Source: Octopus vulgaris
Lineage: Eukaryota
Reading direction: 5' to 3'
Length of the DNA stretch: 64,000 bases
Assembly: GCA_951406725.2 (NCBI GenBank)
Contig: OX597817.1
Location: 116,312,001-116,376,000 of the forward strand
In this document: positions 1-64,000 of the stretch, one piece after another
How positions within the stretch are numbered: the stretch's first letter is position 1
How the letters are laid out: each line of letters begins with the position of its first letter
Notes under the pieces: model-generated
Databases searched by the model: none
What the model was told of the DNA's origin: nothing
What the model saw: the letters and a program-made list of their open reading frames with translations, nothing else
Program-made: the position numbers and the translations under genes

Positions 1-299
1 TGAACCCAAAACGTCAATGAAATCACGCTCCTGCCACGAAGTACGGCTTGCTCAAAAGTAAATAAACCTTCTGGGGCAAGACACACTTTATTGAAACATT
101 TCTAATATTTCACAATATTTATTTTATCGACCTTTCAAATATTTAAAAGAAACTTAATATTTGGCAAGACGTGGTTTTAGAATCATAAAGCACAGAGCGA
201 CATATCATAAATCATATTGCTGTCTGTGTATCATTCAAGACAATTCTAAATAAAAATAAATATATATATATACTTCTGAAATACACTTTGCGTATTTTA

Positions 300-531
300 G
301 TTTAAATGGAGCGTTCAAATATTGATGTCTAAATTTGGCAAAAAGCCACAGGTTTGTAGACAAATGTGTAACGACAAAAGATTGGACTTCGAAAGCATTA
401 ATAATTTTTTTAGTATTTTTGATATCGACCTGTGGGATGATGAAAGCAAAAGCCAACGTTGGCAGAATTTGATCAGAGAAAGTGGAAAACTTTCTAAGAG
501 TCTAATGTTAGAGACACTCCAGCAATGTTAG
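300..531 (+). mobile_element. Possible decayed 3' end of an RTE-type LINE ORF
   Basis: ORF 322-531 (GKKPQ...FDIDLWDDESKSQRWQNLIRESG) loosely resembles the RTE C-terminus pattern GKRPxGRP...IDxxxWExxAxDRxxWRxLIxxG. Recognised by eye only. Confidence 0.35.
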
Positions 532-675
532 AGAAAGTTAACTCTAAAATTATCAAAGGAAGTAAGAAAGTGTTTAATTACAAGAAAATAAATGTATTCA
601 GATGTATTTTGTAAGTTCGTACTTACATAGTTGTTATTCTAACGAGGAAATAATATATCTATCTCCCTCTACATA

Positions 676-743
<68 letters not shown>

Positions 744-1139
744 CATACAGATATATACATGTATATATATTATATATACATATATACATATACATATATA
801 TGTGTGTGCGTGCGTGTGCGGCGTGTGTGTTTGCATGTATGTATGTTTTAATCGATTTGCTTTTCGCAGGAAGGAAAGTTTCTTATTCGAAGACAGGTCT
901 CGCCTTCACCTTCGAAACGTAGAGTAGATGAAACCATGGCGACTGAAAAAAGGCTTTTTTCTTTGTGTTAATTGTCCTCTACTCTATTTTTTTGTTGTTT
1001 AAAAAAATGTCTGTTTTCGTTTCTCATTGTGTTCGACGTTTTTTGTTTGGTGTCCTGTACTCGTATATGCGTGTATATATACATGTAGAGGTAGGTACGT
1101 ACATATATGTATATATATATATGCATATGTTTTTATTTA

Positions 1140-1290
<151 letters not shown>

Positions 1291-1429
1291 AGAAAGAAAG
1301 AAGAAGAATATGAGGGGTTTAGTTCACTTGTGATCTAGATGAATAGTTAGACTGAGTAAGTGCTATAATTAGCCGCCCGTTAGGTTCCAAGTTCACAGCT
1401 GAGGTTAGAACTACGGATCCGTAGCAGGT

Positions 1430-1883
1430 ATATTGGATAAAAAAGGATAAAAAAAGCAAAGGTGGGACGATTATCTCAAGTCATTTACACTGTTCAATTA
1501 GAATAATGTGAATTTAAGGTGATTAATTAATTAAATAATTAATTATTGGCTAGCATATCCATACACTGGGTATTCCATCATCTCAAGGTGAGTTTGTATG
1601 AAAGTTCTAGACTGGGGATTCACAATTTATAAAGGAATAAAATTGAAGATAGAAGAATACAGACAGGAGAATAACTTCGAATTCCCTGTCTAGAACTTTC
1701 GTACATATTCCAGTATATGGAGATGCTAACCTATGACTTGGGATATATCGGAAACAGCTGTAAGACATCCACATAATTAATTAATTAATTAATTAATTAC
1801 CTCAGATTGGTCTTACTCTATTTAAATATTCTAAATGACTTGAGATAAACATCCTACCTCGCTTGTGTTGTCTTTTTCCTCCA

Positions 1884-1885
<2 letters not shown>
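1430..1885. repeat. Imperfect fold-back (inverted repeat) element ending at (TA)n
   Basis: ttatctcaagtcattta (~1471) pairs with taaatgacttgagataa (~1832); gtatgaaagttctagac (~1596) pairs with gtctagaactttcgtac (~1688). The right arm carries GAAACAGCTGTA (1751-1762), an HHR-like 3' half. Confidence 0.75.
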
Positions 1886-1934
<49 letters not shown>

Positions 1935-2204
1935 ATATATGATATAAACAGAGTTAGCAGTTGTAGGAACCGACTAAGGGATAAAATATCCGCACGTATT
2001 TTCAATATCCGTTACCTGTGTTATCCTCGGTCTATGGTTTGCAAGGATATCATATACACCGAGCGCAGGTGAGAGTAGGATAAACAACAGTTTATCAGGA
2101 ACCAATGCAAATAATCAGAAAATGGAGATAAACATAGATTAACCAGTACATCGATTGGACCACATTTAAAGCTTGTTTATTAATACAAAGCAAGAGATAA
2201 CAAT

Positions 2205-2306
2205 GCTAACTGCTGTTTCTGATCGAAATGCTGTCAATACATGCGAGAATAAAATTCTTGATCTTTATAGGGCATTCGAATTAAGGCAATTGATCTTCAT
2301 CAGAGT
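2205..2306 (-). ncRNA. Degenerate hammerhead-like motif with long helix II
   Basis: Minus strand: CTGATGA-A-GATC...GATC-A-GAAA-CAGCAGT-TA. Helix I is not convincing. Confidence 0.35.
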
Positions 2307-2999
2307 GAAAAACAAGAGCATATAATACAAGCAAAACGGAGGAGTAAGAAGTAAGAAAACATGGTTTAGACTAATAGTCTAAAATCCCAATATGTTAATT
2401 GCACATAATTATTTAGCATCCGAGCTGAAAGAACGTAGATGAGAGAATGAGCTATTAAAGGACTAGGGAATACTACAAGTTATTAACGGGAAGGTGCAGG
2501 TAGGAGGTGGGGTCAGACTGTTAAAGTAAGAAGTCATTCAGAAGCTCTGTGTAAATAAGATACTAATATAATTCTCAAAGGTGAAATCTCTGTTAAACGG
2601 AATTAAACATAAGTAAAGTTTTAAAAATTTCACGTAGGTTGCTAAATAAAAATTTACTCAATGCAAATTAATGCCAAGAATCCCCTCTATAGAACACAAT
2701 GGAATAAGTCCAAGTCCAGTGGTCTCTACATTGGTCAGTAACAATTTAAAACAAGTTACAAGTTAAAACCATTACAAAAGGTTTGTTTATAGATAAACAA
2801 TAAAAAGAAAGGAAGGAAAAAAGGTTAGGGATATAAGACAATGAGTAGAATTTAAGGGCCGCTTATGTCCAACAATCTCTTAACTGTATTACATATGAGA
2901 GGGAACATAGAGACCAGCAATTAAGTGGAGACACACACACAAACACACACGCGCTCGCGCACATACACACACGCGCTCGCGCACATACACACATATATA

Positions 3000-3138
3000 G
3001 AACGAGCTGCTCTTAATTTGCGTCAACGAAATCCACTCACAAGGATTTGGTCGGCCCGAGGTTATAATAGAAGACACTTGCCCAAAGTGTCACGCAGTGG
3101 GTCTGAACCCAGAGTCATGCGGTTGAAACACAAGCTTC
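3000..3138 (-). mobile_element. tRNA-derived SINE family A, 5' part (decayed)
   Basis: Reverse complement matches 45509-45672 (gggttca..ccactgcgtg..ttgggcaagtgtcttcta..gggccgacc). Confidence 0.85.
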
Positions 3139-3261
3139 TTTATTTCATAAATTGCCTAAGGAAGCCGTTCGTAGATAGGACAAACAAGGACAAGTAAACA
3201 TAGAGGGTGAAGAAGTTGCTTATTACGTATGAAAAAGTTTCGAATAATAAAATATGTCATT

Positions 3262-3449
3262 ATTTACATTATTTATAATTGATGGATATTTGTCCTCATC
3301 TTGTTTCTTGTTAACACAACGTTTCGGGTGATATAACCCCAAGCCTTAATCGGGTGTCTTGGGGAAATTCCAAACCTGGTTTCTCATTCCTAAGGTATTT
3401 TTCGATGTTGTTGTTGTTGTTATTGTTATTATTATCATTATTATTATTA

Positions 3450-3516
<67 letters not shown>

Positions 3517-3624
3517 CATTATTATTATTAGTAGTAGTAGTAGTAGTAGTAGTATTCAGGACACTGCCTGCAATCGAACTCGGAATCTTGGGGTTAGTAG
3601 CCCGCATTACACCATATGCCATGC
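3262..3624 (-). mobile_element. tRNA-headed short element with (AAT)n spacer and 3' hammerhead motif (family E, copy 1)
   Basis: Minus strand: tRNA-like head at 3561-3624 (anticodon-like arm GGG-CTACTAA-CCC, box B-like GAGTTCGATTGC), then (AAT)n, then a mutated HHR at 3313-3358. Colinear with 11025-11290. Confidence 0.75.
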
Positions 3625-3769
3625 TGTTTAAAATTATATCTTCGTTTTTTCTTTTAAAAATTTCAATATAAACTTGGTGATCGTTGCAAATTTTGCAATG
3701 TGTGTCTAATGAAAGGCATCCAACTTCCTGGTTCGAAACTTTACATATCCTTCTAGCCTCACTCTCCTG

Positions 3770-5830
3770 GTTCCAGTCACTCGCAGCTTATTGATTTCTT
3801 GCTTCCATCTTTTCGCGAATATAACCTGTGTCAGTTATCTCTTCCCCAGCCTGATGTTGCTATCGAGGCGGTAACTAAATACGTTAACCAAACTATGGCC
3901 CGAGACGAAGGTACCTGTCACTAAATCTCTAACACGCGTCTTCCATACTGTTTCTTTCAGTATGGCTAGTACGCAGAAAAAACAAGCCTTCCTTTCCCTG
4001 TTAAGGGAAGGAGGCGGCACGATCTTGATAATAGACTCAGCCGACACCTGTACTCTTCCTATCGTTGACAACATTTACTCGACAAAAGCTATCAGTCCCG
4101 ATGATTTCGGACACTCCACGAAGGCGTGCAAGACAGTTTCTCTGTCCCGCCTGCATCTCGAGCATGTCGGTGAGACGGAACTTCCGTGCATTTACAGCTT
4201 ATCTCGAACAGGCAAAGCTGAACTGTAGCACTGCCAAGCCAATGATTTCTGGTAATTATCCTGATACCACGTCCCGGAAGTTCTCTTGAACAGGTTGATC
4301 AACTAATTTCTATCGAAGGATTCCACTAACCCGCTATAGAAATCCGCAGTGAAACTCCTGTTGCCGGTATTGCCCACCGGAGAGATTAGCTGGAGTGCCT
4401 GACGGTACTACACATTCCATTCTGCAGCCTAGGTCTTCGTTCTATCCATAGTTCAATGTCTATTAAGGACGTCAACTGTGGAAGGTAGAACCTTACATGC
4501 GGTGACCACACCTGTTCCTCATCCAAGTAAAGCCAGAGGTGACTTAACCTTAATGTGAATTTTCGCATCTTCAGCCAAGGCATCCCTAGCCCACCGTTTA
4601 GCCGTTTTTGGCAGCAGACTGAGCGCCTCACAAGTGGCTTTCCTTCCTTCCAGAAATAGTGGAAAAGGATTGTTTCCAGCTTCTTCAGCCAGGAATCGGG
4701 GCGAGGCACAACGGTCAGTCGGTAGGTGATGACAGATGCTATGAACATCGGCAGCATCTTCGTCCTCCCTAGCAAGGATAACGCCCGTCAAGACCAGGTT
4801 TGGGTTAGAGATGTCACCTTGCCCGTGACGCGCTCCAATTCTTTTCTATTTGGAGATCTGGACCGAACCATACCCTTAGCAGCTTAACCGGACCTTGCGT
4901 CCAACGCTTCACGACGTTGTCGGACGACATCGACTTGCCCCTCCAGGTGCCGAGTTACAAGCCGACCGACTTGTCCTGGTCAACCTTTGCTCCTGCCACT
5001 CTTTCGTATACTCTGATGGCGTTTTCAACGTAAGGAAGTTGCCCTTCTTCAGACACGATGACGGAGATGTTATCCGCATACGCAGTATCTTCTGTTCCAC
5101 ACAACAGATCACGTAGCACGCCTTCTAACGCCTGAGCAATGGCTCAAGCGCCAATACATACAAAAGCGGTGACAGGTGGCATACCTGGCGTATAGAGTGT
5201 TCAACCTTGAACGGTTTTGAAAAGAACGGTTAACTCGGACGATTGACTCAATGTCACTTTTCAAAGCAGCAATCCAAACGCCTCCCCGAGGACCGCCGTC
5301 AGGTACCGATGGTCGACCCTATCAAATGCTTTAGACTGGTCTAAATGCACCAGTGATCCACCTTTGGCAAAATTTTCCCAACCCTTTCTAAGGAGTAGCC
5401 TATAAGATGGAGATTATCGTGAATTGACCTGCCCAGGATAGCACACGTTTGCGCCTCCCCAACAGGTCTGTCCACAACACGCGCCAACCTTCTTGCCAAC
5501 ACCTCGATCAAAATCTTTACCTCTGTATTTATCAGACCTATGGGCCGAAAATTACTTATGATATACACTTGTTCGGGTTCTTTCTGATCAACGTTACTCC
5601 TCCCGGCTCGCAGATCTGGAATTCTCCCATTCTGCTGCCAGTTGGAGTAGACGCTGGCCATTACATGCCCAAATAAGTCTGACATACTTTTGTAAAACTC
5701 ATAAGGTAGACCACCAAGACACGGCAACTCCCAAGGTTTACGGGTAGAAACTTCATCTATTTTTAACGGTGTTGCTGAGTGCAGCCTGGCGGTAGCTACC
5801 TCCCGGAACTGTACCTCCACTGTTCTAAAC
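3770..5830 (-). mobile_element. Decayed Tx1/L1-clade LINE, ORF2 reverse transcriptase and C-terminal zinc-knuckle region
   Basis: Frameshifted RT motifs: GLPYEFY, NFRPIGLINTEVKIL, QTCAILGRSIHDN, KAFDRVDHRY, LSPLLYVLALEPLL, AYADNI (YADD position), GGLGMP. Further downstream TCSRC...ETVLHAFVEC. Confidence 0.92.
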
Positions 5831-6194
5831 TTTTTTCATCTCACCAAGTAGGAAATGCCTTACCAGATTGGTTTCAGAGCCTTGTCAACTTGAAACGTCA
5901 GTATGACTACTATTTTCCTGGCTGCTACTGAGTACGTCCCGTGAATAATTGTTTTTTCTTGTTTTTCAGTTAAAACATTTTTTGGGAGGGAAAACCTTCC
6001 CGACTCCTCACCCAACGTCCCTCAAGAGAGCAAACGTCGCACAACACAAAGAAAAAAAAACCTGAGTTAGTCGCAAAACCAACAATCCAACTGACAAATG
6101 CTATTCCGGAAGCAAGCTTCTTATCACACAGTCACTCCTGCGCCTATATATATATATATATATATATATATGCATGTATATATGTATGTATGTG

Positions 6195-6253
<59 letters not shown>

Positions 6254-7330
6254 GTTATTTTCTCAGCAGAGTCGTCCTTTACCACATTTCCGACAACCGG
6301 CCGAGTATACGCGTGGAGACATTCAAAGAAGCATTTGACCCAGACTACCTTCTTCCAACCGTTAAATTTTGTCCTTTCTTCAGCTAAAACAGTCTCCACT
6401 TCTTGTAGAGATGATTGAGGAGGATTTCGACTCATTGTTTTTCTAAAATGCACCATATATATTCAATAATACTGAGATCTTGGGACTGTGGTCGCCAGAT
6501 AAGATTTTCAACTTCACTAGAATGTTCCTCGTGCAATTCAGTAACAACTTTAGCTCTGTAAATTGGTTCATTATCATCCTGAAAGATTGCGTTTCCCTGC
6601 GGAAACAGTTCCGCAACCACAGGATGAATTTGATCAGATAAGATTTTGAATAGTCTTGACTATTAATTCTGCAATGTAGGGAAAATCTTGGTCGGGAGGC
6701 TTTCCAAGATATAGCCCCCCACATCATAGATCCGCCTTCATGTTTAACGGTTGGAAGAAGGTAGTCTGGGTCAAATGCTTCTTTGGATGTCTCCAGGCGT
6801 ATACTCGGCCGGTTGTCGGAAATGTGGTAAAGGACGACTCTGCTGAGAAAATAACAATCATCCACTGTTCTAGGAACCAAATTTGTAGGTTTTTACTCAA
6901 CTCTTAAAGCTTTGCAACGTTTGTTTTTGAAAGTAGTGGTTTTCCGATTGCAGCCCTTCCGTGAAATCCGGCTTTGTGCAGCTCCTGGCGAACAGTTTTT
7001 GGGAAAACTGTGTTCACGAGGTGGTCATTTGCATCAGAGTCCGATGGTCCCTCTCTGAAAGTTTTGGTTTTCTTCCGGAGTTTTCTTTCGCCGCCATACG
7101 AGCATAAAAAATATGATCTCTTTGAAAGTTCGATAGATCTGTCAATGTTAATGAACTTTAATTACCGTTTTCTACTGATACTTGAAAAGATTTTAGCAAA
7201 ATATATTAAGCAACACTAATAATGAATAAAAAAACATAAAAATGAACAAGCTCTTCGCGGTTTTATAGATATTTCAAAATTATGATTCTATGATGCTAGG
7301 TGTTTCTATTATTTTGTCCAGCCCCTGTAT
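6254..7330 (-). mobile_element. Decayed Tc1-family DNA transposon with inverted duplication at its 3' end
   Basis: DDE motifs FSAES(FSDES), TVKHEGGSMMWGAIS, FQDDNEP, WRPQSQDLSIIEYIW. Tc1-type terminus TACAGGGGCTGGACAAAATAATAGAAACACC at ~7299-7330. 6254-6366 is an inverted copy of 6743-6856. Confidence 0.9.
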
Positions 7331-7360
7331 ATATGTATACATATATACGTACTCACACAC

Positions 7361-7415
<55 letters not shown>

Positions 7416-7546
7416 TATATGGGTACAGGACGTCACAAACAGTAAACGACATTACATACGAAAACAAATAATTTGAATATGCAAATAACGAAAGAAACAT
7501 GGAAAACAGAAGTAACATAAAGAACGACCATATGTATGTATGTTTG

Positions 7547-7985
<439 letters not shown>

Positions 7986-7989
7986 TTTA

Positions 7990-8021
<32 letters not shown>

Positions 8022-8069
8022 ATTTATGTATATATATATATATATATATATAGTAAGTCCCCCACCCAA

Positions 8070-8245
8070 AAAAAACCAAGAAAAAACACAAAACAGCAAC
8101 AACGCGAGGACGTGGTACATGTAAAGTATTAACAGACGCTCAGGGAAGGAAAGAAAGGTGGTTTTACGTTTCGGGCAAAGCTCTTCTTCAGAAACAGGAG
8201 AGTCTAATAGAAAAGGAAGACGGAAGGAAAATTCGCCAACGATTA
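8070..8245 (-). mobile_element. PLE-type terminal repeat (family F) with minimal hammerhead at 8161-8195
   Basis: gttt-CTGAAGA-A-GAGC-TTT-GCCC-GAAA-CG-TA-aaac. Homologous to 12460-12600 and 41165-41360. Confidence 0.75.
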
Positions 8246-9647
8246 TATATAGGTAACTCTCCTCATATATATGTATAACTAGATAGATAGACAGGGAGAG
8301 AAAGAGAGAGAGGGAGGGAGTGTGTGTGACAGAGAGAGAGAGAGAGAGAGAGAGAGTATGAGTACAAATAAGGAATCAATATCCGTAAGGCATTTCGTTC
8401 CAAATACTACCGTTTCACTCTCACAGTTTATCATCTAATCAATTTTTACTGTATAGTAAAAGCGAGGTTTTCTTTCTTTGTTTTAGACGGGAAGGAAAGC
8501 AACGCCTATAAACTACTAGACTGCACGTTAATTATCAGGTGGCGATTTTAATTATCGGATGGGGATTTTATACTGGGTGACAAATAACGCTTAACACCCT
8601 ACTATTCTGTGGCGTGATTTTAACTCAGAGGGCGAAGAAACGAAACAAAATCCGAAACCATATACTCTATCGTTCTCCTCAGATAAGCGATCTCGTTGTA
8701 TCTATACCGATGGAATGAAAGGAATTAATCTCTACCGTGTTGGAACTCAGAGTAGAAAATATTCAGAAAAAGTACTGCGAAGAATTTGTTGCAGTGTTCT
8801 TACGACTTAGTTAATATTTTGCTTGTAAAACTAATATAAAAAAATTATTCAAATTTCCCTTCGATATTTGTATATCTAATGCTAGTATTGGGGAAAGATG
8901 GTTCTGCAATTTCTTACTGAGCAATCTGCACAGAAGAATTGTATTCAGTGACCAAATGTTCTGGGTACTCATTATCTCATTCCCTCCGCCAAATCGACTT
9001 TGCCTGAGCAGGTGCACGTTGTGCCACACGTCAATTGTCGAAGTGATCTCAAAGTATGATAAAGCGCATTGATCGAGAATGCAACAACTAGGCCCATACA
9101 CCATTATCGTCGTATACGTAATAATAGGGAAATAAAAATACGCTCTTTTGATTTCGTGAATTTTATATTTCCATGCAAGATAACAAATAGAAACATAATC
9201 GTATATATTTCACTCTTAAATATCTAAATTCAGCAAGAACCGGGTTGATGAAAACTAAGAGGTATAAAGAAGAAAGAGTATACTGGAAGAATAAAGAGAA
9301 AATTAATTTTAAAAGACTACTGATTTACAGGCTTTGAGTCTGTAAAAGATTTACATTAGCTGTAAACGTAATACGATTTTCTTAAACGCGCTCCTTTCTA
9401 TCACAACCTTATTTTTGAGGTAGATAAACTATTTTACATAAATCTTCAGCCAGTAAGGCAACCAATTCAACTATTTGTCAGTTAAATATATTATTTTCCA
9501 TTTACGTATTCCCAGATTTGCAACAAATGTCAAATTAAAGCTAGTAATATATATTTTCTTTATTGCGAATGGAAATAATTCACGGAAAGTTACTGTTTAA
9601 ATTTGTTTATGTACGATGGACTTTTGAATAGAATATAACACTGTAAT

Positions 9648-10892
9648 ATTGGTTTCAAATTTTGACAAGTTCGTGGAAGGGGTTACCTCGATTACATCGA
9701 CCAATGACTCCAATTGTTTGAAAGGCAAAGTTGACCTAGGTGGAATTCGAACGCAGAACGTAAAGGTGGACGCCGTGCCGCTAAGCATTCTGCCGGACGT
9801 GCAAATTATTGTGCCAGCTCGCTTCCGTTCATAACAGTTTAATATTAGTTAGATATAAGGCGGTGCAATCGTTATCACGCCAGGCAAACTGCTTAGCGGC
9901 ATTTCGTACATCTTTACTTTCTGAGTTCAAACTCCACCAATGTTGACTTTGCTTTTCATCATTCCGGGTTCGATAAAGTAAGTGCCAGCAGAGCCCTGGG
10001 GTCGACATAATTGACTTACATCACCCCAGAAAGTTCTGACCTTCTGTCAAAATTTGAAACCAATATTAGTGGGAACAATAAGGCGGCAAGCTGTCAAAAA
10101 TCATTTCCACGTTGGGAAACAAATTTTGCATTATTTCGTCCTCTTTCCACCGTGCATTTCATCTCTTGACTCGATAAAATAAATACCAGTTGAACACTGG
10201 GGTCGATGTAAAAGATAAAGAAGGCACGGTTTACTGTAATCAATGTATCTCCAGCCAGAAATTGCCGACTTTGCGCCAAATATTTTAAAGCAATATTATT
10301 GTGACAAATAGGCAGCGAGCTGGCAGAATCGTTAGCACGCCAGGCAAAATGCGTAGTGGAATTTCGTCTGCCGCTGCATTCTGAGTTCAAATTCCGCCGA
10401 GGTCCACTTTGCCTTTCATCCTTTCGGGGTCGATTAAATAAATACCAGTTACGCACTGGAGTCGATATAATCGACTTAATCCGTTTGTCTGTCCTTGTTT
10501 GTCCACTCTATGTTTGGCCCCCTTGTGGGTAGTAAAGAAATAGGTATTTCGTCTGCCGTTACGTACTGAGTTCAAATTCGGCCAAGGTCGACTTTGGCTT
10601 TCATACTTTCGGAGTCGATAAATTAAGTACCAGTTACGCACTGGAGTCGATATAATCGATTTAATCCGTCTGTCTGTCCTTGTTTGTCTCCTCTGTGCTT
10701 ACCTCCTTGTGGGTAGTAAAGAAATATGTATCTAGTCCGTCTATAAGTTTTGGATTAAAATTCTGCTGCAGTCAACTTTGCCTCTTCCCACTGTCATGAT
10801 CAGTAAAATAAGTGGCAGTTGAGAACTGTGGTCCATATAATCGGTAAAACACCCACACCCCAAATTGCTAGCCTTGTGCCAAAATCAGAAAG
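9648..10892. mobile_element. Cluster of about six tRNA-derived SINE family B copies (one minus, five plus)
   Basis: Repeated ggcggcgagctggcagaa..gttagcacgcc...ctgagttcaaattccgccgaggtcgactttgcctttcatcctttcggggtcgataaa..agtaccag. Approximate copies: 9648-9832(-), 9858-10062, 10081-10290, 10310-10545, 10541-10725, 10755-10892. The central part resembles the Meta/MESC SINE domain (from memory). Confidence 0.9.
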
Positions 10893-11024
10893 TAATATAA
10901 AAATAAATATTGTAAAATTCATCATCTGCCAAAAGTTTTACTATCATGGACACGCATATTCACAAATGTGGTAGATTTTTTATGGTTAGTAGAATCACTA
11001 CATATAATATAAAGTGCAACTATA

Positions 11025-11171
11025 TAAATTATTGTTTACTTTTGCCGGATATTTGTCCTCAACTGTTTGTTGTTAACACAGAATTTCGGCTGATATACCC
11101 TTCCACCTTCATCAGGTATCTTGGAGATATTTTGAACCTGAGTTCTCATTCCTAAGGTATTTTCGGTGTTG

Positions 11172-11249
<78 letters not shown>

Positions 11250-11287
11250 TCTGGAATCGAACTTGGGCTCTTAACACCAAGATTCCG

Positions 11288-11290
<3 letters not shown>
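11025..11290 (-). mobile_element. Family E copy 2 (box B, (AAT)n, hammerhead at 11075-11120)
   Basis: gatac-CTGATGA-A-GGTGG...CAGCC-GAAA-TTCT-gtgtt; box B-like AAGTTCGATTCC; colinear with 3262-3624. Confidence 0.75.
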
Positions 11291-11380
<90 letters not shown>

Positions 11381-12398
11381 GATAGAGAGAGAGATATGAT
11401 CACCCGCTCAAGCGATTACCCCGGAGCAATGCAATCCTTCTTCGCAAGAGTCTCACATTATTCTTTCATTGGACAAAATATCTCATGAACGCCGCAGTTC
11501 GCTCTCTAAACTGACTGATCCTGGCTGGTGATAGCTTGTTATCTTGCCCTCTGCGCAGCATCTAGTGATATTAGGCCTTGATCCAATGAGTTCAATTGCT
11601 GAAGTAATTAGCGTTCAATATGCTACATTCCGTAATTTCAACCTACATTCATTTAGGTATGGCCTTGTGATTAGTGGGTTGCAGTCATTATTGCGGTTTT
11701 GATTTCTGGCCCGAACAATATGTTGTATTCTTGAACAAAACGCTTCATTTCAGGCTGCTCCCGTCATTCAGCTGGGAAAGATGAGTAATCGAGCGAGGGA
11801 TTGGCATCTCCTTCAAGGGTGAATATATTTGCCACAGAATCCGAGGAAAAACCTTTCAGCCTTGTATAAGCACACGCGCGCGCGGACGTATGCACACACG
11901 TACGCGCACACACAGAGAAACACACACACATTCTTATATATACAAGTATGTATATACATAAATACGCATATAGGTGCACGTACACATGCATATATACATA
12001 CTTATACCGGGAAAGTGTAATTAAGTGAAAGTAGTCTGGTCTTTAATGTATACAGTCACAACTGAGTCATGGCGGGATGATTTAAAGATGCTGCAGCTAT
12101 TGTATATATGATATCGAACGATGACATAGAAGTTTGCAAATCATCTACTACAACTACATCACCAGTATATTTAGTTATTAACAATTGATATTTCATTTCT
12201 TGTATATGTTTATATATTGTACCAATTTATATATTAATCTGCAGTTTATTTCAGTTGATGCGTGTAAATGAAGTTATTACTTATATATTTATGCGCAGGC
12301 ACACATGCACATGTATAAATACAGTTATATGTGTGTGTTTGTGTGTCTGTGTGTATATGTGTGAGTGTGCAAGTGTGTCTACTTCCGTGCTTCGCCGA

Positions 12399-12443
<45 letters not shown>

Positions 12444-12459
12444 TTCAATAATGTAACCA

Positions 12460-12600
12460 CATGTGAATCGTTGGCAATTTATTTCCCTCCGCCTTCCTTT
12501 TCTGTTGGATTTTCTTCTGTCACCTGTTTCTGAAGAAGAGCTTTGCTCGAAGCGTAAAACCAGCTTTCTTTCCTTCCCCAAGCGTCTGGTAATACTTTCT
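12460..12600 (+). mobile_element. Family F terminal repeat with hammerhead at 12526-12560 (GAAA->GAAG)
   Basis: gttt-CTGAAGA-A-GAGC-TTT-GCTC-GAAG-CG-TA-aaac. Confidence 0.75.
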
Positions 12601-12717
12601 TTTCTCCTCTCCTTAATTTTATATTCCTGAAGCTCTATCAGAGCGCTACTCGGTTGAGCTGTATAAAGTGGGTGTATATATCACTTATTTCTTCAGCGTT
12701 CTATACATACATATACG

Positions 12718-12770
<53 letters not shown>

Positions 12771-12806
12771 GTGTATATATATATATTCATATATGTAGAT
12801 GTAGGT

Positions 12807-12856
<50 letters not shown>

Positions 12857-14299
12857 GTATATATGTGTGTGTGTGTGTGTATGTGTATGTATTTATGCAC
12901 ATAATGACATATACGTGAGGGCACGCGAACACACACGCTCAAACACAAATGTATATGACTATCGATTATCAAAACCGTTCACTTTGCCGTAATCTCCAGA
13001 GTATTATGATTTATATAAACGATTGATATTTAAATGTCAGACAAACATATATTAGTTTTTGTTTAGAAATTGTATGCAGCAGCGGTGCTTGTGAATTACG
13101 TATTTTAAATAGCAGACAGCTAATGGTTCCGTTTTGTATCGTATCTTATACATTGCACTCAAATATTTATAGAGAGTTTATAAATATATTTTCACGATAC
13201 GATGTCAGCCTCTGTTGATTTTACATGTATTATGCTGCGGTATTCAATTTGATTTTCCATTGTAATAATTGATATTACCATGTAAAAAATTTCATTGTGT
13301 GGAAGTTATGATTGCTGAATTCACGAATTATATAAACCCAGTAACCGATTTAGAGTTCTAGAAAGGAATGGAACTGCTCACGAGAAAGCAACTGCAGCTC
13401 ACGAGAAAATAACTGCCTAATCTTAATGCACACAAGATTCTTATTGAAACTTCAAACTGGATTTGCTTCTCCATCATACTGACAAAGAAATTGATAAATA
13501 AACATATTGAAAACTGTATTATGAGCGCCAGGCACAAAAGCTACTACACCCTTGCATTATACAGTACTAAAAATAATTTATAGTAGGTTCTTGTTCAGTC
13601 TTTGCCGTGTTCAAATAAGTCGAACAAAGCATTTTATTTCTTGATATTAAGACGATTTCAAATTGGCCTCGTTAGTTCGGAGAAAATTCGTTTTTTGTTG
13701 TAGTTTTTACAAATAAGTTCTACTTTCAATGTTCAAAATGTGACAGGTCGGACTTTTGAGATACCCTTTTATATAAACATTTCCTATAATCTGTTTATTT
13801 TTTGCAAAATTTTGATTAGCATTTATGAAGTATTTTTTGGTTTTTCGTATTTCAGCATCATTCCATTGGATCATTTCCAGATTCTCGTTCAGTCTTCTCC
13901 TAACGACTCCTCTGTATTCTTTTAGTATCTCTGAGTACCATTCACACAACGACAAAATCATGCTATACAATCATGCTACAGAAAATCAAAGAGGAGGAAC
14001 TTGTCATATAAAACAAAGATAGTCACCATGAATTTCTCTGTCGATGGCTGGCTCTTGAACTATTAAGGCCTTATGTGGACTGAGTTTCTAGTTCTTAATC
14101 TTAAAGGGACGGCCACGTGTCGAACAATATAAAGATGAGGAACACAACTCTAATACAGAATTCAGAGGCAGCTATTGTGAACAATGATGGCATTGATATA
14201 AAATGAAGCATTTTCAAGCTGATTTTCTATCGCTAATACGCTTTTTCGTGGCTCTGGTAGTAATCTGTAAAATGACACGTGATATGACAAGAACATATA

Positions 14300-14810
14300 T
14301 GATAGATGAACCGATCACTTTTAGATGAATGATTTAAGGCTTTTGCGAAAGGCGATCGACGTCCGAGTAAAGCAATTTAGTGATAACATTGGAATGAAAT
14401 TTGTTCTTTATAAATGTATTATAGTCATGCTCTTCAAAGGCTCTGCACCCCCACAAAAAAGGAAAGAAAAAACAAAACAAAAAAACATATATTCAAGTAA
14501 TTAGACCCTGAAGAAAACTACAAATATTTAGGTGTGTGAGGAAACGTTGTCAATCTTCCACAAATGCACAAGAATATATGGGAATAATGTTCACGTAGAT
14601 CGTATACTTAACGGGAAAAATAATATTGATGTCATCAATAATCTGGCTATAACCGTTAGCTATAGACTTATTGTTGTAAAATGGTCTCTCGGTGAGAATC
14701 ATATAGTCGATTACAAGTTTCTTACAATGAGCCACATACATCACGCAAAGATATACGTAAACGAAAAGATGGATGATGTGGAAATGTGCAGCAGCAACTG
14801 TCTCTAAAAA
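14300..14810 (+). mobile_element. Decayed R4/Dong-type LINE RT fragment
   Basis: HF*MNDLRL (HLLYMDDLKL position), VKQFSDNIGMKFVLYKC, NYKYLGV, LNGKNNIDVINNLA, FLTMSHIHHAK. Confidence 0.75.
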
Positions 14811-14993
14811 CAGCGACCAAATAACACTAATGAATGGATGCTTCATGTTATCTGCAAGTATTAAACTACCCAAAAATTTACACTCGATATAGACAGGATT
14901 TTATGCAAACATGCTTACCTATATACATACATACATACAAACGTAGTATACACACACATACACACATATTCATGGATATATACATGTATACAA

Positions 14994-15028
<35 letters not shown>

Positions 15029-15073
15029 CATATATATACCCATGTACATATATATATATATATATAATGTATC

Positions 15074-15106
<33 letters not shown>

Positions 15107-15224
15107 ATGTGTGTATATATATATACATGTATATGTTTATATATATGTATATATATATATACATATATATATACATATATACATACATACATACACACAC
15201 ACTTCTATATATATATATAAATAT

Positions 15225-15600
15225 AATATTATATTATATTAAATTAGAGATAAAACCGCTATTAGGCAAATCAAGCAGTGAAAAACATAAGCCAATACAT
15301 AGAATTAATTTTAAAATATAAAAGTTAAAAATAAAAAATTATTTAAATAATTTAAACTTATAAATTTTATATATATATACAAATATATGTATATATGTAT
15401 GTATGTATATTTTTATATTTATATATTATTTTATTTATTAATTAATTTATTTATAAATATATATATTTTTAAATATCAAAATTATTAAAACTTTATCTTT
15501 TATTAAACTTTTAATACTTTTGATATTTAAAAATATATATATATATATAAATAAATAAATTAATTAATTAATAAATAAAATTATATATAAATATAAAAAT

Positions 15601-15640
<40 letters not shown>

Positions 15641-15890
15641 CTGTATATATATATATAAAATTTATAATTTCAAATTATTTAAATAATTTTTTATTTTTAA
15701 CTTTTATATTTTTAAATTAATTATACGTATTGGCTTATGTTTTTCACCGTTTGATTTGCCTAATTGTGGTTTTATCTCTAATTTAATATAATATAATATA
15801 ATATATTTATACTATAAATTTCGATTTAATCCTAAATCTAATTTTTCCCTTCAAGTTTGGATTTATTCCTTAATATTATTATTATATATA
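15225..15890. repeat. Long AT-rich palindrome (family P) with one-sided tail, flanked by (TA)n
   Basis: aattagagataaaaccgctattaggcaaatcaagcagtgaaaaacataagccaatac (15242-) pairs with gtattggcttatgtttttcaccgtttgatttgcctaattgtggttttatctctaatt (-15783); centre ~15500. The tail matches 40650-40730 and the reverse complement of 45775-45840. Confidence 0.9.
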
Positions 15891-15905
15891 TAAATATATA
15901 CACAC

Positions 15906-16190
15906 ATTATAATATTAAGGACTCTTACTGTGCGTAAAAGCCACACATGCTTCGATATCGAGGGACTGAAAACTAGGAGAAAGTCCTTCAATAAAAATAA
16001 GGTTTAGTCGCATACCATTAATGAATTCGTGGTCACCATGTATTGCCATGTACTCCACTCATCATTTGTTTTTGAAGGAATTTCTCTTACACGATGTCAG
16101 CGCGTCTGTGTACTTATTGAAGTAGTTTTAAGTAGTCCCATTAAAGCGTGTGGCCTTTACGCACAGTAATAGCCATTAATATTATAATGC
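15906..16190. repeat. Inverted repeat (fold-back)
   Basis: attataatattaa..ttactgtgcgtaaaagccacac pairs with gtgtggcctttacgcacagtaa..ttaatattataat. Confidence 0.85.
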
Positions 16191-16204
16191 ATTTTATATA
16201 TAAC

Positions 16205-16300
16205 GACAAAATATATTCCTCGTATTAATTTTTCCTTAATTGGTTTATACGCTAGCTACTCGATATAATCTTATATAAATTTTATCCTCATATTTAATTT

Positions 16301-16375
<75 letters not shown>

Positions 16376-16462
16376 ACTTGTTTCAGTTCGCTGCTTGTAC
16401 AAATTAGGCATACGCTTGAGTGTGTATATATATACTTAGATGCATACATACATACGTGTATA

Positions 16463-16503
<41 letters not shown>

Positions 16504-16506
16504 ATG

Positions 16507-16591
<85 letters not shown>

Positions 16592-16810
16592 AGTTGAAGA
16601 AGCCTGTCAAGAACCTTTCGATTCAAAGCCGAAGGGTTGGTACTTTGAGCAAATCCGAAAGCTTGCACATCGTTGGCAGAATGTCGTGGAAAATGATTAT
16701 CTTTATTTTGTAAATAAAATATGAGGATAAAAATCTATATAAGATTTTATCGTGTAGCCAGCGAGTAAAGCAATTAACGAAAAAAAAGATAATACGATTT
16801 ATATTATTTC
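16205..16810. repeat. Inverted repeat with ~100-bp arms enclosing microsatellites
   Basis: gctagctactcgatataatcttatataaattttatcctcatatttaatttacaaa pairs with tttgtaaataaaatatgaggataaaaatctatataagattttatcgtgtagccagc. Confidence 0.85.
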
Positions 16811-17200
16811 AGATGTATAGCAATATATTTCGATAGTTGTAGATTCTATTTACATACTTATTTTTTGCCTTTATAATTTTGTTGTTTTTTAATTGAAATT
16901 GTTATGTGGTTGAAAAGTTAACGCTCACGTTCATATTACATTAGCATTTGAATTACTTTTTTACAATCCAGCTGTCCTTTCTCAGGGAATTTTGTCTATC
17001 TCTAAACCATAGCTCTGGTGGGATTTATATAAGTGAACAGAATAGTTTATAAATTTAAAAAATGTATATAAGTCGAAACAAAATGTTGGATCTTTTGTGT
17101 TTTTAATGATTTTTACCTTATATTATAGTATATTACATTATTTTATAATATAAATAAATTATTGGATTGTCAACTAAATCTCTCTATATCATCTATTGTT

Positions 17201-17284
<84 letters not shown>

Positions 17285-17852
17285 AAGGCAAATGTATGAT
17301 AGCAATCTGTATATCGTACTTCTGAAAATACGTTCCCGAAATCAAAATTAAAGGACGCACTCTTTTAAATTGCAAAATCGATCAATAGCAGACAAAAATG
17401 GTCAAGCCACATTTTTGGGGTTACTTGATATGATTTCTGGTGTTTTCGGTTTTGAGAAAAGCAAGTAGCATTCAAAGACAATATCCAGCATTCCAAGACA
17501 TATAAAGCATTCTAAGACAATATCCAGCATCGCTTATATAGCAAAACAGTATTTGAAAAATAACAGCCGCCTGCTGGATATAATGTTATTATGTTACTGT
17601 TCTTGTTGCGTATAACGAATCTTATTCAGCATGCCGGCTAATTTCAAAATCAGTAAATTTTCGATCGCTGTTTTCTATAATAGTGACAGTGGATGTTATC
17701 TTACTCCATTGTTACTAATCGGTGCTTGCTACTGACTAAATCCACAACTCAGAAATGTGCACATAGCAATAGCACCACTGCTACTGAACGAGTTACATCT
17801 GCTGCTGATTATTGTTTTCTTGATTTATAACGCAGAATGTCTATAAAAGCTA

Positions 17853-18140
17853 TTATTTAAGGACGAACTCTTCCTTGTCCATCATTTCATCTGCATTTAC
17901 ACCCATATCTTTCACGGAATATTGCAGCAGGACTTTGTCACTATTTACCAAATACTCGGCAAGCAATCTCCTTTCCCTCCTTATACAATGATCTATATTA
18001 ATTAGTCCTCTGCTACCATTCATTCTTTTCATATACAGTCTGCTAACTTTTGCTTTAGGGTGTAGCGCCTCATACAGAGTCATCAACTTCCACGTCCGTC
18101 TATCCGGTGTTGGTATTTCCTCCTTAGTCCATTAATAGGG
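17853..18140 (-). mobile_element. R4/Dong-type LINE fragment (post-RT region) abutting (AAT)n
   Basis: WTKEEI..DRRTWKLMTLYEALHPKAKVSRLYMKRMNGSRGLINI matches the HPKADVDRLY..RxxGGRGL signature. Confidence 0.8.
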
Positions 18141-18166
18141 TTATTAATATTATTATTATTATTATA

Positions 18167-18233
<67 letters not shown>

Positions 18234-18280
18234 TTATTACTATTATTATTATTATTAGCATTATTATTACTACTACTACT

Positions 18281-18348
<68 letters not shown>

Positions 18349-18379
18349 CATTATTATTATTATTATTACTATTACTATT

Positions 18380-18459
<80 letters not shown>

Positions 18460-18466
18460 TACTATT

Positions 18467-18531
<65 letters not shown>

Positions 18532-18532
18532 T
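18140..18532. repeat. Compound (TTA)n/(TCA)n microsatellite
   Basis: Directly visible; source of the poly-N/D and poly-I/M pseudo-ORFs. Confidence 0.95.
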
Positions 18533-18700
18533 ATATGTTTGAGTTTTGCTTTGTATTTGTACAAGTTGACTCCAAGTCTCACCTAGAGACATCAAGAGAC
18601 AACAAGTTAGAAGTTCATGCAGGTGTTATGACTAGGGGGTCATATATTTGGTTTTGCACAAGTACTGTTGAAGAGAATGTCTAAGAAAACAAGAAAATTA
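18532..18700 (-). mobile_element. 3' UTR of R4/Dong-type LINE ending in (AAT)n
   Basis: Reverse complement matches 58790-58877 (tcttga.gtctct.ggtgagac.tggag.caacttgtacaaat). Confidence 0.8.
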
Positions 18701-19099
18701 TCAGTTTGTTTTAAAATTTGAGATTACAAAGACTGTATTTGGCTTCCGTCTGTACTTGCATGAAGTATGATACAAAAGTTGCTACTTTCAAGTACTACTT
18801 CTTCTCTCTCTCTCTGTCTCGCACACACACACACTCACAATCATGCATGCACATATATACTTATGCACAACTAGTTATGCATAAATACCGAGAGAGACAG
18901 CGAAAGGCAGGTAGATAATCAGAGATATAGATATAGACATATATATAAATTCTTATATATGAATGTATATGACTGTGTTCTTGTATGCATAGCATATGTA
19001 CATATATATATATACACATATACATGCATACATACGTATTATACATATATATAAATACGTGAACACACACACACACATGCACACACACATATACAGATA

Positions 19100-19130
<31 letters not shown>

Positions 19131-19807
19131 GCATACTTAATCTCTCGAGTCCTATTTAACACATTTATGTGTATGAAAGTAGCATATCTAAGTAATCACA
19201 TCAATAAATGGTGCCAGAAATAAGAGATAAAGAAAAATGGTTTATCAATTGTGAATAAATCAAATCATTTATAAAAAGGGAACTCTGTATCTATGAGTCA
19301 TTGAGATGGAAGCCATCTATCAATTGCAATTTGCACTGATTAATGGTTTTTCCATCGAATTATTTATAATTCTTCATTACATTTGTTTTTCTTCCACTAG
19401 TTAAGTATTCTTTAACGCACATTGAAGACTATTATATTAATTTCTCTAACATTTAAGTTATACGCAATTGTGCTTATATATCTAATACAATGAGACAAAA
19501 ATGTATTCTCTATGAACGTCATTCGTACTCATAATAAATATAAAAAGTCGTTAGCATTTAAATCCTTTCCGTTGAGACAATTGTACAATAAAGTTTAACC
19601 GAAATTATAAGAGTTAAAGTGGGGAAAGTTAGATTCCTTTTTCCTATCTAAGGTAGCATATCGGTCACCTTAGACAAAGCGGAAGGGTGAGCCTTATATT
19701 ATCGACTCCCAAAAAAGGACACTAGCCGGAGGTCCCACGCATTATGACTCGGAAATATGTTTGGAAATCTAACTTCTTAAAGCAGTCACGCGTGCACCTA
19801 TTATATA

Positions 19808-19868
<61 letters not shown>

Positions 19869-20107
19869 TTAAATATGGGATAAAATCTTTATAATAATTC
19901 ATCAAGTGGTTAGCGTGAAAAATCTCATAAGGGAAAAATGTATTACTTATTCCCTATAAATATATTTATATATATTAAGGGCATTACTATACATAAATGC
20001 CTCACGCTAGGAGGGACTCTTAAAGTCAAAACTACTATGATAATCACATTGCACGGAACGCAAGGGAATGCAACTCTCGAAGCGAGTCTCCTAAAAACAG
20101 ACTCAGC

Positions 20108-20246
<139 letters not shown>

Positions 20247-20522
20247 ACATACACCCGTGCGCATTATCACACACAGAGACAAAAATGACTTTAAATAATC
20301 ATATACTTTGGTATGTATAATTTCATGTCCTCGATTTTCGTACAGAGCAACCGTTTATTCAAACGTGAAAAGTAGTGTATAAAACTAGTATATTTGTCCA
20401 GTATATTTACTAACGATTCAATGATCTCTTCCACAAGACTCTGTATATAATGTATACAATGCAATGTAGAGTGTGAATGAGTGATAGAAGATCTCAACAG
20501 AGTTTTGCACTTTGGTTTAGTC

Positions 20523-20524
<2 letters not shown>

Positions 20525-20582
<58 letters not shown>

Positions 20583-20685
20583 CATTATTATTATTATTAT
20601 TATTATTATCATTATTATTATTATCATTATTATTGTTATTATTATTATTGTTATTTTTGTTGTTGTTGTTATTATTATTATTATC
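20525..20685. repeat. (TTA)n microsatellite
   Basis: Directly visible. Confidence 0.95.
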
Positions 20686-21119
20686 ATTTCAATTACTTGA
20701 AATTTGAGGTTGAACAACTATATACTCAAAGTATATTGAACTGTTACCATCTGATTAATTATGAAATCTATATTATTCCATTTCGAAGACATTCTACTCT
20801 CTTTGTGCTTAACATTTGATATATCTTTCAAGCAATCCATCGACAGAATAGAGGCTATGATTTTACTCATATGTTCTCTTCCTAATTAGTGCAATATAGA
20901 GTTAAAGTTATATTATGCACATTGTAAATAAAATTGTACTTATTATTCTGATGACTGAAATCATTATTATCTGAAAGTTACAATAGTTTGTCTATGAAGT
21001 AAATTCAATGCAAATTAAATTCATGTAAAAATACTTTTGGATCTTTGAATTAGAAAACTACGATAACTTTATATACGGAATTTCAAAATTGTTGTTTAAT
21101 TGTAATTTCATACTAATAA

Positions 21120-21310
21120 TGGTTTCCAAGTTTGGCGCGTGCCTATCAATTTTGAGAGAAGAGATAAATTGATTACCTCGAAATCAATAGTTAACTGTTA
21201 CTTATTTTATCAATTCGATCTCGGAGGAATTTGAGCTAAGGACGTAAACCAAACGAAATGCTACTAAGCATTTTGCCCGACATGCTAGCGATCCCACCAG
21301 CTCATCACCT
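21120..21310 (-). mobile_element. SINE family B copy (decayed)
   Basis: ctcggaggaatttgagct...gaaatgctactaagcattttgcccgacatgctagcgatcccaccagctc is the reverse complement of the family B head. Confidence 0.7.
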
Positions 21311-22926
21311 TTAATTCGTAGTGATAATACCATACAAACTGTACTACCAGACACACATAAGTAATCGGAATGCTTATCTATCTAGAGACTCGAGCTTTAG
21401 GCCGTATTGAACTTACGATAAGAACTTTTATCCTTTTCATTGGTGGTTTATTAATATTCCTTTTTTAGGATATAAATTCTTGTTTGAGCCCGAAAACTTC
21501 TTGCTTTTGTTATGTATCGTGTTATTTGTTATGTATAATGTTGTGTTGAATATTTTGCATTTACATATTGATGAGAGGAGAATATGCATTACTTTGTTCC
21601 TTGTTATGAATTTATATGTTAGTTTTTGTTCAGCTTTGTAGGTTGTTTTGGTATGTATCTGATTATTCTTGTAAGTATTGTTGCTATTGTAGAAATGATC
21701 TACAAGGGAAATTTTACCTTTTCTCAAGACAAAATAATATTGATGTGCGATGGGATTTATCTGTAAAATTAATTAATTACATATCTATTTATTGAGGGGT
21801 TTCTAATATTATAAGTAGTTGCCCATGATTCATTGTTAATATATCTGGAATTTTCTTTTGGTCGTGAATGAATGTTTCCTTGATGTAGCTTGTTGAGATT
21901 GTTAAATTAGTTTTGTTATTTTGTTGGTAATATATATTTTCTAACTGTGCAATTTTGGTTATTCTGCTTATGTGTATCTGTGCGAACATGAGTTTGTGAC
22001 GGATTTTCTTTAGAAATCTCTTACTAAATGCGTGACTTCGTGAATATATAAAAGGATGAGTAGATCAGGAAATGTATTTGGAATTTTTATTTCGTCAGTA
22101 TGGATGGATGTGATTTTATGCCTTACTGATATTTTTCTTTAATTAATTATAAATGCTTGAATAATCCATTGAATAGCTAGTTATCGTTTGAATCATAGCG
22201 TTTAAGGTGAGTTGGTTTGTGTGCGTCTGTGAATGTTTGTGTTGTAACCACTGCTAGATTTTGTCTTCTGTGTTCTCCTTGTTTATATACGTAAGTGAAG
22301 ATTTGTTGTTTCTTTTATTTGTATTTGTGTAAGTAAAATTGATACGTAGCCTGTAATATGCCATTTTCTTCCGCTATGGATGATATTGCTTCGTTTAATA
22401 AATCTGTAGGAATTTGCACTAAAATATACACGCACAAAATCATGGAATTTTAATACGTATGGACATTGTTAAGGTATAAGCCATGACGTTAGCGATAGAG
22501 TAGACAAGAAAAGACTATAATAAATCTCATTTCGTTTACTTTGCTTCGTTATTCCATACCTATATTTGCATCTATGTAAATATATACATGAAACTAATTT
22601 GCTTTTATCTGCCTTTCTATTTCCATAGAATATCGATGAGTACCGTCCTTATAGCTTCCTTTACACACAGGAGTAACCAACCCTAAACGAAGGAGTTGGA
22701 TATTAATTTCTTATCAAAGCAACTGTGGATATCTATACCACACTTACTTCACATCCTCTCACATGCGGCTCATACGCTTACATACATTTACTCACTCACA
22801 CACACACACACACAAATACACACACACATACACAAGCACACGCATACATATACATGCATTTACACACATTCATATATACATACACGTATATATATACATA
22901 CATATATATATACATACATATATACA

Positions 22927-22967
<41 letters not shown>

Positions 22968-23169
22968 CATATATTTGCGGAGTACTAGTTTGCTGCCTTT
23001 TATGTGTTTGTTTTTATTACCATTTTAATTGCTTTCCAGCATTCTGGCGGATTATATCACCTTACAAAGTACTCTAGATTGTAAAATGATATGTTTTCCC
23101 GAAAACTAGATGACAGCTGTTTCTTTTCCTCTTCATATACCACAAAATTGATTGGTTATTATCTTTTAA

Positions 23170-23305
23170 TATAAGGTTGTTCCAAAAGTTCCTAAAAACT
23201 TTGCGAAAATTTGAATTGTTATGCAATTTTTAATTGTTTGTTTGGGTTTATATTGTTATAGTCAATTTTCGCAAGTGTTTACAAATTTTTGGGACAACCT
23301 AATAT
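23170..23305. mobile_element. Mariner-type MITE (~135 bp)
   Basis: TIRs taaggttgttccaaaagttcctaaaaactttgcgaaaatt and aattttcgcaagtgtttacaaatttttgggacaaccta, with TA flanks. Confidence 0.75.
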
Positions 23306-23980
23306 AACAATTTTTACATATTTTTAGAAAGTTGCTATTTCGCCGCTGCACTGGGATATAATCAACTTCTAGAGGGTTAAAGACTTGCAAAATCATCATT
23401 TACTTTTAAATAATACTGTATTCATTTGAAATGCACAACTACATGAATATGAAGATTATGTGATAATATTAGCAGTTATAAATTTAAAATATAGTTTAAG
23501 TATTGTTTTTCAACTGCTTTCAATTAACTTTGCGTGTTTTGAATAACAAATGCAAAGCGATATCTAGCAAAATATCATAATGTATGGGGGTGGAACATAC
23601 GGATGCAAACATTTGTATTTTTGATCACCTTAAACAAAGATAGGTTTGTTAATATTATTCTAAATTCTAATCACAAATACCCCGCCAAGAGGTTACCATT
23701 ATATCTCACCTCTCTTTATACATTATTATTTCTATATTAAATTAAAACGTCGTCATGAATGAGAATAAGACAAAAATAATAACTCGCATATGAATAGACA
23801 TATAGTTTCAAGAAATACACATCCTTAATTATATTTTGCCTCGATGTAGAACGAAACGACAAATACAGCATTTTAAAAAATAAATTATATTCAGTAACAT
23901 CGCATTGTATCAATTTAGTATATGAGTCTTTGGTTCATATACACACACATACATTCACATTCATATACATATGTATGTAG

Positions 23981-24026
<46 letters not shown>

Positions 24027-24714
24027 ACATAATTACACACAGAAACATATACCTACACACATGATGGCTGCAAACTTGTGTTCGTGTATTGCCATCACCT
24101 GACTGAAGGTCCCACACACGCGAAAGGTACGACCAGCCATTTTTGAGATAGGTCTTGGACATTTGTCAAGCGATACATGTGTATGAAGATTTTTTAATAG
24201 TGGGGAAGGATTTGCACAAATTCCGTCTCATTCTATAAACATGGGCAACATAAACGCGAAAAGAAGAACTAGTCAACATCATCGAATATTGTCAATGTCG
24301 CAGGTTTTTTCTCAGAATTTCCCTCTCCTAGAGAGATGTTCTGGTAACAGTAGAGGGGCCTCCAACTCCAAGTGGGCCACAGAGCACCTGGACACCAATC
24401 CAGGTACTTCCACATCCCTGCGCATACATACATGCATACATACACATGTACATATAACTTTAGATGGATGTTGACTCCTCATGAGACCTTATACCCTTTG
24501 AGAGGTCTATTTTTCGCCTTGCAGGGTGTCCAACAATCACTCTCTCCACCGAGCAAGCTTGATAGGGTAGCGAGTTTAGTCGCCGATGACCCGGCCATAA
24601 AACATGTTGTACTGGGTTACATGTTACCAGTAATCCCAAGAGATACTCACACACACACACGCGCGCGCGCGCATATGGTATAGCGCATATGGTATAGTGT
24701 ATATATAGTGTTTA

Positions 24715-24938
24715 AGGCGGCGAACTGGCAGAAACGTTAGCACGCCGGGCGAAATGCGTAGCCGTATTTCGTCTGCCGTTACGTTCTGAGTTCAAATTCC
24801 GCCGAGGTCGACTTTGCCTTTCACCCTTTCGGGGTCGATAAATTAAGTACCAGTTACGCTCTGGGGTCGATATAATCGACTTAATCCGTTTGTCCCCTCT
24901 GTGTTTATCCCCTTGTGGGTAGTAAAAAAAATAGGTAT
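24715..24938 (+). mobile_element. SINE family B, near full-length
   Basis: aggcggcgaactggcagaaacgttagcacgccggg...gagttcaaattcc (box B)...ccccttgtgggtagtaaa; near-identical to 10310-10545. Confidence 0.92.
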
Positions 24939-26089
24939 AGTGTATATGTGTGCGCGGGGCCATGTTACTCGCGTTATATTTTAAAGAACCGGATAACCTC
25001 ATCTTTACATTTTCGCTATTTTATTCAAAAACCCTCGTAATTCTGATAGGTCTTGTTGAAGGAAAATTAATGTAGACCTCAAATTTATCGTTTTCATCAT
25101 TTGTCGCCAAGCAGTTAAGAAACTTGTTTTGTAGTCACAACGTCCCATTTTCGATTTGACTATATGATCATTTAGATGCTTCCACCATGAAGCCGTCAGG
25201 ACTTATGATTTGTGAATGAAAAGGGTTCAAATAAAAATATGTTATGAGATCAATTTCACATGCCATTGAATGACCCGACTTTGTTGCACATTAGAACATA
25301 CTGATTTTACAAAATATTTACATTTTGGGTAAGAATGTCTGAGACACATTCTGTCATTCGAACGATAATTTTGTTTATAGGCAGTTCATTCAATCAAGTA
25401 ATTGGAATACTGACTTTTCGGAAGCAAACACATACCTTTATATTTTAATAGATTTCGTATAAAATGAAATTATGTGTTTATTTGTAAAATTTTCATGAAA
25501 GGTGGCATTCATGTTCTACCCAATTTAATTTCGGATCGAACAAATTTTTTTCTTGCATTTGAAAGGTGAAAGTAATTCGGAATGATGTTCTGCATTTAAA
25601 TTTCAATATTCAGCAGGAAATGTTAAAACAATAATATTATCTTGTAAGAAATAAAAAATGGATTATTACGGGTATCTTACAAATTAAATATTGCAGACAT
25701 ATACTGACAAATACTGGCGTTTTACAGTACTATCCTAATTGAAAGTAAATCTGATTATACGTCGGCCGATATAGGTGCATCATAGACTAAAATAAGAAAT
25801 ATTTTTTAAAAGATATTTCGCAATAATGCTGTTGAAGATAACCAGTTCAAACATTAAATCTAAAACTATTTTACCATTGCAATTTTATTATCATTTGTAT
25901 TAGAAAGCAGAAAAGATTCACACATTTGGTGTGAAGGTGAAGTAAATTAATTTGGGAATCTTTAGCTGACATTCAGTATAAAGAGGCATTGTAATGAACC
26001 TGATTAACTATTTTAAAGTAATATTAAAATCCTTCAGTCTGACGATTTCTTATTATGTTATATGTACAGTACATGTCTGTATAGGTAGT

Positions 26090-26460
26090 ACTTCAGGGAG
26101 TGACGACCCTGCTTGACACGAATCCCGGGCTCAGCTGGCTCCGGCTGACAGTACCCGGTTACCGGGGTAACGGAAAGGGGACAACCTTCAAATAAATCCG
26201 GAGTAGAGCCCTGTAGGCGGTTTAGTGTTCGACTCGACACTCTTCCGGCAGCTCCTGCAACCAATCTGGTGCAAAAACTTAATGCTCTGAACTCCTTTGG
26301 GCATCGTCAGCAAGGTAGAGAGAGGAATCCTGACGATTGGGATACCCAGGATTTTCTTACATTTAGCCCAGGCCTGCGGAAAAGTGGAGAGGAAACTGGA
26401 GAGGGCATGAAATGTAACCAGTCTGGAGTACTTTATGCGCAACTACATTTTCTCCCGAGA
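26090..26460 (+). mobile_element. GC-rich repeat resembling an RTE-LINE 5' UTR
   Basis: aaatccggagtagagccc...ccggcagctcctgcaaccaatctggtgc resembles RTE 5' regions from memory. No ORF. Confidence 0.4.
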
Positions 26461-26999
26461 AAAAAGAATGCCAACATCTCTGTAAGAGATCTGCTAAAAT
26501 ATAACCTCCCATTCATAGAACCACTACTATATTTATTTATCTGTCGATATAAGAATTTCTTTCATTACTGCACTTAATACACACATAAAACGCACACACA
26601 CACACACACGCACGCACAAATGCACACACACACACATTTAAATTTAAATATATATTTTTACCCACAAATTCACACGCATACACACAGACATAAATAAACA
26701 CTTACATATAGATATACGAAGGCACATATGTACTGAACCACCAAAGAAACGTGAAATGTGTGTGACTGTGAAATATGTTTTAATTTTATTATGTCAGAGA
26801 TAAATATCTATAAATCAGATGAAGTCAATTTCCTGGTTGCACTTTGACCAAAGTCTATGGCAAGGTTTCGATATCGGCTTCAATGTTCGTAAGATACACA
26901 CTTTTCTCGAATTTCTCCTTTAGTTTACGAAATTGCGCTTAGCTACCAATAAGACATCTCATATCTTGGGGATACTTCATATATGTGCATCATATGTTC

Positions 27000-28060
27000 T
27001 GGTTGTGTGTGCATCCAGCACATCGCGATTATAAGGCGTGATATGTTCAATGCCGTGTATGGCTTCCCTGGGTGTTCAAAACGGCTACACACCATTGGTA
27101 CATGGAGTGCATAAGGCGGTTCACAAAATCCATTGTCACCTCTGTTTACACGCTGAGGAAAGCTGTCTCCAGTTCCACTCCAGTTGTCGGCCTTAGGATC
27201 ATCCGCTTCCACCGTCTCTAGATTTCATACCACAGGTGTTCAATCGGGTTCAAATTCGAGCTGAGAGCCGGTCACGGCATAGTTCCGATGGTGTGCCGAC
27301 GCAAGAAGTCTATGGTGATGTGACCTTGGACGTGTGGGAAGGACTAATGTGCTGCTGGAACATGTGGATATATTGACGCGCGAAGAGCCCAATGTGATGT
27401 CTTAGGATCTGGTCAACGTAGCACTACGCTGCAGCAACAAATTGGAACACATGGGGCCCAATTCTCTGATTCAGGCCTATAGCTCACCAAACCATTATAA
27501 TTTGGCCACCCACGCGTCTCTCTCCGTGACACATGCGTCTCTGTAGCGTTCACCCCTTCAACTCCACACCCTCACTCAGCTATCTGGAAACGCAGTACCG
27601 GCTCTCGTCAGAAAAGTCTATCGATCTCCATTGTTGATGCCGCTAATGTCGATGCTGTGTATCTCACTGTAGTCGTGCCTGTCAATGGTAGGCGGTGAGG
27701 ACAGACCCCCGAGCAGGACAACGGCAACGCATGTTGTTGGCAGTCAGGGGATATTGTACCGTTCGTCGCTGATGGGTCGCTGTCCAATGCCAATTGTCTT
27801 GCGAGCTGTCACGTTGACCGGTCTGAACTGATCACGGAGATGTTGCGGGTGGATGAAGCAGTCCTGCCTGGGCACGGTCACCCGGGGCGCATCCTGAGGG
27901 CTGTTGGTGTTGTATCGCTGTTGCAGGCGATGGATGGTGCTGACATGGACATTGTAAACTTTCGCAACATCCAGGGCACGCTACCCTTCTTGCAATCGGC
28001 CGTATGACAAACGGGTTATACCTGATGCGTCCAAATTAGGAATTAATTCATAATTGTCCA
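27000..28060 (-). mobile_element. Decayed Tc1-family transposon spanning the whole transposase
   Basis: HTH region DVAKVYNVHVSTIHRLQQRY, PRVTVPRQD, then FSDESRY, GERYRDACV, IMVW, FQQH, PALSSNLNPIEHLW, MHSM..CVAVLNTQGSHTRH*. Several stops and frameshifts. Confidence 0.9.
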
Positions 28061-28578
28061 CAAGGGACTAAATATTTCCGCCGATTACTGTGGCAAAGTT
28101 ACCCATGTTTACCCCTTTTTCATTTTCTTCCATTATTTTTTCTTGCAGCCTCTCAACGCCCTCTATCGTATATCATTCTGAATCTTCTAGTTTTGATGAA
28201 CTAATTTTCTCCAAAATCCATATTTTGGGGGGCTTTTCTTTTTTAAATTAATGAAGCTTTGAAAAGGTTTCCCCCTTCACCAAGGGGCAACAGGATAACA
28301 AATTCTGCACAAAGGAGAGAAACACTTTTTTTTAAATTAACAAATTAACAAAACAATATTGTCTAACAACAGTCTAACAATCAACAAACAGTAGTAAAAA
28401 CCACAGAACAAATCCAAATCAAACGTGTGGGGAGCGGGGGAGAAATTTCGAAATTTCTGGCGTCATCTGCATTTGGGGTATATTTCCCTTGTATCGACTT
28501 CAGAAACTCAGCAGTGTTAGTTGAGATAATGATAATTGATTAAGTATCCAGAAGATGGATTGGTATTAATCTTTATTC

Positions 28579-28683
28579 TGTACGACAATCGTTTCGACCC
28601 ATTCTGCTACTGTTCTTTATGGGTGGTGTCCCGTTTAATATGTTGTGCTGCATACATTTTGCAGTCTGGGTCACATCAGTACA
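28579..28683 (-). ncRNA. Type I hammerhead motif with long helix II (slightly decayed)
   Basis: tgta-CTGATGT-GACCC...GGGTC-GAAA-CGATTG-TC-gtaca: perfect 5-bp helix II base, near-palindromic helix III, GUC triplet. A9 is mutated to T. Confidence 0.65.
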
Positions 28684-30195
28684 TCCACACATAAAGCTGT
28701 GGATTACTAAAGATCCTGAGTTTAGGCAGCCTAAACTCATATGAATTGTGGTTCACAACTATTTCATGTGTGTTTTTTGTTGATGAAGGGAAGTGTTACA
28801 TCATACAAAAAAACCCTTTTCCTCAAGTGAATTTCAGGTACGAATTAATCATTTACAACTTTTTAACAAAAAGCACATAGTGCCATATGATTCTGCCCAC
28901 CCAACATTTTTTGCATGATGCAACGATCTGTTCAGCAATAAAAAAAAAAACATCTCAAACAGCTGTAGAGAACCTAAATCCATTTGTTATTTGCTTATCC
29001 TTCACATAAGTCGGAACCTGCAATGCGTTTGGATCTAGAGTTGACAGACGGTGATGCAATAGGTGCAGTGAATGTACTCATGTGTGACGTAAATGAATCG
29101 TTTTGTATTCAGTTAGGTATTTGTGGATGTATGCATAACTGGAATACAATACGTAATTCATATTAGTAAGTACGTATTTGTCTGTAGTTATTGTTTGTAA
29201 GCGGCCACGCCATCACTGGCCTGACCATTCTGCTTTCACTATTTAAGTACCTGATTCGCTTGACTCCTGGAAATTATACAAATACATATATACATATACA
29301 CATATATATGTATGTATGTGTGTTTATATGTTTATATATACATACACAGGCAAACACACACGTATGTATATGTAAATATATGTGTGTATGTATATGTGTT
29401 TTATACACTTTTGCTATTTACTATCTTTTACGTTAATTAAACGGTTCTCAATTTTTCTTGAGAGTGTACACCATAGATTGTGAGATCGACTTCTTATTAG
29501 ACTCTAACTCTGTTTAATACCCTTTTAACGGTTTAATGTTGGAATAATCTCATAACAAAACTAACATACTTACGATTACTCATTTCATCTGATTGATATC
29601 TAAACGGGAAAATTCCAAATATATTTTCTTGTTGCGGAGGTTAATTGAAAGAGCAATATTTCTCGTTATTGCCCATTACAAATAATTGTGTCACAGAATT
29701 ATTTTTTTTAAAAAATCACTTGGTGTAATATAAAACACCCATAATAGTTTACTAATTTCCTGTCGGCTTATTACTTTATTAACACAAAATATATATTTTG
29801 CCAGTCTGTAGCTATATAATTTCTTTTGAAATATTACCAAACATCAGAGGGTCTTGTTCAATAAGACGCATTGAAAACAAATAAATAGTATGTCAATTAA
29901 TGATGATTGAATTAATTTTATATTAAAAAAGTTTCCGAGACTTACGAGAAAGTTCAAATCTGAAAAGAAAATAAGGAGGGAAATGTGTTCAAAGAAAATC
30001 TAAGAAACAAATTTTGAAACTAATAAAAAATAACTAAATTCTAATTAACTCATTTATATTAATACTTCGTATTAAAAAGCGCACGATGTAACATGAAAAG
30101 CAATAAAAAACATTCCAAAACAACATTGGCACTATTCATATGCTTGTATATGTATATACATATATACCTATGTGTATATTTGTATATATATGTAA

Positions 30196-30279
<84 letters not shown>

Positions 30280-32916
30280 TGCTTTGCAGTATATTCTGAA
30301 AGTTGTATTAAGTACTTGCCGCACTTCTATTACTCAAAATCTTTCAATCATATGCTAGTCAAGATATTTCATATTTTCCTCTACATAGGTACCTAAGACT
30401 TATTGTCTTCCTATCGCTCCTAACAGAGTGTACTCATGATGTATAGATTTCTAACTTAATTACAAGAATAAAATTTTGGAGTAGAATATGGTGGCCCATT
30501 TCAATCACAACAGAGAAATACTACATATTTTATCAATATCGCAAAAATAAAATTCCCAACTACTCTCGGCGATATTTGAAAGCCGATGTAGTTCGCAAGT
30601 AGGTAACGATGGACAGAATGTATGAAAATTCAGCAACTTAGCAATGAAGCGCACTCAAAATTTCATTAAATTGCCAAGTGAGCGCTTTGAATATATATGT
30701 CATGCCAAAACACTTATGATAATTTATTTAACTAACTTTATAACAAGAGCAATCCATTAAAATTTATCTGAACGAAGCATTTCTCTACTGGAATAGAAGA
30801 AAGAAAAACCCTTACCCTAGTTACTCTGTGTCGAAATTCGATACATTTATTTACAGTTGTAATAATTCTCACTTTTAAAACATCTTCACAGCTCTCTCTG
30901 AAACAGAAAACATAATTCGATCTCAGAACTTGTGTTCAAAGCTATCTTTTTAGCAAACATTTTTATTTGGTATATTTATATTTTCATGGTAAGTGTTCAT
31001 ATACCTAACATATATTTATTATATGCTAAACTGATATGTAATATATTCTTAGTTTATTAATAATAAACAGATAACTAAGGTAATCTAGGTTTCCTCTGTA
31101 TAAACTGGTAACTAATATATTCTAAATTTATTATGAATTAATTGGTAACTAAGATAATCAGCAGATAGTGATATAACTAAGAAATAATCTTAAGTGAGAT
31201 TAATTCTCGTTTTGTCTCAGAGTAGTTTTTTTAATACATAGTACAACTACTTCAAGTATTTACCCGCCATTTCAACAAAATTTCCATTGAAATGTAGCTT
31301 TCATAATAGGATACGAAATCAGCTTTCAGTATGGTGCACGTTTTTTACCAGTCTCCAGTTATCACTCGATCTGATAGCCGTTGTGATCTTTGTTATTTAC
31401 CACATACTTCTGATCTCGGAAATAAGCGTGTTAGTGAATGAGCCATAAACAGTATAAAAAAAAATTAATATGAAATGCAGTGAACTTCGTTCCGTGAATT
31501 CAGTTTAATCAGCTCTTTTGTTATCTCATTAGATTGTATTATGACTCATTTTCTCTCTGTGTTCAAGTTATTGTGATACATCATTTCAGATATTCCATGT
31601 AGTGATGCGTTACATGCTATAATGGACATCCCATGTCAGGTTTCCAGCTGCAATTATTTCTTATAAATGATTTTAGATTGCGTTGGGGAAACCGATACAG
31701 TAAAAAATAAAATAACGGCGAAAAATGCGTGCAACTATATAGCTTGGACATCTAATATCTCTCGCGATAAGTCCATGAATATCACCACATTTCATTGGTA
31801 AGGTGCCAAGCACATTTCAGACATTTCCTCCAAGAGAAGGAATTCTACGTAGCACCACAAGCAAATCAACTGTTATTCTGTTCTACAGTGTCTTGGATAA
31901 CTACTTATCCCAATGAATTCATGGATCCGTACTAATCATAGATAAAATGTTAAAAGTAATGAGAGCTATGCAGGTTTTCAATCAAAATATAATCCTTGAA
32001 ATAATTAGCTATTGTTCCGATTATTTTTACATAGTTAATGATAACTGAAACAGAAATCCAATATTTTTTTTTATTCTTAGCTCATAATTACTTTATTTTT
32101 TTTATTTTTACTGACTATGGCTTCTAACTTTATCATCAGTTTTAAATTTAGCTACATTTTCCCCTATGTTTATATATAAAGTTAATCACTGGTAAATAAT
32201 CCCTGATTTGTAACAGATTTACAATTTCTAGCTGATAGTATATTTCGTAGCTGAAAGCGTAATGAAAAGCCAATACCAGCCAATTATAATAAAACTAATC
32301 GTTCAACAGTTTATTTTGAATACAACTATTTCTAAAGTTTAGCCGATTTTAAAAAAGATGGGTGCGTGTTCAATTGTAACAAATCTCAATTGTAACAATT
32401 TTTATGGAGAGCTCTAGTATATCACATATACCTTTGAGAGATTGTTGCCATGATACACATATTTCTATCAATAAAACAATATGACATTTTTGGTGAAATA
32501 TACATTGTGATATCTCGCTCTCTCTCGCTCTCTCTCTCTCTCACTCTCTCTCTCTCTCTATCTATCTATATCTGTATTTATATATATCTACACACACACA
32601 CACACACACGCACGCACATATATGTATATATATTGTTGTATCTCGGGATGGTCATTTTTTTGCCAAATAAACACACGCATTACATATTTGTTCTTCACTC
32701 GCTTATTACTGCTCTTGTATTTTAAAAAGTTTAGTTCATGTCTATTGTCCAAAAATTTTTCGTCACCCATCTGTGACTTCTTCAGCGACACTTTTCATTT
32801 CCGTGTGCCCTCTTACACCCCTTACTCCATTCTGTGTGTTTATTCGGCAAAAAAGCCCGAAATACAATATCTGTTTCAAAACACTGTTTCGCATCAAGAA
32901 TCTTGCAACACAAATT

Positions 32917-32988
<72 letters not shown>

Positions 32989-33002
32989 ATATTTATATAT
33001 AT

Positions 33003-34190
33003 CGCTCTAAAACCACAAATTACTCACTATTAAAATACAACAGCGAATGCAACAAGCATAACAAAAATACGCTTAACTTGTATGAACTACAGAAGTAAGG
33101 AATTCGTATATTCCGGGATCAAATGATTTTGCTTTTTGTATGAGAAACATACTTAAACTCCTCCACCAGACTTAACGCTACAATAACTATTTCTGAAATA
33201 TTCACCACAATACACCGTGTGCATTTTTACATTTGAATGCCCCCGCGACATTCAAAACGAACATATTATGAGCCAGTATAATTTAAAGTTAAAAAGGTAT
33301 CATTCCCATTATTAATAAGAATAACGATAATAATAAAGTGGCAAGCAAGTTTACGCCATTGTAGATAAAATATAAACAAAATTCAGGACAGTATTCAAAT
33401 AAAACTTGCTATAAACAGCTGTCACTCTAAAACGTGTTCAGAAATAGTTGTTGTGGCGTTAAGCCTTGCTGATGAGCTTAAGTATGTTTTTCATACAGAA
33501 AGTGAACTCAATTAATCCTGGAATATACGCATTCCTTAATTCTGTAGTTCATACAAAGTAAGCCTATTTCTGTTATGTTTGTTGCATTCGCCGCGTGTGT
33601 TTTAATAGTACGTACTTTGTGGTTTTAGAGCGACTGCTCGGTTTATAGCAAGTGGTATTCTAATACCCTACTGATTTTATTTATATTATACCTATGACGG
33701 TGAAAACGTACTAGCCACTTTATTATTATCGTTATTATTATTATAAATGGTAATGATACCTATTTAATTTTAGATTAAACTGTCTGACGATATGTTTATT
33801 TTGAATGTCGCAGAGGCATTCAAATATAAGTACGCACACGGTGTAATGTGACGAATATCTCAGAAATAGTTGTTGCAGCGTTAAGTCTGGCTGACGAGAA
33901 TGTTTTTTCATACAGAAAACGAAATCAATTCATCCTGGAATATTCGCATTCCTTACTTCCGTGGTTCATACAAAATAAGCCTATTTCTATTATGCTTGTT
34001 GCATTCGCCGTGTGTATTTTAGTAGTGAGTAATGCGTGGTTTTAGAGTGATAGCCCTGTTTATAGCAAGTGGTAATTTAATACCCTACTGAATTGTATTT
34101 ACATTTTACCTATAACAGCGATGTAAACTTGCTAGCCACTTCATTATTATCATTATTATTATTATTAATAATGGTAATGATACCTATTGA
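33003..34190. mobile_element. Family R array: one inverted ~430-nt unit plus ~1.8 direct units (period 422), each with a hammerhead motif
   Basis: cagaaatagttgttg recurs at 33439 and 33861. 33003-33435 is a reverse-complement unit. HHR motifs at 33464-33522, 33886-33939 and a degenerate minus copy ~33112-33170. (TA)n on both sides. Confidence 0.88.
33886..33939 (+). ncRNA. Type I hammerhead motif
   Basis: tctgg-CTGACGA-G...C-GAAA-TCAATTCA-TC-ctgga: G10.1-C11.1, AUC triplet. Helix II is partly deleted relative to the 33464 copy. Confidence 0.65.
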
Positions 34191-34953
34191 AATTTATATA
34201 TCTATATATATATAGCCATCTGAGTAGGTGAGACATTTTCCGCTTGTGAATTTCTTTGGGTTTTTTATTAGCTGTACGTGTTATTTCTGCGATGTTGTGT
34301 CCTTTTGTATTTCTTGCAATCGTAGATGGGAGAGCGTTATTATTTGGTTTAGGGAAATTTGGGAGATTAGTTGTGAGCATTTTTTGTTTATATTGTATAT
34401 TTTCCCGCATTTCTATATTCACTTATTTAAGTATCATTTTCTTGTTTATGTGTGTAGAGGGTTTTCAATAGAATGTTTTCAATGGGTTTATTTGAGATAA
34501 TTTATTTAGAAAAGTTGTAACACAATGTGTGTGTTCTTAGTTCTATATCTGGTTGCTTTGGACAAATGTAAAATTAATAAACTGAGTCGAGTTTTGTGTC
34601 ATATTCATATTTCATAGTCGACAAAATAAAATACCACTCTATTACAAGTGACTGTGTAGTAAATTGTACATGAAAGTGTGTAACTGAATATACACCATCC
34701 ACAAAATCTTAGGAACATGGCAGGATTAATGCTTTGCTCTTTTAGAAATTGAATGGCTGTTAGAATATCACTGTGATGTTTTTAAATGTGGAAACAGAAC
34801 ACTTCTTCAATGGCTTACATTTTACCATTGGAACATAAATAACTCAAAGAAATAGCACCTGCAACTATGTTGTGCTTTGTAATTAATCATTAAGTTGAAA
34901 TATACATATACATACATACATATATATATATGTGTATGTACATATGTATATGC

Positions 34954-35030
<77 letters not shown>

Positions 35031-35954
35031 CAGAGAGAGAGAGAGAGTGAGAGAGAGAGAGATGTACATATACACAAATAAATAATATATGTATATGTAT
35101 GTATTATAAAATTCAAACTAACGACTAATACATCTGTGTCAAGGAGAATAAACAAATATATTAAATCCAACATTCCTCCGTTTAGACATATATATTAAAT
35201 TAAAGAACCTGCGAGCAAATAATTTATATACATGGAGTCATACGACCTGCCACCATTCGCAACAAAATCTCACTATACATCCTAATCCATTAAGAAAGAA
35301 AATACATTAGACATGTGGCACCAGATTCCCACCAAAACAATTGAACACCATTGACCAAGGGTGTTTCTGGTTGGACTTCGCACGATATACTAAACAGCAA
35401 TATACTTTGCTTTAGATGGCAGCCCATATCTACCTCTTTTTTCATATTTATGTTTTAATTACACATTCAAATAATGCTTCTTATTCCCATGGTAAACAGT
35501 GTAACGTGATATGGAGAATTATATTGCTTTACAAATACTACTATTTAGTCCTATCAATGTCAGAAGTATACACCAACAACGTGAGAATGTCTCTAAGTAA
35601 ACTGGAATAGAGATAAAATCAATAAATGCCATGTTTAAATGACTGAATGGTAATTTATTTTTAATGAGGATAGAAGATATTAAAACTTTTCTGTGGTGGA
35701 AATTTTCAATATAGTTATTTATTTAAAATAATGAATTTCGAGATAAAGAAATAGCCGTGATGCGGTTGCTGGACCTGCTAAGCCAGCAGCTAATTACTCC
35801 GCAAATAACACTCTTCAGTTTGAAAAGGAAGTGATTCTCGATTAATAGGGCTCGAAATATAATGTTTGAAGAAAAGGCACATTTGTTACGGCTTTGAACA
35901 TAATTATGCTCTATTAGAGTTAACCTAACGATAAAAGCACACACACACTCACAC

Positions 35955-36009
<55 letters not shown>

Positions 36010-36129
36010 TGTGTGTGTGTGACTGTTTTCAGCGTTTACAAATAACACGGAAAAAAACAGTTACCAGGGTAGCAAATATTCACACAAGTAACAAGGATGT
36101 AACAACCTATTAATAAAGGTAGAAACTCC

Positions 36130-37330
36130 GGGTTAAGGTGAATTATTTTGTATAATATAGATAAATAAATAAATGGAGTTAAACGTAGGAGTTATACAAA
36201 TTCTTTTACTTCCTACATATGTTTCGAAGACAACATTGGTATTATTCCAGAAGGAATAAAATGGGGTAAACAATGCAATCTTCTGACTGGGGAACGAAAT
36301 AAACAAAACACACCAATAAGACATTCTAACAGAATGTGATAACTGTGTAAAATAATGAAGGGGACGCTATTAAGTTTTAAAATCCACGTTAGTATATGTA
36401 ACGTCAAAGGTAGCATACAGAAAGAGTAGGAGGAGAAGGAAAGTATTTAGCAGAAAACCAATAGTGGAGAAATATAGAGCGATGGATAAATTATAATAAA
36501 CTTAAAAGTGTGGAATTAGATATATTTAGTGGAAGAGAAATGTAAGAAGATAATCAAAGGTCAAATTATAAAGAATGGTATAAATGACATATAGGATCTA
36601 AAGGTATGTTTCTGCCAATGTTTGCGACGATAAAAAACATTCTATAAACGTGTTTACAAGGGGATTTCGCTATTACAAAGCGAGCAGAAATGTTTACCAT
36701 TCTCGTACGGTAAGGAAATGGAGAGAATATTCCATTCCAAATTAAATTGTTTTTTATGATCGTTTAGATACCAGATTAATTTACTAAACCCTGTAGTGTT
36801 ACGTTTATTGATATGCCTAAATGTAGAATAACGATTGGATATTCCTTTGGGCAACTGAGATGAAGAACTACCCATATAAAAATGATGTCAGAACCGGAAG
36901 TAATTTTAAATTGTTAAATAGAGTTTTAGTCTTAGAATTACTGCTAAGAAAACGAATGTGATTGGACTTGACTTCAGAACCAATAACCCCGCTGTTACTA
37001 TTATTTCGTGAATGGTTAGTATAAACAAAATTAATGTTAGTATTTCAGTAAGTGGATTTGTATTTAACAACTTATTATTATGCGAAGAGCTGATTTGTGA
37101 AAGATTATTTGTGTTAGAAAAATCTATCCTAATTCGGTGTGAGTTAATAATTGAATAGTATCTTGAATTTCTCGGGAAATTATTTTCTATAGCTTACTTA
37201 AGTCGAGACACTAAGTCTGTGCAGTATCGTTCGCACAGTTCGAAAAGAGATGAATAGAAAGCAAATCAGTAATAAGGATGTCCAGGTATTAATGCATTAC
37301 GGCCGTTTCAAGACGCTCCTCTTAATCGAT
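36130..37330 (-). mobile_element. Penelope-like element fragment, GIY-YIG endonuclease (Naiad-like), with HHR-like 3' end
   Basis: YMG...STFRHINKRNTTGFSKLIWYLND..FNLEWNIL...PYENGKHFCSLCNSE; upstream NFPRNSRYYSIINSHRIRIDFSNTNNLSQISSSHNNKLL. GAAA-CATATG-TA palindromic helix III at ~36214-36225. Confidence 0.78.
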
Positions 37331-38829
37331 CCAATGTAAACATTACCATTTATGCCTATGACCACATAGATTTCCAACGTACAGAATACTCGATTATAAT
37401 TTTGTTAGCAAATTTTTCACCAGTAATAGAGATTAGAATACATTTTTTTTTCATTTAGGGAAAAATACCTAAGGCCTACTATGATTTAGAGAGGCAGAAG
37501 AAAATAATGGGGTTCAATAAAGAGGAATGGTGATATAGCTACATTCATATTTATCCTTATCACGTTCAGTAGACTTGAGCAGTCCACACCCCCTTAGCAT
37601 CAAAACAATTAGGAATTAACAGTTAAGTTCTTGTTATTGATAAATTAATTAATTTCAGATCCTCTTCCCTACCCTGTTTCAATATGACCAACATAGCAGC
37701 CAAATCTACATAAAAGGATATGTCTCAGAAAATGCTAGTAAGATAATGATATAAAGGTGAGGTGATACACAGAAAGAGGAGGAGCAGGGGTGGCTTAAGA
37801 TATTACCATTATCAACTAAAATTGGTATCAAAATGGAAAAAGGAGGTCACATAGAGATCTAAGCGTGGGAATTAGGAATATGGGCGGGGTGCATCTTAAC
37901 TTAGCAAAATTTATTTACTAAAATATTAAAACTAAAAAACTTATTCAAGGACTCAATAACAGAAGAAGGCAAACAATCTAAGCCATAAGATTGGGGTACT
38001 TTTATAAACTACTTTTATAAACTCCAGCTGATACCTCATTTCTAGAAAGTTACTAGCTATGTGAGCAAATCCGCTAACCATCACCCTAATATATTAAAAT
38101 TGGTAATATAAGGAATTTCGAGACGAATTACATAATTATCAGCTAATGGAGTATAATTGATTCATACTTCCACTACCATAACTCTGCTGTTTCTAAAGCA
38201 GGATATAATCAGGAGATTACGTTCCTTGTCTTAGGGTATCTTGTGTGCATAGAATCACCCGTACATTCAAATATTTTAGAAGCCAATAATATACTTATTA
38301 TACTATAGTTTGGTAACAAAACTTTTCTAGGGTGTCATATTCTTCATAACATACCCTGTTTTGTATGGAATTTTTATGTAATATTTTTCTCTTATAACAC
38401 CTACCTCTTTAATCTGAATTTCTCCTATACTCAGATTACACTATTTTCCTATCGGTCTTAAGACTTTCTTTCCTATCAGTCATAATGAGTATATATACAA
38501 TGGATTACTAGATCCTATGCTTCCCTTAAGTATAGTAAATAACCCCTTGAAAACAGTTATGATTCTATACATATCTGTGCCTGTAATAATATATCTTACA
38601 AATATATTGTAAGACCATTTCCAATGGTATCTTTATCGTATTTAAATTTTTAAATTATTTTTAATTAGCTTTTGTTATGAATTCCTTCGTTTATCCTTAT
38701 ATTATATCTTTATATCCGGTACTTATTTTATGACATTAATTTTTATTGTTTCAATTTTCAACGTAAATTACGCATCGGTGAGTAGTTTTTTTATTTTTTT
38801 AGGTTAGGTGCTTGGCGTCAGCTACATAT

Positions 38830-39330
38830 TATTTGTCAGTCTTTTATGAGTGCATTCATTTGGAGGTTTGCTGGATAATTGGGAGATATTTTTTAGCGGC
38901 TCTCGCACTGCTGAAATTCCTTGGTTTATGAGCAACGACGAAAGGGATAACTGTTTTTCTTTTCTATTTTGTTGGGTTTTTTCCCAGTGTTGTCACTGGA
39001 ATGCTCTAGGCCATGGAGATAGCCGTATTGATGAGGTTCACCGAATATTCTTCTCTTTTAAGATACCATCTTAGTTCATATAATCTTCTTTTTCTGTAGT
39101 GTGGATGTGTTATTATGGTGCAGATACTTCTTGCCATATGAAAGAGAATGTTGCTGATCGGAAATTTAAGTATTGATGGGTGCCTGTTGGTTTGCAAAAT
39201 AGGTCGTTTTAGATTTCCCCCCTTCTTTAATGATAAGTATATCCTGAAACGTGCTTACGATGGAATGAAATTTTTGCAGGTCTTCGGAAACATAAAGAAG
39301 AATTCTTTATTAGAAAGTACAAAGACTACT
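38830..39330 (-). mobile_element. Penelope-like element RT C-terminal fragment
   Basis: FQDILIIKEGG (PFLD motif position), ...MARSICTII....RKRRLYELRWYLKREEYSVNLINTAI. Confidence 0.82.
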
Positions 39331-39680
39331 GCACACATAAACATGATATTCCAAACCCCACCTCCAATAACACGATTCTCTTTTTGATTTAAAAAGTTGC
39401 AGATATCCAAATAGAAGTCGATGACACCCACATTTTTTATCATTCGATTGTTGAAGAGAAGAACAAACCTCGGAGGTGCAGTGTCACTTTACTATTCGCC
39501 CTCCTCCCAATGTATATGTAAACTTAAATACTTGACTAGTGTAGATAGGTATGTATGCATGTGTATGTAGGTATATAATACTTTAATTGTCAATAATACT
39601 TTAATTGTTCCACGTCCTCGCGTTGCTGTTTTTTTTCTGATTTTTTTTCCCTTTTTTTCTGTGTTTTCTTGTTTGGATTA

Positions 39681-39785
<105 letters not shown>

Positions 39786-39921
39786 ATATATATGTATATG
39801 TATATATGTGTATGTATACATGTATGTATATATAAGACGTGTGTGTATTTATATGCATATATATGTGTGTATGTATTTATATATATGTATGTGTGCATAT
39901 GTATATATACGTATATATATC

Positions 39922-39954
<33 letters not shown>

Positions 39955-40438
39955 TTGCATGTGTGTGTGTATGTATGTATGTATACGTTTTGTATGTTTA
40001 TATGTTAAGAAATAGAACCAGCTGGAGGACACTTTCACAAGACCTTCATAAAATACTCCTTAACCATTCTACCACCTCTCAACTCCCCTCTCAATCTATT
40101 ATCTTGATTTTACTATTCAGCTTTTGTTCATCAATACTCCGTTACTCCCACTCATATTAACAAAACCCAACCTCACCCCAGACAACCAAATCACTTATAT
40201 ATAGCACTACACAACCTGAGTTCAGATTGACAATCGGCACCGGTAAATTCAAGGAAGTTCTCCAGAAAATCAACAAGGAATCTTTAAAAAATCTCCCCAC
40301 CGAAGTTAAACAAGAACTTACTAGATCTACAATCCATCCTGCAAAATTATGTAATTAAAAATTTAAATTGATTAGCAATACCATTAAACAAATTCTTTCC
40401 CTCCTCTTTCAAATACACACTCACACACACATATATAT

Positions 40439-40850
<412 letters not shown>

Positions 40851-41164
40851 GCGTAGTATAGCCTATACCACTTACTAATTAATATGGCAATAGTTATAAT
40901 TGCTACATCTAAAAGTAATATCGTTCGATAGTTAAGACTAACTTAAAAATTAAGTTGTAATTTCCATGCTACAACTAATCGTCTTTATAAATTGAAAGAC
41001 TACCAAATAATTCTATACGATAGCTAAAGTTAACTGTTAACTAGCTATCAATCAAACGACATGCGTAAGACAACTAGAAATACACACGCAAATATATGTC
41101 CAGAAATACAGACAGGCAATCATACATGTGCGTACTGAAATATATATATATATATATTCAAAAT

Positions 41165-41360
41165 GTGACCGCGTGTGTACCGTTGGCGATTTTTTCCCTC
41201 CATCTTCCCTTCTCTGGATCTTTCCTTTTCCTATGTTTCTGACGAAGAGCTCCGCTCGAAACGTAAAACCCTCCTTCTTCCCTTCCTTCCTGGGCGCCCA
41301 ATAATACTATATTTGTTCCACGTCCTCGGGTTGTTGTGTTTTCTCTTTGTGTTTCAATAT
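41165..41360 (+). mobile_element. Family F terminal repeat
   Basis: Homologous to 8070-8245 (reverse complement) and 12460-12600; starts at a (TA)n tract. Confidence 0.8.
41235..41269 (+). ncRNA. Minimal type I hammerhead ribozyme motif, intact
   Basis: gttt-CTGACGA-A-GAGC-TCC-GCTC-GAAA-CG-TA-aaac: 4-bp helices I and II, palindromic ACGT helix III, GUA triplet. Confidence 0.8.
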
Positions 41361-42139
41361 GATTAAATTAATAAAATTAACAAATTACACCTAGTAGTTT
41401 GTCGGTATGGAAAAGTACCATATTCGGTAAAAACTTATAAAAAAAGGTTTTTATATATATAATTATAACAATAAGGGTTTAGCAACAAGTTGCTTGACCA
41501 CATACCGAAAATTTTAGAAATAGCAGCCAAAAGATAACAATATCTACAAATATTGTTATCTGTGGAGACATATTTTGTAGAAAATACAGACAAACAGACA
41601 GATACAGACATTCAGACAGCCAGACACACATATACCTACACATCTACATATATCTTTAAATATATGTTTTTGCTTGCGTGAGTTTTACGTGCGTATGCAT
41701 GCATGTATGTGTTTATGTATGTACGAACGTATGTATAAGTATAGATATGATCGACACCGCGTGGTTTCCTCTCCTTTAATTGGACCAGCTATGGAAGAAT
41801 AAATTTGCATAAGATCCAAGTAAGATACGAAATAAGATTTAAAATTCGCTTAACCTTAAACTTTTTCCATCGGTTTGCATGAATATTTAAATGTAGGAGC
41901 CTTCGTTTGGTAACTGGTGAATCTGTATCTCCTTCAAAACTAAAGCGCACTGCCTGGAAACATACGCACTGAATAATTCAGTCCAGTGCGCAGTGTCCCT
42001 CATAACAGAAACGATTGTCTCGGTACAGGAATATCATATTTCCATGTGCTTATTCTGCAACATTAAGAGCATCGTCATAATTCTGTTTTAAATATATTAC
42101 CTTCGAAAATTCCTTCAACATTTATCTTTTTTCTTTCAT

Positions 42140-42472
42140 TTTTTTTTACTTGTTTCAGTCATTTGACTGTGGCCATGCTGGAGCACCGCCTGATGAAAGG
42201 TTATATCTTGTTCTTATACCGGTTTAGAATTCGAACGAGGCTATTTAGCACATCTGTAAAATGCTCAATATTTGCCCAATCCCGAAGTGTAGAATATCAA
42301 AATAACATTTCTTAATTTTTTTCATATGAACAAAGTTAATGATAGTATTTATTTAATAGAAACCGATAGAATCAGTACTAGGCTTACCAAGAATAAGTCC
42401 TGGGATCGATTTACTCGACTAAAGATGGTGCTGCAGCATGGCCGCAGTCAAATTACGGAAACAAGTAAAAGA
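42140..42472. mobile_element. Two SINE 3' tails in inverted orientation (42140-42191 minus, 42358-42472 plus)
   Basis: ttttacttgtttcagtcatttgactgtggccatgctggagcacc is complementary to ggtgctgcagcatggccgcagtcaaattacggaaacaagtaaaa. The same tail occurs at 51545-51740. Confidence 0.8.
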
Positions 42473-43139
42473 AAAAAGAAAAAAAGAAAGAAAATGACAA
42501 TATACAGCTGTAGGTTAGAAATTTTTTTTGGGAAATTGACATCTAAGCACAAATATTGAAGAGATTGTATGCTCGTTCATCTGCCACACCAAAATGTTCA
42601 TTGGATGAAATATCTGTTGTCACATTGATAATTGGCTATGTACTTGATATATCTTATTGTTCATATCAAAGTTATTGCATTATAATTGCGTTAATGATAT
42701 GTACGGTTTCATGTAAATGTATAATCGCTTTTGTTGAATGAAAACTTTCATTATACATTTAATTCATTCTACTATGCAGAAGCAGCATAGGGAAATCATA
42801 AACCGTATATAAACAAATGAGATTCCAGTGGATAGATTGATTCCTATAGAGAGAAATTGCTAAACGATTCTAAATATGAAATAGTAATATCAGCTAATGA
42901 TAATGAAACCATATGACAAAAGTAAGCAAATGAAGTACTCAGAATTTATATCAATGAATTTTCACCACAGGGCTATGTCAATATTAAATCAATTATGAGG
43001 ATTTAAGAAATTTTATGTCATCTCAGAACAAAAACAAAGAAACAATTTCCATGACAAAGCATGTGCTTATATTATCGTTTATATTTCCATTAATCTCATT
43101 TCTACCATAGACTCAAACAATATTTTTTTGTTTACTTAT

Positions 43140-43356
43140 ACATCCCACAATATCCATGTTGGATCGTTAGCCCCTACACGCAACTTTTTTCTCTCCTTGT
43201 TTCTCTCCTTGTTTCTTTTCTGTGTATCTTTCTGTCGAAGAGCGTAGGCTCGAAACGTAAAAGACTTTATTTCTATTCCTGAGCGCCATACTAATACATT
43301 GTTTGTTTGTACTCCACCTGCCTTCGTCTTTTGTTTATGTTCGTAAAACTTCCCGT

Positions 43357-43358
<2 letters not shown>
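43140..43358 (+). mobile_element. Solo PLE terminal repeat (family G) with hammerhead-like motif at 43227-43264
   Basis: tcttt-CTGTCGA-A-GAGC-GTAG-GCTC-GAAA-CG-TA-aaaga. Homologous to 47945-48150 and to the PLE 3' end at 60265-60430. Confidence 0.8.
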
Positions 43359-43406
<48 letters not shown>

Positions 43407-43518
43407 TATGTGTGTATACATTTACACATCACCACACACATGCACATATGCATGTACATACATACACAAATACGCGCGTACACACACGCACACGCACTTA
43501 TGTATATATATATGGAGA

Positions 43519-43531
43519 GATAGATAGATAA

Positions 43532-43608
<77 letters not shown>
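43519..43608. repeat. (GATA)n microsatellite
   Basis: Directly visible. Confidence 0.95.
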
Positions 43609-43609
<1 letters not shown>

Positions 43610-45508
43610 CGATCGATCGATCTACACTTCTAGTTGTTACTACTTTGGATCTCCAGCAGGGAAGGAGCTGGTCTCTAACAATGACACAAAGCTCCATTGC
43701 TGGAATGTAGAGAAAAACAATTTCACATGCTAAGCATGACAGATTTGTCTTGATTTGTTTACTATTCCGGTTACACTATTTGTAATGTGCATGTTAGCTG
43801 TTTAATATTTGTGAGAATCCTAGTTTTACTGATTGTCACTAAGATATTTATTATTCTTAGTGATGTGGAGTTATAATCTGGGTATAGTGGCTAAAGTTGT
43901 CGAAGCAGTTCTCCATAATTATCCAATCTCATTCTGATTATCGAAACGACATTAATATCGGACGGCCAGCTGATATCCGTGATGTCAGACACTTTTCATA
44001 CCTGTACAACGATATGCGAGGTGTTATATGTTCACCTGGTTGAAGTTTTTAGAGGAACACTCGCCAATATTCCTTCTGTTGATATTTATATATACAGATG
44101 TGTGAGTTTATTCAATGAAATATGACGTCTCTATATTTATTCCAGGACATTCTCGTTTTCGGATGGCTTTGTATATTATGGAGACTATGAGGCATTGAAT
44201 TGGTAGGTCATAAATGAATGACATTTTTGATGCTGTAGTTTAGTCAGAGTGACTACACAACGCTGTTTACACTGAACTTAAGCCTGTAACTTCTGCATTT
44301 CTTTGTAGGTAGTACCTGTTGATATCACTGTTGCTTTGGAAGTTTTCAGTTAGTATGAGGACCTTCTGGATATTAATGTTTACAGAGTGAACACCCTCTA
44401 TAGATCAGTCGCGTATCTAAATCGTTTGTCTCAACACTCTTGCTGCAAATGTATCGCAATTTACTCTCTTTATCTTAGACAACTGTTCCGACTGCCATAT
44501 TGTCTTAGTCTGGTGTAATATTCCTGTATCAAAATATTTTCATTCGAATGATATGCTTTTAACAATGTTTTATTATTTGAAATAGCGGGGGGGGGGCAGA
44601 AGATATCAAGAACCAGCGATGTAAAGGCTTTGGGTTTGTGGTCGTGTGACTGATTTTCCACGCACTACAATCGAATACAAACACTTCTCTTTGCCAAATT
44701 CCTTTCTTGTCTCAACTGAAAATGTTGCCATTAACTTCGGCTGTTTCTTGGCATGGGAAATAGTTTTGGTTAAGATCTTCATGTTATTCACAATTGAAGT
44801 TTGGGTTACATTGGTCTCTCTAGCTGTTGCAGACCTTAACAATTGACCATTGGGTATTTGTAGTAGAAATGATTATGGATTTAATGCCAAAATAAACAGA
44901 GTTACAAGTGTGAATATTGGTGCACAAGGGTTTTTGAACTTCTGATCAAAGGCCCAATCAAACATATCAGGTATTTTTGCCAAATGTAATTCCGTAGACA
45001 TGATTGGGGAATAGAGTCGAATACGTTCATTTGATAAAGTCATACTGTCGCAAGGTGTTTACGCTCTATCCATACCTCAAGCAATACAACTTTCTTTATC
45101 AACAATTCGCCCAACAGTTCGCACATTATCACATTTCTTACTTTCTATCTATCAGCTCATCGGCCTCTACATCTATGAACTCAGAATGATCATAGAGGAA
45201 CTGGTTGAGTCAGTCTGTCTACAGTTTGTTCATAATGATTGAGCTGAAACGGCCTAAATCGTTGATTTCATTCATGCTATAGCAAGCCTATTCAGTATGC
45301 CAATATGTCCTTTCACAGCACTTTGGGACACACACACACATAAATTTGAGCGCCTAGGATTCATAACTGCCTACAGAGCAATGTGCAGTCTCAGCAGTCG
45401 AAACAATATGTCGGTCAGTGTTGAATATATTGCAGAAAAGATTTTAATAAAATGTTTTGGATGTGAATAAATCTCCACTCTCATCTTCGTTATCAGTCAT
45501 ATATATAT

Positions 45509-45672
45509 CGGCGCAGTTGTGGCTGTGTGGTAAGAAGTTTACTTCCCATCCATGTGGTATCGGGTTCAATTCCACTGCGTGGAACCTTGGGCAGGTGCCC
45601 TCTACTATAGCCTTGGGCCGACCAGTCTTCTTGTTGGACTTGGTAGACGAAAACTGAAAGAAGCCCGTCGTA
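45509..45672 (+). mobile_element. tRNA-derived SINE family A, 5' part
   Basis: Box A TGGCTGTGTGG, box B GGGTTCAATTCC, then accttgggcaggtg (CORE-like). Confidence 0.88.
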
Positions 45673-45709
45673 CACACATACAAATATACATACAAACAAA
45701 TATGCATAC

Positions 45710-45765
<56 letters not shown>

Positions 45766-45865
45766 AATATTAGGGAGTGAATCCAAAATTACAGGGAAAA
45801 ATCAGATTTAGGGTTAAATCCAATTTTATAGTAAAATATTATATACTGATTAGAAGATCGAAAAT

Positions 45866-45909
45866 CCACCTGAAGATTGTCGGTAGCAGACATGAAACAT
45901 TTGTAGTGG
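45866..45909 (+). ncRNA. Type I hammerhead motif inside a family P-related unit (45770-46000)
   Basis: ccac-CTGAAGA-T-TGTC-ggtagca-GACA-T-GAAA-CATTTG-TA-gtgg: all three helices pair; GUA triplet. Confidence 0.8.
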
Positions 45910-45994
45910 CGGTTTTTTTAAATTTATATTAAAATTTGATGTATTGATTAAGTCTTTCCTTGTTTGGTTTTAAAATAGTGGTTTTGTCTCGAAT

Positions 45995-46059
<65 letters not shown>

Positions 46060-47194
46060 CACATATAAGTTATATATTAAAATACACACACACACATATT
46101 GGTTTGTGTGCGTGCATACATTTGTGGCCCTGATAGTGAACCTGTGTAAATTTTGTAAATGTATATTTTGTAAGACTTGCGTGTTAGTGTTGTGTGTGTG
46201 TGTATATTTGTGTGTGTGTTTGTGTGTGAGAGACAGGGTGTATGTGTGTCTGTGTAAATGCCTATATACATAGAAGAAGGATATATACGTATATGAAAAC
46301 CCTATTAATAAAGCAAAAATAAATATAAGTTAAGTATCTTAGGTTTATAAAATGAATAAGGTATCAAATTGCTTGCATGTGTTCCATGAGAGTATGTTCG
46401 TGATAGGGAAAAGAAAAAATATCAAATCAAAGAATCAAATGTATTTCGGTCTCTTACATTTTATCAAGAGATATCTTTCGTTTCATACGTGTACGTATTA
46501 TATTTGATTTCAAGAAAATTTTCTTTCAGAAGGTTCACCATCTAAGGAGAATCAAAACAAAATTATATAAATATAGCAAACAAAGAAGGGACTTGAAAAT
46601 AAATTACGAAGGATGAAAGATGAAAGTATATTCGAAATCATATGAAAATATCGATGGAAACGGAGAATCTGATGACTGAAGCATAGTTAAATGCATCAGG
46701 CGAGTAAGAAAGTTTCAAAAAAATAAAAAAAAATATGCGAAACACGGGAGTGTTTCTAAAGAATGTCCAAATCAAAACAACGACAGAGTACTGGCGTGCA
46801 ATTATTCAGAAATTCTTTTGCACTTCCTCGCAGTTTGTTTAACTTTTAAAGACCTTTTCCCAATATATAAAGCAGTTATGGATGTTTGAAATATCAATAT
46901 TTGTAGACACCGATCCCAATATATCTTGATTCCCAGTGACTGGTGTGAGCAAGAATGTATTAATATCTGAGAAGTTGAGGTGAGGATCGTAGCTATAGAA
47001 ACGCCAGGCAGATGCAGTTTCAAATACATCAGTGCATGAGTTACTACTAAAATATATATTATGAAAATCGCCATGAAATTATCTCTTACATAAATATTTT
47101 AATATATCCAAGTACACACCCGTGTATGTATATACAGAGACGATGATTTTGATTATTGAATGTAATTAAGATAAATCTCTCTAAAAGATAATAT

Positions 47195-47507
47195 TACCGT
47201 GATCACCGTGATCGACCAGGCTATCAGATGTTGCTACATATCGCTGGTCACAATGCGCTTCGCATTGTTTTAGCCTTCAAATGACGCCTGCCCGCTGGCT
47301 AAGCGAGCAGGCCAACAGAAGAAAGAGTAAGAGAAAGTTGAGACGAAAGAGTGCAGCAGGGATCACTACCACCCCCTGCAGGGGCATCGTGGAGCTTTAG
47401 GTGCTTTCGCTCAATAAACACTCACAACGCCCGAAATGGGAATCGAAACCGCGATCCTACGACCGCAAGTCCGCTGCCCTAACCACTGGGCCATTGCGCC
47501 TCCACAG
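47195..47507 (-). mobile_element. tRNA-derived SINE family C, full length with target-site duplication
   Basis: Head GGAGGCGCAATGGCCCAGTGGTTAGGGCAGCGGAC...GGTTTCGATTCC. 10-bp TSD aagataatat at 47185-47194 and 47508-47517. Confidence 0.9.
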
Positions 47508-47871
47508 AAGATAATATGACTCTAGGAAATTCTGATTGCAGTACATTCACTTACATTGTTTCAATATAAGCGCGTGCGCACAAACACACACACACGCACA
47601 AAAACACACACAAACCCAAACACAAACACACAAGCACATACACACTCTTTTAATGATGATTAATGGAAAAAAGAGTAACCAGTATCATAGTGGAGAGTAA
47701 TATTTTAATATCGTCGAGTCAGTCACTGAATACACCGTGTTTCATCTGTAGGTTGCCATGTTCAGATATAATATAAACAAAAAATATCTTATATCAATCT
47801 TAAGTGTTACTCTTCTCCCTCACTGTATATATATATATGTACACACACACACACACACACACATACACACA

Positions 47872-47940
<69 letters not shown>

Positions 47941-47944
47941 AGCA

Positions 47945-48150
47945 GACGCTATGATAGATCGTTAGCCACTACACACCTTTTTTTCTCTCCTTGTTTTCTC
48001 TCCTTGTTTTCTGTGTCCCTTTCTGTAGAAGAGCTTAGACTCGAAATGTAATAGACTTTTCTATTACTGCGCGTTATACTAATACATCTGTTTGTTTCGT
48101 ACACCACCTGTCTTCGTCTTTTGTTTTTTTTTTTTGTAAACTCTCCCTAT
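47945..48150 (+). mobile_element. Family G solo terminal repeat with degenerate hammerhead (48019-48054)
   Basis: cttt-CTGTAGA-A-GAGC-TTAG-ACTC-GAAA-TG-TA; flanked by (TA)n on both sides. Confidence 0.75.
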
Positions 48151-48229
48151 ATATATATATATATATAGGTGAATTTTATTTCATGACACTTTTTAGCTTT
48201 ACTCTATTGATTTTTGTGAAAATTGATTT

Positions 48230-48440
48230 CATATATCAGCACAAGGCCAGCATTTCGCGGGAGGGGGTAAGTCGATTGCATCGACCATAATTCTCATCTG
48301 GTACTTATTTTATCGATTCCATAATTATGAATGGCAAAGTCGACCATGGTGAAATCTGATCTGTGAACGTAAAGACGGATTAAATGATCCTATGCGTTTT
48401 TGCCGGCGTGCTAATGAGTCTACCAGTTCGTCGTCTTATA
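48230..48440 (-). mobile_element. SINE family B copy (decayed)
   Basis: ctggtacttattttatcga...ggcaaagtcgacc...gccggcgtgctaa. Confidence 0.75.
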
Positions 48441-49049
48441 GTTATTTCTAAATATTAATATACTAACATAGTGTTTATATTACTTCTGTCTGACGTGACG
48501 TGAACAAATGTTAGATGGCCTGCATGATTCTTTTCTTATTTGTAACAGATAACCTAACACATATTATTAGTAAATTGATAAGACTTTGCTTGGTTCAGAT
48601 TTCCGCCTACAAACATTGTCAGCATATTCTGATAAAACCGTATTCTACTAGTAGGCCTCTATTTAGGGGATATTCAATTGTATATAAACAAAAGCTATGC
48701 AAATTATTTATAATAAAAACATTTAAAAAAGTCATTAAAGATACGACCTGAAACCTGACTCAGACCAAGGATACAATAAAGAGAATAATGGCACTTAACA
48801 AGTCACTATAAAAAAATTTGAATAATTTATCATTGGATTTGCGAAAGAAAATTAAATAATACGGAAAGCTGCGATTAAGATTATAGCTTCCTTTCATTCA
48901 TAGGCAACAAAGATTACAAATAAATTACATAGACACTGTATTTGTTCAACCACAATTTTTAATGCAACTTCTTTTTTTCTCATAAAGCAATAAGATTATA
49001 CTCGTCGATTTTTATTCTCTTGTCACAAAGACACATTATGTATACCTCC

Positions 49050-49088
<39 letters not shown>

Positions 49089-49171
49089 TATACATATATA
49101 TATACATGTATATATAGATCGATATATGTATATGTATATATATACATATATATATACATGTATATAGATAG

Positions 49172-49223
<52 letters not shown>

Positions 49224-50956
49224 GACTGTATACACACACATAGATATATATATATATATATATATTTATGAGTGTGTGAGCGTTTGTGGAGAGAGAGAGA
49301 GAGTGGGTGGGAGAGAGATCTGAGAGACTATCAGTTTTCGGTTGTTTGCTGAAATGAGATACAAAATTTCAATGCCTATTGAATTAGCTTGTCAGTGTCT
49401 GATTCTTCCAGAGTGAAGTGTACTCTTAATATAATACACCTGCGGAATAAACTTAATACATATTGACTATGGATGCACATTCAGGTTACAGGTAAAATCA
49501 ATCTATCTCTATTTTGTATTTTTTTCCGTCTACAGAAATTCATACACAAGATACGGAGCGACTTGTCGCTATGATGAAAACAAACAAACTCACCAGCTCA
49601 TTCTCACATGAAGCATTAAAGTGTGCGACACAAGAACAGATTTCTTTCTCTTCCTGTAATCCTGCAAGTTTTTCACATTCATTCTTTCAATCTTCTACCC
49701 CACTCTCTTACTTTATCTATCACTCTATCTATGCAAATATACATATACATAAACATGTAAAGATCCCGTACTGAGATGCGGTAAAGATACCTATTATCTA
49801 TTACTGTTATTGTTTTAACAAAGGTTATAAAAACTAGTCGGTAACAAATTAACTGTATTAGAGGCAGACTGGAGTGTAGAATTGAGCCAGTTGTTTAGTC
49901 AAAAAAGAAAAGAAGGAATTTAGGTCCTTCAAAGGAACAAAAGAAAACAGTTGATAAGTGCAGGAATAGTCAGTCTTCATTACTTTATTACTTTATTACC
50001 TTTAAATGCTTAATTTTATTCCTTTATTGTTTATTCTGTTTAGCACTTTCTTCCTTTGAAGTTCCCACGAAGTTACGATTGTAATTTATAGTCAACCTGA
50101 TATCTTTGTACATTTCTTTACTTTATTTTGTAATTTGATTATAATTTTATTTTGTCTCATTATATGTATGAATCTAAATTGTCTGTAAACTGCTTACACA
50201 AATGACGTGAGACCCTAACGAAGGAATTATTTGAACAATCACTTGACTGGGGTTCATTTTACGACTTAAATGTAAAATGTACTGCGTGTTTTAAAATATG
50301 TCTAAACAATTAATACAGGAAAATATTCAGTCTCCTTACTGTCGTTTTTCTAGTTATACAAACTCTACGGATACAATGAAATTCATGATGAATACACAGT
50401 TGTAAGAGCATTTCCACTGTATGATGAAAGCTGGTAGTCAATAATTGCACGAGTTTTACCGAGCATACAAAAATATTTTTACCCTAAAATTATTTAAGTA
50501 TATACATATACATAGTTAAAGTTCTGCAATGTCATGACCCTCACTAGCAATACCAAGAGCCAAAAGAGAAGCAAAGTGCAAAATATCAGGCTCTGTAGAG
50601 TAGCGGGTTTGGTTTTATAAGCGTGTTATCCTTCTCCTAGAGGGATGTCTTAAAAAAGAGCACTGATAACACACTGTCAGTGGGTTTACTGTGTCCTTCA
50701 GTACCAACCCAACTGTTTCTAACTCACGTCGCTTATAAGCTCGTTAACCCATAGTTGCGACCATAACAGATGTGTTACTTCGGTTTAGAGTAGAATTAGG
50801 AACAGTAGTAGGCTAAGAGGTTATTCCGAATTCCTCAAAACCCTCAAAACCTGGAACACGTGAGACAGAACAACACCACTGGATGCAGTTAAATATGATA
50901 GCCGAAACGTTATATATATATATATATATATGTATATATGTGTGTGCGTGCGTGTA

Positions 50957-50994
50957 TTATTACTACTACTACTACTACTACTACTACAATTACG

Positions 50995-51032
<38 letters not shown>

Positions 51033-51035
51033 AAT

Positions 51036-51088
<53 letters not shown>
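50957..51088. repeat. (TAC)n microsatellite
   Basis: Directly visible. Confidence 0.95.
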
Positions 51089-51175
51089 GTTGTACCTGTG
51101 AGAAATATAAAAATGTAGCCTTCTGCAAATTGTGAGCTGGTACCATGAGAAATGTTTCTATATTGCTACAGTTAA

Positions 51176-51390
51176 AGGCGGTAAGCTGGCAGAATCATTA
51201 GTACGCCGCGCGAAATGCTTAGTGGTATTTCGTCTGTCCTTAAGTTCTGAGTTTAAATTCTGCTGGGGTCGAATTTGGCTTTCATCTTTGCGGGGTTGAT
51301 AAATCAAGTACTAGTCGCGCACTGGGGTCGATCTAATCGACTGCCCCCCACAAACAAATTTCAGGACTTGTGCCTATAGTAGAAAAGTAT
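51176..51390 (+). mobile_element. SINE family B copy
   Basis: aggcggtaagctggcagaatcattagtacgcc...ctgagtttaaattc...cactggggtcgat. Confidence 0.85.
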
Positions 51391-52699
51391 ATTGCGACAG
51401 TTACAGAATATAGAAAGAAGTGTAAAACCTATAGACATATAATCCATGCAAAATATCTCAGTGACGCAAACATAAACAGAATTACTATTTAGCCTCAAAA
51501 TATATCGTACATATTCAGAGAACCTTCTTGGTTTAGTGGTTTTATTCTTTTACTTGTTTCAGTCATTTGACGATGGCCATGCCGGAATAACATCCTTTAA
51601 TCGAAGAAATTGACTCCTGGACTTATTCCCTGTAAACTTGGGACTTATTCTATCAGTCTCATCTTACTGAACAGCTAATTTACAGGGATGCAAGCACACC
51701 AACATCGGTTTTCAAGCAATGGTGGGGGGAACAAGCACAAACACACACACTCACACATAAATGTAGATATATCGTAACATATAGTTGCCAACCATGTGTG
51801 GCTTCCTATACAGGACAGTGCTACTGATATTCATAGCCCCAGGAAGACATCTCTTCCAGCTGGGTAACTACACACATTCTGTGTCCAATTAGTATTTGAG
51901 AGTGGGGGAGGGGTGTACCCTTCCATCTCAGTATATAGGATCGGATAATTAATTATATTGTTGAAAAGTAAAGAGTTAAGGGAAAAATAAAAATATTTTT
52001 GATTTTGTTCGGCTCCATGAATTTAAATGTTTTTAAATGGTTTCGTCAATTGCTTGATACAAGAAAAAAGAAATTGGAAAACTTCTGAGCAAAACAGACA
52101 AATTCTAACTTAACAAAAGACATAGAAAGGTGTCCAACATGTGACACCTATTATCACCCCCCCACACACACATATATATGTGCATATAGGTGTGTATGTG
52201 TGTGTAGAAAAGGAACGTAGAAAACTAAAACACAACACAGCGGAAAATGTATTTAAAATAACCGTTAACGGATGAGGATGTATAAACACTCTCGCCAAAG
52301 CTGCATGGCGCAAGTACACTCGCTCATAGAAGTATCCACAAAGATACAAGCATAAGCACACGTGTGGTTTAGTGTGCATACGTTCATATAGCGAGTTAAA
52401 TAGCTACTTAGTGATTCTAAGAGTTGGGAGGTTAAAGCTAAATTAAATTCATCCATATCTTAAAGTAAATTATGTTAACAGTTACATTCATTCCCACTGC
52501 ATTGTGTGAAAGTACATTGATATGCATGTAGGTATGTTGGGTGACTTTCAGAAATTCTATTAATAATCTTTTAATTCGTCCACAGATTAGAAAGGGATTC
52601 CTCGGAGCAGAGTCGGCATTTCCTGAAAATGATATTGTATGGTTTTGCGTGCCTTACTATAGACCAAGTTGTTATACTTAAATTTGTCTTCCTTCATTC

Positions 52700-53150
52700 A
52701 TCTCTGAATGGAAGAACACGTTCCGTCTTGAAACCAGAGATGGTCGTTTTTCTTCTAGCGCTGACTTGAATGATTAGTTGAATGACAAAATTCAAGCTTC
52801 GATGGGATTTTGTTCCACCAGGATTTGCCGGACATTCTCGTCGAGCTCTAGAGACCTTGCAGGACGAGGCTCGTCTTCTAGGCTGTAGTTTCCGACTTGG
52901 AATTTCTAAAACCACCATTGACACTGACTGACGCTTATTGTGCGATCCTCATATACTGCAGTAATATTCCTCGCACTTTCAGTTACGTTGCTGTCTTTAT
53001 TGAACTCATAAAGCAAAATATGCCGAATATGCTCCGTTGTCACTTCTGTTATAATGTAGCAGTTAAAATCGAACTGCTATTTTCAAATCTTGTACTAAGA
53101 ATAAAGATAAGGTAAAATTACTACCTGCTTTTATATAAGAAGCACTAAAA
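52700..53150 (-). mobile_element. Mariner transposase N-terminal half (internally deleted)
   Basis: EVTTEHIRHILLYEFNKDSNVTESARNITAVY...QWWF*KFQVGNYSLEDEPR. Confidence 0.85.
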
Positions 53151-53589
53151 TATAAGTACTCAAAGAGTACTTATAAAAATTATGAAAAACCTAACGATAT
53201 TATGTGACATTTCTACTAATCATCCCTCCAGAATAACTAAAAAATGTATCACAAAAATATACTGGATTACAATATCATTCATTAAACATAATTAACGTTG
53301 GAAGGGAATAAAAGTTTAAGTAACAAATTATAAACAGCAAGTTTTCACACGATGAGAAATTCACTCATGTATGGAGACAGACTGACTTGTTAATTCCCCA
53401 ACATTAAGTAATGTGTAAACAACTTGAGCCGCAACTCTTGAATGGTCGGGAATTGTCTGATTTATTGTATACATTCTAAAGATAGACATATAAGATGTTA
53501 GGAATATACCTGAATGGGCTCACAGAGGCAATAGTTTACAGCTATACACGTTGAGAGTGGTGCCAATAATGGGAAGATAAAAAATATAA

Positions 53590-54006
53590 AGAAAAACGAC
53601 CATCTCTGGTTTCAAGACGGAAGGTGTTCTTCCGTCAGGTTAATGCTTGGCCTCATACAACGAGGATGACATTCCAAAGGCTGGAGCAGTTTGAGTGGGA
53701 AATCATGCTCGCCCTCAATATTCACCGGACATTGGCCCATCTGATTATCATTTATTCCGCAGTCTTTAAAAGCATTTGGATGGGAAAAATATGAGTTTTG
53801 GAGACAAGATCATAACAGTAGTGAAGAAGTTCTTTTCGTCACGTACAAGTGAATTTTGCAAGAGGGGCAAGTCTACCAGATACATGGAAGAAAATTGTAG
53901 AAAATCTAGGAGAGTATATTTTAGATTAAAGCAGAATTTTGTTTATCTTAATTTTGAAAAATAAAGGAAGTATAAAAAAACGCATTATTTATGGGATGAC
54001 CCAATA
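53590..54006 (+). mobile_element. Mariner transposase C-terminal half with 3' TIR
   Basis: KRPSLVSRRKVFFRQVNAWPHT...YSPDIGPSDYHLFRSL...WKKIVEN.GEYILD*; terminus cgcattatttatgggatgacccaata. Confidence 0.88.
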
Positions 54007-55834
54007 TTTTACAATCATTTATGACTTCATCAAACGGAATTTTGGAGCTACAAGAAGAAGGAATTTTTCAGGTAATTAATTCAATTATTGACGTAGTAAA
54101 CATCAGCGTTTCATATTTAACGAAGTCAAACAAAACTCTTAATATATTCGATGCTAGTAAATTAATGAAAAACTGCCTTCTTTGGCATCTAAAATTTACT
54201 TCTTATTTTCGTGTCAGAGAATAATTTTACGTTCAATAAGTAAATATAAACTTGGAATAGAATATACGACAAACATCAATCTACATAGAACAGGAGACAT
54301 CATATCTAAATATTGACAAAATAATAGTAATGTACCTAGTTATTTGTCACCGATTCACTACCTAGACAGTGCACTCAGATGACATTCAAACTTCATTTTG
54401 AGTGTTTTATGAAAGGTGGTGTATATTAAATATTATTGATCAGGAAAACAAGCAAAATACAGGATAGGCATTGCTGGGATATTTTCGATCATATCTATGC
54501 TCAATAAGAGATGGCCTGAAAAAACAACTCCTTGAGTGGAGTTAATTACAGATATATCATCGTCTCCATTACTAGCTAAATTTTCGATAAACGAAGTCTT
54601 ATTTAGACACCTGTCAAGAATTTTGAATCAACAGTTTTTGTTGTTTAACTCTAAGTCAATTCAGTTTCAGTGGAGATATGATCAAAAGCCTTGCATTTGT
54701 GACCATCCGTATATATAGCGGTATCTAGAACTAATTTACCTAAAATGCCATCTCTGTATTTAAGATGCTGCTACAGAGTAAGTTAGATTTGTAGTTATTG
54801 GAAACAGATCGAATAATGGTATATTGATATTCTTGTGATTTCTAAAAGACAACAGCATTTTCTCCGGTTTCATGAAGACAGCACATAGTTATTGCTTTTC
54901 ATAAGCATCTAAAAATCCTCAGGTTGATTTCCATCGCATTGAACATATGCATATGTTGCTACAGATAGCAGTGAAATTTTGCTGAGGCTAATAACTACAC
55001 ACTTTTTTTCGAAAAACTTATTTCATATTGTATTCCGGGTACACAATGCATGTATAAGACGAGATAGTAAAAACTTGAATGCTTCTAATTACAGATGTGT
55101 CTGTGCTGGATTGGAACAACATCATCATCAACAACAACACCAAAATGATTATGTTTCAGATTTTGAAATGAATTGAAATATACTTATTATTGCAATATTG
55201 GTAAAGAGAAAAATAAGCAATAAATTTGTTGTGAAGGGAGAGTATTGAAAGTGGTCTTTGCTTAATATTACAAGTGTCAAATGTCATATCTTTATAAGGC
55301 ACTAAGACTGCATGCCAACAATTTGAATAACTTTCATTAGTTGTCGCAAGAATTCTGGTAGAATATCAGCTACCGATAATTTATTAGCTTCTAGTAATAT
55401 TCATATGACACCCTGTAATAATAAAACATTATTTCGAGCATTCAGAAATTCAGTAAGTCAATTGGAATGTGCAAATTTCGAGTAATTATTTTACTTTAGT
55501 CTCTAGTGATTAATAACTAAATCGATTTCAAAAACAGAAACATAGTGTATGTCGTAGTTGTTTAGCCTAGGACAGCTAAGCTACGGTGATATCTATCGTT
55601 CAAATGATATATGTTGTAATACTATTAATTCATTTTGAAAATGTAAATTTCCAGAATATCAAATTGTATAGGAAGAGCAAACAAAGAATATTTCTTACTA
55701 AAATTTACTCTAGACTGATTGATGTCAAATCAGTTTCAGAAACGAAAATACCCATTGTTGAAGTGACTGATGTTTATGTTCAGCTCATGTCTAAAATCGT
55801 CCCATCGTATATTATATATCATTATATACCATTA

Positions 55835-57045
55835 TATACCATTTTCCCGGTCTAGTTATTTTTAATAAACAATAACTTATTTACATAAGTTTTAGCATTA
55901 ACTGTTTGAAATAGTCTCCTTTCGTAGCAATATAGCAGCCCAGCATTCCTCCCACATTTAGAATCCGGCCTAGAAGTCATTTTCCGTAAGCGAGTCGAAG
56001 ACCTACTAGGATTCGATAACTGTGTTAAAATGGCTACCTGTGAGCTGCATTTTCCTCTTGGAGAAGAGATGGAATCTGCAGGTTCTAAATCTGGCCAATA
56101 GGGTAGATACGGAAAGCGATAACGTGATTTTTCGCGGGAAGCTCTTACAAGGGAGGAGAGCTTAGTGACAGAGTACATTGTCACCGTGAAGAATCCAATA
56201 TTTTGTACTCCACAGATCCGGTCCCTTTCGCAGGCCATCAAAGACTTCAAACCGTCACAGTAGAAATCTCGATTGACGGTCTGGCCCTGGGGGAAGAATT
56301 CTCGATGCACAATACAGTAAATGTCGTAATACTCGATGACTACGCTCTTGATTGAGGTTTGTCACTGTCGTGCCTTCGGGCATGGTGATAAATCCGCCTT
56401 TCGTCACTGGTGATGATCCTCGACATGAAGTGGCACGTTGACGGATATATTGACAGATTTCGACGGGATTGCTTAATGCTCAGCAGGCGAGGACAAATTT
56501 AGCAGAGGCACGTCACATGTTCAATTCAGACATTAGAATTGCCTGTACGGACCCACGCGACAGGCCAACAACATCAGCATTGTCGTTGATTGTCCTCCGA
56601 CGATCCTCATGCTGATGAATTTTCTCCATATTTCCGAGAGTGATGCTCGTGGCAGGTCTTCCAGATCGCTCATCGGCTTCCTGGGGTATTTTTCAGTTAT
56701 TGAAGAGCCTATGACACTCGAAACATTGCGCACTACCCATTACCTCATCGTCGTAAGCTTACCGAAATATACTCAATCTCAGTGTAGCAGACTTCCCAAG
56801 TTTAAAGCAAAATGTCACTTTGGCTATTTCTTCCACCTTACTATTCACGAGAAAAATCGCAGACTACAGCATACACTTGCTCACAAAAACACAAATTTCA
56901 CAATTTGCGAAGTAAAAACAGCAATGTCACGAGGAACATTACTTCAAGAATGTCATTGCTAGCCCTCACTTTGCACGCAACACTGAGTTGCCATCCGTTG
57001 GCGCGCGACAGAACTAGTCCAGGAAGGTTTTGATACCACCTCTTA
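55835..57045 (-). mobile_element. Decayed mariner transposon (second subfamily)
   Basis: HREFFPQGQTVNRDFYC and PYWPDLEPAD (YSPDLAPxD). Termini gaggtggtatcaaaaccttcctggactagtt and ttcccggtctagtt. Confidence 0.85.
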
Positions 57046-57362
57046 TGTTTTAAGAATATGATATGAGATAAAAGTGATTCTAAAGCTAAACAGTCGAGTA
57101 ACAGTGTGTGTGTGTTTGTATGTGAAATCTCTTACACACGTATCTACACACATACACAGGCACAGATACAAATACACACTCATATTATGCACAGGAAACA
57201 AGTTTTAAGTTTTGTTCCTTTAAAAAGACGAGTCTTTGTTAGAGAACAGCGATGTTGTATTGCGAGCCTCAAATACAAATCGATACTATACAGTACGCTT
57301 ACAGGCTCGGCCAATTATTACACTAACAGATGCATGAAACATGTAGCTCACATTTAAAAGCA

Positions 57363-57418
<56 letters not shown>

Positions 57419-57419
57419 C

Positions 57420-57575
57420 ACAGGCTTCTTTCAGTTTCCCCCTACCAAATCCATTCACAGGGCTTTGGTCGGTCGGAGGGTCTAGTAGAAGATACGTGAC
57501 GAATGTGCCAGGCAAAGGGACTGAATTCAGGACGATATGGTTGAGGAGCAAGCTCCTTAACACACTTTCGCCTGT
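57420..57575 (-). mobile_element. SINE family A, 5' part
   Basis: ggcttctttcagtttcc..taccaaatccattcacagggctttggtcgg..agtagaaga. Confidence 0.82.
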
Positions 57576-57765
57576 ATATATTATATATGAATGTTTGTAT
57601 GTTTGTATGAAACTTAGCAAAATGGAATGTTGATGTTGATTCGATTGGTTGTCGTCAACGCTCTAATGACACCGAAACCTTTGATGCTTTTAGATCCTTC
57701 TCAAACTTAAGTATACACTGAAGAAGCTGTATGTACATACTTTTATGTGTATATGTGCGTGTATT

Positions 57766-57801
<36 letters not shown>

Positions 57802-58442
57802 GAGAGAGAGAGTGAGAGAGACAGAGTGAGGAAGGGAGTGCCTGTTCGTGTCTGTGCGTGCGTCTCTGTGTATGTGTGTGTATGTGTGAGTGTGTGTGTG
57901 CATATATATAATGGTGTCGCATTAAACATATATAGTATATAATGGTGCCGCATGTTCCACACATGCATTTTCATATCCGGATATATACATGGAGTTACAG
58001 AGTAAAGCTTTATCCATCCTTTTATGAGAATAAAAATGTTTGAGATAATCACCGAGTTAGTATACAGTCTATGAAGTGTTTTTGCTTAAAAACATTGTTA
58101 CCAGAGGATAGAATCAATAGAGAATAACCATTTCATACGTTAGGAAAGAGTATTTCAACAGGTATTCTTTAGACATAAACTGTAATTGTAAGTGGCTTTC
58201 AGTTGCGTTTGTAATATACGTTTATATTTTCTGACAACGCCATTCAATTATTAGTTAGCAGGTGTATTTAATGCAGAAACTTAATAATCTAAATGCTTCT
58301 TCATTTCAGCCAGCTGCTATTACATTCAAATTCTCTTTCCACAGAAAGATTTATAAAACAAATTGCTTTCACTCAATCTAAAAGATCCAGACCCTACACC
58401 AGATATGAATATACATAAATACACACACACACACGTAAATGA

Positions 58443-58509
<67 letters not shown>

Positions 58510-58594
58510 AGCATTCTCACGCACAGTCTTCCCACGTATTTCATTCCACTTGCATCAGGTACAGCAGTTCGGTTTTAAATGTATATGTATATAT

Positions 58595-58875
58595 AAAGGA
58601 GTACCAGGAAACCCCAAAATCGCAGAAATTCAAAAGATATTGCTCGTAGGAACTGCTCATATCCTACGCAAAATACTTTCTATGTAATCTCAAGTTTTAA
58701 AACAGATAATTTTCTTATGGTTTCTTAAACATTCTCTAGTGCAACACTATGTAGAAAACCAAATATATAGCACCCTAGGCATAACACTAACAGGAACTTC
58801 CAACTTGTTTTTCTCTTGAGGTCTCTGGGTGAGACCTGGAGCCAACTTGTACAAATGTAAAACAAAAATTGAACG

Positions 58876-58877
<2 letters not shown>
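58595..58877 (+). mobile_element. 3' end of R4/Dong-type LINE (last codons plus 3' UTR) followed by (AAT)n
   Basis: GVPGNPKIAEIQKILLVGTAHILRKILSM* matches the LQKxxLLGTAHILRKVL C-terminus. Confidence 0.85.
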
Positions 58878-59920
<1,043 letters not shown>

Positions 59921-60053
59921 ATATATATAGTATACTATTCCAATATGGTAAGATGAACAAAAAATTACTCCATAAACACAATATTTGTATTATGTGCTAC
60001 TATTAATCATTCGCGGTCTGAGTATGCCAAAGAGTTATTTTTTAACACGTTTG

Positions 60054-60136
60054 GTGTCTGATGATTGCACTAGGACACCAGGCGTGTTAAAACCACTGTT
60101 TGGCATGCTCTCAGGGCATGAAACCAATAGTAGCAC
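60054..60136 (+). ncRNA. Type I hammerhead motif with long helix II
   Basis: gtgt-CTGATGA-T-TGC...GCA-T-GAAA-CCAATAG-TA-gcac. Confidence 0.65.
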
Positions 60137-60154
60137 ATAAAATACATGTATTGC

Positions 60155-60208
<54 letters not shown>

Positions 60209-60264
60209 ATATATATATATATATATAATAAAAATATAAAAACTATACATACATACATACATAC

Positions 60265-61950
60265 CGGGAGAATTTACAAGAAACAAAACACAAAGGCAGG
60301 TGGTGTAGACAACAAACAGTTATATTAGTTTAATGCTCGGGAAGTGAAAGAGTCTTTGAAGTTTCGAGCCTACGCCCTTCCACGGAATGGAACACAGAAA
60401 GGAACAAGGGGAGATAATAAAATAGTGGTCATCCGAAAACGAAGGTGCGCGTGTCTGTGCATATGAGAATATGTATGTGCTTGTGTAAGAAGGCTGGTGA
60501 GCTTGCCGTGTTATGTGTAGGTTTGAAGGTGTAGGCTGGGAAGTAGTCAGTGCTAGTGTGTGCATGGTGGTGTGATGTGTTGTGTGGTATGGTGGTGTAT
60601 GGTGTAGTGGTGTGTGGTGTGATGAGATGATGTTGGGAGTTGGGGGAAGCGAGAGTGAGGTAAGCAAGGGTGGGCGGGTGTTAGGCTAAGAGTGGGATTA
60701 GCGATTGAGTATGTGGGTAGGAAGAGGGTGGGGGTAGAGGTGGGGTATGCATGAGGGCTGTAAGGGATATGGTGGGGTGGGATGGGAAGGATAGGGGAGG
60801 TGGAGTTGGAATGTGTAGGGTCGGGTGGGGTTACGAGTGAGGGGTGACAATGAAGGAGGGAAGGAGTGTGGCTATGAGTGAAGAGAAGAGAGGAGAGTAG
60901 AAGTTAAGAGAAATAGGAGTCGGAGCGAGAAAAGAGGTTGGTGGACAGAAGTAGGAGTGAGGGTGTGAGAGGCGAGGGGAAGAGGTTAGATGAAGAGGGG
61001 AGGAGAGTTGAGCCCATGTGGCGCAAACGAGAGAAGGGAGAAGATTAATCCCTGTTCATGCCGGAAACGGTGGGACAATCCGAACAAGGTCAGGTGTTGC
61101 AAAGTGTGACTTGTAGAGCGGAAATAGCGCGAGACCAGTGCGTCATTGCCGAGTCGGATGTCTCGGAGGTGTCCCGTGAACCGGTCCGCCAAGAGGCGTC
61201 CCGTTTCCCGATGTATAGAGAAGGGAAGAGAGAGCAGGAGATGCAGTAGATGACATTGGCAGAACTATAGGTAAAGGAGTCGTTGATGTGATAGGATCGA
61301 TAATGGTTGCCGGTGAGGAGGGTGGTGTTGGAGAGGTAAGGGCAAGTGCGACAGCGTGGGCGGGATCAGTGGAACGAGACGGGTTGTGATGTTGGGTAAG
61401 GGAAGATGCTATGGAACAAGAGGTCTCGTAGCTTGCGGGGTCGTTTGAAGTAGGGGAGGTGACAGTTAGGGAAGATGTGCATTGTGGAGGGGGTCGAACT
61501 GGAGTCCCCAGAAAGCTCAGAGAATGGAGGGTTGGAGAGGTAGAGTGGTGGGGTGGTAGGTGATGGGAAAGGGAGACGGGAGACGGCGCAGCGGGTTCGG
61601 GGGTAAGAAAGAAGAGGCACGGTCCACGGAACGTGCTCTGGTAAGGGCGGTGTTGATAGTGGTGAGGGGATAACCACGTAGGATGAAGTGGCGAGCCATG
61701 AGTTGAGACTGAGTCTCAAGGTCATGGTCGTCACCACAGAGCCTGCGTATACGGAGGAATTGGGAATAGGGGATGGAACGCTTGCTGTGTCTAGTGTGGG
61801 AGGAGAAGTTAAGGTATGAGTGTGAGTTTGTGTGTTTGTAGAAGATGGAGCTGGTGAGAGTGGAGTGATGAATGCTGGCCGAAATGTCAAGAAAGGAGAC
61901 AGGTATCAGATATAGCGCAGGAGAAGTGGAGGGCAAGATGGAAGGATTTG
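60265..61950 (-). mobile_element. 5'-truncated Penelope-like element (Neptune-like): RT C-terminus, Cys linker, GIY-YIG, pyrimidine-rich 3' region, family G terminal repeat; flanked by (TA)n
   Basis: VSFLDIS...IFYKHTNSHSYLNFSSH...SIPYSQFLRIRRLC...RGYP; *SRPRCRTC; NVIYCISC...LYIG...RFTGHLRDIR...HGLN. Degenerate HHR at ~60353-60387. Confidence 0.92.
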
Positions 61951-61957
61951 ATATATG

Positions 61958-61993
<36 letters not shown>

Positions 61994-62044
61994 CGTAGAA
62001 GTTTGAAACGGAACACGCGAATTGATATGTATAAGAACAATATG

Positions 62045-62525
62045 ACAAGGTAGAAATCCAAAATAATTTTATCATGAAGAACAGTTTCAGCCTTTCCGAC
62101 ATTTTCAACTTAGAGCAAAGCATGAAAAACAATTAAATTGGGAAAAAATTAAATCAAATGTTTAAAAACATACTTCCATAGTTTTCAAATACATGGGACA
62201 TTTTCCTTTTTTCTGTCTGTCTGACTCTCTTTTTAACTTTTGTGAAGGCTTGGTAGCAGGTAGTAGGTAGTAGCAGTCCTAAAAGAATATTTGATATCAA
62301 ATAGTCCAAGCCTTACAAGAATAAAAAATAGAGACAGATAGAAAAAAGGAAAATATCCCTTGTATTTGAAAAGTATGGAAATGCTTTAAAAATCATTGCA
62401 TTTAATTTTTCCACAATTTAATTGTTTTTCTTACATTGCTCTAAGTTGAGATAGTCGGAAAGACAGAAACTGGTACTAAAATATTCTTCATTATAAAATG
62501 ATTTTAGCATTTCCCACCGTCTGTT
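62045..62525. repeat. ~480-bp imperfect palindrome between (TA)n tracts
   Basis: tttccgac..tcaacttagagcaa..gaaaaacaattaaattg..ttccata.ttttcaaataca.ggga.attttcctttttt..aaggcttgg is mirrored by ccaagcctt..aaaaaaggaaaatatcccttgtatttgaaaagtatggaa..caatttaattgtttttc..ttgctctaagttga..gtcggaaa. Confidence 0.88.
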
Positions 62526-62530
62526 TTTTT

Positions 62531-62577
<47 letters not shown>

Positions 62578-64000
62578 ATATACCAATTGAGTTCGAATGG
62601 AAGCAGAAAAATCATCAGGATTTTAGAATGAAATATATCGATATTTCTATTGTTATTACATTAAAACTTTTAGATAAAGATAGTTTCATAATTGAGTTAA
62701 AGCTACCATCAATCAGTAAACATATAAATCCAGCGAATGTTTACAATTTTGTTTAACATATGCAAATTTACTGATAGTACAAGTGGTCCTCTGTTATTCT
62801 GTTCGATTCTGAAACGTTACAATTTGCGCCACAAAATTAAAACCGTCTTTGTTGTGTTGGGTGGTTTTCCTAAACTTCATAAATTTTACAGAGAAAAATA
62901 GAATCAGAAATAAGTTCTGTAAATATTTGTAATATCAGTCTTTGTCGGGAGATAAAGTGGGAAAATGTTGTGATATGAAACAGCTAGAGAATACCGATTA
63001 GCATATGGTAAAGAAAACATATTGGTGTTTATGACAGATAAATTTAATCTGCGTACGTTCCAAGATATTTCTGACAATTGTAGCACGGTTGAAGACAAGA
63101 GGGATATGCATTGTAATGTTAAATACTGAAGTGTCGGTACTATATGTTATGTTATATTGTTATCTATGGTAGCTTAAGTGTTAGTGCTGTAAGTAGAAGC
63201 CTTGTGGAAAATTTCTTTGTTTCTTACCGATTAGATTAACTAGGCTTTAATGTATAAAACGGTGATATATATGAGTAATAATATATAATAGTTTATATTG
63301 AATTTCGTTTAGGTTAAAGTTTTTGCATTTATTATTGCTTAATTCGAAAATGACATCAAGTAAATTTTATATATTAACTTTATTCTATATGTGAGGAGCT
63401 TTTTAAAATGCTTATTAAGGTTTTATCCGTAAATATGCTTTCATTATACCAGCTGGCATGGTGAGAAGCAGCTAAGTCATTATCCCGATATTATCAGATA
63501 TAATCTAAATAATCCATTGCACACTTATACAATATTGTCCAGTTAGCTAGTAAGCAGCAGCAATATCGAAGGCTTTTTCACTGATATCGATCAAATCTTA
63601 AGGATGAGATTTCTTTTAAAAAACATACTGAAACTTTATCAAATAGCAGAGAGAGTGATACAGGCGCGTAAAATGAATGCAATATTACTATTTATAAGAC
63701 TTAGCATTTAGCAAAATCTAGGACATTCATAAGTAAAGGTTTAGAGGAAGAAAAGATAAAAATTTTGCTTTCAGGAATCATGTCAAATTAAAGATGCGAT
63801 TATTGCGAATACTAATGAACTGAGAAACATCTGTTATTCCATTACTGAAATCTAAATTCGAACTAAATCTATTTCGTTTGTTTCGCGATTAATTAATCTT
63901 GTTTTTCGATTTAAAGGAGAATTCCCATTGTCACTTTTCAATTTACGATTTGCGTTTGACTAGATATTGTAGTTAACATGTGTATATTTTTTAACCGAAA

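Follow-up and report, generated by a model that had tools for sequence, protein, structure and literature searches.

Non-LTR retrozymes of animals have been described in corals, mussels (350-390 bp) and the axolotl (330/350 bp) (Cervera and de la Pena 2020, PMC7229834), and both this class and its proposed origin from Penelope-like elements (PLEs) are in print (Cervera and de la Pena 2020; Li, Clavereau and Pollet 2026, bioRxiv 10.64898/2026.07.22.740005). The published link between animal retrozymes and PLEs is based on co-occurrence and on similarity to the pLTRs. For a retrozyme copy to be called 'active', it must hold two units in succession, each with a complete hammerhead (Li et al. 2026). 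The PLE protein PAc (Poseidon of Anolis) was reported to nick and extend both strands of AT-rich DNA, starting at two internal sites in vitro. Cleavage by the hammerhead was unnecessary for insertion, uncleaved RNA being the main substrate (Frangieh et al. 2024, PMC11167929).

A family of this kind is present in a stretch of 64,000 nt from Octopus vulgaris (contig OX597817.1, positions 116,312,001 to 116,376,000), referred to here as the window. The contig is one of 227 in an assembly of 2.8 Gb. Runs of (TA)n and (TTA)n abound in the window, and a general repeat search of it was dominated by microsatellites. The octopus family is an animal non-LTR retrozyme, that is, a non-autonomous PLE, and forms a new family within a known class. 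Three loci in the window belong to it (nhmmer E 1e-90 to 1e-39). They have one layout in common, since each consists of a direct segment with a head-to-head inverted arm (Table 1).

Table 1 Features of the retrozyme loci in the window (positions within the 64,000-nt stretch)
Feature	Position	Strand	Remarks
Direct array, subfamily A, 1.8 units, 5'-truncated	33436..34199	+	Direct-repeat offset 422-424
Head-to-head inverted arm, 1.03 units	33000..33433	-	3' end merges into (TA)n run 32919-33002
Type I hammerhead, first pass, main array	33464..33522	+	CUGAUGA conserved, GAAC in place of GAAA; predicted cut after 33517
Type I hammerhead, second pass, main array	33886..33939	+	Core intact, helix II lacks 5 nt; predicted cut after 33934
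Decayed hammerhead of the inverted arm	33112..33170	-	Both core boxes altered
Candidate intron-like stretch GTAAG...TAG, 91 nt	33558..33648	+	Not retained across all subfamilies
Predicted stem TAGCAAG/CTTGCTA around GGTA-n-TACC hairpin, with first fixed 3' end (~34094-34105)	34063..34134	+	
Second GGTA-n-TACC hairpin with second fixed 3' end	34173..34199	+	Downstream of (TTA)n linker ~34143-34170
Direct array, subfamily B, 1.7 units	59091..59745	-	Offset 401-410; runs into (AAT)n tract 58877-59091
Head-to-head inverted arm, 0.47 unit, 59-kb locus	59744..59936	+	Overlooked in the preliminary description
Type I hammerhead, 59-kb locus	59286..59345	-	Intact core, U-U at helix II base, GUA cleavage triplet
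Subfamily B segment, 0.65 unit	7646..7914	-	92% to consensus
Short inverted arm with second fixed 3' end, then TA run	7914..7990 (start approximate)	+	7949-7990 matches in opposite sense
Hammerhead, best preserved in the window	7802..7863	-	Helix I TTTCAA/TTGAAA

The main array extends from -505 to +261 relative to its last cut site, is 89% identical to the consensus and stops at the second of two fixed 3' sites, with a TA run adjoining. The 7.6-kb segment stops at the first of these sites, against a (TA)n run (7547-7647). A preliminary description of the window had reported direct repeats with periods of 422 at the main locus and 401 at 59091-59740. Both repeats are real, but as tandems of units the two arrays fall short of full dimers. 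At 7.6 kb the related segment was recognized correctly, whereas its reading as a single unit (7645-7985) does not hold, a partial unit with a short inverted arm being present instead. The inverted block at 33003-33435 is indeed about one unit long. Its permuted appearance is a single instance among arms whose lengths vary over ~0.1-1.0 unit. An inverted arm had been noticed at the main locus only, while the other two loci have one as well. As an observation, the earlier account is thus partly confirmed. Both the junction of the inversion (33010-33501, 6 differences) and that of the tandem (33559-34086) are spanned by contigs of sequencing run X2, the former also by contigs of run X1. Because X2 contigs, perhaps related to the assembled sample, span both junctions, the layout of the main locus is not an assembly artefact.

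Among the 150 listed of 173 Rfam matches in the window (E<=1) there was no hammerhead and only microsatellite-driven miRNA matches were found; the motif was therefore examined by direct tests. In subfamilies A and B, the consensus carries a complete type I motif. It has helix I, CUGANGA, helix II interrupted by an internal loop, GAAA and a palindromic helix III, and the triplet is AUC or GUA/AUA. A full core with covarying helices is found in the consensus of every subfamily. An exact pattern, which constrained core and helix III only, gave 143 genomic matches against 0 in a reversed control. In 86 of these matches helix I is Watson-Crick paired at 0.71, compared to 0.45 for shuffled partners (highest shuffle 0.52), and helix II at 0.86 compared to 0.39; these controls ignore relatedness, and ~10 of the 86 motifs come from groups without demonstrated whole-unit homology. 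The covariation over these genomic motifs supports the view that the type I hammerhead fold is real. Helix II is closed by a U-U pair in 39/86 motifs, as in axolotl HHR_Amex2, and this feature was dropped as a novelty since it is in print (Cervera and de la Pena 2020).

Within the window the motif occurs at six places, three of which have intact cores (33891 +, 59340 - and 7857 -). Of the other three, the one at 33469 has GAAC, the one in the inverted arm of the main locus is destroyed and the one at 59745 is truncated inside helix II. The earlier statement of one hammerhead per unit is overstated, as half of the places have lost an intact core. Its core change makes the first-pass hammerhead of the main array likely inactive. 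It had also been stated that helix III is close to ATCAATTGAT and that the loci have diverged while retaining the fold, with helix I TCTGG/CTGGA in one and TTTCAA/TTGAAA in another. Both statements hold for the window loci, all of one family by nhmmer. Neither window array contains two complete hammerheads, and no direct pair of hammerheads one period apart was found among 100 listed of the 143 exact matches. The lack of copies with two consecutive hammerheads bears on activity, not on family membership.

The unit measures 414-425 nt in subfamilies A, B and D, with a G+C content of 0.33. Periods are mostly 401-425 nt and in some cases 443-462, with outliers at 303-392 and 629-794. The A and B consensuses are 75% identical. 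Copies average 88-90% identity to their own subfamily consensus, which indicates that the copies examined are old. They are dispersed across most large contigs, and one match in 160 kb fetched for other reasons, a single observation, suggests that thousands of copies are present. When the consensuses of A and B are folded in circular form, their z scores are -8.2 and -5.4 (40 dinucleotide shuffles) with two thirds of the bases paired; one natural period from the window gave -4.4. The reverse strand folds much worse (-83/-87 against -123/-114 kcal/mol for the hammerhead strand, A/B consensuses). A structure is shared by 12 subfamily consensuses that are 45-90% identical, with 28/45 pairs changed on both sides and 500/534 cells paired, counted on the very alignment from which the structure was derived. 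Redundant records of a single place had been removed before counting, as had L016 and L017, which are segmental duplicates. This alignment excludes group G and single motifs, both of which are included in the 86 motifs. Group G (L195-L198, L251, L252, L194) and the loci L250, L199 and L200 have an identical helix III with little similarity in the unit, and their helix II is closed at its base by a C-A pair or in some other way. By their sequences they are probably separate families.

A PLE-like coding remnant was absent from the unit (best tblastn E 1.5), in agreement with the earlier remark that it has no recognizable ORF. Subfamilies A and B contain an intron-like GTAAG...AG stretch of 91-92 nt, which recalls the introns of PLE pLTRs but is not retained across all subfamilies: the donor is missing in E1-E3 and I, and the acceptor is altered in D, H and F. 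Identity at the putative splice sites among copies is near background, and the conserved blocks also pair in the predicted fold. A spliced form was not found; a junction pattern gave one match, outside the family, and there was no spliced joint among the 15 listed of 25 contig matches.

The ends of the copies were mapped for 129 segments at 80 loci of subfamilies A and B, taken from the top-scoring candidates only. With whole-unit queries, 74/85 segments have their 3' end at one of two sites, compared to 19% expected; the first (+155 to +190 from the cut) accounts for 35 of them and the second (+228 to +270) for 39. These ranges are wide because the alignment ends given by BLAST are blurred by the TA runs and by the (TTA)n linker. 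The two sites lie at ~+165 and ~+255, ~90 nt apart, and in A and B each is located just behind a GGTA-n-TACC hairpin. Overall, 106/129 A/B segments and 30/40 segments of subfamily D end there. In contrast, 5' ends are scattered over the unit, with 4/129 within 8 nt of the cut (~5 expected). A (TA)4+ run is present at 66/129 3' junctions compared to 113/1580 flank samples, and a head-to-head inverted arm at 31/80 loci and at all three in the window. Permuted start points of the units had been named earlier as a test of the circular template. The two fixed 3' sites show the opposite and rule out circular permutation of the ends. The inverted block at the main locus provides no evidence for a circle. 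From the end mapping, the fixed 3' ends, 5' truncation, inverted arms and (TA)n targets are taken as marks of PLE insertion. At L110, L116, L118, L053, L056 and L038 the junction between direct and inverted segments falls at +116 to +137, at a common TTTTAG beside the 3' stem, hinting that two cDNAs pause or anneal there.

In comparison with described systems, the octopus unit resembles animal retrozymes in being non-coding and a few hundred nt long, in its G+C content of 33%, its single type I hammerhead with short palindromic helix III and its strongly self-paired predicted circle, and in the co-existence of autonomous PLEs. Unlike published retrozymes, which range from dimers to hundreds of units with long arrays in coral and axolotl (Cervera and de la Pena 2020), no two-unit copy was found here, and for the octopus family cleavage and the circle are predictions. 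No description of fixed internal 3' ends, (TA)n targets or inverted arms for retrozymes was found in the available text of the two retrozyme reports (Cervera and de la Pena 2020; Li et al. 2026). Such features are known from the EN+ PLEs Neptune and Naiad, in which 5' truncation, partial tandems, two alternative 3' ends, an inverted 5'-truncated copy beside the 5' end and an insertion bias towards (TA)n were reported (Craig et al. 2021, PMC8557442). A hammerhead in the repeat is likewise shared with EN+ PLEs (Cervera and de la Pena 2014, PMC4209133). However, the octopus unit lacks an ORF, its helix III is of canonical size, unlike the minimal hammerhead of EN+ PLEs, and its 3' ends are ~90 nt apart instead of the 30-40 of PLEs; Naiads have no hammerhead, while the octopus unit carries one. 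As in PAc, there are two internal ends downstream of the hammerhead next to a stem-loop, the target is AT-rich, and priming on both strands would explain the head-to-head arms (Frangieh et al. 2024). PAc differs in being autonomous, with start sites in the ORF, and in clade and sequence; its mechanism was shown in vitro, that of the octopus family would follow by analogy. Non-autonomous Chlamys PLEs such as MRC1 are also non-coding, with pLTR-like and head-to-tail insertions (Craig et al. 2021). These are algal and, as far as described, generally similar at the 3' end to a known autonomous partner, whereas the octopus family matched none.

On balance, we favour the explanation that a type I hammerhead repeat of ~400-450 nt is copied in trans by the RT-endonuclease of a PLE, probably of Neptune type, from a one-unit RNA that is likely circular. 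A copy spanning two hammerheads would be transcribed by read-through. The hammerheads are predicted to cut, perhaps as a dimer via the palindromic helix III, and the monomer would be religated into a self-paired circle. As the fixed ends suggest, the PLE protein would nick (TA)n DNA and its RT would start at either internal site, each just behind its GGTA-n-TACC hairpin. Passage of the RT through the joint, with random drop-off, would account for the observed lengths of 0.1-1.8 units, and priming of the second strand for the observed inverted layout. The fixed ends are compatible with a circle, since PLE RT starts internally (Frangieh et al. 2024). A linear monomer running from cut to cut was ruled out as template: 88/129 segments cross the cut site, and 5' ends are not enriched there. 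The cut site itself is free of indels (0/287 and 0/350 cells, which are not independent, compared to 3.3% and 2.1% elsewhere). Upstream and terminal passes differ in their majority base at 7/178 and 6/205 positions, located in the linker or at thinly covered edges. Sharing of non-consensus bases is about threefold as frequent among passes or arms within an insertion as it is between separate insertions.

The scar-free cut site, the similarity of passes and their shared variants would also result from uncleaved read-through of a homogeneous partial tandem. This leads to a second explanation, which we regard as unlikely but worth serious attention: the same non-autonomous PLE may have as its template a linear RNA that reads through partial tandems and stays uncleaved. 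The tandems would be renewed by template jumps or by insertion beside an older copy, and the hammerhead would be a passenger or act later. PAc indeed inserts unprocessed RNA, hammerhead mutants leaving insertion unaffected (Frangieh et al. 2024), and 1/9 Xenopus dimers was cleaved in vitro according to Li et al. (2026). A source copy of 1.8 units could yield all observed lengths, which are below two units. However, linear copying by itself would shorten arrays and let their passes diverge. Within the subfamilies, which differ by 10-55%, the passes are nevertheless alike. A common upstream source flank was not found among the matches listed in an all-against-all comparison, save for a common interspersed repeat. 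The lack of a scar at the cut site and the covariation of the hammerhead helices in every subfamily also argue against a linear template. Judged from these sequences, a religated circle is moderately favoured over a linear template. More tentatively, a dozen related retrozyme subfamilies in this genome may preserve the whole cycle in their ends. A religated circle made by the hammerhead would be read by a Neptune-type PLE enzyme from two duplicated internal GGTA-n-TACC signals, with both (TA)n strands primed. If true, this would be direct genomic evidence of PLE machinery rolling around retrozyme circles, with the cis signal named. Several findings speak against copying of a circle in trans as preferred here, namely the distance of ~90 nt between the two 3' ends compared to the 30-40 nt tail of PLEs, the lack of a partner with a common 3' signal among 42 PLE locus records, the absence of segments as long as two units, the preference of PAc for uncleaved RNA and the lack of a hammerhead among the Rfam matches listed.

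The genome harbours many GIY-YIG PLEs with a CxxxxCxxC linker, including intact RT plus GIY-YIG ORFs of 781 aa. The unit is not common to any of the 42 PLE locus records (30 loci having been retrieved out of 150 scored, from 6136 GIY-YIG candidates), except for an independent copy on the opposite strand in L074. A continuous partner was found neither by a GIY-YIG scan, 12 extended PLE loci and nhmmer with two family profiles nor by tblastn with 8 PLE ORF pieces. PLE protein matches were detected in 0/121 A/B records, 5/86 hammerhead loci and 1/30 D records with queries of Neptune type, which distant clades may escape. None of these six loci is continuous with the unit (L210 lying outside the detailed reading): three matches are on the opposite strand, one belongs to a separate element with its own hammerhead, one is 3.2 kb off behind an inverted arm, and in L225 a same-strand GIY-YIG fragment lies ~390 nt upstream of a truncated unit. 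L225 was dropped as a partner because another copy of its family is not followed by the unit; L212 was read and then set aside. As matches are rare and none is continuous with the unit, the family is non-autonomous as far as sampled, and at the loci examined the unit is self-contained and free of an attached PLE ORF, as had been proposed.

The same results bear on the idea that the unit is the pseudo-LTR of autonomous PLE families with rare or decayed ORF copies, the copies being 5'-truncated remains. An intact PLE in this genome carries at either end a pLTR of 456 nt, which is of the same size class; the two are 99% alike and have (TA)n flanks. The L225 fragment and the range of the protein queries may also be brought forward in favour of this idea. 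Nevertheless, the 39/129 segments that are longer than one unit always re-enter the unit instead of an ORF (3/129 span two cut sites, 0/129 reach two units), and with PLE protein matches this scarce and discontinuous the idea is improbable. That the repeat is an ordinary minisatellite or SINE formed by DNA-level duplication, with a chance hammerhead resemblance, might fit the Rfam result and the microsatellite-rich surroundings of the copies, but is very improbable and already largely refuted by covariation and end mapping, given the dispersal on most large contigs, the absence of two full units, the fixed 3' ends and inverted arms, the strand-specific fold and a window without a tRNA gene.

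With regard to the interpretation offered earlier, the retrozyme-like, non-coding and hammerhead-bearing nature of the repeat, with its PLE insertion marks, is borne out by covariation, fold and end mapping. The term 'undescribed system' cannot be maintained, as the class is already in print (Cervera and de la Pena 2020; Li et al. 2026), and the interpretation as a whole is partly supported. Literature searches listed no publication on the octopus family, which may already have a name in Repbase or Dfam. Given that the class is already described and that those copies which were examined are old, the surprise is modest. To the evidence for the retrozyme-PLE link the family adds marks at the level of insertion: two fixed internal ends, (TA)n targets, head-to-head arms and a scar-free cut site. 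It also supplies a candidate for the start signal, and the intact PLE ORFs of this genome are possible partners; the question of a circular or linear template thereby becomes testable in vitro.

Several other elements were encountered. L091 (contig C16, 20834500-20841500) is an apparently young PLE with many identical GIY-YIG matches genome-wide. A 359-aa open frame lies ahead of the 781-aa RT-GIY-YIG frame and extends over its start region, and the 456-nt pLTRs of L091 have an intron-like stretch and no hammerhead by the pattern used. The 3' regions of L094, L099 and L101 belong to an autonomous PLE family with two 3' ends ~35 nt apart and no profile match to the unit. Helix II of its pLTR hammerhead begins and ends as in subfamily D (TTGC...GCAT, U-U closure), and the family is possibly a relative of the partner. 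Decayed PLE fragments of RT and endonuclease are located in the window at 38859-39220 (-) and 61186-61894 (-), with tblastn E down to 1e-15.

Separated from the inverted arm of the main locus by the (TA)n run is another, distinct type I hammerhead element (32640-32915, -; core at 32785, helix II GTCAC/GTGAC); a related piece is present in L089. Minimal hammerheads of the PLE pLTR type occur in three copies, at 8191 (-), 12530 (+) and 41239 (+), and the stretch 8060-8260 matches 25/282 locus records. Hammerhead-like motifs of other repeat families are found at 11115 (-) and 45870 (+), the latter closing helix II with U-U. Finally, 10361-10843 is a tandem of ~2.5 copies of a 185-nt unit, which resembles a common short interspersed repeat.
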